A DNA stretch of 64,000 bases from assembly GCA_947447955.1 (NCBI GenBank), contig CANFLS010000004.1, positions 21,327 to 85,326 on the forward strand, in the 5' to 3' direction. The notes under the pieces are model-generated. The model was not told the DNA's origin. It saw only the letters and a program-made list of their open reading frames with translations, and did not search any database. Within the stretch, counting starts at the first letter, position 1. Every line of letters starts with the position of its first letter. Both the position numbers and the translations under genes were made by a program. Below are positions 1-64,000 of the stretch, one piece after another. Source of the stretch: Flavobacteriales bacterium. Lineage in GTDB: Bacteria; Bacteroidota; Bacteroidia; NS11-12g; UBA955.

Positions 1-993
1 ATATTGGGTGAAGTTGCATTTATTAGGGCTTTGGGTCATTTTACTGCCGTTAGAATGTTTGCGCAACCCTATGGTTTTACTGCAGATAATTCTCACGCTG
101 GTATTGCAATTCAACGTCAAGTTACTACGCAACCAATGCCACGTGAATCAGTTGGGGCAGCTTATGCCGCAATAATTGCAGATTTGACACTATCTGAAAG
201 CAAATTGCCAGATACAAGATCAGCAGATACGCTAGGTGCAGCCTACCCCACCAAATGGGCGGCAAAAGCACTTTTGGCAAATGTGTACTTCCAAATGGGA
301 GATTATGCAAAAGCTGGTCAATACGCAAATGATGTAATTGAATCTAAAAATTATACATTCAGCGATACCGTAAATTTGTTTGATCCAAAAGGATATTCAG
401 AACACATTTTTGCAGTGGTAAGTAATGGAATTAAAGATAAAAGAAGCGGTGGTTTCTCAGACAATTATTCGCCTGGTGTTCCAACTTGTCAAATGGACAA
501 AGCGTTGTGGGCGTCCCTCAAAAACAATGTTACAGACAAACGTTTGGGCATGTTGTCTATAATTAACCCTGGTGCGCAAAACGAATTTGTAAAAACAAAT
601 CAGTTTAATGCACAGTTCTTTAATGTTCCAGTATTGCATTTAACTCAAATGATGTTAATTAGAGCAGAATCATATGTAATGACCAATTCAAATATTGCTC
701 AAGCAATTACTGATATTAACGCAATTATCAAACGGGCTTATTCAGACAATTCTAAAATGGTTACATCCGGAATTTCTAATTCCGCATTATTAGATGTAAT
801 TCGTTCAGAACGCCGAGTTGAAATGCTTTTCCAAGGCGATAGAATTCATGAAGTAAAAAGATTGGGTGCAATTGAAAAGCAAAATTTATATGTTCACGGA
901 CATCCATGGAATTGTTCTGGAATTATTTTACAGTTCCCTATCACAGAAAAAACAAGTATTTTTGATATTAACCCAACAGGAGGTTGTAACTAA
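1..993 (+). CDS. RagB/SusD family outer-membrane lipoprotein (5'-truncated by window)
   Basis: Frame is open from base 1. SusD-type motifs GEVAFIRALGHF, AAKALLANVYFQMGDY, LIRAE and ERRVEMLFQGDR. Confidence 0.9.
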   Translation: MLGEVAFIRALGHFTAVRMFAQPYGFTADNSHAGIAIQRQVTTQPMPRESVGAAYAAIIADLTLSESKLPDTRSADTLGAAYPTKWAAKALLANVYFQMGDYAKAGQYANDVIESKNYTFSDTVNLFDPKGYSEHIFAVVSNGIKDKRSGGFSDNYSPGVPTCQMDKALWASLKNNVTDKRLGMLSIINPGAQNEFVKTNQFNAQFFNVPVLHLTQMMLIRAESYVMTNSNIAQAITDINAIIKRAYSDNSKMVTSGISNSALLDVIRSERRVEMLFQGDRIHEVKRLGAIEKQNLYVHGHPWNCSGIILQFPITEKTSIFDINPTGGCN

Positions 994-1502
994 TGAGAAA
1001 TAAATTAATTTATACCATGGCATTGGCCATATTGGTAATTGGATTTCAAGGGTGCAAACCTGAACCCAAAGTATTAGGACCAAAAGTTAGTCAAATTGAC
1101 GGAATTTCAGGAAATTGGGTACTTAACAAAGTAGACCAAATTGATGTAAATGTTCAACTTGCATTTGTTGAAAGCGATACCCTATTGGATGTTTCTGATG
1201 TGGTATTGGATGCATCAGTTGGAACACCAATGGAAATTAACTTCGATAAAGGAAAATCAACCTTCTCAGTTACTTCTGGAACTGGAAGCGATATGATCAA
1301 TTTCAGCACAGGAACTTGGAGTTTCGATAACAATGAATATCCTTCATATGTAATTTTCGACAAAGGGTTGTCTACTGAAAAGAACTTTAAATTGATTCAC
1401 CCAGTTCGTCCTCAAGATCAATATTTAATCTTGAACGTAAATAAAATGTGCGGTAACAAAAGAACCGTTTCGTATCACCTTTGGTTTACCCGTAAAAATT
1501 AA
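993..1502 (+). CDS. PUL-associated lipoprotein (DUF5004/lipocalin-like)
   Basis: Lipobox-like FQGC, ISGNWVL motif, TAATG overlap with the susD stop. Confidence 0.6.
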   Translation: MRNKLIYTMALAILVIGFQGCKPEPKVLGPKVSQIDGISGNWVLNKVDQIDVNVQLAFVESDTLLDVSDVVLDASVGTPMEINFDKGKSTFSVTSGTGSDMINFSTGTWSFDNNEYPSYVIFDKGLSTEKNFKLIHPVRPQDQYLILNVNKMCGNKRTVSYHLWFTRKN

Positions 1503-1507
1503 TTCTT

Positions 1508-2386
1508 ATGAAAAAAAGTATTTTATTTAGCATCATTGCCTTTAGCATTGGGTCTGTTTTTGGTCAAAAAGCATGGTTAGCTCCTGATCCTGTAAATTTG
1601 GACGATAGTGTAACAATTTGGGTAGACATTAAAAAATGTGACCGTCAGCAATTGGCCGGTTCTACTGATGCTTTGTACATGTGGACATGGAGTCCAAAAG
1701 AGCATCCAGTTGGTCATCCTTTGCACAATGGAACATGGGGCGCGAGCAACGAAGCGTTGAAATTCACATCTGCGGGCAACGATCTTTGGTTTTACAAAAT
1801 GATTCCTACAAAATTCTATGAATGCACAAAAGCAGATTTGTATTCTAAAGGAATTAATCTATTGCTAAAAAAGAAAGACGGCACAGGCACTGTATCAGGT
1901 GGTGAAGACAAAACTGAAGATTTGATCATCAAAATTGATGCCCCTGTAACTGGACCTAAAAAGTTATATTCATTTCCTGGGTTGTTTTTGAAGGATACTT
2001 TAAGCACCAGTCCTGCTGATGTGTTAACCATTTACTACGACAGAAATTTAGAAACCAACGATACTTTAAAAGACAAGACTGACTTTTACTGTGTTATAAA
2101 AGCCCGTTATGGAGCAAGCAACACCGAGTATATCTATTTCATTGATATTGATAAATTAACTGCCGCAGATAAAGGCGTTTCTGGAGTTGTACCTCAAATG
2201 AAAATGACTGATTTGAATAACGGCAAGTTTAAATTTAGCTTTATTCCTAACAGACTTTTTGCAAGTAAAAACTCTTCAAATTTGAAAATTACCGCGGTAA
2301 AATTCAAAATCATGCGAGGGTATATTCGTAAAACATATGACATTGTTGCGGAGTCACCAGAATATTGGTTTAACTCTTGCCAATAA
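1508..2386 (+). CDS. secreted PUL accessory protein, probably glycan-binding (DUF4961-like)
   Basis: Signal peptide, Trp-rich YMWTWSP and GTWG segments, last gene of the susD operon. Confidence 0.45.
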   Translation: MKKSILFSIIAFSIGSVFGQKAWLAPDPVNLDDSVTIWVDIKKCDRQQLAGSTDALYMWTWSPKEHPVGHPLHNGTWGASNEALKFTSAGNDLWFYKMIPTKFYECTKADLYSKGINLLLKKKDGTGTVSGGEDKTEDLIIKIDAPVTGPKKLYSFPGLFLKDTLSTSPADVLTIYYDRNLETNDTLKDKTDFYCVIKARYGASNTEYIYFIDIDKLTAADKGVSGVVPQMKMTDLNNGKFKFSFIPNRLFASKNSSNLKITAVKFKIMRGYIRKTYDIVAESPEYWFNSCQ

Positions 2387-2403
2387 GGAATTATTCACTT
2401 CAT

Positions 2404-2434
2404 AAAAAAGGCCGCTCAAGAGCGGCCTTTTTTT
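2404..2434. terminator. bidirectional intrinsic terminator
   Basis: A6-GGCCGCT-caag-AGCGGCC-T7 between convergent genes. Confidence 0.9.
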
Positions 2435-3644
2435 ATATTACTTCGATTTCATTTCGAGTCAAATCTTCCAAACATTCTCTTTTTCGAATCAATTGTGCTT
2501 TATTTTCGTAAAACAACACCTCTGCGGGGCGCAATCTTGCATTATAGTTGTTAGACATACTAAATCCGTAGGCTCCGGCGTTTTTAATCCTTAAAACGTC
2601 TCCTTCGCGCACTTCGGCAAGTTTACGATCGTAACCAAGTGTGTCAGTTTCGCAAATGTATCCTACTACACTATATAAACGCGGTGCAGCTTTTGCATTT
2701 GAAATATTTTCTATTTGGTGGTAGGCATCGTAAAACATCGGACGGATCAAATGGTTTTGACCGCTGTTCACCCCTACAAAAACAGTTGATGTAGTTTGTT
2801 TGATCACATTGGCCTTAACAAGCAAGGACCCTGATTCACTCACTAGGAATTTACCTGGCTCAAACCACAATGCGATTTCGCGGCCATACTTAATGCAAAA
2901 CGCCTTAAATGCTTCTGCAATTTTACTGCCCATTTCTTCAATGTCGGTAACAATATCACCTTCTTTGTAAGCAACTTTAAATCCAGAACCAAAATCCATA
3001 AATTCAAGGTCAGGAAATGATTCTGCAGCATCGAACAGCAACTCAGCACCGCGTAAAAACACATCTGCATCTAGAATATCACTTCCAGTATGCATATGCA
3101 ATCCATTGACATTGATTTTGAGGGATTCAACAACCCTATGCACATGACGCAATTGATAAATTGATATTCCAAATTTGGAATCAATGTGACCTACAGAAAT
3201 ATTGCTATGGCCACCAGCCATGATATGTGGATTCAAACGAATGCAACAAGGTATCGTTGATCCGTATTCATTTCCAAACATTTCTAAAGTAGAAATATTG
3301 TCGATATTAATAGTTACACCCATTTCAACTGCTTCTTTGATTTCTTCGAAATCAACACAGTTAGGGGTATACATAATTTCATTCGGTAAAAAACCTGCTC
3401 GAAGTCCTAACTGAACTTCTTGAATGGAAACCGCATCTAATCCAGCACCTTGTTGTTTTAACAATTTAAGGATATTGATATTGTTTAAAGCCTTAAGGGC
3501 ATAGTGTAAATGAACATTTACACCAGGAAATGCATTTTTTAATCGTTGATATTGATCAATGATTTTTTCGCCGTGATAAACATAAAGAGGCGTGCTGAAT
3601 TCATCAGCAATTTTAAGTAAAGTGGAGTTGTTTATTTCTTTCAT
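2433..3644 (-). CDS. lysA: diaminopimelate decarboxylase
   Basis: YALKAL PLP-lysine motif, SKFG, HMHTGS, EPGKFLV, GYICETD, GAYG..MSNNYN. Confidence 0.95.
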   Translation of the reverse strand: MKEINNSTLLKIADEFSTPLYVYHGEKIIDQYQRLKNAFPGVNVHLHYALKALNNINILKLLKQQGAGLDAVSIQEVQLGLRAGFLPNEIMYTPNCVDFEEIKEAVEMGVTINIDNISTLEMFGNEYGSTIPCCIRLNPHIMAGGHSNISVGHIDSKFGISIYQLRHVHRVVESLKINVNGLHMHTGSDILDADVFLRGAELLFDAAESFPDLEFMDFGSGFKVAYKEGDIVTDIEEMGSKIAEAFKAFCIKYGREIALWFEPGKFLVSESGSLLVKANVIKQTTSTVFVGVNSGQNHLIRPMFYDAYHQIENISNAKAAPRLYSVVGYICETDTLGYDRKLAEVREGDVLRIKNAGAYGFSMSNNYNARLRPAEVLFYENKAQLIRKRECLEDLTRNEIEVI

Positions 3645-3652
3645 TTTTGTAC

Positions 3653-3683
3653 AAAAAAAAAGCGGGGCATATAACCCCGCTTT
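3653..3683 (-). terminator. intrinsic terminator after secDF
   Basis: AAAGCGGGG-N7-CCCCGCTTT stem with a long U-tract on the minus strand. Confidence 0.8.
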
Positions 3684-3704
3684 CGTTATTAATGCGAAGT
3701 ATGT

Positions 3705-6647
3705 TTAATTTTTAGATTTCTTTTTAGCTGTTAAATCAATAACAATTGGAGTTGCAATACACAAAGAAGAATATGTTCCGATTACAACACCAATAAGCAT
3801 TGCAAACGAGAAGTTCTTCAAGGCGTCACCACCAAATAAGAATAGAATGATACAAACTACAAATACAGTAGACGATGTAATGATTGTACGACTTAAAGTA
3901 TCGTTCAATGCAGAGTTAATCATCAATGTATCGTCTTTGTCGGTACGGCGTGAAGTTAAGAACTCACGAATACGGTCAAATACAATAACTGTATCATTAA
4001 TTGAGTAACCCAATATAGTTAATAACGCCGCAATCAAATGTTGGTCAAATTCAGTAGCAAATGGAACAAACCCGTCAACGATTGCATAAACAGACAATAC
4101 CAATGCCAAGTCATGCACCAATGAAATAGCAGCACCAATACCATAAGCAATACTTCTGAATCGGAATACCAAGAACAAGAAGATACCTACAACTGTAAGC
4201 ATTACCAGGAATGCAGATTTGTTTCTAATTTCTGTTGCAATTGTTGGAGTTACGTTAGAAACTTGAATCACTGGGCCTTCACCATTTTTATCTTTTTTAA
4301 GTTCGAATGAAGACAACGCTTTTAACAAGTCTTCTTGAACTTTCATTTTGGTTTCTTTAGAAGAAGATTCTTTCAACAAATAAGTTGTAAGAATTTTATA
4401 TTGTCCATCTGAACCAAATGTTTTCACCTCATTGCTAGAACCAGCAAGAGATTTGTCAAGTGTTTCTTTAATGTCTTCAGTTTTATAACTTTTAGACGCA
4501 TCAAATTGAATGATGAAAGAGTTACCTCCTTTGAAATCGATACCAGTTGTGATACCACCTTTAGTGATAAAGGAAACAATACCCAATACAATAACTAAAG
4601 AAGAGAATAAATAGTATTTTTTACGGTTTTTAACCCAATCGATATTCTTATTTTTTAAGAAATTTTCGTTCCAAGTAAATCCAAATTTGGTATCCAAACC
4701 TTTATCCGCTCTTCTGTCTAATAACAAACGAGTGATGAATAAAGCAGTAAACAATGAACTGAAAATACCAATTACCAAGATAATTGCGAAACCATAAACT
4801 GGACCAGCACCTGTAAATGTTAAAATGAAACCTGCCAATAAGTGGGTAATGTTTGAGTCAATAATTGCACTCATTGCATGTTTGAAACCTTCATTGATTG
4901 CAGTTTTCATTCCTTTACCTAGAGCCAATTCATCTTTGATACGTTCGTAGATAAGTACGTTTGCATCAACCGCCATACCAATGGTTAAGATGATACCTGC
5001 CATACCAGGAAGTGTTAATGCAGCACCTAAGCTTGACAATACACCCATAATCAAGAATACGTTTCCTAAAACAGCTACAATTGAAATCCAACCAGCGCGG
5101 TTATAGTAAACCACCATGAATAATACAACTGATATAAAGCCAAGAATCAAGGCCAAGAATCCTTTAGAAATTGCAGCGTCACCCAACGATGCACCCACAA
5201 CTTCACTTGCTACAATTCTAGCAGGAGCAGGTAATTTACCCGCTTTCAATACGTTTGCCAAATCTTGTGCTTCACGGATGTCGAAGTTTCCAGAAATCTG
5301 ACTGCTTCCACCGCTAATTTTGCCATTTACACGTGGTGCAGAGTAAACCCTGTCATCAAGTACAATTGCGATATACTTACCAATGTTGGCACCAGTAACT
5401 TGAGCCCAACGAGAAGCAGCAGATGGAGTCATTTCCATTGAAACTTCTAATTGACCAGTTTGGTTGGTGTTTTCACGGGCATCAGAAATAATATTTTCTT
5501 CTTCAGAAGATAAAGCAGCATTGCCATCTCTATCGCGTTTCAAGAAATAAACGAAATAATCTTCAGAATTTGTTAATTCTTTTCCGCTTTGGTCATAATC
5601 TTGAGGTTTTGCACTGAATGCAATTTTAACAGATGGTTCCAAAATTGCAGCATATTTCTCTTCAGAAAGAATTTTTAACAATTTTTCACGGTTGCTACCT
5701 TTAATGGTACAAACTGCAGATTCTTCGCCTTTACCAAATGGTTTCAAAATTGAAGACAAAATGCTTTTTTCAGATTTACCGGCATCAGCAGTTTTAGCCA
5801 CTGAGCTATCTTTAACCATTGAAGTATCATTAGCCGCAGTATCTTTAATTGGAGCAGAAGCCATAGACGCCGCTTTCATTAATTGACTGTAGATTTTAAC
5901 ACCGTCAATGCCACCGTTCACTTCATAGAATTCTAATTTTGCACTTTTTTCAACCAAATCTTCCATACGGCGGGGATTATCTACACCTGGCAATTCAACG
6001 CTAATTCTACCACCTTCAACAATTTGAACCACTGGTTGAGTAACATTGGCTTGGTTAATACGTTTTTCAACTACCGATTTTACGTTAGCAACAGCTGTAT
6101 TGATTGAAGAACGCAAGTAATTTACAACCTCAGTTTGAGAACTGTTTGGTTGAATCACAGAATTATTTCCTTTCACAAACAACACTGCCATATTTCTTCC
6201 AGGAGCAACTTCATTGAATGCAGAAATAAATGCATCTACATAATCTGTTCCTTTATCTCTTACAGCAACATCAGCCATTTTCACTGCTTTTAACAAATCA
6301 GCATCTTTGGGATCATTTGCCAATACTTTTACAATCGCATCTTTTTCAACTTCTAAGGTAACATTCATACCACCTCTTAAGTCAAGACCTAAGTTGATTT
6401 CTTTCTGTTTACACTCAAAATAAGTGTAATCAGCAATACCTAATAAATTGTAACACGGCTTGTTTCCAAGACTGTCAATGTATCTTAAATACACATCTTT
6501 TTCTCTCTCTCCCGATTTTGCTTTTTTAGCAGCAAATGCATGGGCATCGTTTTCAAAACTTCTCGCTTTAATTGTAAAAGACAATTGGTATAAACACGCT
6601 ATTGCCAATACAATTGAAAAAACGACTACTGATCTATTACTTTTCAT
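3705..6647 (-). CDS. secDF: protein translocase subunit SecDF (fused)
   Basis: LGLDLRGG, LTLPGMAGIILTIGMAVDANVLIYERIKDE, GIDFKGG, GYSINDTVIVFDRIRE. Confidence 0.97.
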   Translation of the reverse strand: MKSNRSVVVFSIVLAIACLYQLSFTIKARSFENDAHAFAAKKAKSGEREKDVYLRYIDSLGNKPCYNLLGIADYTYFECKQKEINLGLDLRGGMNVTLEVEKDAIVKVLANDPKDADLLKAVKMADVAVRDKGTDYVDAFISAFNEVAPGRNMAVLFVKGNNSVIQPNSSQTEVVNYLRSSINTAVANVKSVVEKRINQANVTQPVVQIVEGGRISVELPGVDNPRRMEDLVEKSAKLEFYEVNGGIDGVKIYSQLMKAASMASAPIKDTAANDTSMVKDSSVAKTADAGKSEKSILSSILKPFGKGEESAVCTIKGSNREKLLKILSEEKYAAILEPSVKIAFSAKPQDYDQSGKELTNSEDYFVYFLKRDRDGNAALSSEEENIISDARENTNQTGQLEVSMEMTPSAASRWAQVTGANIGKYIAIVLDDRVYSAPRVNGKISGGSSQISGNFDIREAQDLANVLKAGKLPAPARIVASEVVGASLGDAAISKGFLALILGFISVVLFMVVYYNRAGWISIVAVLGNVFLIMGVLSSLGAALTLPGMAGIILTIGMAVDANVLIYERIKDELALGKGMKTAINEGFKHAMSAIIDSNITHLLAGFILTFTGAGPVYGFAIILVIGIFSSLFTALFITRLLLDRRADKGLDTKFGFTWNENFLKNKNIDWVKNRKKYYLFSSLVIVLGIVSFITKGGITTGIDFKGGNSFIIQFDASKSYKTEDIKETLDKSLAGSSNEVKTFGSDGQYKILTTYLLKESSSKETKMKVQEDLLKALSSFELKKDKNGEGPVIQVSNVTPTIATEIRNKSAFLVMLTVVGIFLFLVFRFRSIAYGIGAAISLVHDLALVLSVYAIVDGFVPFATEFDQHLIAALLTILGYSINDTVIVFDRIREFLTSRRTDKDDTLMINSALNDTLSRTIITSSTVFVVCIILFLFGGDALKNFSFAMLIGVVIGTYSSLCIATPIVIDLTAKKKSKN

Positions 6648-6728
6648 TGTGAAATTATTCTAATTATAAAATGATTTAGGTCGCGAAAATAAGCAAAAAA
6701 AGTATGTTTCACGCTATTTGTGAAGTGA

Positions 6729-7694
6729 TTACAAATATTTTTCAGTGAAGTTACTAACATCAACCATATTTTGATGTAACATACATTTAAAATGGCCTTT
6801 CGGACAAGCATCAAATCCTAATTTTGAGCAAGGATGGCACGACAAATTATCAACCACAAAATTTTGTATTTCAACATTTTGCCTATTCACAGGACCCATA
6901 CCATAGCCCCAATCTGTATTGCCCCATACCATGGCAATTGGTTTTCCTAGGGCTGATGCCAAATGTGCCATTCCCGTGTCGCCAGAAACCACAACTTTTG
7001 AATTTTTGAGTACAATTGCCGATTCTTGGATGCTAATTTTACCTGAAAAATTCAAAATTCGTTCTGGAAAATGATTGAAAATTTGTTCTCCCAATTCAAA
7101 TTCGCCTTTTCCACCTATCAAAACAAAGTGATGATTTGTTGATTTGCTTATTAATTCAATTGTTTTTTCTTGAGGGATTCGCTTCGTCAAATATGTCCCA
7201 CCCAAAACCAAACAAATATAGTTTTCTGGCAAATTTTGAATGTTATTACTTTCGCTTTCGCAAACAAAATCTAGTCCCTCGAAATCATTTTTAATTTCGT
7301 AATATTTTAATGTATCAATATATCGATCAACAATATGCGAAACTTTGAAAACATTGCTTTTGGTCAATGTAAATAACCACTTAGAAACATTCTTCTTTTT
7401 TAATGTCAAATGAGGCACATTCCAAAAGCGCAATTTTAATTGCAAACTGCGTAAATTAGCATGCAAATCTATGATAGCATCATATTGATTGATATGTAAT
7501 TCTGCTCGGTCAGAATCATTTTCCCAAGAAAAAATTCGATCAATATTTTTATTTCCATTAAGCAAATTTGCAAATGCAGATTTGGTAACAAAATGAATTT
7601 CAGCTTTAGGGAATTTTTGCTTTAACAACCTAAAAACAGGAGTACAAAGCAAAATATCGCCAATAGAACTAAACCGAATTACCAAAAACTTCAT
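6729..7694 (-). CDS. glycosyltransferase family 9 (heptosyltransferase-like)
   Basis: N-terminal LVIRFSSIGD, SGDTGMAHLASA, C-terminal CHPC...CPKGHFKC. Confidence 0.9.
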   Translation of the reverse strand: MKFLVIRFSSIGDILLCTPVFRLLKQKFPKAEIHFVTKSAFANLLNGNKNIDRIFSWENDSDRAELHINQYDAIIDLHANLRSLQLKLRFWNVPHLTLKKKNVSKWLFTLTKSNVFKVSHIVDRYIDTLKYYEIKNDFEGLDFVCESESNNIQNLPENYICLVLGGTYLTKRIPQEKTIELISKSTNHHFVLIGGKGEFELGEQIFNHFPERILNFSGKISIQESAIVLKNSKVVVSGDTGMAHLASALGKPIAMVWGNTDWGYGMGPVNRQNVEIQNFVVDNLSCHPCSKLGFDACPKGHFKCMLHQNMVDVSNFTEKYL

Positions 7695-9361
7695 AAAAGA
7701 TTACGCACCTTTCTTCTGTTTAATAAAAATGCTTCAAACTCTTTCAAATTCATTGCATTTAAGGTATTCTTTGTCAATAAACCACCTTTCCTCGCCGCCA
7801 ATGTGCCAAAATACATGTCGTGGTAACCCATTTTTTCGTGGGCATCGGGATTGATACTTATCAATACTCCTTTATTTTGTGCATAATGAATCCAACGCCA
7901 ATCAATATCCAAACGATATGGGTGGGCATTTAATTCAATCACAACCTTGTTTGCAGCACATGCATCTATGATTAGTTCGTGATTGATTTGATAGCCCGAA
8001 CGCATCAACAACAATCTGCCAGTTGGGTGACCCAAAATGGTGGTGTAAGGATTTTCAATTGCCTTTAATAACCTCGCATTTGCTTTCTCCTCATTCATGG
8101 TTAAATTAGAATGCACGGAGGCTACCACGAAATCAAACAATTTTAATATATCTTCAGAGTAATCTAATGAACCATCACTTAAAATATCGCTTTCTATTCC
8201 TTTAAAGATTTTAAAGGGGGACATTTTTATGTTCAAACTGTCTATTTCCGTCATTTGCGCCACCACCCTTTCATCACTTAATCCTCCAGCATAACCGGCA
8301 GATTTGGAATGATCGCAAATACCCAAATATTGAAACTTTTGAGAATAGGCATATTCTGCCATTTCGGCCAAGGTATTTAACCCATCACTATACGTTGAGT
8401 GATTATGCAATACGCCTTTTAATTGACCGTATTCTATAAAATGTTGATCCTTTTCATTGAAATCCAATTCATTTAACCCTTCACGCTGTTCGGGAACGAT
8501 AAATGGAAGTCCTTTAGATTCATAAAGTTCTTCTTCTGATGTAAAATTCAATGCGTCGGTTTGAGTATACTCAATTTGATTCAGATGCTCAGATGAACCG
8601 GTTGTTTCAAATAACAAACGTTCAAAACTTAAGTAATCTGTACAAATAATTTCGAGGGGTATTTGTCCCTCAATAAACGAATGAATTTCGTCATCATTTA
8701 CATTGATTAGATAATCTTGTTCTGATAAAAAATTGATAAATTCAACTTGATCAATGGTAGTAACAACCACCAATTTCTCAATAATCTCGTTACATCTCCT
8801 AAAGTCGCCCGAATATTCAAATTGAAAACCAGGAAACTGCTTTTTTACGTAATCTTTAAAGTCGTTGGCAATGGTCATTAATCGTGCGTAATGCCATTTC
8901 CCCGATGCCGAAATTGAAAATTCAATTCCTTTGATAATTTCCGCTTGGGTTTTTAGTCCAAATCCTTTGATTTCTATCAATCGGTTTTGCCTACATGCAT
9001 CTAACAAATCGCTCACCGATTCAATGTGCATTTCTTCCCAAATTACTTTCACTTTTTTAGGTCCCAGTCCTTTGACTTTCAGCATATCAACTATCCCATC
9101 CGGAGTTTTGGAAACGCATTCATCTAAGGCTGGAAAGCTTTCAGTTTCATATATCTGTTTGATTGCAGAAAGAACTGATTTTCCAACTCCTGGAACTGCA
9201 ATTAAATCATTATCAGACAATGAATCAAAAGATTCTTTTATTTTCTTTAAATTAAAGGCAGCAGTTGTAAAAGTTCTATATTTAAACGGATTTTCATCGT
9301 GAAGCTCAGCAAGTTTTGCATACAAATTGAGCTTTGACAATATGGATGAATTATCGGTCAT
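7691..9361 (-). CDS. polX: PolX-PHP family protein, polymerase site apparently degenerate
   Basis: N-terminal ENPFK, HhH motifs (VPGVGK, VKGLGPKK, IKGFGLK), PHP motifs HNHSTYSDG, CDHS, GIESDI, ASVH, GHPTGR, NPDAH. Confidence 0.9.
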   Translation of the reverse strand: MTDNSSILSKLNLYAKLAELHDENPFKYRTFTTAAFNLKKIKESFDSLSDNDLIAVPGVGKSVLSAIKQIYETESFPALDECVSKTPDGIVDMLKVKGLGPKKVKVIWEEMHIESVSDLLDACRQNRLIEIKGFGLKTQAEIIKGIEFSISASGKWHYARLMTIANDFKDYVKKQFPGFQFEYSGDFRRCNEIIEKLVVVTTIDQVEFINFLSEQDYLINVNDDEIHSFIEGQIPLEIICTDYLSFERLLFETTGSSEHLNQIEYTQTDALNFTSEEELYESKGLPFIVPEQREGLNELDFNEKDQHFIEYGQLKGVLHNHSTYSDGLNTLAEMAEYAYSQKFQYLGICDHSKSAGYAGGLSDERVVAQMTEIDSLNIKMSPFKIFKGIESDILSDGSLDYSEDILKLFDFVVASVHSNLTMNEEKANARLLKAIENPYTTILGHPTGRLLLMRSGYQINHELIIDACAANKVVIELNAHPYRLDIDWRWIHYAQNKGVLISINPDAHEKMGYHDMYFGTLAARKGGLLTKNTLNAMNLKEFEAFLLNRRKVRNLL

Positions 9362-9366
9362 GGATT

Positions 9367-9939
9367 TTAATTTGAACTCATTCTGGATTTGGCTGGAATA
9401 AATGAAATTTCTCCAGTTGCCATAGCTTCATCAAAATCAACCCAAACAATTGAATTGGGAATATCACCATACAAGTACATAATATTCATGTCTTTGCCTG
9501 TATTTTTATTTTTTAAAACTTCAACTCCTAAAATGACCATTTTTTGGCCACTGTAGCTTGAAGGAAGTTCAGCTGCATCATAATCGCCTTTAAAGAAAGA
9601 TTGATAAAACCCATTTCCTGTAGCGGTATCATAGGCTGGAGCACCTGGTTCCCAGCGTGTTCTGCGGTACATATCCAAATGATAAAATACAGATGCGCTG
9701 GTTTTACCAATGAGCGCCGTATCGCCTTTTCCGATATCCACCTCAATAGGGGGTAATAAATTTATAGATTTTTGTTTAGACTTCTTTCTAGTAGAAAGCA
9801 CTTTGCCATTCGTTTTAGAAACGGTTGGTGATTTTTGTTTTTTTGAGGGATTTGGTTTTTGTTGGGCAATTCCAATATTTGCTGTTAATGCAAATAAAAA
9901 CACCATCAATGTTCTAAATACGTTCATACCTTTTAACAA
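9367..9939 (-). CDS. hypothetical secreted protein
   Basis: Signal peptide, Lys-rich linker and small C-terminal domain. Real start may be the internal ATG. Confidence 0.55.
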   Translation of the reverse strand: MLKGMNVFRTLMVFLFALTANIGIAQQKPNPSKKQKSPTVSKTNGKVLSTRKKSKQKSINLLPPIEVDIGKGDTALIGKTSASVFYHLDMYRRTRWEPGAPAYDTATGNGFYQSFFKGDYDAAELPSSYSGQKMVILGVEVLKNKNTGKDMNIMYLYGDIPNSIVWVDFDEAMATGEISFIPAKSRMSSN

Positions 9940-9957
9940 TTAAAAGTAAAAGTACAA

Positions 9958-11088
9958 TTAATCTATCAAATTTACCAATTTTTCTGAGGCCCAAGCACTC
10001 AAAGCCACACCCATTCCACCCATTCTTACACAGCAATGTAAATGTTCATCTACTTTTTTGATAATTGGTTGACGGTCACTTGACATGCCCATGGTTCCGG
10101 CCCATTGATAATCGATTTTGGGATTCATTCCAGGCACAATAACTTCATTCAAGATGTTTTTCAAGTGGGAAACTAATTGCTCAGTTGTTTCTTGACTCAT
10201 GGTTTCTTCTCCTTTGAAATCAATATTTCGGGCTCCGCCAATTAAAATTCTGGCACCCAAACTTCTAAAGTAAACATATCCTTTGTCGTAATGGAATATC
10301 CCTCTAAAAGGCAATGTAGGAATTGCCTCGGTAACCAAAACTTGGCCTCTTGCAGGTGCAACATCTAACTCCGGCAAAATTTGACGGGTGAAACCATTTG
10401 TACAAATGATCAACTCTTTGGCAACAATGGATATGTCTGAATTCGCAAATTTTAAATTCCATTTGAGGGAATCTAATTGGTGAAATGTTTCAACTTGTAA
10501 TCCCGAAAAAATCTCAATTCCCAAAGAAACAGCATGTTTGCGAATGGTTTCGTATAACAAATGTGTTTGAATTGCACCTTCCCCGGGAGAAAAAATTGCA
10601 CTAGGGTGAATATCCATTCCAAACGATGAAGATTTCTTTATTTGGAAGGACATTTGACCTTGGACTTCGAATAATTTCTCGTTAATAGAATCTACATTAT
10701 CAGCAATGCGATCAAACTCTTGAGATTCTGAGTTTTTAAATATTTCATATCCCCCAGAATTCTCATACCCAATTGAAGGTTCACCGTATGTATCAATCAG
10801 TTTACGTAGTCCTTGATAGCGCAAAGCGTATAATCCCAACGCATCGTCAAGACCAATGTTTTTGGCATCATCTAAAATTTCTCCAAGACTACCAAAACAG
10901 GCAAACCCTGCATTCCTAAGGCTTGCAGGGCTTCCAAATGTTGAAGATTCAATAATCCAAACCTTCCTATGTGAAAATTTTTGTTTTAGTTTAATGGCAG
11001 ATTGCAACCCAACGAGTCCGGCTCCAATTACAACGATGTCTGCTTTGTCGGCCCATCGTTGTTCCCAAAAACTAACAGGGGCGTTCAT
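9958..11088 (-). CDS. FAD-dependent oxidoreductase (DAO/PuuB family)
   Basis: VVIGAGLVG Rossmann motif, ASLRNAGF, ICTNG, WAGTMG, GGMGVA. Confidence 0.85.
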   Translation of the reverse strand: MNAPVSFWEQRWADKADIVVIGAGLVGLQSAIKLKQKFSHRKVWIIESSTFGSPASLRNAGFACFGSLGEILDDAKNIGLDDALGLYALRYQGLRKLIDTYGEPSIGYENSGGYEIFKNSESQEFDRIADNVDSINEKLFEVQGQMSFQIKKSSSFGMDIHPSAIFSPGEGAIQTHLLYETIRKHAVSLGIEIFSGLQVETFHQLDSLKWNLKFANSDISIVAKELIICTNGFTRQILPELDVAPARGQVLVTEAIPTLPFRGIFHYDKGYVYFRSLGARILIGGARNIDFKGEETMSQETTEQLVSHLKNILNEVIVPGMNPKIDYQWAGTMGMSSDRQPIIKKVDEHLHCCVRMGGMGVALSAWASEKLVNLID

Positions 11089-13316
11089 TATGCATTCAAT
11101 TTGTTTGCAATAGCGTTGTTATAAATATCGGTAATTTCGCCATAATTTGCAAATTGTTCGCCGTTTACAACAATGTTCTTGTCGGTTACAGTTCCTATAT
11201 GCGTAGCTGGTAATCCAAATTCTGAAGCCATTTTTTGAACTTCAGCTATTTTTGAAGGATCAACTGAAACCACAACCCTAGATTGAGATTCACCGAACAA
11301 GTATGCATCCAATCTGAAATTTTGCTCTGAGCAAATATCGAAACCAAGTCCACCTTGCATTGCACTTTCCAAACAAGTGATGAATAAACCTCCCTCGCTG
11401 ATATCATGAACAGAATTCAAGATTTGGTTATGAGAAAATTTCTCTAATAACAAATGCAATTGAAATTCGGTTTCTAGATTAAAATCAGGACAACTAGACA
11501 AAGCTATATTTTTCAATTTTGCCAAATACTGAGAAGAGCCCAAATCATTTTTAGGATTTCCAATTAAGATTATGGCATCACCTTCATTTTTGAAATTCAA
11601 GCTCATTCTGTGTTCCGGTGCTTCAATAATCCCCACCATACCAATGGTTGGCGTTGGATATACCGCTTGTCCAGAAGTACTTTGGTTATAAAAACTTACG
11701 TTTCCACCTGTAACTGGCGTATCGAACTTGATACAAGCTTCGCCCATTCCCTCAATGGCAGATTTAAATTGAAAATATACTTCTTCGTTGTATGGATTTC
11801 CAAAATTCAAACAGTTTGTAATGGCAGTTGGCACAGCACCTGTACATCTGATATTTCGAGCAGCTTCAGAAACAGCAATTTGAGTTCCAATATTTGGATT
11901 GGCATGCACATAACGGCTGTTACAATCAACAGTCAATGCCAAACTCTTGTTCGTGCCTTTTACTTTAACCACTGACGCATCTGATGGCAAATTTGTAGAC
12001 TGATTTACAGTACCCACCATGCTATCGTATTGCTCATACACCCAACGTTTGCTCGCAATGTTTGGTTCAGCAGCAAGTTTTAAAGCAGCTTCTTTTGCTT
12101 CTGCTAGCGTAATATCGGCAATTTGATCAATTGAGTATTTTTCAATTTCAGCAAAGTATGAAGGGGTTGTCCAAGTTCTTTTATAAACTGGAGCACCACC
12201 ACCAAGTACGAGTGATTCTGCTGGAATATCAGCTTCAAGAACGCCATTCATGAAATAACGCACATGTTTGGTATCGGTAACTTCACCAATTTGGGCATAG
12301 ATTAGATCCCACTTATCGAAAATTACTTCAAATTCTTTTTCTCTTCCTTTTTCAACAATAACGAGCATGCGTTCTTGGCTTTCGCTCAAGAGCAATTCCC
12401 AACCTTTCATACCCGCTTGGCGCATAGGCACGCGATCAAGGTGAATGTCCATACCCACATCGGTTTTGGCACTCATTTCACTTGTACTACAAGTAATACC
12501 CGCAGCACCCATATCTTGCATACCTACAACAGCACCTGTTTCGATGATTTCCATTGAAGCTTCAAGAATTAGTTTTTCCCAGAAAGGATCACCTACTTGC
12601 ACAGATGGCAAATCGTTGATACTGTCTTCACTCATATCTTTACTTGCAAAAGCAGCACCATGTATACCATCTTTACCCGTAGCAGAACCAAATATATAGA
12701 CTGGATTTCCTGCAGGACCGGCACCAGCTGAAATACTTTTACCCACTTCAACGATACCCACCGACATGGCGTTTACAAGATTATTTTGTTCGTAACAATC
12801 GTCGAAATAAACTTCACCACCTACGGTAGGAATACCGAATGCATTTCCATAATCGCCAATGCCTTTCACAACACCTTTCATTAACCATTTTGTACGATCT
12901 GTATCGATGTTACCAAAACGCAAAGAATTTAATTGTGCAATTGGGCGAGCACCCATTGAAAAAATATCGCGATTAATACCACCCACACCAGTTGCAGCAC
13001 CTTGATAAGGTTCAATTGCACTTGGATGGTTATGACTTTCAATTTTAAAACAACATGCTAATCCGTCGCCAATATCAACCAATCCGGCATTTTCTTCACC
13101 GGCTTCAGCCAACATTTTTGTTCCACTTTTTGGCAAAGTTTTTAACCAAGTGATTGAGTTTTTATAACTACAATGTTCACTCCACATTACTGAATAGATT
13201 GACAATTCAGTAAAATTTGGTTCTCTACCAAGGATTTCGCAGATTTTATGAAATTCTTCTTCTAACAAGCCCAATTGTTTGGCTTGATCAATGAGCGATA
13301 CACTATTCTGTTGCAT
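11088..13316 (-). CDS. purL: phosphoribosylformylglycinamidine synthase subunit PurL
   Basis: [54 protein letters not shown]. Confidence 0.98.
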
Positions 13317-13321
13317 TGCTG

Positions 13322-13329
13322 CAAAAATA
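13322..13329 (-). promoter_or_regulatory. Bacteroidota -7 promoter box for purL
   Basis: TATTTTTG (TAnnTTTG), 5 nt before the ATG. Confidence 0.65.
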
Positions 13330-13379
13330 GTAAGTATTTAGAGGAAAATAGGAAAAATTTACTGACAGTTTATGCCCAA

Positions 13380-15503
13380 CTATCGCAACAGCATAATTCC
13401 GCCGTTTACCGTTGCCCTTCTAACCCTGTCGCCAACTTTTTGCTCGTAGCGGTAAATGAAGGTATATAATGCTTCAGGACAAACCTCACCTTTGTAATAA
13501 CCAGACCATTTAAATGAATTTGCATCATGGCTGTCGAATATTTTCTCTCCCCAACGGTTGTAGATATATAAGAAAACTGCATTTACATCGCGTCCAATAA
13601 TTTCGAAAGAATCGTTTCTACCGTCACCATTTGGGGTGAATGCATCTGGAATAAATACGTCACAAAAACCAGAAGCTAAAGTTACTTCAATTTGATCTGT
13701 TGCAAATCCACAAGCGTTTGTTACGGTTACTGTATATATACCAGAAGTTGCCACATAAATTGAATTACCCGTATAACCCGTACTCCAAGTTGTGGTTGCA
13801 CCAGGCCAAGATGCTGTTAATTGTAAAAGAGAACCTTTACAAATTAAAGTATCACCCGGCAATGTAACTTGAGGCGTTGTTTTTTCACTAATATTGATTG
13901 TATCAGACCACTTGCAACCATTATTATCTACTTCCGCATAATATTTCCCACCATTTGTTATGGTTCTCGGATTGCTATTTGATCCATCATCCCACAAAAC
14001 ATTACCAGCAACTGGAATCAATAAATCCGTAGTGGAACCATCACATATTGTGGTATCTTTTCCTAAGCTAAATTTAGGCAATGCATTAATTTTTATAGTT
14101 TGGGTAGTTGAATCAGGACAGAAACTATCTTTGATCACATACTTTACGAGTTGGATACCCGCATTTCCTGGGGTATAATTTGTACCAGCTATAGTTCCGG
14201 AAGATGTAGTAAATACGCCACCGGGAGTTCCTGGGGTAAGAGAAATAGCGGCACCGCCTTCACAAACTGCACCTGATAATCCGGTAAACTTCGCGTCGGT
14301 ATTTGGTTTTACATATACATAACTTGTATCTCGGCTTTTACAACCTACAGGACTTTGGGCTTCGTGAATAATTTGATAATTTCCAGATGATGCGTAAGCA
14401 TGTGTAATACTTTGGGTATTGGTTGTTGTACCATCTCCTAAATCCCAAAACCAAGATGATAAACCGGGATAAGAGTTATTGAAAACAAACGAATTACCTT
14501 TAAAACATTGAATTGGGTTATTGATTGAAACACCACTTGAAGGATCTGGAATTACGTTAATAACCAACGACGCGGTATCTGTACATCCCGTTCTGTTATT
14601 GTCGTAATAAGTTTCACTTTTATATAATACTCTGTAAGTACCAGCAGTTGTATAAGTTTTATTTGGGGTTGGGATGGTTGCAGAATCAGAGGCTGTAAAA
14701 TACCAAGTTCGGGTGTAAGCACATTTAGGAATTTTTGCAAGGGTTGTTTGGTCATCGAACTGAAAATAATTCCCCTCAAGACACTGAGATAGTTTGTTAT
14801 TTTTCTCAATTGGCTTACTAATTGGCCTAGGAATAATAAATACCGCCTTTGTAGCTGTAAAGTTGTCTGTGCAACCCAAAGCTGGAGAAGCAATTAAGGT
14901 AACTAAAAAGTTACCACCTTTCATGTAAGTATGGGTAACATTTGTACCAGAACCAGAAGTTGCATCTGCAAATAACCAAGAATATGTTACTCCTGTATAG
15001 GTTGCGCTTGATTTATTTGTAAAAGTTACAACATTTGTTTTGTCGCAACTGTCTTTACTCACAGCGAAACTAAAATCTAAAATTAAGTTTTGAGTAGTAA
15101 ATGAAGCGGTGGCAAAAGATGACGTTAAATAATTCGGACTAGCCAAACCATCATGTTCAAATACTGCGATGTAATATTTTGTATTGGGCTTAAGTCCTTT
15201 TAAAGTAAAATTATTGTTGATATTGTTCCAACAAGCAAAACTTGAAGAACCCAAGTTATCGCCATTTCCTAAAATCGCGAAGGCAGTGTAGGCCGTTCCA
15301 TCGGTTGGTGTTACAGTTACCGCAGAAGCTTCTTTCACTACAACTAAGCGCCATCCCCCATTTCCATTGGTCCAACTTACCACAGCTTGGTTACATTGAA
15401 TGGTACCAACTGCAATATTACTAGGCGCAACTGTTGGCTCTGCAGCCATCAAATTTCCTAGTGAAAACAATGATATTAGGGCAATTAGTAATTTTTTCAT
15501 CAT
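13380..15503 (-). CDS. T9SS type B sorting-domain surface protein with FN3-like and PKD repeats
   Basis: Signal peptide from MMKKLL (ORF track starts at 15548). PKD motif WDLGDG and C-terminal IPDAFTPNGDGRND..IYNRWGE. Confidence 0.85.
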   Translation of the reverse strand: MMKKLLIALISLFSLGNLMAAEPTVAPSNIAVGTIQCNQAVVSWTNGNGGWRLVVVKEASAVTVTPTDGTAYTAFAILGNGDNLGSSSFACWNNINNNFTLKGLKPNTKYYIAVFEHDGLASPNYLTSSFATASFTTQNLILDFSFAVSKDSCDKTNVVTFTNKSSATYTGVTYSWLFADATSGSGTNVTHTYMKGGNFLVTLIASPALGCTDNFTATKAVFIIPRPISKPIEKNNKLSQCLEGNYFQFDDQTTLAKIPKCAYTRTWYFTASDSATIPTPNKTYTTAGTYRVLYKSETYYDNNRTGCTDTASLVINVIPDPSSGVSINNPIQCFKGNSFVFNNSYPGLSSWFWDLGDGTTTNTQSITHAYASSGNYQIIHEAQSPVGCKSRDTSYVYVKPNTDAKFTGLSGAVCEGGAAISLTPGTPGGVFTTSSGTIAGTNYTPGNAGIQLVKYVIKDSFCPDSTTQTIKINALPKFSLGKDTTICDGSTTDLLIPVAGNVLWDDGSNSNPRTITNGGKYYAEVDNNGCKWSDTINISEKTTPQVTLPGDTLICKGSLLQLTASWPGATTTWSTGYTGNSIYVATSGIYTVTVTNACGFATDQIEVTLASGFCDVFIPDAFTPNGDGRNDSFEIIGRDVNAVFLYIYNRWGEKIFDSHDANSFKWSGYYKGEVCPEALYTFIYRYEQKVGDRVRRATVNGGIMLLR

Positions 15504-15556
15504 ATTACAATACAAATATAGTAATAAATAGACATTTTTTTTACACAAAACGTGGC

Positions 15557-16285
15557 CTAAAAATCCGGATTTGTAATAAATTCTTCTTGAATAACATCTT
15601 TGTTCATTAATTTGAGCATTAATTGAACCAAAGTAACCACGTCTTTATTGCAATAAACGGCAATTCTATTGAGGTCATTTTCGCGGTAATAAACATCGGC
15701 AACCATGCTCCCGTCAATGTCATCTTTGGGGATTGGGATTCCAAATAAATTGGCAAGTAAATTCAAACTTGTAAAGCTTTTGAAATCGCCAAATTTCCAA
15801 AGTTCCATTGTATCAAGATTGGCAATTTCCCAAGGTTTTTTACCCGCGTTATCAAGCAAATATGGAAGTTTAATTCCGTGAACAAGCATGCGTCTTGCAA
15901 TATATGGATAATCAAATTCTTTGCCATTGTGTGCACAAAGTTTGCATCTATCGGTATTGAAATGTTGGATGAGTAAATTGGCAAAATCTTGCAACAAAAC
16001 TTTTTCATCATCACCGTAAAATGACTTTAATCTGAGTTTGGGTTCAGATGGATGTCCGGTAATAATTCCCACTCCAATACAAACAATTTTACCAAATTCA
16101 GCATATATGGCAGCACGGTCAAAAATATCGGAAGCGGTAATGTCTTCTTTGATCATTGATTTGGCCTTTTTCTCCCACAGTTGTTGCCATGCCGGAGTTA
16201 AACCAGAAAAACTAGATGCCATTGGCACAGTTTCAATATCTAGGAATAACACTTTGGTTAAATCTAATTGCGATAAATACTGCAT
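15557..16285 (-). CDS. stand-alone 3'-5' exonuclease related to the PolB exonuclease domain
   Basis: DEDDy motifs LDIET, HNGKEFD and YCNKDV. Confidence 0.85.
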   Translation of the reverse strand: MQYLSQLDLTKVLFLDIETVPMASSFSGLTPAWQQLWEKKAKSMIKEDITASDIFDRAAIYAEFGKIVCIGVGIITGHPSEPKLRLKSFYGDDEKVLLQDFANLLIQHFNTDRCKLCAHNGKEFDYPYIARRMLVHGIKLPYLLDNAGKKPWEIANLDTMELWKFGDFKSFTSLNLLANLFGIPIPKDDIDGSMVADVYYRENDLNRIAVYCNKDVVTLVQLMLKLMNKDVIQEEFITNPDF

Positions 16286-16380
16286 GTTTTAGAAATTGTA
16301 CATTAATCTTCAAATCTACAAAATGCGCATAACTTTATTTTTGTTTTGTTCAAAATTCCGTGAATTTCGCAAATACAATT

Positions 16381-17262
16381 ATGGAAGAAAAATCCACCAA
16401 ACGCCGCAAACCAAGTGCGTTACCGAGTATTTTGAGTTTAACGGCAGTAATGTTTTTTTTAGGCCTCCTTGGAACGAGCATGATTGGCTTTAAAGGATTG
16501 GGCAAATTGCTCATGGAGAGCAGCAGCATAGATATCTATTTCAATGATAGTATCCCTCAAGATGATGTTTTAAAGTTTAAAGCGCAGATTGACAAATTGC
16601 AGTGGGTAAAAAGTTCAACCTTTATTTCAAGAGAAGAAGGCATGAAACAAATGGGCGACAAATACGACCCAGATTTCAATTCTTACATTGACGTTGTAAC
16701 ATTGCCGTTGAGTATTGAAATTTACCCCAAAGCAGAGTATGCTTCATCTAAATTTCTAGATCAAATTTCAAGAGAATTCAAAGAAAATTCATCGGTTGAA
16801 GATGTAATTTATCAAAGAAATTTGGTTGAAACACTCAATAGCACCCTTAAAAACACGCAATTGATATTGGGTGGAATTGCTGCTATTTTTATTATTATGT
16901 CCGTAATTTTAATTCAAAGTGCTGTACGTTTGGGTATTTTCGCAAACCGACATACAATCAAAAGCATGCAATTGGTTGGCGCAACCAATACCTTTATAGT
17001 AAAGCCTTTCATACTCACATTTATCAAATATGCGCTTATTGCATTTCCAATTGCAGCGGCACTGGTATATCTAATTATTTGGCAAATACCAATGCTTTTT
17101 AGTCCTTTGAGTATCCTCACCGATTTCAACAAAAATATTGATGCACAAAATTTGCTTTATGTTTCAATTTTCATTGCTATATTTGGAGTTGTGTTGTCGG
17201 CAACTTGTAGTTGGTTAAGCACTCGAAAATTCCTTAGAACTAAAATTGAAAATCTATACTAA
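16381..17262 (+). CDS. ftsX: cell division permease FtsX
   Basis: Four-TM layout and IKSMQLVGAT..FI.KPF motif. Conserved ftsX-DUF3098-uppP order. ATG 16381 preferred over GTG 16360. Confidence 0.88.
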   Translation: MEEKSTKRRKPSALPSILSLTAVMFFLGLLGTSMIGFKGLGKLLMESSSIDIYFNDSIPQDDVLKFKAQIDKLQWVKSSTFISREEGMKQMGDKYDPDFNSYIDVVTLPLSIEIYPKAEYASSKFLDQISREFKENSSVEDVIYQRNLVETLNSTLKNTQLILGGIAAIFIIMSVILIQSAVRLGIFANRHTIKSMQLVGATNTFIVKPFILTFIKYALIAFPIAAALVYLIIWQIPMLFSPLSILTDFNKNIDAQNLLYVSIFIAIFGVVLSATCSWLSTRKFLRTKIENLY

Positions 17263-17495
17263 TGAGCACATCTAAAAATAATCAAAACACGCCTGAAAAC
17301 AAACCAGGTATGATCTTTAGCAAAGAAAATTACACCCTCACTTTAATTAGTCTTTTGATTATTATCATTGGCTTTTTTGTAATGGCTGGCACAGAAGGTG
17401 ATATTTACGATTTTCGCAGAATTACATTGGCTCCAATTATTGTAATTATTGGCTTCGTTTTAGGCATATATGCCATTTTCTTTAAAAAGAAATAA
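17262..17495 (+). CDS. DUF3098 family small membrane protein
   Basis: F.KENY..., RRITLAP, two TM segments, sits between ftsX and uppP. Confidence 0.8.
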   Translation: MSTSKNNQNTPENKPGMIFSKENYTLTLISLLIIIIGFFVMAGTEGDIYDFRRITLAPIIVIIGFVLGIYAIFFKKK

Positions 17496-18260
17496 ATGAC
17501 TTGGCTCGAAAATGTTGTGTTGGCCGTTGTAGAAGGGCTAACAGAATATCTACCGGTAAGTAGCACCGGGCATTTAATGATGTTCAAAGAATGGATGAAA
17601 ATTGAAGGTGCACAACTTGACACCTATATGATTTCCATTCAGTTCGGAGCCATTTTTGCAGTTATTGTTCTTTATTGGCAAAAGTTCTTTTCTGCCAATT
17701 GGTTTAACTTTTATTCAAAATTACTTATTGGGTTTATTCCAGCTGCCATTTTGGGTTTCTTGCTCGATGATTATCTAGAAGCAATGTTGCAAACTCCTGT
17801 AATTGTAGGAATTATGCTTATTACAGTGGGTGCTTTTTTAATTTTCATGGATAAAATACTTACCCCTGGAACCAAAGAAGTAGATGATATTTCATATAAA
17901 GATTCATTTATAATTGGCTTGGTACAAACCATTGCCATGATACCTGGAACAAGCCGAAGTGCGGCAACAATTGCGGGTGGTTTAGGTTGTAAATTATCGA
18001 AAAATGCAGCAACTGAATTCTCATTCTTTTTGGCCATCCCTACCCTTTCTGCTGCGGCAGCTTATAAAATACTTAAGAATTGGGATCAACTCAGTGCAAC
18101 AAACCTAAGCGACATTGCCATTGGAAATGTAATTAGTTTTGTTACCGCAGCCATTGCCGTGAAATTTTTTATTGGCATTGTAAAATCTAAAGGTTTCCAA
18201 TTTTTCGGATACTATAGAATTATAATTGGAAGTATTTTCCTAGTTACTTTATATTTATAA
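17496..18260 (+). CDS. uppP: undecaprenyl-diphosphate phosphatase (BacA)
   Basis: VEGLTEYLPVSSTGH, PGTSRSAATI, EFSFFLAIP. Confidence 0.96.
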   Translation: MTWLENVVLAVVEGLTEYLPVSSTGHLMMFKEWMKIEGAQLDTYMISIQFGAIFAVIVLYWQKFFSANWFNFYSKLLIGFIPAAILGFLLDDYLEAMLQTPVIVGIMLITVGAFLIFMDKILTPGTKEVDDISYKDSFIIGLVQTIAMIPGTSRSAATIAGGLGCKLSKNAATEFSFFLAIPTLSAAAAYKILKNWDQLSATNLSDIAIGNVISFVTAAIAVKFFIGIVKSKGFQFFGYYRIIIGSIFLVTLYL

Positions 18261-18262
18261 CC

Positions 18263-18937
18263 ATGAATTTTATCAAGGCAATTCTAATTACATTCATTTG
18301 TATGGGTTGTTTTGCGGTTAATTCATTAATTGCCCAATCGCCAAGTGTTCAATTGGCTAGACTCAAGTATTCTGGCGGTGGAGATTGGTATAGCAGTAAA
18401 ACTGCGCTCAAAAACCTAGCTAGGTTTTGCAATTCCAAAATCAAAACAAACCTGAGAGATGAGGAAGTAATTGTTGAAGTTGGGTCTGAACAATTATACA
18501 ACTTCCCTTTTGTATTTATGACAGGGCACGGAAATGTAATTTTCAGTGAGTCTGAAAGTATCAATTTAAGAAACTACCTTAAATCTGGTGGTTTTTTGCA
18601 TATTTGCGATAACTACGGAATGGATATATTCATTCGAAGAGAAATGAAAAAGGTATTCCCCGAACTTGAATTCAAACAAGTTCCATACTCTCATTCAATT
18701 TATCATCAAAGCTATCAATTCAATAATGGGTTGCCTAAAGTGCATGAACACGATGGCAAGCCTGCCGTTGGTTATGGCTTGTTTTATGAGGGACGTTTGG
18801 TCTGCTTTTACGATTATGAATGCGATTTAGGAAACGGTTGGGAAGATCAAGAATTGTACAATGATGCCCCAGAAATTAGAGAAAAAGCTTTACAAATGGG
18901 TGCCAATTTGATTCAGTTTGCTTTTACTTTGCAATAA
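18263..18937 (+). CDS. DUF4159 family protein
   Basis: KYSGGGDWY, MTGHG, GGFL..DNYG, DLGNGWED. Confidence 0.8.
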   Translation: MNFIKAILITFICMGCFAVNSLIAQSPSVQLARLKYSGGGDWYSSKTALKNLARFCNSKIKTNLRDEEVIVEVGSEQLYNFPFVFMTGHGNVIFSESESINLRNYLKSGGFLHICDNYGMDIFIRREMKKVFPELEFKQVPYSHSIYHQSYQFNNGLPKVHEHDGKPAVGYGLFYEGRLVCFYDYECDLGNGWEDQELYNDAPEIREKALQMGANLIQFAFTLQ

Positions 18938-20364
18938 TGAATTTTCAAACTATTGGATACCCCATTTTAAGCGCCGAACAGAAGAAGGAATTAGATAAAA
19001 ACACAATTATATCTGAGCCAATTCCATCAAATGATTTGCTTGAACGCGCTTGCTATCGGATATTTTTGTCCCTCAAAAAAATAATTAAAACAGAACAAAC
19101 AGTTGATATTGTTTGCGGGCAAGGCAATAACGGTGCCGATGGTTTGTGCTTGGCTAGAATAATGGCATTTCATGGCTATAAAGTTTGTGTTTACAAGTTA
19201 AATATTACAAATAAATTCTCAATTGAATATGTATTTCAAAACGAGTTATTGTTGCAAACTCAAATAGAAATTAAAGAAATCAATAAATATAATTGCAAAT
19301 TCTTTAGTAGTTCAGCCGACTTTATCATTGATGCAATTTTCGGATCGGGTATTAACGCTGCAATTAAAAATCCCCTTGATATTTTGGTTGAAAAAATCAA
19401 TCAATCAAATGCCTTTCTAATTAGTTTGGATCAACCCAGTGGTTTAGGAACTTGGTCTTCTTTTGAGGGACCTTTTGTTAAGGCCCATAAAACTTTATGT
19501 ATTGGAAGTGTAACGCCGAGTATATTGAATAGGTTTTATTCACAAGACATTGAAATAATTGATATTGGTTTACAACATGAAAATATAAAGTTGCAAGGGA
19601 CATTTATTCAAAGTCCATTGAGCGACCGTTTCATTAACGGGTTATTGCCAAAATCAAACCGACATGCGCACAAAGGCACAAAAGGACATTCTCTTCTATT
19701 GGGAGGGAACAAAGGCATGTCTGGTGCAATTGCATTAAGTGCAGTTGCTTGCAGTGAAATTGGATCGGGCAACGTTACCGTGGGAAGTGTTTTAAATACG
19801 CTAAACTATATTGACCATTTTCCCAACATCCAATTTTTAGAGACAAAATTGGATGGACAATCAATAGATGCAATTGATTTCTCTAAATTCATGGCTATTG
19901 GAATAGGACCTGGTTTGGGCGTAAATGCAAGTACTTTGGCGTTTGTAAGTATTCTATTAAATACGGTTAGAAATATTCCGATGGTGATTGATGCCGATGC
20001 ATTAAATATCATTGGTCAAAATAAAAACCTAATTCCAAGAATTCCGGCAGGAAGTATTTTAACACCACATCCTAAAGAACTATCGCGCGTTTTTGGTGAA
20101 TTTCAAACGCAAGAAATCCAATGGGCGCATTTATCAAATTTAGCCCAAAATATGCAAATTCATATATTGGCAAAAGACACCTATTCGGTTCTATTTTGCG
20201 CAGACGGTGAAATTATAGTGAATGGCAATGGAAATGAATCATTGGCAAAAGGTGGCAGTGGAGATACATTAACAGGACTGATAACAGGGTTATTGTCGCA
20301 AGGCTTATCACCAAAAGAAGCAGCCATTTGTGGCATGTATCAACTTGTAAAATACAGACATTAA
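18937..20364 (+). CDS. nnr: bifunctional NAD(P)H-hydrate epimerase/dehydratase (C-terminus looks short)
   Basis: GQGNNGADG, DAIFGSG, HKGTKG, GIGPGLG, DADAL, LTPHPKEL, GGSGDTLTG. Confidence 0.88.
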   Translation: MNFQTIGYPILSAEQKKELDKNTIISEPIPSNDLLERACYRIFLSLKKIIKTEQTVDIVCGQGNNGADGLCLARIMAFHGYKVCVYKLNITNKFSIEYVFQNELLLQTQIEIKEINKYNCKFFSSSADFIIDAIFGSGINAAIKNPLDILVEKINQSNAFLISLDQPSGLGTWSSFEGPFVKAHKTLCIGSVTPSILNRFYSQDIEIIDIGLQHENIKLQGTFIQSPLSDRFINGLLPKSNRHAHKGTKGHSLLLGGNKGMSGAIALSAVACSEIGSGNVTVGSVLNTLNYIDHFPNIQFLETKLDGQSIDAIDFSKFMAIGIGPGLGVNASTLAFVSILLNTVRNIPMVIDADALNIIGQNKNLIPRIPAGSILTPHPKELSRVFGEFQTQEIQWAHLSNLAQNMQIHILAKDTYSVLFCADGEIIVNGNGNESLAKGGSGDTLTGLITGLLSQGLSPKEAAICGMYQLVKYRH

Positions 20365-20389
20365 AAATTTCTCAAGATAGTTATAAAAC

Positions 20390-20419
20390 AAAAAATGCCG
20401 CAAATTGCGGCATTTTTTT
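20390..20419. terminator. bidirectional intrinsic terminator
   Basis: AAAAAATGCCGCAA-A-TTGCGGCATTTTTTT between convergent genes. Confidence 0.88.
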
Positions 20420-20433
20420 GGTATAAATTTAAA

Positions 20434-21756
20434 TTACTTTACTTCCTTCACCCACATTTGTGGCACAGTAGACTCATAATAGAAAATACCTTTATTGGCT
20501 TCTTTCTCTGAGAAATAGTATTCCATATAAACATAATAACTCTTTGTTTTTGGTTCAAAAAACTTAAATGCAATTACATCTTTCATGTACAATTCTTTGA
20601 TTTGTTTGTTTGCTTTTTCTTCGTTGCTATGCAATCCAGCCACCAAATAGAAGCCAACTTCTGGTTTAATTTTATCAATTGGAGGTAAGTGAATACCCGT
20701 AGTATCATGTCCTTTTCCAAAAGTTTTCATGTCTTTTAAAGAACGTGCTGTTACTTCCAATCTTTCTCTACCTTTTGGAGCTCTTTCTTTATTTGATTCT
20801 TCATCACCACCCTCAGAAGAATTATCTGATCCAGAATCGTCTTTGGTAGATACAGAACCACCGCCTAATGCAGCAAATCCTATTGTAGTTCTAAATTCGT
20901 GAATAGGCCCTAACAAACCACGTTGTTCACCATCAGGAACAGTATAAGAATAAGAAACAGAAATATCATCTTGTGGTTTAAAACCAATGTTTCCACCAAA
21001 TTGCCAAAAGTTATTTTCACCTAAACCAACCCAAACCTTTTCTTTATACCAAAAACTAAGGTTGGCTTGGAAGTATAGATAGTCCCAATTGTACCAAGTG
21101 CAGTTTATTGCAGGACGAATGGTCATATCATTCCCTAAATCACCTTTAAATCCTAACAATAAAGTAGATTGAGTTTGCAAATCGTACCCAGCTTTGTAGT
21201 TATAATAGGTATAATCAAAATGAGGCTTAGGCAAACGAGAAACAGAAAAACCAGCATACCAATTTTCAGCTTTTGCAAAAATAGAAGCTCTAAGATCGGC
21301 TCTAATTACTGGAGCGCTGTAACTAATTGCATTGATAATTGGATCATTTTCATGAATATAAACCATTTTAGATGCATCAAAATTTTGAGATAAAACACCA
21401 GCACTCACGCCTAAGCTCAGTTTAGTACTTCCTAAACCCAATGAATAAGCATATGTAGCGTATGCATTGTGAATCTCGGAAAAAGCAATATTTTCCTTCA
21501 AATATAATAATCCAAAAGCCGTATTCTTGTTCTTAACAGGCATTGCTATATTGAACAATGTGTGTTGCGGCGAACCCGGTGTTTGGGCAAATATTTTATT
21601 ATAATAAAGAGAAACACTTCCTTGATCATTGCTAGTTATTGCCGCAGGGACACTAATTGAAGGATCCATATAAAATTGATCAATACGGGCTCCCATTTGG
21701 GCAGAGGCTTGAAACGTCAAACCCAATATACCAATAATACTAAATAATTTTTTCAT
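20434..21756 (-). CDS. PorP/SprF family T9SS beta-barrel with C-terminal SPOR-like domain
   Basis: QFYMDP..SVPA, PGSPQH, YAYSL, SYSY..HE barrel motifs, acidic linker, then FYLVAG..N.E.A....L SPOR-like tail. Confidence 0.8.
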   Translation of the reverse strand: MKKLFSIIGILGLTFQASAQMGARIDQFYMDPSISVPAAITSNDQGSVSLYYNKIFAQTPGSPQHTLFNIAMPVKNKNTAFGLLYLKENIAFSEIHNAYATYAYSLGLGSTKLSLGVSAGVLSQNFDASKMVYIHENDPIINAISYSAPVIRADLRASIFAKAENWYAGFSVSRLPKPHFDYTYYNYKAGYDLQTQSTLLLGFKGDLGNDMTIRPAINCTWYNWDYLYFQANLSFWYKEKVWVGLGENNFWQFGGNIGFKPQDDISVSYSYTVPDGEQRGLLGPIHEFRTTIGFAALGGGSVSTKDDSGSDNSSEGGDEESNKERAPKGRERLEVTARSLKDMKTFGKGHDTTGIHLPPIDKIKPEVGFYLVAGLHSNEEKANKQIKELYMKDVIAFKFFEPKTKSYYVYMEYYFSEKEANKGIFYYESTVPQMWVKEVK

Positions 21757-21761
21757 AATAA

Positions 21762-24700
21762 TTAACGAATAACTTGAATGTATCCTCTATACTCTTCTTT
21801 GGTTTGACGGTTTTTCATGTAATAAAAGTACACACCATTTGGCAATACATTTCCATCAGAATCAACCCCATTCCAATTGTTTAAATAATTATTGCTGGTA
21901 TATATCCTCTTCCCTTGTCGGTCACTAATCACTATATCAAACAAGAAAACATCTGGAATTTCAATTAAATCCCAGTATTCATTTGATTTATCACCGTTCG
22001 GTGTAATAATGTTTGGTATTTTCACCAATGGAGGATCAACTACCCTGATGTGAACTGAATCAACATCTACACAACCGTTTGAATCTGTTGCAACAACAAA
22101 CAATGTAATTGAATCTGTTAATTGAATTGTTGAAGTACCCACTTTGGTAGAATCAGCAACATACATACCTGGATACCAATGGAAATTCTTCAATGCATTT
22201 GATACATAAACTGAAGCTTTTCTTCCTCTAAAAATTGTAGTATCGGAATGTGCATTGATATTTGCCGGAGGATAAGCATAAACTTGAACAGAATCCATTG
22301 CAAAACAAACACCCTTATTATACGCTTTAAAAATATAATTTCCTGTTTTAGAAATTGGCTTCACAAAAACGGAATCATTGTCACTTTGCCAAATTATCGA
22401 ATCTCCTCCTGTGATTGTAAATGTGGCAGAATCTCCTTTGCACAATGGCATACTTCCCGACATATTCCATGAAATAACTGGTCTATCAACAAATGTGTTT
22501 ACATTTACAAAGGCGGTATCTGAACAACCATTTTTGGTTTTTACAATATAACTCGCATTGAAAGGACCCGCATTTTTAAAGAACACATTTCTCTTTAAAA
22601 TATTAGAATCAGTTACACCATTGCCAAAATCCCAATAACGCTGTTTGATTGTATCTAATGAATAGGTCAAGGTATCATAAAAATAAGCTGAATCTGGCAT
22701 ACAAACTCCTTTATATGCGAAGTGCGCAATTGGAGATGGTACTACATTCACTGGATGCATAACACTATCGGCACAACCATGAATATTGGTAACTACCAAT
22801 CGAGGCTGAAAAATACCAGTTGTGTCATAGCTATGAAATAAGGTTACAGCGGGTGATTCTTTAAATGTATCGCCCCAAACCCATTTGGATGTGAGTATGG
22901 TATCGTTGGGATCAACCCCGTAATTTTGAATAAATGTAAATTTATTCCATTTCTGACATTGCTTTAAATCGTTCGGTGTAACCGACGGATCTAATGAGAA
23001 AGTAGGCTGAGGTTTATAAAAAACTTGAAATAAACCTAAAGCAGAATCTCTACAGCCAGCTTTTGATGTTCCAACCAAACGTGCTTTATGAACTCCTGGC
23101 GCAGTAAATTTAAATTTAGTAGCAGTATCTGTTGCCATAATGGTATCATCAAACGTCCAATTCCAATTCATACTATCTTGGCGTGGATACTTGAAGTTTA
23201 ACAACCTTCTAAATCTCGTAGTATCACCAAAACAGGCTTCTTTAACGCTATACAAAGGCACAGGCTTAGGGTGAACTCGCAACCAATAAACTTGGGTATC
23301 TTTACAGATATTGGCAGATTGCACTTCCAATAATATTTTATATAGACCAATCTTTGCATAAGTATGTGCACTATTTGGCATTGCAGAATCATATGGTGAT
23401 CCATCACCCCAATTCCAAATATCGTAAAGAATATTTTCTGGAGAAGCAACACCAGAAGTATTTAATGTATTTGTAACTTCACCAATACATGTATTTGTTG
23501 CTGTAAATTGAGCTGCGGGTTTTGCAAATAAGTTTATAGCTTTTATCATTGAATCCTTACAATCCGCATCAGTAGTTACTGACAATTTGACTAATCTAGA
23601 ACCCGCAGTTGCATATTTATGATATACTATTTGATTCAACTTTGGCGGTCCTGTTTGACCATTTAATTTGGTACCATCGCCCAAATCCCAAGACCATTTC
23701 AACATTTTATCAGGAGATGGATCCGCAGTACCATTGGTAATTGCTATTGATTTATTAGCGTCCCAACATTGGTCAATTGCATCAATAAAAATTGCAGGCT
23801 TCGCATGCAAAATATAATCCTGACTGTCAATTGCTTTACATTGATATTGATTTGTACGTGCAATAAAAATCTTATATGTACCTGCAGCTAAAAATTTATA
23901 ATTGATTTTTGTAGAATCTTTATATCCAATTGTACCGGCAGTATTCCCTTTCACGTAGGAGGGAACAGTTGGAGTAATTGTCCAAACCTTTTTTTGCATT
24001 ACTTCTCCAGTAGGCGGAGAATATGTATCCGTAATACGGGTAGTTTGGCCTTGACAAACGCTAGTAATAATCTTTGGCAATAAATCAACACTTTGTGTGA
24101 ATATATTTGAAGTCAATGGCACACGTGGCGTATTATAAATGATTACGTTTTTATATCCAAAATCGAAACTCGTAGCATTTTCAACTCTCAAAGAAACAAT
24201 ATATGGATAACTTAAAGTTGCAGGCGTTCTTGCATAAACATGCCAAGCCGTTGAACCAGTTTGTGTTGGAGAACCATCGCCAAAGTCCCATATGTAACCT
24301 GTAATTGATGAACCAATTGATTTAGAATTACTAGAAAATTTAATAGTATCACCTTCACATTGATTCACAACAATAAACGATGAAAATACGTCAGTACTTC
24401 CCAATGTATTCAACCCACCCAAATAACCTGAGGTTTGAGACCCTATTTTATTTCCTAAAATATAATACCCAGTCAAGTTAGTAATCGAACTCGAAGACAT
24501 TGTACCCAATCTATTTGCAGTGCCTACAGTATTGTTCAATACCCAAGCTGCAGAACCTGTAGAAGTTAATAATTGTAAATTGGCAAAATCATAAACACGA
24601 TCGTCATTGGTTAATGTATCGTAGCTGAATTTAATTATGAAACTATTTGCTACTGTATTCGCTGCTGAAGTGTTCATGTAATAATGATGCACTTTTGAAA

Positions 24701-25400
24701 TATTTCTTGTGCCTGTAGGTAAAGTTTGCGTAAAAGCAGGTCCATTAGCCAAAACTTTAGCAAAGTAAAATTCTTCAGTAGCTCCAGTTTTTGCAAAACT
24801 TGTGGCAACTATTGGTCTATAATCGCTACCAGAGCCAACATGCCATGTCATTGTATTGTTGGCAGTTTGACCAATCCAATATCCACCATCTACATAGCTA
24901 TTCTTATTTCCACCAACCAATTTTGCACCGGTTTTGGTTTTTAACGCAGGTGGTGTGGTTCCCGAAATCATCACCAATCCATCTGTTAATTCAAATGAAT
25001 CTGTAATTAAAAGAGTTCCCGCGGCTGTTGCTGACGTAATGGTTGCCTTCACCGACGCAGTTTTTAAAACCAAAGATTTTATGGTAACACTTGCATTGTC
25101 AATATCTAATGTGATATTTTTCGTAACCAATACAAACTTATTGTACGTACCTGCAGCAATTGTAACCACATCGCCAGAGGCAGCGGCATTGATTGCTTTT
25201 TGAATGGTTAAGAACGGAGCTCCCGCAGATGTTCCCGCATTGGCATCATTACCCGTTGTATTTACATACCACGTTGCAGAAAATGCATTTAGCGAAAAAA
25301 GAAAAAAGACAAGCGTTAAAAACGAATGTCTTTTCCAATATTTTTTTTCAAGTATTTTTTGAATCATGTTTTTCTTATTTGGAATCCTTCCAATAGACAC
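21762..25400 (-). CDS. large PKD-repeat surface protein with T9SS type B sorting domain
   Basis: N-terminal WYV..GND.N.GT..APF.TIQKAI (DUF1565-like), multiple W.(F/W)GDG repeats, C-terminal IPNIITPNGD..NE. Start may be 25367. Confidence 0.85.
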   Translation of the reverse strand: MSIGRIPNKKNMIQKILEKKYWKRHSFLTLVFFLFSLNAFSATWYVNTTGNDANAGTSAGAPFLTIQKAINAAASGDVVTIAAGTYNKFVLVTKNITLDIDNASVTIKSLVLKTASVKATITSATAAGTLLITDSFELTDGLVMISGTTPPALKTKTGAKLVGGNKNSYVDGGYWIGQTANNTMTWHVGSGSDYRPIVATSFAKTGATEEFYFAKVLANGPAFTQTLPTGTRNISKVHHYYMNTSAANTVANSFIIKFSYDTLTNDDRVYDFANLQLLTSTGSAAWVLNNTVGTANRLGTMSSSSITNLTGYYILGNKIGSQTSGYLGGLNTLGSTDVFSSFIVVNQCEGDTIKFSSNSKSIGSSITGYIWDFGDGSPTQTGSTAWHVYARTPATLSYPYIVSLRVENATSFDFGYKNVIIYNTPRVPLTSNIFTQSVDLLPKIITSVCQGQTTRITDTYSPPTGEVMQKKVWTITPTVPSYVKGNTAGTIGYKDSTKINYKFLAAGTYKIFIARTNQYQCKAIDSQDYILHAKPAIFIDAIDQCWDANKSIAITNGTADPSPDKMLKWSWDLGDGTKLNGQTGPPKLNQIVYHKYATAGSRLVKLSVTTDADCKDSMIKAINLFAKPAAQFTATNTCIGEVTNTLNTSGVASPENILYDIWNWGDGSPYDSAMPNSAHTYAKIGLYKILLEVQSANICKDTQVYWLRVHPKPVPLYSVKEACFGDTTRFRRLLNFKYPRQDSMNWNWTFDDTIMATDTATKFKFTAPGVHKARLVGTSKAGCRDSALGLFQVFYKPQPTFSLDPSVTPNDLKQCQKWNKFTFIQNYGVDPNDTILTSKWVWGDTFKESPAVTLFHSYDTTGIFQPRLVVTNIHGCADSVMHPVNVVPSPIAHFAYKGVCMPDSAYFYDTLTYSLDTIKQRYWDFGNGVTDSNILKRNVFFKNAGPFNASYIVKTKNGCSDTAFVNVNTFVDRPVISWNMSGSMPLCKGDSATFTITGGDSIIWQSDNDSVFVKPISKTGNYIFKAYNKGVCFAMDSVQVYAYPPANINAHSDTTIFRGRKASVYVSNALKNFHWYPGMYVADSTKVGTSTIQLTDSITLFVVATDSNGCVDVDSVHIRVVDPPLVKIPNIITPNGDKSNEYWDLIEIPDVFLFDIVISDRQGKRIYTSNNYLNNWNGVDSDGNVLPNGVYFYYMKNRQTKEEYRGYIQVIR

Positions 25401-25458
25401 ATTTACAATAAGATTTGTGTATCGAAAAAATTTAATATGATATTTTTATGACAATTCT

Positions 25459-25854
25459 TTAGAAAGGCAAGTCATCCGCATCAGATGAATTCGATGCAAA
25501 AGGATCTTGTGTATCATCAGAAGGCGCAAAAGGATCGTGGTGGTCGCCAGTATTTTGACTTGAAGGAGCACCGGTATTGCTTCCAGCAGCACCAGGTCTT
25601 TCAACTTTCCAAGCACGAACATCGGTGTACCAACGGCCTTGATATTCACGGCTTTCTATATCTACACCAACATTAATAAACTCACCTTCTTTGATATCGA
25701 ATTGAGAAATTTTAGCTCCCCATAAATTAAAACAAACTTTTTTGGGATAAGTACCTTGGATTTCAACCACATAGTCTTGCTTTTCCCATGGTCCATTTTT
25801 GCCAGCACCCGTTTGCTTAGGTAAAATTTGTATCACTTTTCCAGAAATATCCAT
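25459..25854 (-). CDS. DUF3127 family protein (SSB-like OB fold with acidic DDLPF tail)
   Basis: W.KQDYVVE..YPKKVCF, IESREYQGRWYTDVRAWK, terminal DDLPF. Confidence 0.85.
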   Translation of the reverse strand: MDISGKVIQILPKQTGAGKNGPWEKQDYVVEIQGTYPKKVCFNLWGAKISQFDIKEGEFINVGVDIESREYQGRWYTDVRAWKVERPGAAGSNTGAPSSQNTGDHHDPFAPSDDTQDPFASNSSDADDLPF

Positions 25855-25896
25855 ATAACAAAGATACTAAAAAGCATTCATATTTAAAAATGCGAA

Positions 25897-28140
25897 TTAA
25901 GAGCCGCCTTCTTTTTCTCCGTCTTTCAAATCATCGTTTTTCAACTTACGTTCAACGGGTTTCGGTTTTTCAACTTGAACACCTCCAAATGTATAATCGA
26001 AATTGATACGAACACCCCACATGGTGGTTCTTCGCATCTCAAAATATGAGAAATTCAACCCTTTGTTATCAGTCTTATAATCAACCTGCGGAGAAAAAGG
26101 ATTATCCAATCCCAAACCAATTCCACCCTTGTCATTTTTGAATCTCCTTTTAACACTAATCACATGCATAAACCAGTTTGCCGAATACCCTTGCAACGAA
26201 AATGTAGGCGCATTAAATCTTGCGAACATTTCAATGGTATAATTTTTAGAAATATTGTAAGAACCTCTAGATCCAACCGTATATGTAATTCCCTTGGTAG
26301 ACAATCCAGCAGTAGCTCCAGTATCAACAATACTTCTGATATTCACAAACCCAGCACCACCGTTTAAACTTAACATCCAAGTCTTACCCTTGAAATTGAT
26401 ATTCACATCAAATCCGGTAGTAATATTCTGACCAATGTTTCCATAAGTTGTTTTGTAAACCCGATTTTCATCAATAATGCGGTAAGTTTCAATAGAATTA
26501 TTCAAACGTTTGTGGTAAATGTTGATTCCATAACCGCCAACAGGGGTATAATTCCCAAACGACAATTCATAGTTCGTAGATATTTCCGGCGACAAATATG
26601 GATTTCCAGTGGTGATATTTAATGGGTCACTAAAATTTGTGTATGGATTCAAATAAAACAAACTGGGACGCTGAATTCTTTGAGTGAAGTTGAAACGCAA
26701 ATAACCGCCCTGTCCAATTTTTCTTGATATATTTAAAAAAGGAATAAAGTTATTGTATGGCTTACCCGTAAAAGAACTTTCAGTAGGTTTGCTCAAATTT
26801 CCTCCAAAATTAGTATGCTCAAAACGTCCTCCTATTTTTAGGGTGTAATTCGAATTTAAATTATAAATTACTTGAGAATAACCGGCATAAACATATTGAT
26901 AATAAGTAAATGAGTTATTTCTAAATGCAATAGATGAAAATTCATTTTGGGGGATATTTAAACTATCAAAAGTATAATCTGAAAACACAAAACGCCAAAT
27001 CCCTTTCAACCCCGATTCTAAAGAAATTTTAGAAGTCAAAGGCTCTGTAAAATCAATCTGAGTAGATAGTTCATTGTTTTGACCTATGTTTAAACTTTTT
27101 TCATTATGTACCAAATTCCCGATTTGATTCTTTCTTTCGCTGGTATACTTCGCATTTTCAGTGCTGTTGGAAAATTGAGCCGACCAGCCCAATTCTCTGT
27201 CTTTTTTGTCGAATTTTCTGCGATAATCTACATTCAAATCATACCCAATGGTTGAGCTCAATTTATCTGAATTCTGATTCCATAAATAATTTAAAAAACT
27301 ATCTTTAATACCCACATTGGTTTCCCAATCAGTTAAAGTACCTCTCCAACCCGTATTTAACGATGCTGAAGCACTGAATGCGTTCTTTTTATTAAAAACA
27401 TGATCTACAGAAAATGTCACCCTTGGTCCACCACCCCAGTTGCTAAAATCAGAGTTTTGTGTTAGTTGATTCGTAATTCCTTGATTTGTATTTAATCTAT
27501 TGGCTCTAGAGAAACCCCAGGTTCTCCAACCGTGACCACCAAGCATGGTGGTAAAATTGGTTTTCCCACGTTGTACAGAAAATGTACCCCCTAAATTGGC
27601 ACTTCTTGTACCCAAACCCATTCTAAAGTTGCCCGAATTTCCTTTTAATCGAACATCCTTCATGATAATATTTATAACCCCACCAGAACCTTCTGCATCG
27701 TATTTTGCAGATGGGTTTGTAATTACCTCAATTTTATCAATATCATCGGCAGAAATTGACTTTAATGCATCAGCTAAATTACCAGCAAGCAACCCTGAAG
27801 GACGTCCATTAATTAAAAATTTGATATTTCTATTTCCACGCATGGAAACATTGCCGTCCATATCCACTTCAACCATGGGCACTTTCGACAACATATCACT
27901 CAAAGAAGAACCTTTACTCGTAATGTCTTGAGATGCATTGTAAACTAATTTATCGGCTTGGTTTTCAATAATATTGGCTTGTACTTTAATTTCAAGTACT
28001 TTCATTTTTTCAATATCGCTTGTGTCTTTTTTGCTTCTTTGCAATGTATCTTTTTGAGCCGAAGCAACTAAGGACAACAAAGCGCTAAAAATCAACAATA
28101 TACTTTTCTGATTCAATCTCACACTGCAAAGAAAATACAT
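25897..28140 (-). CDS. TonB-dependent receptor / outer-membrane beta-barrel
   Basis: Plug motif IDKIEVITNPSAKYDAEGSGGVINI, RIQRPS..LNP, GNPYLSPE. Confidence 0.9.
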   Translation of the reverse strand: MYFLCSVRLNQKSILLIFSALLSLVASAQKDTLQRSKKDTSDIEKMKVLEIKVQANIIENQADKLVYNASQDITSKGSSLSDMLSKVPMVEVDMDGNVSMRGNRNIKFLINGRPSGLLAGNLADALKSISADDIDKIEVITNPSAKYDAEGSGGVINIIMKDVRLKGNSGNFRMGLGTRSANLGGTFSVQRGKTNFTTMLGGHGWRTWGFSRANRLNTNQGITNQLTQNSDFSNWGGGPRVTFSVDHVFNKKNAFSASASLNTGWRGTLTDWETNVGIKDSFLNYLWNQNSDKLSSTIGYDLNVDYRRKFDKKDRELGWSAQFSNSTENAKYTSERKNQIGNLVHNEKSLNIGQNNELSTQIDFTEPLTSKISLESGLKGIWRFVFSDYTFDSLNIPQNEFSSIAFRNNSFTYYQYVYAGYSQVIYNLNSNYTLKIGGRFEHTNFGGNLSKPTESSFTGKPYNNFIPFLNISRKIGQGGYLRFNFTQRIQRPSLFYLNPYTNFSDPLNITTGNPYLSPEISTNYELSFGNYTPVGGYGINIYHKRLNNSIETYRIIDENRVYKTTYGNIGQNITTGFDVNINFKGKTWMLSLNGGAGFVNIRSIVDTGATAGLSTKGITYTVGSRGSYNISKNYTIEMFARFNAPTFSLQGYSANWFMHVISVKRRFKNDKGGIGLGLDNPFSPQVDYKTDNKGLNFSYFEMRRTTMWGVRINFDYTFGGVQVEKPKPVERKLKNDDLKDGEKEGGS

Positions 28141-28195
28141 AATGGTGAGAGGGTTGTCATAAATACGTTAAATGAATATAAAATTTATGAATATT

Positions 28196-29464
28196 CTATT
28201 TGGAGCGAATTGCAGTAACTGGATCCATTTTAGCAGCAGAAGCAGCCGGAATAAAACCTGCAACAATTCCTACACCAACAGAGGTAATAATTCCAATCAA
28301 AGCATCTTCCATTCCCAACGACAATGACGCCCCAGCCCCCAAAGAAGTAGAAAATGCGGCGTTTAATCCATATAAAACTAGCCAAACAAAGAAAATTCCG
28401 AGTAATCCACCAGCAATACAAAGCCAAATACTTTCAAGTAAAAACTGCACTTGAATAAACCATTTTTGCGCTCCCAAAGCTTTTTGGATTCCTATTTCTT
28501 GGGTGCGTTCTTTTACCGACACAAACATGATGTTTGCCACCCCAAAACAGCCAACCAACATTGCAAATGCGCCAATGATTAAACCTATTTTCTTTATTTG
28601 TCCAAATAGACTTGAAATGGCATCGGTTATCATCGACATTTTGTTCACTGCAAAATCATTTTCAGCACCGGGTTTTAATCGTCTATAAGCCCTCATACTT
28701 TGGGCAACATCAATTCTTAAATCATCAATAGAAACTCCGTCTGCGGCCCTAACCATAATTTGAGCGTCTTCACTTTGTTTGTATGAGAAGAATCCCAAAC
28801 CCCATTTCGAGGGAACGAAAACGCCATCGTCGCTAGAGTTATTGATCATGCTGGCACCTTCAAATTTACAAACACCAATAACGGTGCAAATTCCAGACCC
28901 TACCCTCACCTTTTTGCCGACAGGACTTCCCTCAGGAAATAAATTTTGAGCAATACTCGCACCAAGAATCACCACAGGTTGCCCACTGTTACTTTCCTCA
29001 AATGTAAAATACCTACCAAATTCAACATTCACTGTTTGTATTTGATTGTATTGATAAGAAACACATTTAATTTCAACACCTTTCAATGCATTTTTTGCTG
29101 TTTTCACATCTGCATTTTGTTGATACAAATAAGCAATTGCTTTTACCTTGTTTGGAGTAATACGATCAACCAAAAAATCAGCTTCTTCAGGTTTTGTAAC
29201 CGGACGTTTTAAATACTTCCACCAAGGATAATTGTTTCCAAATTCATCCCAAGGCCATTTTTGAATAAAAACCACATCAGAACCAAATTTAGAAAATTGG
29301 TTATTTAAACTTTTCTCCAAAGAATGCACCAAGGCATAAACAGAAATAATGCAAAATATACCAATAGTAATTCCCAAAACCGATAAAATACTGCGGAGTT
29401 TATTCTGTTTAATGGCAGAACCCGACATTTTAAAGGATTCGATTAAGGGTATTTGAATGGACAT
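28196..29464 (-). CDS. MacB/FtsX-type ABC transporter permease
   Basis: NKLRS.LS.LGITIG, GVANIMFVSVKERTQEIGIQKALGA, PA..AAKMDPV.AIR. Confidence 0.92.
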   Translation of the reverse strand: MSIQIPLIESFKMSGSAIKQNKLRSILSVLGITIGIFCIISVYALVHSLEKSLNNQFSKFGSDVVFIQKWPWDEFGNNYPWWKYLKRPVTKPEEADFLVDRITPNKVKAIAYLYQQNADVKTAKNALKGVEIKCVSYQYNQIQTVNVEFGRYFTFEESNSGQPVVILGASIAQNLFPEGSPVGKKVRVGSGICTVIGVCKFEGASMINNSSDDGVFVPSKWGLGFFSYKQSEDAQIMVRAADGVSIDDLRIDVAQSMRAYRRLKPGAENDFAVNKMSMITDAISSLFGQIKKIGLIIGAFAMLVGCFGVANIMFVSVKERTQEIGIQKALGAQKWFIQVQFLLESIWLCIAGGLLGIFFVWLVLYGLNAAFSTSLGAGASLSLGMEDALIGIITSVGVGIVAGFIPAASAAKMDPVTAIRSK

Positions 29465-29493
29465 TTTACGAAAGTAAATAAATGTAGCGTGGA

Positions 29494-32400
29494 TTAATTT
29501 TTAATTGGATTAGGAGCAGTTTTTTTCCGTTTGAAAGTCTCAAACTCTTTGCGATACATGATACCTGTTCCCAACGTATTTCCAGAAACCCCGTTTGTTG
29601 TTGAACTTCCGTTTTGTTGTAATAATAAATTATTACTCCTTGAAAACGCCTTGATTCTCCAATTTTCATCGGTGGTTTTATATTCCAAGTTGAAATTGAT
29701 TGGCAAAGCGGCACTGCTTACCAAAACCGCCACAGTTGGATCATAATTCAAATCCAAACGCAATCTGTCCGACAAAAACCATTCGGTGTTCAAGAACAAT
29801 TTGGTATTGCTGGTACCTGTTGAGTTACGTACGTCATCAATATTCACTTGAATTCGGGTTGGAATTCCATATTTAGAAAACAAATCGTTCACTACCGAAC
29901 TGGCTATCATTGAAACGCTGTTTCCAGCAAATCCTGATCCACTAAAATTACTGGTTGCAGATGCCCCACTACTAGAAAAAGAGGGAGGAATAAAATTCCC
30001 AAATAACAACAAGGCCACCGCTTGACGCATGGTTTCATCCTTGTCGCTTCGAATTCTTTGAATCACTGAGTTCACCTCATTTGCAGATGTTCCACCAGTA
30101 GATGACAAATCAGGAGCTTGAATATCAAATCCAATTGACGGGCTAAATAAATTACCCTTCAAAGTAAGTAAACTAATGATTCTGGTTGCAGGATAACTGG
30201 TTTTTGCCCCAACCGATGTAATCATTAGGGTTGAAGGAGATATTTTCTTTTCAATTCGTCCCACCAAATCAACAGTTGCATTGAATGGATCTCCATCCCA
30301 AACAATTGATCCTCCTTTATCGAGAGATATACGCTTCAATAAATTAATTCCTGGAAGAGAAAACGAGTATTCACCTTGTTCCACAGCAAAACTACCGAAC
30401 ATGTAAAATTTCTTATCGAGGTCGTAAACCATTCTTAATTGGCCATTCCCCCTACCCTTGATAATGTCGCCCAGCTTTTTATCAATTACAAATTGAACTT
30501 CTGCTTCGGGAGTGGCAGTGATGTTCATATTGATTTTCCCCAAACTATTGGGTGTTTCTTTTTTTACGGATGTGGCTTGAATTTTACCTAAGTGATTTCT
30601 AAAAATGATAGACCCAGAAATAATATTTTCATTTCCCGACGAATATTGAATAGAAAGCAAAGAATTCTTCCTCGGCTTTAAATTAATATCCATGTTGATT
30701 TGATTTAACGGTCCATACATCCTACAATTTCCATCGGCCCATGCGTTGCCGTAAAACAGACTATTGTCTTTTTCAGTAGTTTGTAAAACCCTAAAATTCT
30801 TAAGACTATCCACCTGCAGGTCCAAACCGAATTCCGAGAAGTTTTTATAGGTAAAGGCCAACTTCATCCATGCGAAATTCTTTTTTGAATCATCAAAAAT
30901 CTTCAATGGGCGAACGGTGAATAATCCTTTTTCAGTAACCTTAATATTGCCTGAAGTTGTGTATTCCGTTCCTAAATAATCCACTTTCATTCTGGCTTGA
31001 TCAATAGAAATCAAACCTTCTGCTTTGGGGTTTTCAGTGGTACCAAATAAATGGAAGTTTCCTCTTAAATATCCTTCCTTAAATCCTACGATGCCCGTTA
31101 AGAAAGGTTGTAAAATTTGAATAGGCGTTTTTCTTGGCAACTCCCCATAAATATCTAAATCGCTTCCATTTAATGCATTTACTTGCAAGGTCCCATTTAA
31201 TGCCAAAGTTTTTAGAGGACCAGAACGGAACAAGCAATTCATTTGCAGAAATCCAACTTTTCCTGTTTCCTTTATAGATAAATCCAAATCACCATATTGA
31301 AAACGATTGTACTTGATTTTGTTTATTCCTACCTCACCAATAAATCTTGGATTTCCAAGAACTGCACAAATTTTCACATCTCCATTCGCTTTAAATTCTA
31401 AGCTATCTAATGTACCCTTTGGTAAAAATGGCTTCAGAACTTCTGGCGTAATATTGCTAAAATCTACCCGAAGGGTGTCTGAATTCGAATTTGAAATATC
31501 GCCCTTCACCTCCAAATAGTGGGTATTATCACTCAAATAAAAGTTCGAGATGTTTATTTTATCTGGGTTAAATAAAATATTGGCTTGTTTATCCAACATC
31601 CAAGTGGTTGAGAAAATTCTCAAATCGGTTCGGTCTAAATTGAAATCGGCGGAATTCTCTTTTAGCTTACCAAAAGCTGCCAAATTAAGAGAATACCTAT
31701 TTTCCTTTTCGTGAATATTGGTTTGGAGGGACATCCAATCGTTACCAATACCTCCAATAATTTCAAGCTTATCATAGAAGGTATTGTCGAATTTGCTTTG
31801 ATTAGAAAGAAATGTCAATTCAGCTGTATTATCTACCAACTTATCTTTATGGATGCTAATTTTGGTCTTTTCACTCGAAAACAATCCATATTCTAGTGAA
31901 AATGGACCAACTTCTAAGTTATATTTATTGTTAAATCCATTATAATTTCCAACTATAGAAACAGGGCCAAGTCTTAATCCCGGGGCCACCAAAGCATCCA
32001 ACCAAACAGTTTGAAACAGAAACAAATCGAACGCTACAGAGTCAGTACATTTTTCTGTGGCTTTGGCAAACCGCGCTGGCGACATATCATGCAAAATTTG
32101 TTCAAACCACAGATTTGTTTTTCCTAATTTCCAGTTCCCTGCAATAAATCCATCTATCCAGTTTCCTACAAATTCAACCCTGTCTAATTTCTTTCTACGA
32201 ATTAATTGGGTTGCCAGCATAAAATCCTGGCTCCCCCGGTTTATTTGGCAATTGGTAAATAAAACTTCCCCCAAAATTGTATTGATGTCTGACCCAATTA
32301 AATCTGAATGTATACTTCCTTTGAACGACGTTCCAATTGTGTCAAACCCCAACTTATTAAAATCTAAATTTTCAATTTTAGCATCAACAACTGAATGTTG

Positions 32401-33950
32401 CGATTTGAATATATTCTCAGCCAAATAATCAACTGTAAAATTTGCTGATGGATCTTCAGAAACCATGGTTCCATCAATCATTCCATGATCTAATATTCCA
32501 ATCACCGATGCTTTTTCAAAACTGCGTTGGTTCATTGAATACGAGGATGTGGCAATATCATATTCAATTACAGCATTTTCATCAAAGCCTTTCCCTTTGA
32601 GTTTCACATCCATATTCGCCTTCCCTAAAAATGCAGCTTGTGGTAAAAAATGATTCCAATCTACAGAATCAACATTTACATCCAAATCATAACCCATAGG
32701 TTCATCTTCCTTCTCATAATCTAAATCAAGAAGACCGGCCAAATTTCCCTTATCTGTATTGATTTCACCATCCCAATGCAATAAGCCCATTGGCAAATCC
32801 AAAGCACCATTCAATTTCACGAAGCCTAAATCTAGTACTGTTTTAGGTAATTCTATTTCGGGGATCAATGTGGTAATGTCTTCCACAAAAACAACAGATT
32901 GTTTAAACTCAATGCCATTGAACAAGGTTTGCACGTCAGGCAATCCTTTCAAAACGTATTTCAAATTCAATACTGTGCCTTTATTTGTTTTGGCTTGAAA
33001 ATAGTTAGATTGAATATTACACAGAGGACCCTTGATGTCTGCATTTACATCCAGTGCAAAATTTCTATTTTTTAACCATGGGGCAAATGCACTTATATCG
33101 GAAAGGCTAATTTTAGAATTCCTCAGCTTTAAGCTATAAATAACATCTGTAAAAGTCTTGTCCATTGCCGCAAAATCCTTGTAGGTCATTGAAAACTTTG
33201 GACCAATAAAACTATTGGGGAGTTCCAATTTCATTTTATCTAAAGTAATTTGAGTATTGTCAATTATACAATTGGCCGACAAAGATTTTATGCAAAATCC
33301 ACTTCTGTCAATGGCTGTTAAGTTCTTTATTTGAAAGTGATTGCCGCCATTGTCATCAATAATCCATTCTGGAATTTGCCCATTGATATTACGAATTGCC
33401 AAATAGTTTGGATTATATTCACCGGGTATATTCTTAAAATCGGAAGGTCTGTAATCAAATTGAATAAAATTGGCATCCACCAATTGAATGTTGTTGATAT
33501 TTATCTTCCAAGGTTTTGATTTCGTGGTGGTATCGGCCGATTTAAAATATTCCTCAATAAATTGATAGTTAACTACTTTTTCATTTTTGTAATATCCAAT
33601 GTGGATAGCCATTTTATTCAATTCAACGTACTTTAAATCAATTTTCCGCTTGCGGAATGAAAAATGTGCAATGTTGGCATTGAATGTTTTGGCGTAAAAG
33701 ATGGTATCATTGTGTTTGTCGAGAATCAACAAATCTTCTAAATGATAATTTCTTAGAAAGTCAATTTCAACGGCTTTAACACTTACCTTAGTGCCTAATT
33801 CCTTTGATAGATAACCAGTTAAATACTGTGCAATTTCAGTTTGAACAAATTTATTACGGGTAAGAACTGCCACTATGCTCGAAAAGAAAACGAGCAACAA
33901 TAGCGTTCTAAGCAATATCTTCCGTAATTTTGAACCGCGTTTTTTCAAAG
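29494..33950 (-). CDS. tamB: translocation/assembly module TamB
   Basis: About 1490-aa beta-taco protein with N-terminal TM anchor and DUF490 motifs (GGSIVWDGDP, G.GI.YRKEF). Start is approximate; the track start at 33999 overlaps tsaD. Confidence 0.85.
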
Positions 33951-33990
33951 AAATCAAATATAACGAATATAACACCAAACGAATCCACCA

Positions 33991-34998
33991 ATGAATCAAG
34001 CATCCACTATTTTGGGCATTGAAAGCAGTTGCGACGATACCGCAGCAGCCATACTTGATAACGAAATTATTTTATCAAATATTACCTCAACCCAAAAAGT
34101 TCACGAATCATTTGGCGGTGTTGTTCCAGAATTGGCATCTAGGGCACACCAAAGTTCCATCATTCCCGTTATTGATTCGGCTTTGAAAGAAGCAAGTATG
34201 TCCCTCCAAAATCTTTCTGCCATTGCTGTAACTCAAGGCCCAGGACTAATGGGTTCGCTCATGGTTGGCATAAATACAGCCAAAGCACTTTCTATGGCTT
34301 TAAACGTGCCTCTAATTGGGGTAAATCACCTTCAGGCGCATGTTGCAGCACTTTATATCGACAATGAAGTTGAATTTCCATTGTTATGCCTTTTGGTAAG
34401 CGGCGGTCATACCCAACTCATTTGGGTAACCAATTTTATGGAAATGGAAATTATTGGAAATTCTATTGATGACGCCGTGGGAGAAGCCTTCGACAAGGCA
34501 GGTAAATTAATGGGATTGGGATATCCCGGTGGACCGCAAATTTCAAAACTTGCAGAAAATGGAAATCCTTTAAAATTCTCATTCCCCGATAGCCAAACCA
34601 AAAATTATGATTTTAGTTTTTCCGGAATTAAAACTTCTTTGTTGTATTTTTTGAGGGATAATCAACTTGCTGATCCAGATTTCTTGAGCAAAAACGTGAA
34701 TGATATTTGTGCATCTTACGAATATTCATTGGTAAAAATGTTAATCAAAAGACTGGAAAAAGCATTAAAAGATTTAAATCCCCAAAGCATAGGAATTGTA
34801 GGTGGTGTTTCTGCCAATAAAGCGTTGCGCACAGCTTTAAATGAATTGGCAACCAAACACAACACAAAGAGCTATATCCCTCAATTTCAATATTGTACAG
34901 ACAATGCCGCAATGATTGCCAAAGCAGGTTCTTACTTATTGAGGGACAAAAAATTCATGGAAATATCAGATACCCCGTACACCAGGATTAAATCTTAA
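33991..34998 (+). CDS. tsaD: tRNA N6-adenosine threonylcarbamoyltransferase
   Basis: LGIESSCDDT, GGVVPELASRAH, NHLQAH, LLVSGGHT, CTDNAAMI. Confidence 0.98.
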   Translation: MNQASTILGIESSCDDTAAAILDNEIILSNITSTQKVHESFGGVVPELASRAHQSSIIPVIDSALKEASMSLQNLSAIAVTQGPGLMGSLMVGINTAKALSMALNVPLIGVNHLQAHVAALYIDNEVEFPLLCLLVSGGHTQLIWVTNFMEMEIIGNSIDDAVGEAFDKAGKLMGLGYPGGPQISKLAENGNPLKFSFPDSQTKNYDFSFSGIKTSLLYFLRDNQLADPDFLSKNVNDICASYEYSLVKMLIKRLEKALKDLNPQSIGIVGGVSANKALRTALNELATKHNTKSYIPQFQYCTDNAAMIAKAGSYLLRDKKFMEISDTPYTRIKS

Positions 34999-35021
34999 TC
35001 CTATATCTTTGTGTTTTTATT

Positions 35022-35924
35022 ATGATGTTAATTCCTACCCCAGAACTCATTGCTGCCGGCAACGAAAAAGCCATTGCAAGGGCAATTTCTTGGGTTGAGA
35101 ATAACCATCCACATGCTTTACAACTGCTCAAACAATTAAACGGATCTGCCGATGTAATTGGCATTACTGGCCCTCCTGGTGCCGGGAAAAGCAGCTTGGT
35201 GCATGCTTTGGCAAAATATTGGAGTAAACAAAACTTGCGTATTGCAATTGTTGCTGTTGACCCATCTTCAGTTTTTAATTTTGGTTCACTTTTGGGCGAC
35301 CGTTTGAGAATGCAATCATTATTCCTCATGCCAAATGTTTTCATTAGAAGTATTAGTTCAAGGGGTTCACTTGGAGGATTGAGCGGAAGCATCATTGAAG
35401 TGGTAGATGTTTTAAAACATGCCAAATTCGATAAAATTATCATTGAAACAGTTGGCGTGGGACAAAGTGAGGTTGAAATTGCGGGACTCGCAGATACCAC
35501 CATTGTAGTTTCAGTACCTGAAAGCGGCGATGAAATTCAAACGCTGAAAAGTGGCATCATGGAAATAGCCGATATTTTCGTGGTTAACAAATCAGACAGA
35601 GATGGCGCTGAAGCTTTTGCAAGTCACTTACAGAAACTTGCTCATTTTAGATCGACCCCGGATTGGGAAACCCAAGTAATTCTAACCAATGCGATGACAG
35701 AAACAGGCATACCAGAACTTTCAAATGCCATTTCAAAACATGCAGCACACAACCAAGGAAACAACAGAATGAATTTCCTTTTGGCGGAAAGAGCTTATAC
35801 TCTTATTCAGAAAAACCGAATGAAATCAGTAAGTGTGATTGCTTTAAAAAACGAGATTGAATTATTAAGAAATGAAAATAATTTTAATCTTTATGGTTTT
35901 ATTCAAACCAAACTTCAAAATTAA
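35022..35924 (+). CDS. meaB: methylmalonyl-CoA mutase-associated GTPase
   Basis: GITGPPGAGKS, AVDPSS..GSLLGDRLRM, ETVGVGQSE, NKSD. Confidence 0.93.
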   Translation: MMLIPTPELIAAGNEKAIARAISWVENNHPHALQLLKQLNGSADVIGITGPPGAGKSSLVHALAKYWSKQNLRIAIVAVDPSSVFNFGSLLGDRLRMQSLFLMPNVFIRSISSRGSLGGLSGSIIEVVDVLKHAKFDKIIIETVGVGQSEVEIAGLADTTIVVSVPESGDEIQTLKSGIMEIADIFVVNKSDRDGAEAFASHLQKLAHFRSTPDWETQVILTNAMTETGIPELSNAISKHAAHNQGNNRMNFLLAERAYTLIQKNRMKSVSVIALKNEIELLRNENNFNLYGFIQTKLQN

Positions 35925-35927
35925 TTC

Positions 35928-38411
35928 TTAACGAATTACTTGGAATTTAGTAACCGTACTTGGTGTACTTAAAATATACAACCCACTAGATAAATTCGAA
36001 ATATCAATTGCAGATTCTAAATCTTCAATTTTTCCAGTTTTCATTATTTCACCGGTAAAATTCACGATTGACCATTTAGAATTGATTTCATTTTCAATCC
36101 AACGTACGTTTAATGCTTGCTTGGCTGGATTTGGATAAACAACCAATCCAGTTTTAGATAAGTGATTTACCGAAGCCGTGGCGTCAAAAATAGTCACACC
36201 ACAAGTATTTGAATATCCAATCCATTTAGAATCGAAGGTCACAGAAGCTGTATTAGGAATTTGCGTTTGTAAAGGCAATTTATCATACAATTCAACATCA
36301 TATTCAACCCATCCCATGCTCTTAGATGGATTCATTTCGTAAGCTTGCAAATTAGCTGGGTCAAAATTCACAACCAATACATTTCCTGGTTGAATGTAAG
36401 GTGGTTTCCCTCCAACAGGGTAGAATGATTTTACAATGATTCTATTGAGTGGCAATTTTGAAGAAATGGTATCTACAAAAACTGCTTTCCCAACAAATGA
36501 ATTTCCGATATTTCTGAAATTAACTGTGTACTTCCAAGTTTTGGTTCTGTAATCAATGAATTCTCCATTGTTTGAAATCTTTTCAACCGCATTCATGGCA
36601 TTTCCTCGTTTACCTATACTCATTTTCACAGTATCAAAATTATCTGTGCTCATTGCATCATTTTGCACAAACAAAGAACCTGTTTTTACTGTTAATGGAT
36701 AATAGCTAGAAGAAGTTGCATTACCCGGCAATTTCAATGAAACTTCTATGTAACGCGTTTCAAATGGTTTTAAATCTACCAAGCTAAATGTAGCTTCTGA
36801 ATTTTCATAATTATCTGGCGAAGGAACACTGCTAAAGTTTGTTAATGCGGTAGGGTGCACCAAATGAATGGTAGGACCAGACAAATTAGTAGCGCCTCTG
36901 TTTACAACAGTTACCAATGCTTTCACATCGTCGCCTGGCTTTGTATCAACATTATAAATGGGATGTAATTTTACTTCTAAATCCTTTAAAGTTGGATCCA
37001 TGTATTCACCTAAAAAGACAGAAGCGTATTTGCCAGACCTAATTTGGGTTGAGAAATTGCTTGCACAAACTGAATACATATGTCGTTGAGATGTATTATA
37101 AATTATATAATCACCTTCTGGAAGTGCCAATGAAAAATGTCCGTTTTGATCTGTTACAACAAAATAATTTTTTTGATTGTCTTTTTTCATAATGCGCATT
37201 ACTGAGTTTGGTATTCCAACCTCATTCAAATCTTTCACGCAGTTTGAATTTAAATCATAAAACAAATCACCGAACAAATTACCTGCAGCAGATTCAATAC
37301 TTGAAAAATATTTTACTCCCGTATTTTGTTCAAAAAAATCACCCCACACAAATGCACCAGTACCACGTTGACCCAATGTAAAGTTTCCGGTTAATCTGTT
37401 CCCAGTAAATGCCAATGTATCTGCCTCATATCGCAACAACGAAGAAGCATTTCCATTTTTTGCAAAAGTCCCTCCTAATAATAAATAATTAGGGGTACCA
37501 GCTATTGTTTTAACTAAAGATGTTTGAAACCCATTGAATTTAATTGGTTGAGACCATAAACTTTTGAAATTTCTAATTTGTGTATTTCCCAAGCTGTCTT
37601 TTCCTAAAACCGAAATTTGATTATCAAAATATGCTAAGGTTGAAATTTCTCCTTTGAAAGGACTTCCTATTCCACCCCAACCACCATTGGCGGCAGTGTA
37701 ATATGCAATGTTACCGGTGTAACTTCCAGCGAAGTTTTGAAAATCTCCAGCAATATAAAGGCGATTTCCAACAACCATCAATGAATTAATTTTACCATCA
37801 GCACCTTGATTGGTTTCATTACTTCCCAAATAGTTCCAAGAAGTTCCATCAAAAGAAGCAATATTTTGAACGGATTTTCCGTTTACGGTGTTTTTAAATA
37901 ACCCAGCAACAATCAACTTGTTGTCAAATACAGTCATAGCCACAATACCGTTATTTTTGGTATCTACCACACCTATTTCTGGAACCCAAGTTCTAGAGGT
38001 TTCATCCCATTTATACAAATGGCTAATCGGCATTTCTGCATCTTTCACAGCATTTGCAATGTATGCCCCAATGTAAATTGTATTGTTATATAAAGCAATT
38101 GAATGAAAATTATAAACGCCCATTGTATTTACAACTGGACCTGGAGTCATTAATCCTGGATAAAACTTCCAGTAAACACCATTCCAACGACCCAATGTAT
38201 AATCATTTGGTGTTGCAGATTCTAGATCTTCATACAAAGCGAAATATTCAGTATTCGTAGCAAAAGAGGCAACAACACGAGAAGGCAAACCATTTCCCAA
38301 CGGTTGCAATACCTGTGCCTTTGAAAAAGTTACACAAAAGAATGCCACAATGAAGAATAGAAACTTCTGCATTGTTTGCAATTTACACATTTTGTTTTTC
38401 ATTTTTTGCAC
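35928..38411 (-). CDS. T9SS type A sorting-domain protein (beta-propeller, SdrD-B-like and DUF11/DUF7619-like domains)
   Basis: Repeats of W..LG..V....LY.AG.F, then G.LFYDLNSNC, YTVNFRN.G, C-terminal VYPNPA..LSSGLYIL. Likely start is 38372. Confidence 0.8.
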   Translation of the reverse strand: MQKMKNKMCKLQTMQKFLFFIVAFFCVTFSKAQVLQPLGNGLPSRVVASFATNTEYFALYEDLESATPNDYTLGRWNGVYWKFYPGLMTPGPVVNTMGVYNFHSIALYNNTIYIGAYIANAVKDAEMPISHLYKWDETSRTWVPEIGVVDTKNNGIVAMTVFDNKLIVAGLFKNTVNGKSVQNIASFDGTSWNYLGSNETNQGADGKINSLMVVGNRLYIAGDFQNFAGSYTGNIAYYTAANGGWGGIGSPFKGEISTLAYFDNQISVLGKDSLGNTQIRNFKSLWSQPIKFNGFQTSLVKTIAGTPNYLLLGGTFAKNGNASSLLRYEADTLAFTGNRLTGNFTLGQRGTGAFVWGDFFEQNTGVKYFSSIESAAGNLFGDLFYDLNSNCVKDLNEVGIPNSVMRIMKKDNQKNYFVVTDQNGHFSLALPEGDYIIYNTSQRHMYSVCASNFSTQIRSGKYASVFLGEYMDPTLKDLEVKLHPIYNVDTKPGDDVKALVTVVNRGATNLSGPTIHLVHPTALTNFSSVPSPDNYENSEATFSLVDLKPFETRYIEVSLKLPGNATSSSYYPLTVKTGSLFVQNDAMSTDNFDTVKMSIGKRGNAMNAVEKISNNGEFIDYRTKTWKYTVNFRNIGNSFVGKAVFVDTISSKLPLNRIIVKSFYPVGGKPPYIQPGNVLVVNFDPANLQAYEMNPSKSMGWVEYDVELYDKLPLQTQIPNTASVTFDSKWIGYSNTCGVTIFDATASVNHLSKTGLVVYPNPAKQALNVRWIENEINSKWSIVNFTGEIMKTGKIEDLESAIDISNLSSGLYILSTPSTVTKFQVIR

Positions 38412-38424
38412 CTCTCTTTAATCT

Positions 38425-39729
38425 TTAAAATAAACGCCAAACATAAAACGCCGACAAACCAACCGACCATGCCCTATTTTGGACAGCTGAATTTTGTTTA
38501 TACAACGGTGTAAACATACCTTGGGTATTGATTCTCGCACCCAATTTGGCACGATTAGAAATCTCTTTCTGAACCCCTACTCCCAATTTAGCCGACCACA
38601 ATAAATCGCGGTATACTCCAGCATTAATGTCTTGCAAAGACAATAACTGGTAGTTTAATGTATTGCCTTTTTGTGCAGTCAAATAATTTGCTTGCACCAA
38701 TGCTTCTGAAGTAATTGACCACTTATTACGCAATGGATATTCAAAAATGGCACCCACTGGAACACTAATCATTGAAATATTAGATATTCCTTGATAATTC
38801 ACTTCAGGACCCAAACCTAAGTATCCAAAAATTGGATAGTTACCAAAAGCATCTGCTGTATTTCCTTGTGCCAAAGTTGCTGGCATGCTGTCTCTAAAAT
38901 GAAAATTCTGCTGGGTTCTATTCTGCATCCATCCCAACCCAGCAGAAATACTCCACTTTTGCGACAACTTATATCTTAATGCGAAATGCAATTGAGCCGC
39001 GCTCAAAGCAAATTCGCTTTGTTTCATTCTTTCTAAATAATTTTTGTGTATGTACTTCTCCAAAGAAGGAGTTGCACTGTACAATACTGAAGTTTGATTT
39101 TGATCATACCCAACCTCAAAAGCCCAGGCTGACAAATTCCTTTTTGTGGGCTCCTGAGGTTTTAGGGTTATCAAAGTCGACTGTAAAAGATTTCCAAAGT
39201 AAATTGGAAAGATTTCAAGCTGTTTGGCATTGAAATCTTCTAGAACTATATGATTGAATATTGATGAAATTTCATTGCTTGTGTTTACAACCGCTTCATT
39301 TTGCAAACTATTTACGTTTGCAATGATTTCAATGTTTTGTTTAGGCTTATTTAAAACAGCTGATGAAGATTGTAATTGAATTGAGTTATTGATTTTTTTA
39401 GCTACCTCAATTTGAGTTGGAATGTTTAATTTACTTACTTGTTGATTGTCAATCTTGTTGTTTTGATTGTTCAGTATAACAACATTTTTGATTTTATTGT
39501 TTTCAGAATGCAATTCGTTAGACTGTCCTCCAAAATAGAAAATAGAAGAAGCAACAACAGCAATTGTTGAAGCGGCCACTGAAGTAAACAATACGAAACG
39601 GCGTTTTTTTGTCGCTTTAGTTTCCAATTTTGCATCAAGTTGATCCCAAGCAAAAGCAGCAGGCATTGGAGCAAATTCAGAGAATTTGTCCTGTAGCTGT
39701 TGGTCAATATTTGGGTTCTTGTTATTCAA
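38425..39729 (-). CDS. putative anti-sigma factor with C-terminal outer-membrane beta-barrel
   Basis: N-terminal D..L..K...F...P...W..L motif, one TM helix, low-complexity linker, barrel ending in F. Overlaps the sigma gene. Confidence 0.7.
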   Translation of the reverse strand: MNNKNPNIDQQLQDKFSEFAPMPAAFAWDQLDAKLETKATKKRRFVLFTSVAASTIAVVASSIFYFGGQSNELHSENNKIKNVVILNNQNNKIDNQQVSKLNIPTQIEVAKKINNSIQLQSSSAVLNKPKQNIEIIANVNSLQNEAVVNTSNEISSIFNHIVLEDFNAKQLEIFPIYFGNLLQSTLITLKPQEPTKRNLSAWAFEVGYDQNQTSVLYSATPSLEKYIHKNYLERMKQSEFALSAAQLHFALRYKLSQKWSISAGLGWMQNRTQQNFHFRDSMPATLAQGNTADAFGNYPIFGYLGLGPEVNYQGISNISMISVPVGAIFEYPLRNKWSITSEALVQANYLTAQKGNTLNYQLLSLQDINAGVYRDLLWSAKLGVGVQKEISNRAKLGARINTQGMFTPLYKQNSAVQNRAWSVGLSAFYVWRLF

Positions 39730-40276
39730 AATTGTTTAATCGTGTTTTGTTTTCTATTTGATCTTTTAGCATTTTTCTCGCTCTGCTCAAAATACTTTTC
39801 GAATTAGATTCGGTGGTATTTAACAACTGGGCGATTTCTTTGTGAGATAATTTGTCGATTGCGTACATATTTAAAACAATTCCATATTTATCGGGGAGTT
39901 GCTTCATTAATTCAAGCACATCATCCGCGGAAAGTTCATCCATGTTAGCAGAGACATCTTCGGTATCGGTGGCGGCGTTTGCACTTTCTATATCGACCAA
40001 AATGGGGTCATTTTTTGCTTTTCTATATTTTGAAAGCGCCAAATTGATAAATATGCGTGTCATCCATCCTTCGAAACCATGTGTTTCTCTCAAAGAATTT
40101 ATACTGTCAAAGATCTTTATGAAACCCTCTTGCAACAAGTCTTGGGCATCTGCATTGCTTTTGGAATACCTTAAACAATGTCCGAACATTTTTGCACCGA
40201 AACGATCGAAGAGTTCCTTTTGAGCTCGACGGTCATTTTTGATACATCCGGATATGATTTCCTCATTTGTTAACAA
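39722..40276 (-). CDS. ECF RNA polymerase sigma factor
   Basis: AQDLLQEGFIKIF, FEGWM.RI, LSHKEIA.LL...ESNSKS.LSRAR. Confidence 0.95.
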   Translation of the reverse strand: MLTNEEIISGCIKNDRRAQKELFDRFGAKMFGHCLRYSKSNADAQDLLQEGFIKIFDSINSLRETHGFEGWMTRIFINLALSKYRKAKNDPILVDIESANAATDTEDVSANMDELSADDVLELMKQLPDKYGIVLNMYAIDKLSHKEIAQLLNTTESNSKSILSRARKMLKDQIENKTRLNNFE

Positions 40277-40292
40277 GTAGCTTCAAGATTAT

Positions 40293-40317
40293 GACGTGAA
40301 AATTAGAAAAGGTTGCA
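40293..40317 (-). promoter_or_regulatory. ECF-type promoter, probably autoregulatory
   Basis: TGCAAC-N16-GTC just upstream of the sigma gene. Confidence 0.55.
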
Positions 40318-40355
40318 AAAAAAAATTAAAATTGTACTGATTTTTATAAAAAAAC

Positions 40356-41435
40356 ATGAAAAATAACCCATTTACACTCAAAATATTTTTAATAATTTCA
40401 ATTTCAACCTTGTTTTCAAACCTTGTAAAAGCACAATATTACGAACAGGATGTTTATTCAGCAACCAAATACGTAACTATTTACACTTCTGATTTTGTTA
40501 CAGGAAAGAAAATCCTTAATAATTACCTATCCAACAAAAAATGTGAAGTACTGAATCAAGAAATTAATACCCGAACTTTTGAAGTTTCATTTCAATTGAA
40601 TGAAAATTTGGTTGGATCGTTAGATTCTGCTTTAGGACTTATTGGATACATTACCAATTCTACCCAAAACAACAACAATAACAAACTGAAAGTAAAAAAA
40701 TTAGAAGCAGAGCTGGAAGACAATACATATAAATTGGAAAAAATGCGCAACAAATACAAATTAGATTCTAATGCCAATTCAAGAAAAAACATAGAATTTT
40801 CCATAGAGAATTTAGAAGAAAATAACAGGCGTATTTCTCGCAATCTCAAACAAATGAAAGAAAATTATCAAACGGTATTTGTAAAGGTTACCATCAACGA
40901 TGAACTTTCAACCCCCACAAATTCCAAAATTGCTTTTGCTAAAATGCCAGGGTTGACATACAATCGTTTATATATAGAAAATCAGAAGAATGGAATTTCT
41001 ACAAATCTTTACGCGGGTTACAGTATGAAATATATTTTTACCAAAGGCAAAAGCTATTTTCAAATTGGCGTGTTGAAAAGTGCAACTGACTTGTCAAAAG
41101 TTACTAAATACGACAGCGTAAAAGCCAAAAACACTATCAATGAATTTTTTACATTTGAATTCGGTCAAGATTTTTATACCAGATATTTTGGACGTGGAAA
41201 TAGAAAGTTCTTCAATTTGTACTCAGGTTACTCAATTGGAGGTGCAATTATTAATCAGGCTAACGACTTAAACACACGCTTTGCTGCTTTCACCAATTTG
41301 AGTATGGGTGTTGAGTTATTGAAAACAAAACACATATTATTAGATGTAAAAGGTTCCTATTTTTTACCGCTGGCAGATATCAACAGAAACACAAGGGGCA
41401 TCATGCTAAGTGGCTCATTTAACTTTGTGTTCTAA
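40356..41435 (+). CDS. hypothetical secreted protein: DUF4349-like coiled coil plus C-terminal beta-barrel-like region
   Basis: Signal peptide, central heptad coiled coil, amphipathic beta-strands ending SFNFVF. Confidence 0.5.
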   Translation: MKNNPFTLKIFLIISISTLFSNLVKAQYYEQDVYSATKYVTIYTSDFVTGKKILNNYLSNKKCEVLNQEINTRTFEVSFQLNENLVGSLDSALGLIGYITNSTQNNNNNKLKVKKLEAELEDNTYKLEKMRNKYKLDSNANSRKNIEFSIENLEENNRRISRNLKQMKENYQTVFVKVTINDELSTPTNSKIAFAKMPGLTYNRLYIENQKNGISTNLYAGYSMKYIFTKGKSYFQIGVLKSATDLSKVTKYDSVKAKNTINEFFTFEFGQDFYTRYFGRGNRKFFNLYSGYSIGGAIINQANDLNTRFAAFTNLSMGVELLKTKHILLDVKGSYFLPLADINRNTRGIMLSGSFNFVF

Positions 41436-43411
41436 TGGAATTTGACAAGAAAAATCTGTCCGAAGCCGAGTTAATGCTCATTTACAGGGCATTGATAAAA
41501 CCACGTATCATTGAAGAACGCATGTTGGTTTTACTCAGACAAGGTAAAATTGGAAAGTGGTTTAGCGGCATAGGACAAGAAGCAATTTCTGTAGGTTTAA
41601 CATTGGCACTTTATGAAGACGAGTATATTCTACCCCTTCATAGAAATTTAGGCGTTTTCACCACCCGTAATATGTCTGACAAACAATTGTTTGCGCAGTG
41701 GCAAGGCAAAAAAAGTGGTTTCACCAAAGGCCGCGACAGAAGTTTCCACTTTGGAAGCAATGAGCACCATATTGTTGGAATGATTTCTCACCTAGGTGCC
41801 ATGCTCGGTGTTGCAAATGGTATTGCACTCGCAGACATTTTAGAAAACAAACAACGTGTTACCGTTTGCTTTAGCGGTGATGGCGGTACCAGCGAAGGTG
41901 ATTTTCACGAAGCCATGAATGTGGCGGCAGTTTGGTCATTGCCTGTGATATTCTTGATTGAAAATAATGGTTATGGCTTGTCTACTCCTAGTCAAGAACA
42001 GTTTCGTTGCAAACAGTTCATCGACAAAGGCATAGGATACGGAATGGAAACCCTTCAAATTGATGGTAATAACATTCTTGAGGTTTATCATGAACTTTCA
42101 ACACTAACCAAATCAATGAGGGGAAATCCTAGGCCCGTTTTGGTTGAAGCCCTCACCTTCCGCATGCGTGGACATGAAGAAGCAAGTGGCACGAAATACG
42201 TCCCTCAAGAACTTTTTGACAAATGGATTAAAAAAGACCCTATTTCAAATTTTGAAACCTTTTTGATTTCTGAGGGATATTTAACCAACGAATTAAAAAA
42301 GAATATCGAAACTGAAATTTTGGCTCAATTAAATGAAAGTATTGAAGCTGTTTTTGCTGAGCCAGAAATTGAGGCAGATTTACAAGAGGAAATGAATGAT
42401 GTTTATGCGCCTTTTACTTCTCCAATTGAACCAGGAAATCATGATAACTGTTCCGAAATGCGACTCATTGATTCTGTTCGAAATGCCTTGTGGTTGGCAA
42501 TGGAAAAACATGATTCACTGGTGATTATGGGACAAGATGTTGCAGATTATGGTGGAGTTTTCAAAGCTACCGAAGGATTTGTTGAGAAATTTGGCAAGGC
42601 CAGGGTGCGCAATACCCCAATTACTGAAAGCAGTATTTTGGGCGCAGGATATGGCTTGGCAATTCGCAAAATGAAGGCAATTGTTGAAATGCAATTTTCT
42701 GATTTTGTTACTTGTGGATTTAATCAAATTGTCAATAATTTGGCAAAAAGTCATTACCGTTGGGCGCAACCCGCCGACGTGGTTGTGCGCATGCCAACCG
42801 GTGCTGGCGTGCAAGCTGGTCCTTTCCATAGTCAAAGTACAGAATCTTGGTTTTACAATGTACCAGGATTGAAAATATATTACCCAAGTACCGCAAAAGA
42901 TGCCAAAGGGTTATTGCTCAGGGCCATTGAAGATCCCAATCCAGTGCTCTTTTTCGAACACAAATATTTGTATAGGACCCAATCTGACTTGGTGCCAGAA
43001 GATTATTATATAATTGATGAAGGACAAGCAACCGTTCACGATTTTGGAAGTGACGCCTGCATTATCACTTACGGTTGGGGTGTTTCAAAAGCCCTCGAAG
43101 TTGTAAAAGAAAATAACTTCAACGTAAAAATCATTGACTTGAGAACCTTAGTTCCGTTAGATAAAGACACCATTGCCAACGTAGTAAAAGAAACCGGCAA
43201 GGTGTTGGTTTTAACTGAAGATTGTTTAACCGGAAGTATTGCTTCAGACATTGCCAGTTGGATATCTGAAGAATTTTTCGTATATTTAGATAGCCCTGTC
43301 ATGCGATTAGGTAGTATCGAAACCCCTATTCCACTCGCAAAAACCCTTGAAGATCAATTTTTACCTTGGGGTAGGTTGAAAGGGAAACTACAGGAGTTAA
43401 TTGAATTTTAG
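41435..43411 (+). CDS. 2-oxoacid (probably branched-chain) dehydrogenase E1, fused alpha/beta
   Basis: TPP motif GDGGTSEG...ENN, RMRGH, GQDV..YGGVF, NTPITE, HSQS.E, FFEHK, IDLRTL.P.D. Confidence 0.93.
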   Translation: MEFDKKNLSEAELMLIYRALIKPRIIEERMLVLLRQGKIGKWFSGIGQEAISVGLTLALYEDEYILPLHRNLGVFTTRNMSDKQLFAQWQGKKSGFTKGRDRSFHFGSNEHHIVGMISHLGAMLGVANGIALADILENKQRVTVCFSGDGGTSEGDFHEAMNVAAVWSLPVIFLIENNGYGLSTPSQEQFRCKQFIDKGIGYGMETLQIDGNNILEVYHELSTLTKSMRGNPRPVLVEALTFRMRGHEEASGTKYVPQELFDKWIKKDPISNFETFLISEGYLTNELKKNIETEILAQLNESIEAVFAEPEIEADLQEEMNDVYAPFTSPIEPGNHDNCSEMRLIDSVRNALWLAMEKHDSLVIMGQDVADYGGVFKATEGFVEKFGKARVRNTPITESSILGAGYGLAIRKMKAIVEMQFSDFVTCGFNQIVNNLAKSHYRWAQPADVVVRMPTGAGVQAGPFHSQSTESWFYNVPGLKIYYPSTAKDAKGLLLRAIEDPNPVLFFEHKYLYRTQSDLVPEDYYIIDEGQATVHDFGSDACIITYGWGVSKALEVVKENNFNVKIIDLRTLVPLDKDTIANVVKETGKVLVLTEDCLTGSIASDIASWISEEFFVYLDSPVMRLGSIETPIPLAKTLEDQFLPWGRLKGKLQELIEF

Positions 43412-43430
43412 TATTCAATTAACTCCTGTA
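43389..43430. repeat. perfect 18-bp inverted repeat looping out the E1 stop codon
   Basis: TACAGGAGTTAATTGAAT-tttagt-ATTCAATTAACTCCTGTA, with TAG 43409-43411 in the loop. Confidence 0.95.
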
Positions 43431-43431
43431 A

Positions 43432-43471
43432 GATTAGACCGGTTAGACGGGTTAGACAGGTTAGACAGATT
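43432..43471 (+). repeat. 9-bp tandem array GRTTAGACN (4 units plus partial)
   Basis: GATTAGACC GGTTAGACG GGTTAGACA GGTTAGACA GATT. Confidence 0.92.
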
Positions 43472-43734
43472 CTTTTGGAGGATTACAGATTAGTATGTTT
43501 ATGCAGAACATTTAGGTCTATTCGAGTTTTTCGACAAATTAGACGTATCCCATTCAAATAATAAAAGAAACAAACTGATTAAACTGATTTATTTCCTTTA
43601 TACAATTCAAATAAGTTACCGAATCCTATGGATAAGGTTAGAAAAAAATCAAATATGAATTAATAAAAGTTACAGATTTTGATAGATTAGGCGATTTGTT
43701 TTCGAATTATGTGTTTTACCGTTAAAATACAAAC

Positions 43735-43852
43735 TGTCTAATCCGTCTAATCTTCCCGAAAGCTTTCGGGATAACCTGTCTAATCTAATTACACAATCCG
43801 TCTAATCCGTCTAATCAGTCTAATCTGTCTAATCCGTCTAATCCGTCTAATC
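43735..43852 (-). repeat. 9-bp tandem array GATTAGACN on the minus strand (2+1+6 units)
   Basis: NGTCTAATC units at 43735, 43744 and 43777, plus six contiguous units 43799-43852, ending 3 nt from the ychF stop. Confidence 0.95.
43754..43771. repeat. perfect 18-bp palindrome (REP-like) inside the array
   Basis: TCCCGAAAG|CTTTCGGGA. Confidence 0.85.
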
Positions 43853-43855
43853 TAA

Positions 43856-44956
43856 TTAGACATTAAACCTGAAGTGCATGCAATCGCCGTCTTTCACGAT
43901 GTATTCTTTGCCTTCAACGCGGAGTTTTCCAACGTCGCGGCAAGCGGCTTCTGAACCGTAGTGAATCCAATCTTCGTAGGCAATTACTTCGGCGCGGATA
44001 AATCCTTTTTCGAAATCGGTATGAATCACAGCGGCGGCTTGAGGGGCTTTGGTACCGTCGGTAATTGTCCAGGCCCTTACCTCTTTTACTCCAACTGTGA
44101 AATAAGTAATGTAATTCAATAATTGATAAGCCGCTTGAATCAATTTTTCTACCCCGCTTTGATTTAATCCCATTTCTTCAAGGAAAATCTTGCGGTCTTC
44201 ATAGCTTTCAAGTTCAGCAATTTCGGCTTCAATGGCAGCAGAAATAATTAATATTTCGGCATTTTCATCTTTTACTGCATTTCGCACCAATTCTACATAT
44301 GCATTTCCATTGATAGAACTATCTGGATCAACGTTACAAACGTACAATACCGGTTTTTCGGTAAGTAAATTTAAATCCTTTACAAACTCTTTCTTTTCAA
44401 CTTCAATTTCAATTGTACGGGCATTTTTACCTTGTAATAAGTGCGCTTTGTATGCTTCGCAAACTTCTAAGGTTTTTGCTGCTTCTTTGTCTCCACCAGT
44501 TCTTGCTTGTTTTGCAATTTTAGAAATTCGCGCTTCAAGGGTTTCTAAATCTTTCAACTGCAATTCGGTGTCAATAATTTCTTTGTCGCGAATTGGGTTT
44601 ACAGATCCATCAACGTGAATGATATTATCATCGTCGAAGCATCTTAATACATGCAAAATGGCATGGGTATTTCTGATGTTTCCTAAAAATTGGTTACCTA
44701 GTCCATCGCCTTTTGAAGCGCCTTTAACCAACCCTGCGATATCAACAATTTCAATTGTAGTAGGTACAATATTTTGAGGATTTACAAGCTCGGCAAGCTT
44801 ATTCATACGTTGATCGGGAACGGTAATGGTTCCAACATTCGGCTCAATAGTGCAGAATGGAAAATTAGCTGATTGCGCTTTAGCGCTAGAAACTGCGTTA
44901 AAAAGGGTTGATTTACCTACGTTTGGCAAACCTACGATTCCACATTGTAAAGACAT
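43856..44956 (-). CDS. ychF: redox-regulated ATPase YchF
   Basis: GIVGLPNVGKSTLFN, FPFCTIEPN, DIAGLV, GFIRAEV, terminal FRFNV. Confidence 0.98.
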   Translation of the reverse strand: MSLQCGIVGLPNVGKSTLFNAVSSAKAQSANFPFCTIEPNVGTITVPDQRMNKLAELVNPQNIVPTTIEIVDIAGLVKGASKGDGLGNQFLGNIRNTHAILHVLRCFDDDNIIHVDGSVNPIRDKEIIDTELQLKDLETLEARISKIAKQARTGGDKEAAKTLEVCEAYKAHLLQGKNARTIEIEVEKKEFVKDLNLLTEKPVLYVCNVDPDSSINGNAYVELVRNAVKDENAEILIISAAIEAEIAELESYEDRKIFLEEMGLNQSGVEKLIQAAYQLLNYITYFTVGVKEVRAWTITDGTKAPQAAAVIHTDFEKGFIRAEVIAYEDWIHYGSEAACRDVGKLRVEGKEYIVKDGDCMHFRFNV

Positions 44957-44968
44957 TTGGCTACAAAG

Positions 44969-46348
44969 TTACTCTAATAAATCACCAATATCTTGTAAAA
45001 TTTTCTTGGTGAGGTTTTCTGCGGTGGTTAAACTCGCACTTTCGGCATAAATACGGATGATAGGTTCGGTGTTACTCTTACGCAAATGCACCCAATCTCC
45101 ATCGAAATCAATTTTCACGCCATCTATTGTATTTACTGGTTGTTTTTTATACTTATCGCAAATTTTCTCTAAGATTAAATCAACGTTTGTACCTTCTTGC
45201 AATTCGGCCTTATTTTTAGACATCATATAAGTTGGATACAAAGCACGCAAACCTGAAGTTGTCATATTTGATTCAGCCAAATGCGTTAGGAATAATGCAA
45301 TTCCTACCAAAGCATCACGGCCATAATGTAATTCTGGCAATATAATACCACCGTTACCTTCACCGCCAATAATTGCGTTGTTTGCTTTCATGCATTCAAC
45401 AACATTTACTTCGCCTACCGCACTTGCAAAGTACTTTTGACCTGCTTTTTCAGTAAGTTCTTTTAAAGAACGGGTACTTGACAAATTACTAACGGTTGCA
45501 CCAGGAGTATGTTTTAATACATAATCGGCACAAGCCACCAAGGTGTATTCTTCACCAAACATTTCGCCATCGTCGGAAATGAATGCCAAACGATCTACAT
45601 CAGGATCAACCACAATACCCAATTGGCATTTATCGGCCTTAACCACTGATGAAATTTCACCTAAGTGCTCAGCCAAAGGTTCTGGATTGTGAGCGAAGTG
45701 ACCAGTTGGCTCGCCGTTAATTAAAACGACATCAGTAACCCCTAAGGCATTGAGCAATTTTGGGATGGCAATTCCACCAACACTATTCACTACATCAACC
45801 GCAACTTTGTATTTTTTAGCTTTGATAAGTTCTGGTTTAACCAAATCAAGCTCAAGAATTTTTTGAATATGGTAATCTAAATAATCAGTTTTTGTTAATT
45901 TACCTAAATGATCAACGGTTGCAAAAGTAAACTCACCTTTTTCAGCAATTTCCAAAATGGCTTCGCCATCGGCGCCACTGATAAACTCACCTTTTTCATT
46001 GAGTAATTTCAATGCATTCCATTGTTTAGGGTTATGACTTGCTGTAATGATAATTCCACCGGCTGCATTTTCAGCAACAACTGCCATTTCCACGGTTGGA
46101 GTAGTAGCCAACTCCAAATCCACTACATTGATACCCAATCCTATGAGGGTATTCACAATCAAATCTTGAACCATAGGTCCGCTGATTCTAGCGTCTCTAC
46201 CTACAACGATTTTCTTATTGTCTGATTTCTGAGAAATCCAAGTACCATAAGAAGATGCGAACTTCACAATATCTATTGGGGTAAGGTTATCTGATGGAGC
46301 TCCGCCGATTGTACCTCTGATACCTGAAATTGATTTAATTAATGTCAT
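44969..46348 (-). CDS. glmM: phosphoglucosamine mutase
   Basis: SISGIRG, TASHNP, DPDVDR, GEGNGG, RKSNTEP. Confidence 0.9.
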   Translation of the reverse strand: MTLIKSISGIRGTIGGAPSDNLTPIDIVKFASSYGTWISQKSDNKKIVVGRDARISGPMVQDLIVNTLIGLGINVVDLELATTPTVEMAVVAENAAGGIIITASHNPKQWNALKLLNEKGEFISGADGEAILEIAEKGEFTFATVDHLGKLTKTDYLDYHIQKILELDLVKPELIKAKKYKVAVDVVNSVGGIAIPKLLNALGVTDVVLINGEPTGHFAHNPEPLAEHLGEISSVVKADKCQLGIVVDPDVDRLAFISDDGEMFGEEYTLVACADYVLKHTPGATVSNLSSTRSLKELTEKAGQKYFASAVGEVNVVECMKANNAIIGGEGNGGIILPELHYGRDALVGIALFLTHLAESNMTTSGLRALYPTYMMSKNKAELQEGTNVDLILEKICDKYKKQPVNTIDGVKIDFDGDWVHLRKSNTEPIIRIYAESASLTTAENLTKKILQDIGDLLE

Positions 46349-46361
46349 AAATTTTGGGGTG

Positions 46362-46369
46362 CAAAAATA
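46362..46369 (-). promoter_or_regulatory. -7 promoter box for glmM
   Basis: TATTTTTG upstream of the glmM ATG. Confidence 0.6.
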
Positions 46370-46499
46370 GACAAAAAAGACTGTAATTTGTTCGGAATGA
46401 TTTATTTTTTATAAACGTACCAAAATATTAAATAAGTGAATGATTTTAAAGAAAAACCAACTTTATACCCATAAATCAAAGGGATTAAGTGAAATTTAT

Positions 46500-46507
46500 T
46501 ACCTTTG
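46500..46507 (+). promoter_or_regulatory. -7 promoter box for ftcD
   Basis: TACCTTTG, 4 nt before the ATG. Confidence 0.65.
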
Positions 46508-46511
46508 TTAA

Positions 46512-48206
46512 ATGCAAAAAATTGTTGAATGTGTTCCTAATTTTAGTGAAGGAAAAAATTTACAAATAATCAAACAAATTACAGACGCAATTGAAAGTGT
46601 GGATGGGGTTCAATTACTCGATGTTGATCCAGGAAAAGCAACCAACAGAACTGTGGTTACCATAGTGGGGGAAGTTGATTTGGTAGTTGAAGCTGCATTT
46701 AGAGGTATCCAAATGGCCTCAACATTAATTGACATGCGCAATCATGCTGGTGAACATCCAAGAATGGGTGCTACAGATGTTTGTCCCTTAATTCCAATTT
46801 CTGGAATCAGCATGGAAGAAACGGCACAATATGCACAACAATTGGCAAAACGTGTTGCAAATGAATTGTCAATTCCTACTTACCTATATGAAGATGCTCA
46901 GCCCAATAAAAGTCGCTCCAATTTGAGCGTAATTAGGGCTGGAGAATATGAAGGCTTCTTTGAAAAAATTAAGGATCCCATTTGGGCTCCTGATTTTGGA
47001 AAAGCCGAAATGAATGCAACCGCCGGAGCTACCGTGATTGGTGCCCGCGATTTTCTAATTGCATTCAATATCAACTTAAATACCAAAAGTACCCGCGTTG
47101 CAAACCGAATTGCATTCGACGTAAGAGAAGCCGGCCGTGTAAAACGAGAAGGCAACCCTATCTCTGGCAAAATTGTAAAAGATGAAAACGGCGAAGATGT
47201 TCGTATTCCCGGAAAATTAAAATCTGTAAAAGCCATAGGTTGGTTTATTGAAGAATATAACATTGCCCAAATTAGCATGAATTTGACCAATTACCATGTT
47301 ACTCCCCTTCATATTGCCTTTGAAGAAACGCGTAAAAGCGCAGATGAAAGAGGTGTTAGAGTTACAGGTAGCGAATTGGTCGGGCTTATTCCGTTGAAGT
47401 CAATGCTCGATGCCGGAAAATACTTTCTTGAAAAACAAGGCTTAAGTTCAGGTGTGAGCGAAGCTGAATTGGTTGATATTGCTATTAAATCTTTGGGATT
47501 AAGCGAAATTTCAAATTTTGATCCCAAAAAGAAAATCATTGAATACATCCTTCAAGATCCTAAAAAATCGAAATTGGTATCAATGACCGTAAAAGGATTT
47601 GCCGATGAAACTGCTTCTGATAGTCCCGCTCCAGGTGGAGGTAGTATTGCTGCTTTGGCTGGTGCTTTGGGCGCATCATTGGGAACAATGGTTGCTAATT
47701 TAAGTGCTTCTAAAAGAGGTTGGGAAGACCGGGTTGGTGAATTTTCACCGTGGGCTGAAAAAGGACAAAAACTCAAAGATGAGTTGTTGTTCTTAGTTGA
47801 CGAAGATACCCGTGCTTTTGATGGAATTATGAATGCTTTTGGACTTCCAAAAGACAATGCAGAACAAGTTGCTGCGCGCAAACAAGCAATTGAATCAGCA
47901 AGTAAATACGCCACTGAAATTCCATTCAAAACCATGCAAGCTGCATTCAATTGTATACCATTATTGCAAGAAATGGCAAAGAATGGCAATCAAAATTCTT
48001 TAAGCGATGTAGGAGTTGGTGCCATTTGTATCAAAACCGCGGTAAGAGGTGCTTGGTTAAACGTTTTAATTAACGCTAAAGGACTAACAGACCAAGTTTG
48101 GGCTAAAAGTATTGTAGAACAAGCAAGAACATTGCTCGCTGAAAATCATACGTTGTGCGATGAGATTGTGAAGGGAATCGAAGAAAGATTAGACGGGTTA
48201 GACTGA
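46512..48206 (+). CDS. ftcD: glutamate formimidoyltransferase / formimidoyl-THF cyclodeaminase (bifunctional)
   Basis: ECVPNFSEG, GEHPRMGATDVCP, GSELVGL, cyclodeaminase motifs SPAPGGGS and SLSDVGVGA. Confidence 0.95.
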   Translation: MQKIVECVPNFSEGKNLQIIKQITDAIESVDGVQLLDVDPGKATNRTVVTIVGEVDLVVEAAFRGIQMASTLIDMRNHAGEHPRMGATDVCPLIPISGISMEETAQYAQQLAKRVANELSIPTYLYEDAQPNKSRSNLSVIRAGEYEGFFEKIKDPIWAPDFGKAEMNATAGATVIGARDFLIAFNINLNTKSTRVANRIAFDVREAGRVKREGNPISGKIVKDENGEDVRIPGKLKSVKAIGWFIEEYNIAQISMNLTNYHVTPLHIAFEETRKSADERGVRVTGSELVGLIPLKSMLDAGKYFLEKQGLSSGVSEAELVDIAIKSLGLSEISNFDPKKKIIEYILQDPKKSKLVSMTVKGFADETASDSPAPGGGSIAALAGALGASLGTMVANLSASKRGWEDRVGEFSPWAEKGQKLKDELLFLVDEDTRAFDGIMNAFGLPKDNAEQVAARKQAIESASKYATEIPFKTMQAAFNCIPLLQEMAKNGNQNSLSDVGVGAICIKTAVRGAWLNVLINAKGLTDQVWAKSIVEQARTLLAENHTLCDEIVKGIEERLDGLD

Positions 48207-48261
48207 TTAGACAGATTAGACGGGTTAGACGGATTAGACGGATTAGACGGATTAGACGGAT
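48187..48261 (+). repeat. 9-bp tandem array GRTTAGACN (8 units plus partial) overlapping the ftcD 3' end
   Basis: Units run 48187-48258. The first two encode the C-terminal LDGLD, and TGA 48204-48206 spans a unit junction. Confidence 0.95.
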
Positions 48262-48286
48262 AAATAAAAGGGTTTAGACTTTAAAA

Positions 48287-48334
48287 TTAAACTGCGAAGC
48301 TTAAACTGCAGAGCATAAACAGCGAAGCGTAAAC
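48287..48334 (+). repeat. 14-bp tandem array NTAAACWGCRRAGC (3 units plus partial)
   Basis: TTAAACTGCGAAGC TTAAACTGCAGAGC ATAAACAGCGAAGC GTAAAC. Confidence 0.85.
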
Positions 48335-48338
48335 AACA

Positions 48339-49286
48339 ATGAAAAAACTCCTGCTCATATTGACATTGCTTGCTGCTTCAACTTCTGAAGGTCAGTTTGC
48401 TCCAGCAGCTGGGAAAGCAGGCAGTACTGCTATTAAGGCAGACAGTACTTGCTTTGTCAATTGGGCTTCAGAATGCACAGTAAAACGCGGATTGGCGCAA
48501 ATTAATTTGGCAGATTCTGGTTATGCATCCGTTGGAACAGCAAATGCAGCCATTGGTCCGGCGCTTAAAAATGGCGTGGTTAGTCTTGGTGATGGTGGTT
48601 CAGCAGTGCTGTATTTCAATCCACCTATAGAAGACCAAGATGGTTTCGACTTTGCCATTTTCGAAAATGCATTTCTCGATACATTTTTAGAATTCGCCCA
48701 TGTTGAAGTCAGCAACGATAAAATAAATTGGATAAGATTTCCGTCCGTTTCACTTACACAAACTACAAAACAAGTTGAACCGTTTGGATATACCTATCCA
48801 GAACATATTTCAAACTTAGCCGGCAAATACAAAATGCCTTATGGTGTGCCATTTGACCTATCCGAACTCAAAGACAGTCAAAACTATCAAACTACATTTC
48901 AATATGTAAGAATTACCGATGTGGTGGGTTCAATAAATCCAGCATTGGGAAGTAAAGATTCAAAAGGGAATATGATCAACGACCCTTGGCCTACCCCATT
49001 TGCGAGTTCTGGATTTGATTTGGATGCGGTGGGAGTAATTCACCAATCTGCAACTACAAACAATGTCAAATCGTTACATAAAAATCTATTTTGTAAATAT
49101 AATAGAAACACTCAAACCCTAACATTTGCAAAACCACTATATGAAAATATTGCTATTTATAGCAATACTGGAAACAGGGTGTTTCAACAAAAAATAAACG
49201 GCAGTGAATTAATTGTCCCTCAAAATTTATCTGAAGGAGTTTATCACTTACAATGTTCACTCGGAACATTCCAATTTATCAAATAG
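48339..49286 (+). CDS. secreted cell-surface protein with T9SS type A-like CTD, possibly BtuH-like cobamide-binding
   Basis: Signal peptide, VSLGDGG..F..PI.D..GFDFAIFENAF, VEVS.D..W, GFDLDAVGV, CTD ending LSEGVYHL. Confidence 0.6.
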   Translation: MKKLLLILTLLAASTSEGQFAPAAGKAGSTAIKADSTCFVNWASECTVKRGLAQINLADSGYASVGTANAAIGPALKNGVVSLGDGGSAVLYFNPPIEDQDGFDFAIFENAFLDTFLEFAHVEVSNDKINWIRFPSVSLTQTTKQVEPFGYTYPEHISNLAGKYKMPYGVPFDLSELKDSQNYQTTFQYVRITDVVGSINPALGSKDSKGNMINDPWPTPFASSGFDLDAVGVIHQSATTNNVKSLHKNLFCKYNRNTQTLTFAKPLYENIAIYSNTGNRVFQQKINGSELIVPQNLSEGVYHLQCSLGTFQFIK

Positions 49287-49290
49287 GAAT

Positions 49291-50427
49291 TTATTTTAAC
49301 AAGCCCACCATGTCAACGGTGCGCAAAAATGAACCACTCACATTATTTGTAAGGGCAACAAAACATTTGTTTTCATCGAGGCAAGACCAAAAATAGGTTC
49401 TAAAGCCTTTCCACCAACCATTGTGGAATGCCCATCTTTTACCATCAATCCATTTGATTCTCCAACCCATTGCATAGTAACCATCGGCACTTGCAACAGC
49501 CGTTGGTGTCCACATTTCTTGTTTGGTGTAACTGTGTAAAATGTAGGAACTTCGCAAAGCCCTATCCAAAAGAAACATTTCAAAAACACTAGAATACACG
49601 CCTTTATCGCCTGTTGTACCATTAAAAATATTATCCTCAAACATACTCCAATTGTCATACCCTTGAACCGGATAATCCTGAATTGGAATGCTATCGAAAT
49701 TGCAAATATGGGTAAACTTCATATCTGCTACTTTGCAAATGTTATTTTTCACAAACGACCTAAAATCTTGCTTGCTGGTTCTCTCTACAATTAAACTCAA
49801 CAAAGCGAAATTCGAATTGCAATAGTCATAATTCCCAGGTCTAACAAATCTCTTATCGGGCTGTGCGTTCAGCAAGTCAACAACGTCTTCATTTACCAAA
49901 TGCCTATTTCCTTCCCTTAAATTAAATCCTTTATAATTAAAATAAAAGTAATCAGGAAGTCCAGAAGTATGGCTCAATAAATTCCTGAGGGTTAAGTTGG
50001 TTCTTTTGAATTCCGGAATATACCAATGCACACTGTCGTCAATATTCAAATATCCATCTTGATGCAACATCATGACTGAAATACCGGTAAAAACTTTCGA
50101 TACAGACGCCAATTGAAACACTTCATCGGGGTAAACAGAATCTTTTGTCCCCTTTAATCTAAATCCACGAGATCCGTATATAATACTGTCGTTTTTAAAC
50201 ATTAAAAACGACCCATTAAAGTTGCCTATTCTGTTAAATCTATCAAAAAACTTATTGATTTTCCGAGAAGTAGTATCAGAAAAAGGCACATACTTTTGCT
50301 GAAAAGCAATTTCAGTTGAACTCATTGGCCTGGTATTTTGCGCTATAAGATATTGAGGGACAATGATCCCCAATAAAAATATGATGCGGCAATATTTACG
50401 AAGCTGTTGCATTTTCAACTGCAACAA
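49291..50427 (-). CDS. serine hydrolase, class C beta-lactamase/PBP-like
   Basis: SxxK (ASVSK), LLSHTSG, YCN, HNG. Start may be 50412. Confidence 0.88.
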   Translation of the reverse strand: MLQLKMQQLRKYCRIIFLLGIIVPQYLIAQNTRPMSSTEIAFQQKYVPFSDTTSRKINKFFDRFNRIGNFNGSFLMFKNDSIIYGSRGFRLKGTKDSVYPDEVFQLASVSKVFTGISVMMLHQDGYLNIDDSVHWYIPEFKRTNLTLRNLLSHTSGLPDYFYFNYKGFNLREGNRHLVNEDVVDLLNAQPDKRFVRPGNYDYCNSNFALLSLIVERTSKQDFRSFVKNNICKVADMKFTHICNFDSIPIQDYPVQGYDNWSMFEDNIFNGTTGDKGVYSSVFEMFLLDRALRSSYILHSYTKQEMWTPTAVASADGYYAMGWRIKWIDGKRWAFHNGWWKGFRTYFWSCLDENKCFVALTNNVSGSFLRTVDMVGLLK

Positions 50428-50488
50428 AAATAAAGGCTTCAGGAATAAAAAGAGTTGAAGTTACACACACCAAAATGGTGCGTATTTT

Positions 50489-51094
50489 TTAAGGAACATT
50501 AATGATTTTATGTGTTTGTAGAGAAATTTGCCAATGTGGATTCTCTTTCACAAAATCGATAATTGCAGGGGTCATTTTTTCACGCTTATCCCACTCAGGT
50601 TGGATAAATAATTTACAAGTTCCGTTGCAAAAATGTTCCCATTTGGTTGCCCATTCAAAATCTGAATTGTTGAACGCAACAATTTTTAATTCGTGCGCCT
50701 TTGGAATTTCAGATTCCAATGGAAATTTGAATTTCTTTGGCGACAATGTAATCCAATCAAAATTTCCCTGAATTTCATAAGCGCCAGACGTTTCAATGTG
50801 CACCCGAATTCCGTTTTGATGAAATGTATCTACAATGGGATTCAAATCGTACATGGCGGGTTCGCCACCTGTAATTACAACTACTTTGGCTTTTGTAGCC
50901 GAAACCCATTCAAACATTTGCGCTGCTGAATAGGTTGGATAGCCTTCGGCATTCCAACTTTCTTTCACATCGCACCAAGTGCAACCCACGTCGCAACCTG
51001 CCAAACGAATAAAATAAGCTGCTACTCCTGTAAATGCACCTTCCCCTTGAATGGTGTAAAAGTGTTCCATTACAGGAAAAACCGACTCCATCAA
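50489..51094 (-). CDS. queE: 7-carboxy-7-deazaguanine synthase (radical SAM)
   Basis: FYTIQGEG, FIRLAGCDVGCTWCD, TGGEP, IETSG, SPK, SLQTHK. Confidence 0.95.
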   Translation of the reverse strand: MMESVFPVMEHFYTIQGEGAFTGVAAYFIRLAGCDVGCTWCDVKESWNAEGYPTYSAAQMFEWVSATKAKVVVITGGEPAMYDLNPIVDTFHQNGIRVHIETSGAYEIQGNFDWITLSPKKFKFPLESEIPKAHELKIVAFNNSDFEWATKWEHFCNGTCKLFIQPEWDKREKMTPAIIDFVKENPHWQISLQTHKIINVP

Positions 51095-51969
51095 AGTTGT
51101 GCTTTTCTAGCTTTTAAAGTATTGTTTAATAGTGCAGTGATGGTCATTGGACCTACACCACCTGGTACCGGAGTAATTGCAGACGCTACTTTTTCTACAG
51201 ACTCAAAATCAACGTCTCCGCACAATCTCCAACCTGCTTTTTTACTTGCATCGTCAACACGTGTTGTTCCAACATCTATCACAACTGCTCCTTCTTTTAC
51301 CATATCGCCAGTTACAAAACCTGGTTTCCCAATGGCAGCAACAATGATATCAGCTTGTTTGGTATAAAAAGATAAGTTTTCAGTACGGCTATGACACACA
51401 GTTACTGTTGCATTTCCAGTTTTACCGGGGTTTGAAAGTAAAATCGAAATAGGACGACCTACAATATTACTACGGCCAATAACCACAGCGTGCTTACCAG
51501 AAGTTTCAATTCCATAATGGGCCAAAATCATGGTAATTCCCAATGGCGTAGCAGAAACGATACCATCATTTCCTTTAGCCAATTGTCCCATGTTCACATC
51601 GTGAAATCCATCTACATCCTTTTCAGGCAAGATGGCTTGGGTAATTTTGGTTTCATTGATATGTTTAGGCAATGGCAATTGCACTATTAACCCATCGATT
51701 TCAGGATTTTGGTTAATTTCTGCAATTTTTTCTAACAATTCTTCTTCGGTAAGGGTTGCATCATAACGAATTACAGATCCAGAAAACCCAACTTCGTGAC
51801 AAGCTTTTTCTTTTGCAGCCACATAAGTTTGACTTCCACCGTCATTCCCAACCAAAATTGCCACCAAATGAGGCGCACGATTTCCGTTTGCAACCATTTC
51901 ACTCACTTCTTGAGTGATCTTTTGCTTAAGTGTATCGGCAACTTCTTTGCCATTTAATATCAATGCCAT
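51091..51969 (-). CDS. folD: methylenetetrahydrofolate dehydrogenase/cyclohydrolase
   Basis: VQLPLP, KDVDGFH, GRSNIVGRP, TPVPGGVGPMT. ATG 51969 preferred over the track start at 51987. Confidence 0.97.
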   Translation of the reverse strand: MALILNGKEVADTLKQKITQEVSEMVANGNRAPHLVAILVGNDGGSQTYVAAKEKACHEVGFSGSVIRYDATLTEEELLEKIAEINQNPEIDGLIVQLPLPKHINETKITQAILPEKDVDGFHDVNMGQLAKGNDGIVSATPLGITMILAHYGIETSGKHAVVIGRSNIVGRPISILLSNPGKTGNATVTVCHSRTENLSFYTKQADIIVAAIGKPGFVTGDMVKEGAVVIDVGTTRVDDASKKAGWRLCGDVDFESVEKVASAITPVPGGVGPMTITALLNNTLKARKAQL

Positions 51970-52033
51970 TGCTACAAAAATACTCAATTTAAAGGAAATT
52001 AGGAAGGAAAATCGAATCTTTCCACCAATTGAA

Positions 52034-54445
52034 TTACATCAATTCAACGTAAGTGCAGCCATCACCACCCCTATCGGCATGCTCGTCGTAATACCTTTTT
52101 ACAAAGTTGATGGTCTTTAAATGTTGCCTCAACAACTTTTTCAGAATACCATCGCCACGGCCATGAATAATCTTGATGGTTCCTTGACCCAAAGCATACG
52201 CTTCATCGAGCCATTTTTGCAATTTCAAAACCGCTTCATCTCCCCTAACCCCGCGCAAATCCAATTCCACAGAAAAAGTTGCTTGGCGTTCAACCCAGTT
52301 AAATCCAACCTTTGCTTTTTGCTTGCTGTTACCAGCAACAGACCGCGACATTTGCAATTCTTCAATTGGAACCCACATTTTCAACAATCCAAATGCAACT
52401 TGAACCTTGTTCTTTTTCACTTCAATGACCTCCCCTTCCTGATCACTCATCTTGTTTTTCACTTTGGTTCCAGGTAAAATTTCACTTGCCTTAATCGGAA
52501 CCGCAGTTACTTCAGCTGGCTTTGGTTGATTTTGAGGGACAATTTTCTGTTGCGATTTATCCGCAGCGGTATTCACAGATTCTTTAAACTGATCCAATTG
52601 CTTCCGCGCTTTCATGGTTGGCTCTTTTTTAGCGCCATGTTCGCGAATAATACGAATGGTATTTTCTATTTGTTGGTTGGTATCAGAAAGTAACTTTTGA
52701 GCTTCCCATCGTGCCATATCAACCACTTCTTTTCGTTTCGATTGAAGTTTCTCTTTTAACTTACCGTATTCCTCTTGGAGTTCGTTAAGGTGCGAAGATT
52801 TTTGCTCATTGTCGGTAATTAGTTTTAGCAAATACTGATTTTGTTGCTCCAAATGCAACATCATATCCTCAGTTTTTCCAATTTCCTTACCTGTCAACTC
52901 CTCAATACGCTTCATCCAATTTTCGTCAAAACCAGTTTTCCGCATCAATTCCAACGCAAAACTGCTACCGGGCTTCCCCATTACAAACGTATATAACGGC
53001 TTCAATCCTTTTGCATCATAGGCCATACTGGCTTGAGCAACGTGCTCAATACCCAAACCCCATTCCCTCAATTGAGAAAAGTGGGTAGTGGCAATTGCAA
53101 AAGCCCCTTTTTCAAGCAACTGCTCCATCAACGCTTGCGCAATAGGAGCTCCAAAGCGGGGATCAGTTCCAGCGCCAATCTCATCCAAGCCAATGAATGC
53201 ATTTGGTCCTGTTTGTGCTAAAATGGCCTTCAAATGGGACAAATGTGCACTAAAAGTACTTAATCCTTGCTCAATACTCTGTCCATCACCGCAATCAATG
53301 GCCAAAAACTCAAACACCGAAAATTCACTTTCGGGCAAAGCTGTTACATACAAACCGCACTGAAACATATATTGCAGCAGCAAGGCAGTTTTCAAAACAA
53401 CACTCTTACCACCGGCATTCGGACCGCTCACAACCACAATGCGCTTGTCGTGCATGTGCAATGAAAGGGGTACAATTTTCTGATTTTGCTTACCAAGTTC
53501 CTTTTTCAACACCGGATGAAAAGCATTTTTCAACACTATTGTATGTACTTCAGAATATCGGGGTCTATTGGCACCGTAATTGGCGCAAATTTGTTGCTTG
53601 GCATAAATGAAATCAGTCATTGCCATTTGCATCATTAACTGATTTAACTCACTATGAAAAGGCTTTAAATCGGAAGTGAGTTGTTTCAGGATTTTTTCAC
53701 GTTCACGTCTGCGTTCGGCATACATTTCCTTCAACAAATTATTCATTTCCAGAATAGCAGTTGGCTCAACGTATAATATTTTTCCTGTTGCCGAAATATC
53801 TTTTACAAAACCTTGAACTTTTCTTTTGAATTCAGCAATGATTGGAATTACCAAACGTTCTTCACGCACCGTAACATCAGTTTCGGCGGTATATCCTGCT
53901 TGTTTCCACTCCCTAAAAATTGACTTCGTTTGGTTTCTAATTTCCCTTTCCAAGCGATTAATTTCTTGGGTCAACTTTTGATAAATCGGCGATGCATTGG
54001 GTTTTAAACTCGCATCTTCTTCAATTACCTTTAATATCAAATCTGAACAAGGCTTTACCGCGTAGTTCGACAAAAACAAAGTAGCAAATCGAGGAAACTG
54101 TTCCTGGCGTTGGTGAATAATGGTAAATACTTTTTGATAAGATTGAAGCACCCTTAGTATTGCCAACAGTTCATCTTCCATGAAAAAGTAATTTTCAATG
54201 TCGATGTGTTTTAACCACAGCGAAATATCTGCCGTTTCGTTAAACTGAAAAATTGAGGGGAAAGTACCTAGAAGTATATTGGCTTCATCGAGCAAACCGA
54301 GTTCCGATTCAATGTCTTCCCATTTGGTAAGCATTGAAAAATCATTTGCCATTTTCACTGAGGTTTCAAACCTGCAGCGCTGTGCTATTTCATTTCTTAT
54401 TTGTTGAAACCCAACAATTGACTCAAACTGACTTGGGTATTTCAA
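52034..54445 (-). CDS. mutS2: MutS2 family endonuclease/ATPase with Smr domain
   Basis: SGPNAGGKS, LSTFSAH, LDEIGAGTDP, TTH, KOW-like region, LDLRG..IIHGRGDG. Confidence 0.93.
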   Translation of the reverse strand: MKYPSQFESIVGFQQIRNEIAQRCRFETSVKMANDFSMLTKWEDIESELGLLDEANILLGTFPSIFQFNETADISLWLKHIDIENYFFMEDELLAILRVLQSYQKVFTIIHQRQEQFPRFATLFLSNYAVKPCSDLILKVIEEDASLKPNASPIYQKLTQEINRLEREIRNQTKSIFREWKQAGYTAETDVTVREERLVIPIIAEFKRKVQGFVKDISATGKILYVEPTAILEMNNLLKEMYAERRREREKILKQLTSDLKPFHSELNQLMMQMAMTDFIYAKQQICANYGANRPRYSEVHTIVLKNAFHPVLKKELGKQNQKIVPLSLHMHDKRIVVVSGPNAGGKSVVLKTALLLQYMFQCGLYVTALPESEFSVFEFLAIDCGDGQSIEQGLSTFSAHLSHLKAILAQTGPNAFIGLDEIGAGTDPRFGAPIAQALMEQLLEKGAFAIATTHFSQLREWGLGIEHVAQASMAYDAKGLKPLYTFVMGKPGSSFALELMRKTGFDENWMKRIEELTGKEIGKTEDMMLHLEQQNQYLLKLITDNEQKSSHLNELQEEYGKLKEKLQSKRKEVVDMARWEAQKLLSDTNQQIENTIRIIREHGAKKEPTMKARKQLDQFKESVNTAADKSQQKIVPQNQPKPAEVTAVPIKASEILPGTKVKNKMSDQEGEVIEVKKNKVQVAFGLLKMWVPIEELQMSRSVAGNSKQKAKVGFNWVERQATFSVELDLRGVRGDEAVLKLQKWLDEAYALGQGTIKIIHGRGDGILKKLLRQHLKTINFVKRYYDEHADRGGDGCTYVELM

Positions 54446-54792
54446 GGCTTATCTAATTTATGTTTCACTTCGTCTTTTTGAAGTTTCACAATGACTTTTT
54501 CCATGAGTGCCGCAAATTCTTTTCCGTCTAATTTGTATGCAGAAAGTGTGGTTTCGAAATCTTTCACATCAACGTTGTGTTTTTTTACAATAAAACCATA
54601 ATTCCTCATCCAAACGCTGTCTGGCAAAATTGCATAATTGTATTTAATTTGAACGCCGGCTTCTAGCACCATTGCATCAGCAAGAATATCAACCATTTTA
54701 GATTCCGCAACTGGGAAACTGCGAGAATTACAAGCAAAAAAGCCTGTAATCAGAACAATCATTGTAATTTTGTTGCGAAGGTTGCACCTCAT
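54442..54792 (-). CDS. DUF4296-like lipoprotein
   Basis: Lipobox FFAC and KMVDILAD motif. ATG 54792 preferred. Confidence 0.6.
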   Translation of the reverse strand: MRCNLRNKITMIVLITGFFACNSRSFPVAESKMVDILADAMVLEAGVQIKYNYAILPDSVWMRNYGFIVKKHNVDVKDFETTLSAYKLDGKEFAALMEKVIVKLQKDEVKHKLDKP

Positions 54793-54812
54793 ATGGTGCA
54801 AAATTAAGGAAA

Positions 54813-55472
54813 ATGAACCGCATCGCAGAAAATATTGCTCGAATTAATAGTGAACTTCCACAAACCACCCAATTTATTGTGGTGAGTAAATACAGAGAAG
54901 TAGAAGAAATTCAACAGGTTTATAATTGTAATCAACGTGTTTTTGCCGAAAATAGGGTTCAGCCCCTCCTTGAACGCAAAGAAGCTTTACCCCAAGATAT
55001 TGAATGGCATTTGATTGGACATTTACAAACCAACAAAGTAAAGTTTATTGCTCCTTTTATAGCGATGATACATTCAGTAGATAGCAGGCATTTGCTCGAT
55101 GAAATTCAGAAGCAAGCGCAAAAATACAACCGCGTTATTCCTTGCCTTTTCCAACTGCATTTGGCCCAAGAAGAAAGTAAATTTGGTATAGTGCCAGAAA
55201 ATATTCCTTCTTTTTTTGAGGGACTTAATCCGTCCAATTATCCCAATGTTCAGTTCTGCGGAATTATGAGCATGGGCAGTTTAACCCATGATGTTGAACT
55301 CACAAAAAAGGAATTCGCACAAGCACAATCATATTTCAAAGAAATCAAATCAACATATTTTCCAACTTTAGAAAGCTTCAAAGAACTTTCAATAGGGATG
55401 AGTGGCGATTATAAAATTGCCATTGAATACGGCAGCACCATGGTGAGAATTGGCAGTGCTGTTTTTGAGTAA
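54813..55472 (+). CDS. yggS: PLP homeostasis protein YggS/PLPBP
   Basis: VSKY, WHLIGHLQTNKVK, EESKFG, SIGMSGDY, GSTMVRIGSAVF. Confidence 0.96.
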   Translation: MNRIAENIARINSELPQTTQFIVVSKYREVEEIQQVYNCNQRVFAENRVQPLLERKEALPQDIEWHLIGHLQTNKVKFIAPFIAMIHSVDSRHLLDEIQKQAQKYNRVIPCLFQLHLAQEESKFGIVPENIPSFFEGLNPSNYPNVQFCGIMSMGSLTHDVELTKKEFAQAQSYFKEIKSTYFPTLESFKELSIGMSGDYKIAIEYGSTMVRIGSAVFE

Positions 55473-55473
55473 A

Positions 55474-55532
55474 TGTTTATTTTAATACACAATATGTAGT
55501 TTTTAAGCTATATTTGTTTAATAAAATACACA
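55474..55532. promoter_or_regulatory. putative operators and -7 box of the HTH-hipA operon
   Basis: Imperfect 18-bp palindromes TGTTTATTTTAATACACA (55474) and TGTTTAATAAAATACACA (55515), and TATATTTG at 55509-55516. Confidence 0.55.
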
Positions 55533-55534
55533 AA

Positions 55535-55798
55535 ATGATTGATGTTATTACCATAAAAGATGTCAAGCTACAACTTGGTGAGATGTGTAAACAACACCGA
55601 AAACAAGCCAACCTCACACAAGAGGAACTTGCGAAACTCTTGGTATTATCTCGGTTTACGATTCAAAATTTTGAAAGCGGTAAAAATGCAACGCTTGACA
55701 CGGTATTGCGCATTGCCTACCATTTTGGATACCTGTCAACCCTCCATAAAATGATCACCGAATCAATCGAAACTGCCAAAATTGAACCGTTCTATTAG
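55535..55798 (+). CDS. XRE/Cro HTH protein, HipB-like antitoxin
   Basis: RKQANLTQEELAK..LSRFTIQNFESGK.ATLDT, immediately upstream of hipA. Confidence 0.85.
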   Translation: MIDVITIKDVKLQLGEMCKQHRKQANLTQEELAKLLVLSRFTIQNFESGKNATLDTVLRIAYHFGYLSTLHKMITESIETAKIEPFY

Positions 55799-55799
55799 T

Positions 55800-57065
55800 A
55801 TGAAAATAAACAAATCAATCAAAGTTCTATTGTTTAACCAAGAAATTGGAACATTGGGTTACGACGTTGATCTCAAGACTGCTTTTTTTCAATATCACCC
55901 AAATTATCTTAACCAGAATACGCTTAAAAACATTTTCCCTTATGTCTTTAAACGCATATCTCCTATTCAAAAATTCAACCAATTTTTCGGAGAAACATAC
56001 CGAGGTCTTCCTCCAATGATTGCTGATTCCTTACCTGATATGTTTGGTAATATCATATTTAAAGAATGGCTCAATGCACAAAATAAGGATTTCAAAAATA
56101 TGAGTTCATTAGATCAATTGATGTATGTTGGAAAGCGTGGAATGGGGGCACTTGAATTCGAACCCAATATGGAGAATTTACCAGAATCAGATATCCATTT
56201 AAACGAAATCATTGAAGTTGTCAATCAAATACTCGAACTAAAATCTAACACCTCTGAAAACAAATTAAATTCACAAGCCCTATTAAACATCTATAAAATT
56301 GGAACATCGGCTGGAGGAGCAAGACCCAAAATTCTTATTTCCGAAAACAAAATCACTGGGAAAATCATTCCGGGAGATGTAAACTATTCCAACGATTACC
56401 TCCACTATCTTGTTAAAATCAATATTGATGAAGGACTTGGATATAGCAAAGAAAAAATAGAGTTTGCATACTACGAATTGGCAAAACTGGTTGGAATTCG
56501 AATGTCAGATAGCAAATTGATTGACGACAAACATTTTGCAACAATTCGTTTTGATAGACTAAACGGAAACAAAATACATACTCTCACTGCTTGTGGCATG
56601 ACTGGTTGGGATTATAAAAAAGCAGAAGATTCTAGTTATGAGAATTTATTTAAACTTGCAATTGATCTGCAAATTCCCATCAGTGATATCAATGAATTGT
56701 ATTTAAGGATGGTGTTTAATGTGATTTTTGCAAACATAGATGACCATTTAAAAAATCACAGTTTCATATATAATGAAGAGACTGATTCATGGCGTTTATC
56801 TCCGGCATATGACATTACTTATTCTCTCAATTTAAATTTGGTATTTAGTAATGTAAATAGAGCATTGTCAATCAATCAAAAACGCAATGAAATATCTCGA
56901 AAAGACATCATGAAAATTGCGGATGAATTTTCAATTAGTAACGCAGAAGAACTCATAGACAAAGTGATTGAAATAAGCTCACAGTGGAATTCAATTGCAA
57001 CCAATTTATTGATTCCAAGTAAAGTTATTCAATCCATTCAAAAAGATTTCAATCTATTAAATTAA
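55800..57065 (+). CDS. hipA: HipA family serine/threonine kinase toxin
   Basis: N-terminal DSLPD.FG, P-loop TSAGGARPK, RFDR, catalytic NIDDHLKNHS, LSPAYD. Confidence 0.92.
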   Translation: MKINKSIKVLLFNQEIGTLGYDVDLKTAFFQYHPNYLNQNTLKNIFPYVFKRISPIQKFNQFFGETYRGLPPMIADSLPDMFGNIIFKEWLNAQNKDFKNMSSLDQLMYVGKRGMGALEFEPNMENLPESDIHLNEIIEVVNQILELKSNTSENKLNSQALLNIYKIGTSAGGARPKILISENKITGKIIPGDVNYSNDYLHYLVKINIDEGLGYSKEKIEFAYYELAKLVGIRMSDSKLIDDKHFATIRFDRLNGNKIHTLTACGMTGWDYKKAEDSSYENLFKLAIDLQIPISDINELYLRMVFNVIFANIDDHLKNHSFIYNEETDSWRLSPAYDITYSLNLNLVFSNVNRALSINQKRNEISRKDIMKIADEFSISNAEELIDKVIEISSQWNSIATNLLIPSKVIQSIQKDFNLLN

Positions 57066-57094
57066 AAAGGGCCGTCATTTCTGACGGCCCTTTT
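57064..57094. terminator. bidirectional intrinsic terminator
   Basis: A5-GGGCCGTCA-tttc-TGACGGCCC-T4. Confidence 0.88.
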
Positions 57095-57121
57095 CGGTTA
57101 TTGTTGTTTGTTGTTGTTTTA

Positions 57122-57694
57122 TTATTGGAATCTGAAACGAGCACCTACTTGGAAAACCAAACAGTTGAATTCAGGACTTGCAGTACCATTGCCTTGGCTA
57201 TTATAAGTACCCGCTGAAAAGATTGCACCAGCCTCACCGAAAAGTTTGATGGCATCTGATACACTAAAATTAGCGACTACACCCGCATTCATTGACCAGG
57301 TTGCGTCTTCTTGTGGTTCAGGCAAATTGTCGGCTGTCATAGAGTAGCTAGACAAACCAGCACCTAGTTTACCCGCAACGTTGAAATCTTCGTCGGCATC
57401 GCCTACCAAATACCTACCGTAACCTGCATTTAAATGCATGAAACTTATTTTTGTTCCAGAAGCACCGTCTGCGTAATCTTTATTTGAAAGAATCACATCT
57501 CCAAAGAAGAAAGATTCATCTTGTTCGTATTGGATTTTAGCAGAGAACGATGATGTCATGGTTCCCAAACCAGCACCAAAATACATTGTTGGCGCATATC
57601 CAGCACCAATACTTAAGTTGCTAATTTCGAATTGTGCATTAGAAACTGAAATTCCTCCAAGAAACAATGCAATTGATAATAAAATCTTTTTCAT
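57122..57694 (-). CDS. small outer-membrane beta-barrel protein
   Basis: Signal peptide MKKILL..SNA|Q, amphipathic strands, terminal QVGARFRF. Confidence 0.75.
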   Translation of the reverse strand: MKKILLSIALFLGGISVSNAQFEISNLSIGAGYAPTMYFGAGLGTMTSSFSAKIQYEQDESFFFGDVILSNKDYADGASGTKISFMHLNAGYGRYLVGDADEDFNVAGKLGAGLSSYSMTADNLPEPQEDATWSMNAGVVANFSVSDAIKLFGEAGAIFSAGTYNSQGNGTASPEFNCLVFQVGARFRFQ

Positions 57695-57723
57695 TTTTAT
57701 ATTTAAACGGTTAGTTTTTTAAA

Positions 57724-58848
57724 TTAATAATTATTCAACATCATAGGCATGATGAGCATGGTGATTTCTTCATTTTTTTCGTTCTCAGCAGGAACCAATA
57801 ATCCCGCACGGTTTGGTTGTGACATTTTCAATTGAACATTTTCACCGTCCATGGTCGACAACATTTCTTTCAAGAAACGCGCATTGAATCCGATTTCCAT
57901 ATCTTCGCCGTCGTATTCGCAATTGATTTTTTCAGTTGCTTCATTTGCCATTTCAATATCTTCAGCACTGATGGTTAAATCACTGCCAGTTATTTTCAAA
58001 CGTACTTGGTGTGTTGTTTTAGAAGCGAAAATGCTGATACGGTTAATAGAACTTAATAAATCTGTTCTAGAAATGGTAATTACATTTGGATTTTCTTGAG
58101 GAATAACCGCAGAATATTCAGGGTATTTTTCATCTAACAAACGACAAATTAACTGAGTGCTTCCGAAAGTGAAAAACACATTGGTTTTATTGTAATCAAC
58201 AATCACCGGAGTTTCGTCGTTAGGCAAAGCAGTTTTCAACAAGTTCAACGGTTTTTTAGGAATAATAAAACTGTGATCAACTTGAGGCGCAATGTCTTTA
58301 CGGGTAAAACGAACCAATTTATTTGCATCTGTTGCAACAAAATTTACGTGGTTGTTTTTCATTTCAACAAACAATCCTGTTAAATTCAAACGCAATTCGT
58401 CAGAACCCGCCGCAAACAATGTTTTGCTAATTGCACGCAACAATAAATTTGCAGGAACAGTGAAACTACCATCGCCACTTTTTTCAGGTAATGTTGGATA
58501 ATCAACACCATCTTGTCCTGCCATTTTGTAACGACCGTTGTTATTCACCACTTCAATGCCATGAGATGCACCGTCAATATTAAAAGTAACTGGTTGTTCT
58601 GGCAAAGAACGAAGAATATCGATAACCATTTTGCTTGGTACCGCAACGCGCATATTGTCTTTTGACTCAACAGGCATAACAGTTGTCATGCTTGTTTCTA
58701 AATCTGTACTGTAAATGGTAAGCTCGTTGTTACTAATATCGAACAAGAAATTTTCCAAAATTGGAATAATTGGTTTCGACATAATGGCACCATTTACGGA
58801 TAAAAGATGCTGTAACAAATCGCTAGTAGAAGGAGCTATAAACTTCAT
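57724..58848 (-). CDS. dnaN: DNA polymerase III beta clamp
   Basis: PILENFLF, STDLE, VATDA.KL, RLLDEKYPEY..VIP, IGFNA, LIMPM. Confidence 0.96.
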   Translation of the reverse strand: MKFIAPSTSDLLQHLLSVNGAIMSKPIIPILENFLFDISNNELTIYSTDLETSMTTVMPVESKDNMRVAVPSKMVIDILRSLPEQPVTFNIDGASHGIEVVNNNGRYKMAGQDGVDYPTLPEKSGDGSFTVPANLLLRAISKTLFAAGSDELRLNLTGLFVEMKNNHVNFVATDANKLVRFTRKDIAPQVDHSFIIPKKPLNLLKTALPNDETPVIVDYNKTNVFFTFGSTQLICRLLDEKYPEYSAVIPQENPNVITISRTDLLSSINRISIFASKTTHQVRLKITGSDLTISAEDIEMANEATEKINCEYDGEDMEIGFNARFLKEMLSTMDGENVQLKMSQPNRAGLLVPAENEKNEEITMLIMPMMLNNY

Positions 58849-58970
58849 AATATATATTTTACTTTTAGTGAAAAAAGAATCACTGCAAACCTATTCATGT
58901 ATGAGCAATAAAAATACACATCTTCATGTATTTTATAAACACTTTTTGCATGATGTCCACAATTATACTT

Positions 58971-59270
58971 TTATTTTTCGTTTTCTGGTTCAGGATCGGT
59001 AATTACAAAAATCTCTTCGTTGTCTTTTTTCATCAGATATTTTTCTCTTGCAAACTTTTCTAAGTTCCGCTCGTTGCCAAACAAGTCGGTCTTTTGCCTG
59101 CGCAACTCGGCAATCTTCACTTCGTGAATTTTGATACTCTCCTCCAAATCGGTAATGTCAGACGCCAATCTAATTCTGTAAATAAAATTGTTGGTATCGA
59201 AAAATGCCATCCAAAAGAAAAACATACCAAAGAAAAGCACATACCGATATTTATACAGCGGAGAATTCAT
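58971..59270 (-). CDS. septum formation initiator (FtsB/DivIC family)
   Basis: One TM (FFWMAFFD), coiled coil, LEKFAREKYLMKK.NE. ATG 59270 preferred. Confidence 0.85.
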   Translation of the reverse strand: MNSPLYKYRYVLFFGMFFFWMAFFDTNNFIYRIRLASDITDLEESIKIHEVKIAELRRQKTDLFGNERNLEKFAREKYLMKKDNEEIFVITDPEPENEK

Positions 59271-59354
59271 ATTTACAAAAATCAACCAAAATTTACAAAC
59301 TATACACACAGTTTTTTATGCTGTCAACTTTTTTAATCTATTTTTGCAACCCCA

Positions 59355-60527
59355 ATGAAAATCAATGGCCTCATCCTTACCCTCATTCTGTTTTTTGGAG
59401 CGTGTACTTCAAATACAAATCAAGGTAATGTACAGACCAATGAAATCACTTGGAACGCCAATAAATATGCCCAACTTTTCGAAATTGGAATAAGCAAAAC
59501 CGACACTTTTATTCGCTTGTATACCTTTAATCAAGTACAAGCCAATGTCCCTCAAAATAAAACATTAATTGGATCTTTTTTTTGGGGAAAGACGAAACAA
59601 AGTGGAAACTTTTCTGCCTCTCCCGGTTCTACTGAAAAGTATTACACCAAAATTTCAAAGCGCCACCGTTACATCCTGCTTTCTACCGTTTTTACAAGAT
59701 TCTTTGCCGAACTCAATCAAAAACATAACATCGTTGGCGTTGACAAAGCCAAATATCTTTGCAAAGATATTTTCCCTCAAAAAAATAAAATTCCTTCGGT
59801 GCAGCCCACCGGAGAAATCAATGCCGAAGCGGCCCTGAACTTATCTCCAGATATTGTAGTTGCATATTTCATTAGCAACAAAGAAAAATCGAACTTAGAA
59901 AGACTTAATACAAAAAAAACGCATGTGCTTTTTTGTCAATCTCACTTAGAAAACCATCCCCTAGGACGTGCTGAATGGATTACTCTTTTTGGATTCCTAA
60001 CATGCAGCGAAAAAGCCTTTTTCTTCAGCGATATTGAATTCGAATACATGAGGTTGAAAAAAGATTTATCTGAAACAACCCCAGTGAATGTAATGATAAA
60101 CCTACCCTATTCAGGTACTTGGGATGTTCCACGAAAAAATGCCTATCTCGCTATTTTGCTGAAAGATGCAAAAACCAACCCCGTTTGGCTTGAAAATAAC
60201 AATTATAAAGGTGTTGGAAGTGCCCAAATTGGATTGGAACTCGGCTATCAACTCCTTTCAAAAGCGAGCTTTTGGATAAACCCAGGCATGTGTGAATCAA
60301 TTGCTTGCATCAAAAATACCGATCCACGCATTGCAAAATGCCTTCCTGTTATAAATAACAAAGTATTTCAATGTAACCTTACCCAAGAACCTGATGGTGC
60401 AAATGCTTATTGGGATCTCGGTGCAGTTCATCCAGAATACGTTTTGAGTGATTTTGCAAAAATGTTCCACAGCGAAAAACCTGATTTTGCAGCAAAAAAC
60501 TATTACTTTTACCAGCAGCTTAAATGA
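59355..60527 (+). CDS. ABC transporter substrate-binding lipoprotein (BtuF/iron-siderophore type)
   Basis: Lipobox FGAC, E....L.PD, LENHPLGRAEW, YW..G...PE.VL.D. Confidence 0.85.
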   Translation: MKINGLILTLILFFGACTSNTNQGNVQTNEITWNANKYAQLFEIGISKTDTFIRLYTFNQVQANVPQNKTLIGSFFWGKTKQSGNFSASPGSTEKYYTKISKRHRYILLSTVFTRFFAELNQKHNIVGVDKAKYLCKDIFPQKNKIPSVQPTGEINAEAALNLSPDIVVAYFISNKEKSNLERLNTKKTHVLFCQSHLENHPLGRAEWITLFGFLTCSEKAFFFSDIEFEYMRLKKDLSETTPVNVMINLPYSGTWDVPRKNAYLAILLKDAKTNPVWLENNNYKGVGSAQIGLELGYQLLSKASFWINPGMCESIACIKNTDPRIAKCLPVINNKVFQCNLTQEPDGANAYWDLGAVHPEYVLSDFAKMFHSEKPDFAAKNYYFYQQLK

Positions 60528-61486
60528 AAGCAAAATACTTCCATATCCTGCTGGCAATCATTACCGTAGCAATAATTTTCACTGATTTATTTTGGGGGAT
60601 GTCCAACCTAAATACCCCATTGTTTTCAGACATTGTTTTTACTCAGTTTCGTTTGCCCCGCGTTGCGGCAGCAGCTTTAGCGGGTGGAAGTTTGGCAATC
60701 TCTGGATTAATCATGCAAACGCTGTTTCGCAACCCCTTGGCAGGACCCTATCTCATTGGCATCACCCCAGGCGCTAGTTTTGGTATTGCAGTATCCTTGT
60801 TTGCACAACCGCTTTTTGCGCATTCGCCTTGGTTTGCAGAAATTGGAACACTTACTGCAAGTATTTTGGGAGCGCTATTTGCCTTGATGATTCAATTGAT
60901 TTTGAACAAAGGATTTTCAAGTACAACCCGATTGTTGCTTACCGGCATGGTGCTTAGTTTTTTATTTTCGGCAGGCGTTGATTTGCTGCAAAATATTGGC
61001 AACATTGAACAAATAAAACAGTTTAGTTTGTGGGGAATGGGAAGCTTTGAACGCGTTAAGCCCAATGAAGTTTCTTATATACTTATTCCACTCATTGTAG
61101 GCTTTGCCTTTGTTTTATGGAATCGCTTCAAATTAGACTCCTACCTCCTTGGCGATGTTTATGCTTTATCGGCCGGAGTTAACGTAACACGCCTCAGACG
61201 AACCATGATTTTTGTTGGTGCCATCATGGCTGGCTGGATTACCGCATTTTGTGGTCCAATTAGTTTTGTGGGACTCATTGCACCTCACATTGCAAAACGC
61301 ATTTACAAAAACGAATCTCATCAAAAAATATTGATTCCTTCTATCATTTGGGGGACATTTTTATGCGTGTCAGCCGATTTATTGGCCCATCACCTCATCG
61401 ATGGAATTACGCTTCAGGTGAACGCCATTTGCGCCCTAATTGGCGCGCCAATTTTAATTGTCAGTTTCAGAAAAGTTCAGGGGTAG
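60524..61486 (+). CDS. FecCD/BtuC family ABC permease
   Basis: FRLPR, MQTLFRNPLAGP, CGPISFVGL.APH, LIGAP. Confidence 0.92.
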   Translation: MKAKYFHILLAIITVAIIFTDLFWGMSNLNTPLFSDIVFTQFRLPRVAAAALAGGSLAISGLIMQTLFRNPLAGPYLIGITPGASFGIAVSLFAQPLFAHSPWFAEIGTLTASILGALFALMIQLILNKGFSSTTRLLLTGMVLSFLFSAGVDLLQNIGNIEQIKQFSLWGMGSFERVKPNEVSYILIPLIVGFAFVLWNRFKLDSYLLGDVYALSAGVNVTRLRRTMIFVGAIMAGWITAFCGPISFVGLIAPHIAKRIYKNESHQKILIPSIIWGTFLCVSADLLAHHLIDGITLQVNAICALIGAPILIVSFRKVQG

Positions 61487-61494
61487 GTGTTTTT

Positions 61495-61830
61495 TTAATT
61501 GCCGTTACTGATTTTAATAATCTCTTCATCTAATTTTTTATATTTTACCGCATCAACTAAGTTTTTAATTGTCAATTCATCCTTTGTTTTTTTGTTACTC
61601 ATTAAAAACTTCAAAAAAGGAGGTAGAATAAAATCTCCCTCAGCGGAAAAATATTTAGCTGCCTTAAATTTAGACACATCCACATCAAACTTTTTTCCGA
61701 AACCAAGAATTAACTCAACAGCGTCATCGCCATAAATTCCTAAATCCTTTTCAATCATACTTCCAAGGTGTATATCTTGAATATCCCTGCCAAAATTCTC
61801 GGAAATAAACAATATTATCTTACTTTCCAT
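61495..61830 (-). CDS. DUF1493-like (ACP-like fold) protein
   Basis: IEKDLGIYGDDA.EL...F...F.VD.S.F...KYF..EG ... LTI..LV.A. Confidence 0.7.
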   Translation of the reverse strand: MESKIILFISENFGRDIQDIHLGSMIEKDLGIYGDDAVELILGFGKKFDVDVSKFKAAKYFSAEGDFILPPFLKFLMSNKKTKDELTIKNLVDAVKYKKLDEEIIKISNGN

Positions 61831-62134
61831 GTGTCACCATCATAATTTGGCAATTTTTTGCATTTATTTCTGCATATGGAACTCCACCACGCATTCCTTT
61901 TTCTAATGTTCCTTTTACCACCCAAATTGTATCATTTTTGAGGGATGCTACAAAGGACTCCATTTCATAAATGTGATTGCCATAAATTCTTAACCATTCT
62001 TTTTCAGCAAGTTTAATTGCAGCCGCGCTATTGTTTAAACAAAAGGAACTATTTATTTGAATTACTGGTTGTTTCGCAGTACAAGAAATTTGAACCATCA
62101 AAAAACCAAACAATATAAGCCTCATATATTTCAT
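61820..62134 (-). CDS. NTF2-fold immunity-like lipoprotein (YbbC/YhhH-like)
   Basis: Lipobox ISC and AIKLAE.....YG ... W.VKGTL....GG....I..K...I....HGK. Confidence 0.7.
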   Translation of the reverse strand: MKYMRLILFGFLMVQISCTAKQPVIQINSSFCLNNSAAAIKLAEKEWLRIYGNHIYEMESFVASLKNDTIWVVKGTLEKGMRGGVPYAEINAKNCQIMMVTHGK

Positions 62135-62149
62135 TTTAAATTCAAAAAC

Positions 62150-62593
62150 CTATCTAATACCATTTATTTTAAAAGTATCACCGTCTTTCAGCAAGGTTAC
62201 ATGTGTTTTCACAACAACCGTCTCATGCATTGAGGCATCTGCAGAGTATGACACAATATATTCGTCTTTTACTGTATCCTTCACAATTTTTAAGGTCTTC
62301 AGATATTTTATATCACTATCTTGAGCTTTCAAGAATACATCTCCACATGTTTGTTCGATAATTTTTGGTATTTTTTTATAGAAGTCTTTTGTACAAAATT
62401 GTTTTTTAAGTATTTCTAACTTCCGTTGATTTTCGGCACTTGGAGACTGAACAAATAATGTAATATAATCTGTATAAAAATCCTTGAGTAGCGTTTCAGC
62501 AGCGACTTCTTTAGACTGATTTTTTATCGGATTGCCACAACTTTCAACAAAAAATAAAAGTATGCAGGTTATTATGCTTTTTTCAATACTCAT
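62150..62593 (-). CDS. DUF3828/YbjP-like lipoprotein (putative amidase or lysozyme immunity)
   Basis: Lipobox ESC, L.DFYT.Y, D.FLKAQD, terminal FKI..I. Confidence 0.65.
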   Translation of the reverse strand: MSIEKSIITCILLFFVESCGNPIKNQSKEVAAETLLKDFYTDYITLFVQSPSAENQRKLEILKKQFCTKDFYKKIPKIIEQTCGDVFLKAQDSDIKYLKTLKIVKDTVKDEYIVSYSADASMHETVVVKTHVTLLKDGDTFKINGIR

Positions 62594-62687
62594 TTAATTT
62601 TAAATCTATGTTTAATTTCCAACCAATGAATCAATTGACATTCTGTTTATTAGGCTTAGTTATTCCCAATTAATTCCAGGAAACCTA

Positions 62688-63275
62688 TTACTCCAAATGG
62701 GCAATCTTGATAATGTGCTCAATTTGGTAGTCTAAAACGGGATCGAATTCTTGTTTTAAATCGTGGCCCCAGAAACTGCCAAAAGCTTGCCAGAAAAAGG
62801 CTTCGGCGGTGCCTCTGTAATTTTTCAGGATTTCCCAACTGGTTTTTCCGGTTTCGCGGTGCAGCAACTTCATCAAAACTTGACCTTCACCAATGGTTAA
62901 ATTCTTTAACTGTTGGGTGTACATGGTTTTTAAACTGTTCTCACATTTCTTGATGTATTTTTTGCGGTCGCGTTTGTTTGTAATTGTTGCCAATTGATCT
63001 TCCATGGCCTTCATTTTATAAGCAGCCATTTTGGCAAAAGGCATGGTTTTAATTACCCTGCGCTTTAATATCTTGTAATCGTTAATGGCCTGCTCATCCA
63101 ATGTATTCGATAGAATAATTGGATCCATTCTTTCAACGTCTGTAATAGTATCACCATTTACAATGGTAATTTGACCGTTGACAGTCATTGCCAACAGCAT
63201 CAGTCCCCCAAAAGCAAAAGCCTTTAATTTACTGAAGTCTTTGGAGATCCTTTTTTGAATAGAAAAAAACCACAT
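62688..63275 (-). CDS. DUF4294 family protein
   Basis: Y..LKRRV.K..PFAK, LKNLT..EGQVL.KL..RETG, FWQ.FG. Start uncertain. Confidence 0.78.
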   Translation of the reverse strand: MWFFSIQKRISKDFSKLKAFAFGGLMLLAMTVNGQITIVNGDTITDVERMDPIILSNTLDEQAINDYKILKRRVIKTMPFAKMAAYKMKAMEDQLATITNKRDRKKYIKKCENSLKTMYTQQLKNLTIGEGQVLMKLLHRETGKTSWEILKNYRGTAEAFFWQAFGSFWGHDLKQEFDPVLDYQIEHIIKIAHLE

Positions 63276-64000
63276 GATCCTAAAACGATTAATATGAGTG
63301 AAATCATTTGTGCTTGAGAAAAAACCATACCTGCAAATCGATAAAGGCTATCGCCATGCTCACGAATGGTTTCAATTGCAAATCTTTCAACGCCAGCAAA
63401 AATCATATAGATGCTGAACAATTGACCTGAAATGAAATTTTTATTTCGCAACACAAACCACAACACAGCAAACAATGACAATGCCATAATGGCTTCATAT
63501 AAAGGAGTTGGAAAAACCGGAGTAGACAATTGATAGCAATAGTCACCTGAACAACCTGGAATCGGCTCCATGCCCATTCCTGGATAATCTTTTCCTAAAA
63601 CATTATGAGGGTATTTATAAGCCCACGCCCAATCTGGCAAGAAGCTCGATGGCGTAACATTGGCAATTCCCCAATCGCCATCACCAGAAAAATGACAACC
63701 AAAACGACCAATACCATAAGAAAGCATCATTCCAGGAGCACCCGCATCAATTACATTTTTCCAATCATACCCTTTTTTTGTTGTGTAAATCAACACCCCA
63801 GCTGCACCGCAAATGAGTCCACCGTAAAAGGTCCATCCCCCCGTAGTGAAAATATCCTGAATGAAAGTACTCAAGTGAATTTGACTAGGTGTTTCTAACA
63901 AATGAAAAACTTTGGCGCCTAAAAATCCAGAAAGAAGCGCAACCGTAGTAATATTACCCATTTCGTCGGCAATTGAAACAGTGTGCGACACTTCTTTTGG
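63224..64000 (-). CDS. lgt: prolipoprotein diacylglyceryl transferase (5'-truncated by window)
   Basis: GAKVFH, GG.TFYGG, GIGRFGC..SGDG, PTPLYE, RF.IE..R, SQAQ. Frame is open to the window end. Confidence 0.9.
   Translation of the reverse strand, partial: PKEVSHTVSIADEMGNITTVALLSGFLGAKVFHLLETPSQIHLSTFIQDIFTTGGWTFYGGLICGAAGVLIYTTKKGYDWKNVIDAGAPGMMLSYGIGRFGCHFSGDGDWGIANVTPSSFLPDWAWAYKYPHNVLGKDYPGMGMEPIPGCSGDYCYQLSTPVFPTPLYEAIMALSLFAVLWFVLRNKNFISGQLFSIYMIFAGVERFAIETIREHGDSLYRFAGMVFSQAQMISLILIVLGSCGFFLFKKGSPKTSVN

What the first reader, a model, noticed from the sequence alone, without database searches (positions are those of the whole stretch)
43432..48261. One 9-bp repeat family (GRTTAGACN)n sits on the sense strand at the 3' ends of three unrelated housekeeping genes
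Seen: arrays of the same 9-mer follow the E1 gene (+, 43432-43471, starting 21 nt after its stop) and ychF (-, 43852-43735, starting after a 3-nt gap). A third overlaps the end of ftcD (+, 48187-48261). In all three the transcript would read GRUUAGACN right after or across the stop codon. Variation is confined to positions 2 and 9 while TTAGAC is invariant, which looks more like a conserved recognition motif than random slippage. No transposase, recombinase or cargo gene is present. Inference: this may be a gene-end-targeted repeat system, either 3'-UTR sites for a multimeric RNA-binding protein or landing pads/scars of small cassettes. From memory, Bacteroidota GxxExxY and four-helix-bundle genes are often flanked by short inverted tandem arrays, but I have not verified this here.
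Basis: partly seen in the sequence, partly recalled or inferred. Interest (0 to 1): 0.72.

Follow-up and report, generated by a model that had tools for sequence, protein, structure and literature searches.

The report
Inverted short-repeat arrays bounding intergenic cassettes
The 9-base repeats after three gene ends are the ends of small foldback-type elements scattered through this lake bacterium's genome, and the same design of inverted short-repeat arrays brackets a small four-helix-bundle gene in many bacterial phyla.

Summary
GRTTAGACN arrays lie at 43432-43471 (+), 43735-43852 (-) and 48187-48261 (+), and contigs from independent metagenome studies reproduce them.

They are not three separate gene-end marks. 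The E1 and ychF arrays are the two inverted arms of one gene-less element of about 420 bp in a convergent spacer. The ftcD array is a solo arm.

Genome-wide there are 68 such arrays, most with 4 units, in 45 spacers. Of the arrays near a gene, 48 of 59 point outward towards it. They favour 3' ends (39 vs 20) and convergent spacers.

The family is confined to this species and one close relative. A sister species has a 10-mer (GTTTATRANN) in the same architecture at the same orthologous sites, so positions are kept while units turn over.

The same design brackets four-helix-bundle genes of the 23S-rRNA intervening-sequence protein family: 2 of 2 here, 6 of 6 in relatives, and 62 of 73 loci from many phyla on at least one side.

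Best reading: intervening-sequence-like foldback cassettes and their gene-less derivatives. The stem-forming arrays matter by structure, not by sequence. How they move and what they do as RNA are inferred, not shown.

The parts
41435..43411 (+). 2-oxoacid dehydrogenase E1 gene, the left neighbour of the element
   Evidence: ORF; Pfam E1_dh, Transket_pyr, Transketolase_C
43388..43431 (.). 19-bp perfect hairpin spanning the E1 stop codon. The second arm is an inverted copy of the last 19 nt of the E1 coding sequence, and it directly abuts the array.
   Evidence: 19 pairs, loop 6. In G020 the 6-nt loop is flipped (TTTAGT vs ACTAAA), and the stop is TAA instead of TAG. Absent in G018.
43432..43471 (+). 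Left arm: 4 GRTTAGACN units plus the GATT inner boundary
   Evidence: The inner boundary GATT is shared by most arrays genome-wide.
43472..43734 (.). AT-rich non-coding core of the element (263 bp, one stray TTAGAC at 43539)
   Evidence: No ORF of 40 aa or more. No four-helix-bundle remnant by tblastn. No Rfam match. Nearly identical in G020; not alignable to G018.
43735..43852 (-). Right arm. Read on the - strand: 6 tandem units, a spacer, 1 unit, an 18-nt palindrome (43754-43771), then 2 units.
   Evidence: The palindrome module occurs 34 times in the genome, 29 of them next to a unit.
43856..44956 (-). ychF GTPase gene, the right neighbour. Its own last codons, GTC TAA, read TTAGAC on the other strand.
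   Evidence: The same gene end is present in G018.
46512..48206 (+). ftcD gene. Its last 7 codons lie in the array (...R L D G L D stop).
   Evidence: In G018 the last codons and the stop lie in a GTTTATGA unit instead.
48187..48261 (+). Solo arm: 8 GRTTAGACN units (4 in G020)
48262..48286 (+). Eroded remnant of the older 10-mer array plus the conserved flank gggtTTAGACttta
   Evidence: Compared with G020 (taattataaggatttataagggtTTAGACttta) and G018 (ggtttatgaaagtttatgaaggtttataagggtTTAGACttta)
48287..48338 (+). Second repeat family: 14-mer TTAAACTGCGAAGC, 3.4 copies, running up to the ATG of ORF 48339..49286
   Evidence: Relatives carry 19-mer variants at the same place. A related family brackets the second four-helix-bundle gene.

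Best explanation
The arrays are the terminal arms of a lineage-specific family of small foldback-type intergenic elements. Each arm is a run of usually four GRTTAGACN units. The two arms are inverted, so the element can fold into a stem of about 36 bp around an AT-rich core.

The E1 and ychF arrays are the two arms of one gene-less element, and the ftcD array is a solo arm. The pattern 'sense strand just after the stop codon' has three causes:
- The arms always point outward.
- The elements survive mainly where they do no harm, at gene 3' ends and in convergent spacers of a compact genome.
- The original spacers were only about 20-30 bp long.

The elements belong to the same structural class as cassettes that enclose a four-helix-bundle gene of the 23S-rRNA intervening-sequence protein family between inverted short-repeat arrays. 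That class is found in many phyla. The window's copies are gene-less derivatives.

Sites are kept between species, but the unit, and where present the enclosed gene, is replaced.

Inferred, not shown: what is selected is a register-tolerant stem of about 28-36 bp, as in rRNA intervening sequences cut by RNase III, and not the unit sequence. Spread happens by cassette movement or exchange into existing elements.
For: Shown:
- There are 68 arrays of 3 or more units, and 44 of them have exactly 4.
- Recurrent +...- pairs lie 120-600 bp apart with a shared inner boundary.
- 48 of 59 arrays within 100 bp of a gene point outward: 34:5 at 3' ends and 14:6 at 5' ends. Counts are 39 at 3' ends against 20 at 5' ends (p 0.018).
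- Arrays sit in 20 of 363 convergent spacers, 18 of 1553 tandem spacers and 7 of 348 divergent spacers (p 6e-7).
- The element folds at -123 kcal/mol, z -8.7, with the arms paired.
- The four-unit pattern was found in only 3 of 41 related genomes: 94, 37 and 1 matches.
- Over about 61 kb of collinear sequence, the only short-array sites in G018 are the same two loci, and they carry 10-mers.
- In 7 of 8 further orthologous spacers, G018 has GTTTAT arrays where G000 has TTAGAC arrays or units. G020 shows intermediate states.
- Four-helix-bundle genes are bracketed by inverted arrays in 2 of 2 cases here and in 6 of 6 in relatives, one of them partial with one side only.
- In 68 loci from other phyla, 94 of 119 arrays lie within 200 bp of the gene. 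Of 35 two-sided loci, 21 are clearly inverted.
- Both cyanobacterial plasmid copies examined (2 of 2) are array-flanked.
- At one orthologous site G000 has a gene with TTAGAC arms and G018 has a gene with GTTTAT arms. The proteins are 47% identical while the flanks are 91-93% identical. G005 and G024 have a 147-bp spacer there with neither.

From the literature: the Coxiella 23S intervening sequence is a 428-nt selfish element with a 28-bp terminal stem cut by RNase III and the family's ORF in the loop (PMC4990558, abstract and passages).
Against: - No transposase, target-site duplication or conserved target was found at the outer junctions.
- No Y1/RAYT gene was found. The nearest of 6 tyrosine recombinases is 3.6 kb from an array.
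- I found no clean presence/absence case for a gene-less TTAGAC element, so mobility of those copies is inferred.
- Gene-less elements carry no detectable remnant of the four-helix-bundle gene. Their derivation rests on shared architecture and shared unit only.
- Solo arms such as the ftcD array cannot form the stem.
- No RNA evidence exists beyond one 39-nt metatranscriptome contig with 3 mismatches that could come from any copy, or from DNA in the library.
- Gene calls for the statistics are my own longest-ORF calls, not a curated annotation.
Confidence: 0.62

Rival explanations
1. 3'-UTR cis-elements: the arrays are multimeric binding sites in mRNA for an RNA-binding protein that controls stability or termination of the upstream gene.
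For: 34 of 39 arrays near gene 3' ends are on the sense strand, with a median gap of 6 bp after the stop, and 7 overlap the stop. Position 1 and the core are invariant. Heptamer arrays elsewhere have been proposed as post-transcriptional regulator sites (PMC4679880, abstract).
Against: 14 of 20 arrays near 5' ends are antisense to the adjacent gene. Arrays come as inverted pairs. At the same orthologous sites the unit is a 10-mer in G018 and 7- or 8-mers in G005 and G024. The same arrays bracket a gene on both sides. There is no RNA evidence.
Confidence: 0.12
2. In-place microsatellite-like growth: arrays arise and turn over at fixed spacers by replication slippage and gene conversion, with no mobile element (as is often assumed for cyanobacterial STRR heptamers).
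For: Copy number differs between close relatives (8 vs 4 at ftcD). Sites are conserved between species while units differ. TTAGAC arrays sit next to eroding 10-mer remnants. A single GGTTAGAC-like word exists in the conserved flank.
Against: The same unit with the same inner boundary occurs at 45 spacers. 44 of 68 arrays have exactly 4 units. Paired inverted arms share cores. A whole gene-plus-arms cassette differs at one site, and that site is empty in two species.
Confidence: 0.15
3. Structural terminators or insulators: the long inverted-array hairpins are selected as bidirectional transcription stops between convergent genes, whatever their origin.
For: Enrichment in convergent spacers (20 of 363 vs 18 of 1553 tandem). 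Strong predicted stem (z -8.7).
Against: The loop is about 260-380 nt and no T-run follows the stem. The terminator scan found no more sites than in shuffles (4 vs 4.7). Solo arms and 5'-end copies exist. This reading is compatible with the best explanation as a secondary effect.
Confidence: 0.1
4. Assembly or binning artefact.
For: Several arrays lie at contig ends (C20, C22, C28, C52, C55).
Against: Identical contigs from runs of other studies cover the arms and core. The same element is present in a second species' genome.
Confidence: 0.01

Closest known systems
23S rRNA intervening sequences (IVS) carrying the S23p/four-helix-bundle ORF (e.g. Coxiella, Leptospira)
   Same: A selfish element of about 400-450 nt with terminal inverted repeats that form a stem of about 28-36 bp. 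The ORF of the same protein family lies in the loop (for the C2 cassette). Horizontal spread and conserved insertion sites (PMC4990558, abstract and passages).
   Different: These elements lie in spacers between protein genes, not in 23S rRNA. The stems are built of tandem 7-10-nt units. Most copies here have no ORF. RNase III cutting is untested here.
Cyanobacterial STRR (short tandemly repeated repetitive) heptamers
   Same: Short tandem units, intergenic, many loci, can form hairpins, function unknown (PMC2670836, passage). Two cyanobacterial plasmid four-helix-bundle genes are flanked by such heptamers.
   Different: Period 9 rather than 7. Different phylum. No link to four-helix-bundle genes is stated in the passage I read. 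The original description (Mazel 1990) is recalled, not read.
TAACTGA intergenic heptamer direct repeats (MacGregor 2015, PMC4679880)
   Same: Sets of 2-6 copies. Lineage-patchy distribution that includes Bacteroidetes. Some sets overlap ORF ends. Indels come in unit steps between strains (abstract, section 10, passages).
   Different: Those lie mostly just upstream of start codons in forward orientation. An inverted-pair architecture is not described. The terms '23S' and 'helix bundle' do not occur in that paper.
REP/BIME mosaic elements with RAYT transposases (recalled)
   Same: Species-specific extragenic repeats at gene 3' ends in mosaic arrangements with other modules. Orthologous sites carry species-specific versions.
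   Different: The unit is not a palindrome. No Y1/RAYT gene in this genome (94% complete).
MITEs and foldback elements whose inverted ends are tandem short repeats (recalled, e.g. Drosophila FB)
   Same: Small, non-coding, multicopy, with inverted ends built of tandem repeats.
   Different: No target-site duplication or transposase identified.

Membership tests
23S rRNA intervening sequence (IVS) | Inserted in a 23S rRNA helix | tested here: not met
   The elements lie between protein-coding genes.
23S rRNA intervening sequence (IVS) | Terminal inverted repeats forming a long stem | tested here: met
   The arms pair in the predicted fold, z -8.7. Inverted pairs recur.
23S rRNA intervening sequence (IVS) | Encloses an S23p/four-helix-bundle ORF | tested here: not met
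   No ORF or remnant in the window element. Met for the sister cassette at C2:54112-54825.
23S rRNA intervening sequence (IVS) | Excised by RNase III | not testable with these tools
   Needs RNA end mapping or an in-vitro assay.
STRR | Tandem heptanucleotide unit | tested here: not met
   Period 9. Related species have 7-mers.
STRR | Dispersed intergenic arrays at many loci | tested here: met
   68 arrays in 45 spacers.
REP/BIME-RAYT | Imperfect palindromic unit | tested here: not met
   GRTTAGACN is not self-complementary. Only the accessory 18-nt module is a palindrome.
REP/BIME-RAYT | Cognate Y1 (RAYT) transposase gene | tested here: not met
   PF01797: 0 matches in the genome. The control rang in 6 of 14 genomes.
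MITE | Terminal inverted repeats, small size, many copies | tested here: met
MITE | Target-site duplication and empty sites | tested here: inconclusive
   No common duplication at 68 outer junctions. An empty site was seen only for the gene-bearing cassette.
Integron cassette array (attC) | Adjacent IntI integrase and co-oriented cassettes | tested here: not met
   None of the 6 tyrosine recombinases lies at the C1 cluster or in the window. Genes in the cluster have mixed orientation.
CRISPR | Repeats of 20+ bp separated by unique spacers | tested here: not met
   Head-to-tail 9-mers without spacers.

The most novel reading that the evidence does not exclude
The four-helix-bundle protein (S23p/Avd-like; both solved relatives were deposited with five chains per entry) together with its pair of inverted short-repeat arrays may be a self-contained mobile unit found across bacterial phyla. 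Each protein variant would recognise its own array of about 4-5 units. The gene-less arrays scattered at gene ends would be its non-autonomous footprints. These would include cyanobacterial STRR heptamers, the TAACTGA-type repeats and this 9-mer family. That would give a 35-year-old class of orphan repeats, and rRNA intervening sequences, a common origin and a candidate protein.
Probability: 0.25. Interest if true: 0.88.

Novelty: new variant of a known kind. Interest (0 to 1): 0.68.

Why it matters
Short tandem intergenic repeats (STRR, TAACTGA-type heptamers) have been catalogued for decades without an origin or a function. The protein encoded in rRNA intervening sequences also has no known role.

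This window leads to a testable link between the two. The same inverted-array design that fills gene-end spacers here tightly brackets the intervening-sequence protein gene in many phyla. Orthologous sites keep the design while swapping the unit.

If confirmed, this defines a widespread class of cassettes. It would explain why such arrays sit at gene ends and break assemblies. It would also give annotation pipelines a rule for recognising them.

Full-text searches found no paper stating the link.

Tried and rejected
- Rfam scan of 43300-48500: 0 matches at E up to 1.
- RAYT/Y1 transposase: none in the genome.
- Integron-like reading of the C1 cluster: no integrase nearby.
- Viral vector: the four-unit pattern hit 56 viral-contig loci. 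Their spacers were mostly other, homogeneous 9-mers (TTAGACTTC, TTAGACAAA and the like), 2 of the 56 had family-like spacers, and 0 of 56 resembled this genome by megablast.
- Gene remnants in gene-less elements: tblastn with 6 four-helix-bundle proteins found only the two intact genes.
- Terminator and promoter consensus scans: no more sites than in shuffles.
- Conserved insertion target or duplication at the outer junctions: none seen by eye in 68 junctions.
- Covariation of protein and unit: pairs sharing a heptamer have a median of 58.5% protein identity (23 pairs), against about 40% at distance 2 or more. Most such pairs are close kin, and one ORF (L107) was mis-extracted, so this is suggestive only.
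- RNA evidence: of 4 runs laid, the one RNA run gave only a 39-nt contig on the right arm with 3 mismatches. This is no proof of transcription.
- I did not determine the taxon name. By best hits and habitat it is a freshwater-lake bacterium whose four-helix-bundle proteins are nearest to Flavobacteriaceae MAGs.
Full report
**1. The observation**

- A + strand run of four GRTTAGACN units lies at 43432-43471. It starts 20 nt after the stop of the E1 dehydrogenase gene.
- A - strand set lies at 43735-43852 and ends 3 nt from the ychF stop.
- A + strand run of eight units lies at 48187-48261. The ftcD reading frame runs into it and ends on a TGA supplied by the array.

Pfam confirms the three genes. 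TTAGAC is over-represented in the window: 38 occurrences against 21.6 +/- 4.5 in shuffles.

The arrays are not an artefact. Contigs from public lake-metagenome runs of two other studies match with no differences over 43288-43847 and 43080-43847, and other contigs continue into ychF. Contigs break inside the arrays, so the copy number of the eight-unit array is unconfirmed.

**2. Genome-wide picture**

The window lies in a 2.81-Mb, 70-contig, 35.5% G+C genome. That genome has 68 arrays with at least three exact cores at 9-bp spacing. The size distribution is 10 with 3 units, 44 with 4, 6 with 5, 2 with 6, 2 with 7, 3 with 8 and 1 with 12. Together they hold 298 of the genome's 1407 TTAGAC words.

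Position 1 is always G. Position 2 is A or G. Position 9 is mostly A or G.

Many arrays come as + ... - pairs 120-600 bp apart around AT-rich non-coding DNA. They share an inner boundary (TTAGAC-A-GATT...) and recurrent companion modules:
- an 18-nt palindrome TCCCGAWAGCTWTCGGGA, present 34 times, 29 of them beside a unit, with paired A/T swaps that keep the palindrome;
- a 10-mer GTTTATRANN;
- units of TAAAC plus a small hairpin.

The E1 and ychF arrays are therefore the two arms of one element of about 420 bp that fills a convergent spacer. As RNA it is predicted to fold with the arms paired (-123 kcal/mol, z -8.7).

**3. Strand and stop-codon bias**

I used my own longest-ORF gene calls: 2334 genes covering 89% of the genome.
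- Arrays occupy 45 spacers: 20 of 363 convergent, 18 of 1553 tandem and 7 of 348 divergent (chi-square p 6e-7).
- Of arrays within 100 bp of a gene boundary, 39 face a 3' end and 20 face a 5' end (p 0.018).
- 48 of 59 have their 5' side towards the gene: 34:5 at 3' ends and 14:6 at 5' ends.
- The median gap from stop codon to array is 6 bp, and 7 arrays overlap the stop.

The polarity, however, belongs to the element, because the arms point outward. It does not belong to the transcript. Unoccupied spacers in this genome have a median of only 22-27 bp, which accounts for the closeness to stops.

**4. Distribution and turnover**

The four-unit pattern occurs in 3 of 41 related genomes: 94 overlapping matches here, 37 in G020 and 1 in G018. 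It was not found in the other 22 same-genus or 16 same-order genomes searched.

G018 is a close relative. Its YchF is 97% and its FtcD 95% identical in protein. It is collinear with the window over about 61 kb at 85-88% DNA identity. Its only short-array sites in that stretch are the same two loci, but the unit is a 10-mer, GTTTATRANN.

In a second syntenic region, 7 of 8 spacers compared hold GTTTAT arrays in G018 where G000 holds TTAGAC arrays or units. Two of these are clear inverted pairs of about 4 units around a core conserved within each species. G005 and G024 carry 7- and 8-mers at the E1-ychF and ftcD ends.

G020 shows intermediates, with GTTTAT units followed by TTAGAC arrays. G000 keeps single eroded 10-mer units on the inner side of its arrays.

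The 10-mer pattern is the more widespread: 7 of 27 genomes of the genus. The 9-mer is therefore probably the younger family, laid over older elements at the same sites.

**5. Link to four-helix-bundle genes**

- The genome has two TIGR02436 genes. One (C2:54359-54676) lies between TTAGAC arrays of 4 and 5 units (+) and 4 units (-). The other lies between inverted arrays of the TAAAC family.
- In five relatives there are six hits, and all are array-flanked. A different unit accompanies each copy: GGTAGAT, TTGGTCT, TTTCGGG, the GTTTAT 10-mer, the TAAAC type, and a 17-mer on one side of a partial copy.
- A profile scan of species-representative genomes returned 80 loci from Bacteroidota, Planctomycetota, Acidobacteriota, Desulfobacterota, Verrucomicrobiota and others. 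Of 73 with enough flank, 36 had arrays on both sides, 26 on one side and 11 on neither.
- In the 68 loci with full flanks, 94 of 119 arrays lie within 200 bp of the gene. Period 7 accounts for 78 of the 119, with a median of 4.3 copies.
- Of 35 two-sided loci, 21 are clearly inverted, 2 are direct and 12 are unclear.
- Left heptamers contain AGT in 58% of cases, and right heptamers contain ACT in 54%.
- Two of two cyanobacterial plasmid copies are flanked by heptamers. One of these sits between cas6 and cas4.

At the C2 site the orthologous position differs between species.
- G018 holds a cassette with GTTTAT arms. Its protein is only 47% identical to the G000 protein, although the flanks are 91-93% identical.
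- G005 and G024 have a 147-bp spacer there with neither arrays nor gene.

The whole unit, gene plus arms, is thus gained and exchanged.

GxxExxY genes show only weak association with arrays.

**6. Mechanism**

Shown: the architecture, polarity, site bias, lineage restriction, site conservation with unit turnover, and the association with the gene family.

Inferred: the arms matter as a stem. Arm lengths of about 28-36 bp (4 x 7 to 4 x 9 nt) resemble the 28-bp terminal stem of the Coxiella 23S intervening sequence. That element is 428 nt, selfish, carries the same family's ORF in its loop and is cut by RNase III (PMC4990558, abstract and passages).

A stem built of tandem units can pair in several registers and so tolerates slippage. 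That would explain why the unit sequence is free to change while the number of units is not.

Spread into existing elements would keep sites constant. In a compact genome these are the only places where insertion is harmless.

Whether the protein binds the arrays is open. The two solved relatives, 2gsc and 2rld, each have five chains in the entry.

**7. What argues against this reading**

- No transposase, duplication or target motif was found.
- Gene-less copies carry no gene remnant.
- Solo arms cannot fold into the stem.
- There is no usable RNA evidence.
- The covariation of protein and unit is confounded by kinship.

**8. Comparison with what is known**

The closest described things are:
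- rRNA intervening sequences;
- cyanobacterial STRR heptamers (PMC2670836, passage);
- the TAACTGA heptamer repeats of Beggiatoaceae, Cyanobacteria and some Bacteroidetes (PMC4679880, abstract, section 10 and passages). That paper does not mention the gene family or inverted pairs.

REP/RAYT membership fails on two tested features. My searches found no paper joining short tandem arrays to this gene family. One paper notes such genes inserted in cas loci (PMC3936711, passage). Supplements were not consulted.

**9. Verdict**

This is a real, non-random repeat family.

The RNA-binding-site idea is unlikely. The cassette-end idea is supported.

The window's case is a new variant (9-mer, gene-less) of a known kind of element. 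The wider association it exposes deserves a systematic survey.

Noticed in passing
window 43388-43431: A 19-bp perfect inverted repeat spans the E1 stop codon. The arm after the stop is an inverted copy of the gene's last 19 nt. In the close relative G020 the 6-nt loop is flipped (TTTAGT vs ACTAAA), which changes the last codon and the stop (F-TAG vs Y-TAA). It is absent in G018. This looks like a hairpin template-switch or inversion footprint at the element junction.
   Followed up: partly
window 48287-48338; genome C1:86350-87000 (L028): A second repeat family (14-mer TTAAACTGCGAAGC; variants of TAAAC plus a GNRA-like mini-hairpin, period 14-24) runs right up to the start codon of ORF 48339. 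In inverted form it brackets the genome's second four-helix-bundle gene.
   Followed up: partly
window 43754-43771 and 33 other genome sites: An 18-nt palindrome TCCCGAAAGCTTTCGGGA is embedded between units. The common variant TCCCGATAGCTATCGGGA has paired changes that keep the palindrome. This suggests a hairpin or a dimer-binding site.
   Followed up: partly
genome C1:66175-71380 (L011 7175-12381): A 5.2-kb insertion relative to G018 is bounded by inverted TTAGAC arrays. By eye it carries an AAA-ATPase (DUF4143-like), a RES/Xre pair, a nucleotidyltransferase/HEPN-like pair and a hypothetical gene, with a gene-less array element in nearly every spacer. These gene names are my reading of the translations, not a family scan.
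   Followed up: partly
L206 (Pseudanabaena plasmid) 976-1675: A four-helix-bundle gene sits between cas6 and cas4. It is wrapped in long heptamer arrays (AAAAGCT x15.6 upstream, AAAAGCC x14 downstream). This fits an older report of such genes inside cas loci (PMC3936711).
   Followed up: partly
L029-L108 flanks: Heptamer units flanking four-helix-bundle genes in many phyla share AGT on the left and ACT on the right (58% and 54%, against roughly 11% expected for a given trinucleotide in a random circular heptamer).
   Followed up: partly
genome contig ends C20:43814, C22:42996, C28:137, C52:1537, C55:1288: Several contigs end at or near arrays. The family therefore fragments the assembly and is probably under-counted.
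   Followed up: no
L175-L204: GxxExxY genes in the same order often have short 8-10-mer runs (e.g. CACGGAGAA) in the 200 bp upstream, but rarely downstream.
   Followed up: partly
window 5793-5835 and 23846-23900: Two other tandem repeats (18-mer x2.4, 24-mer x2.3) were reported by TRF and not examined.
   Followed up: no
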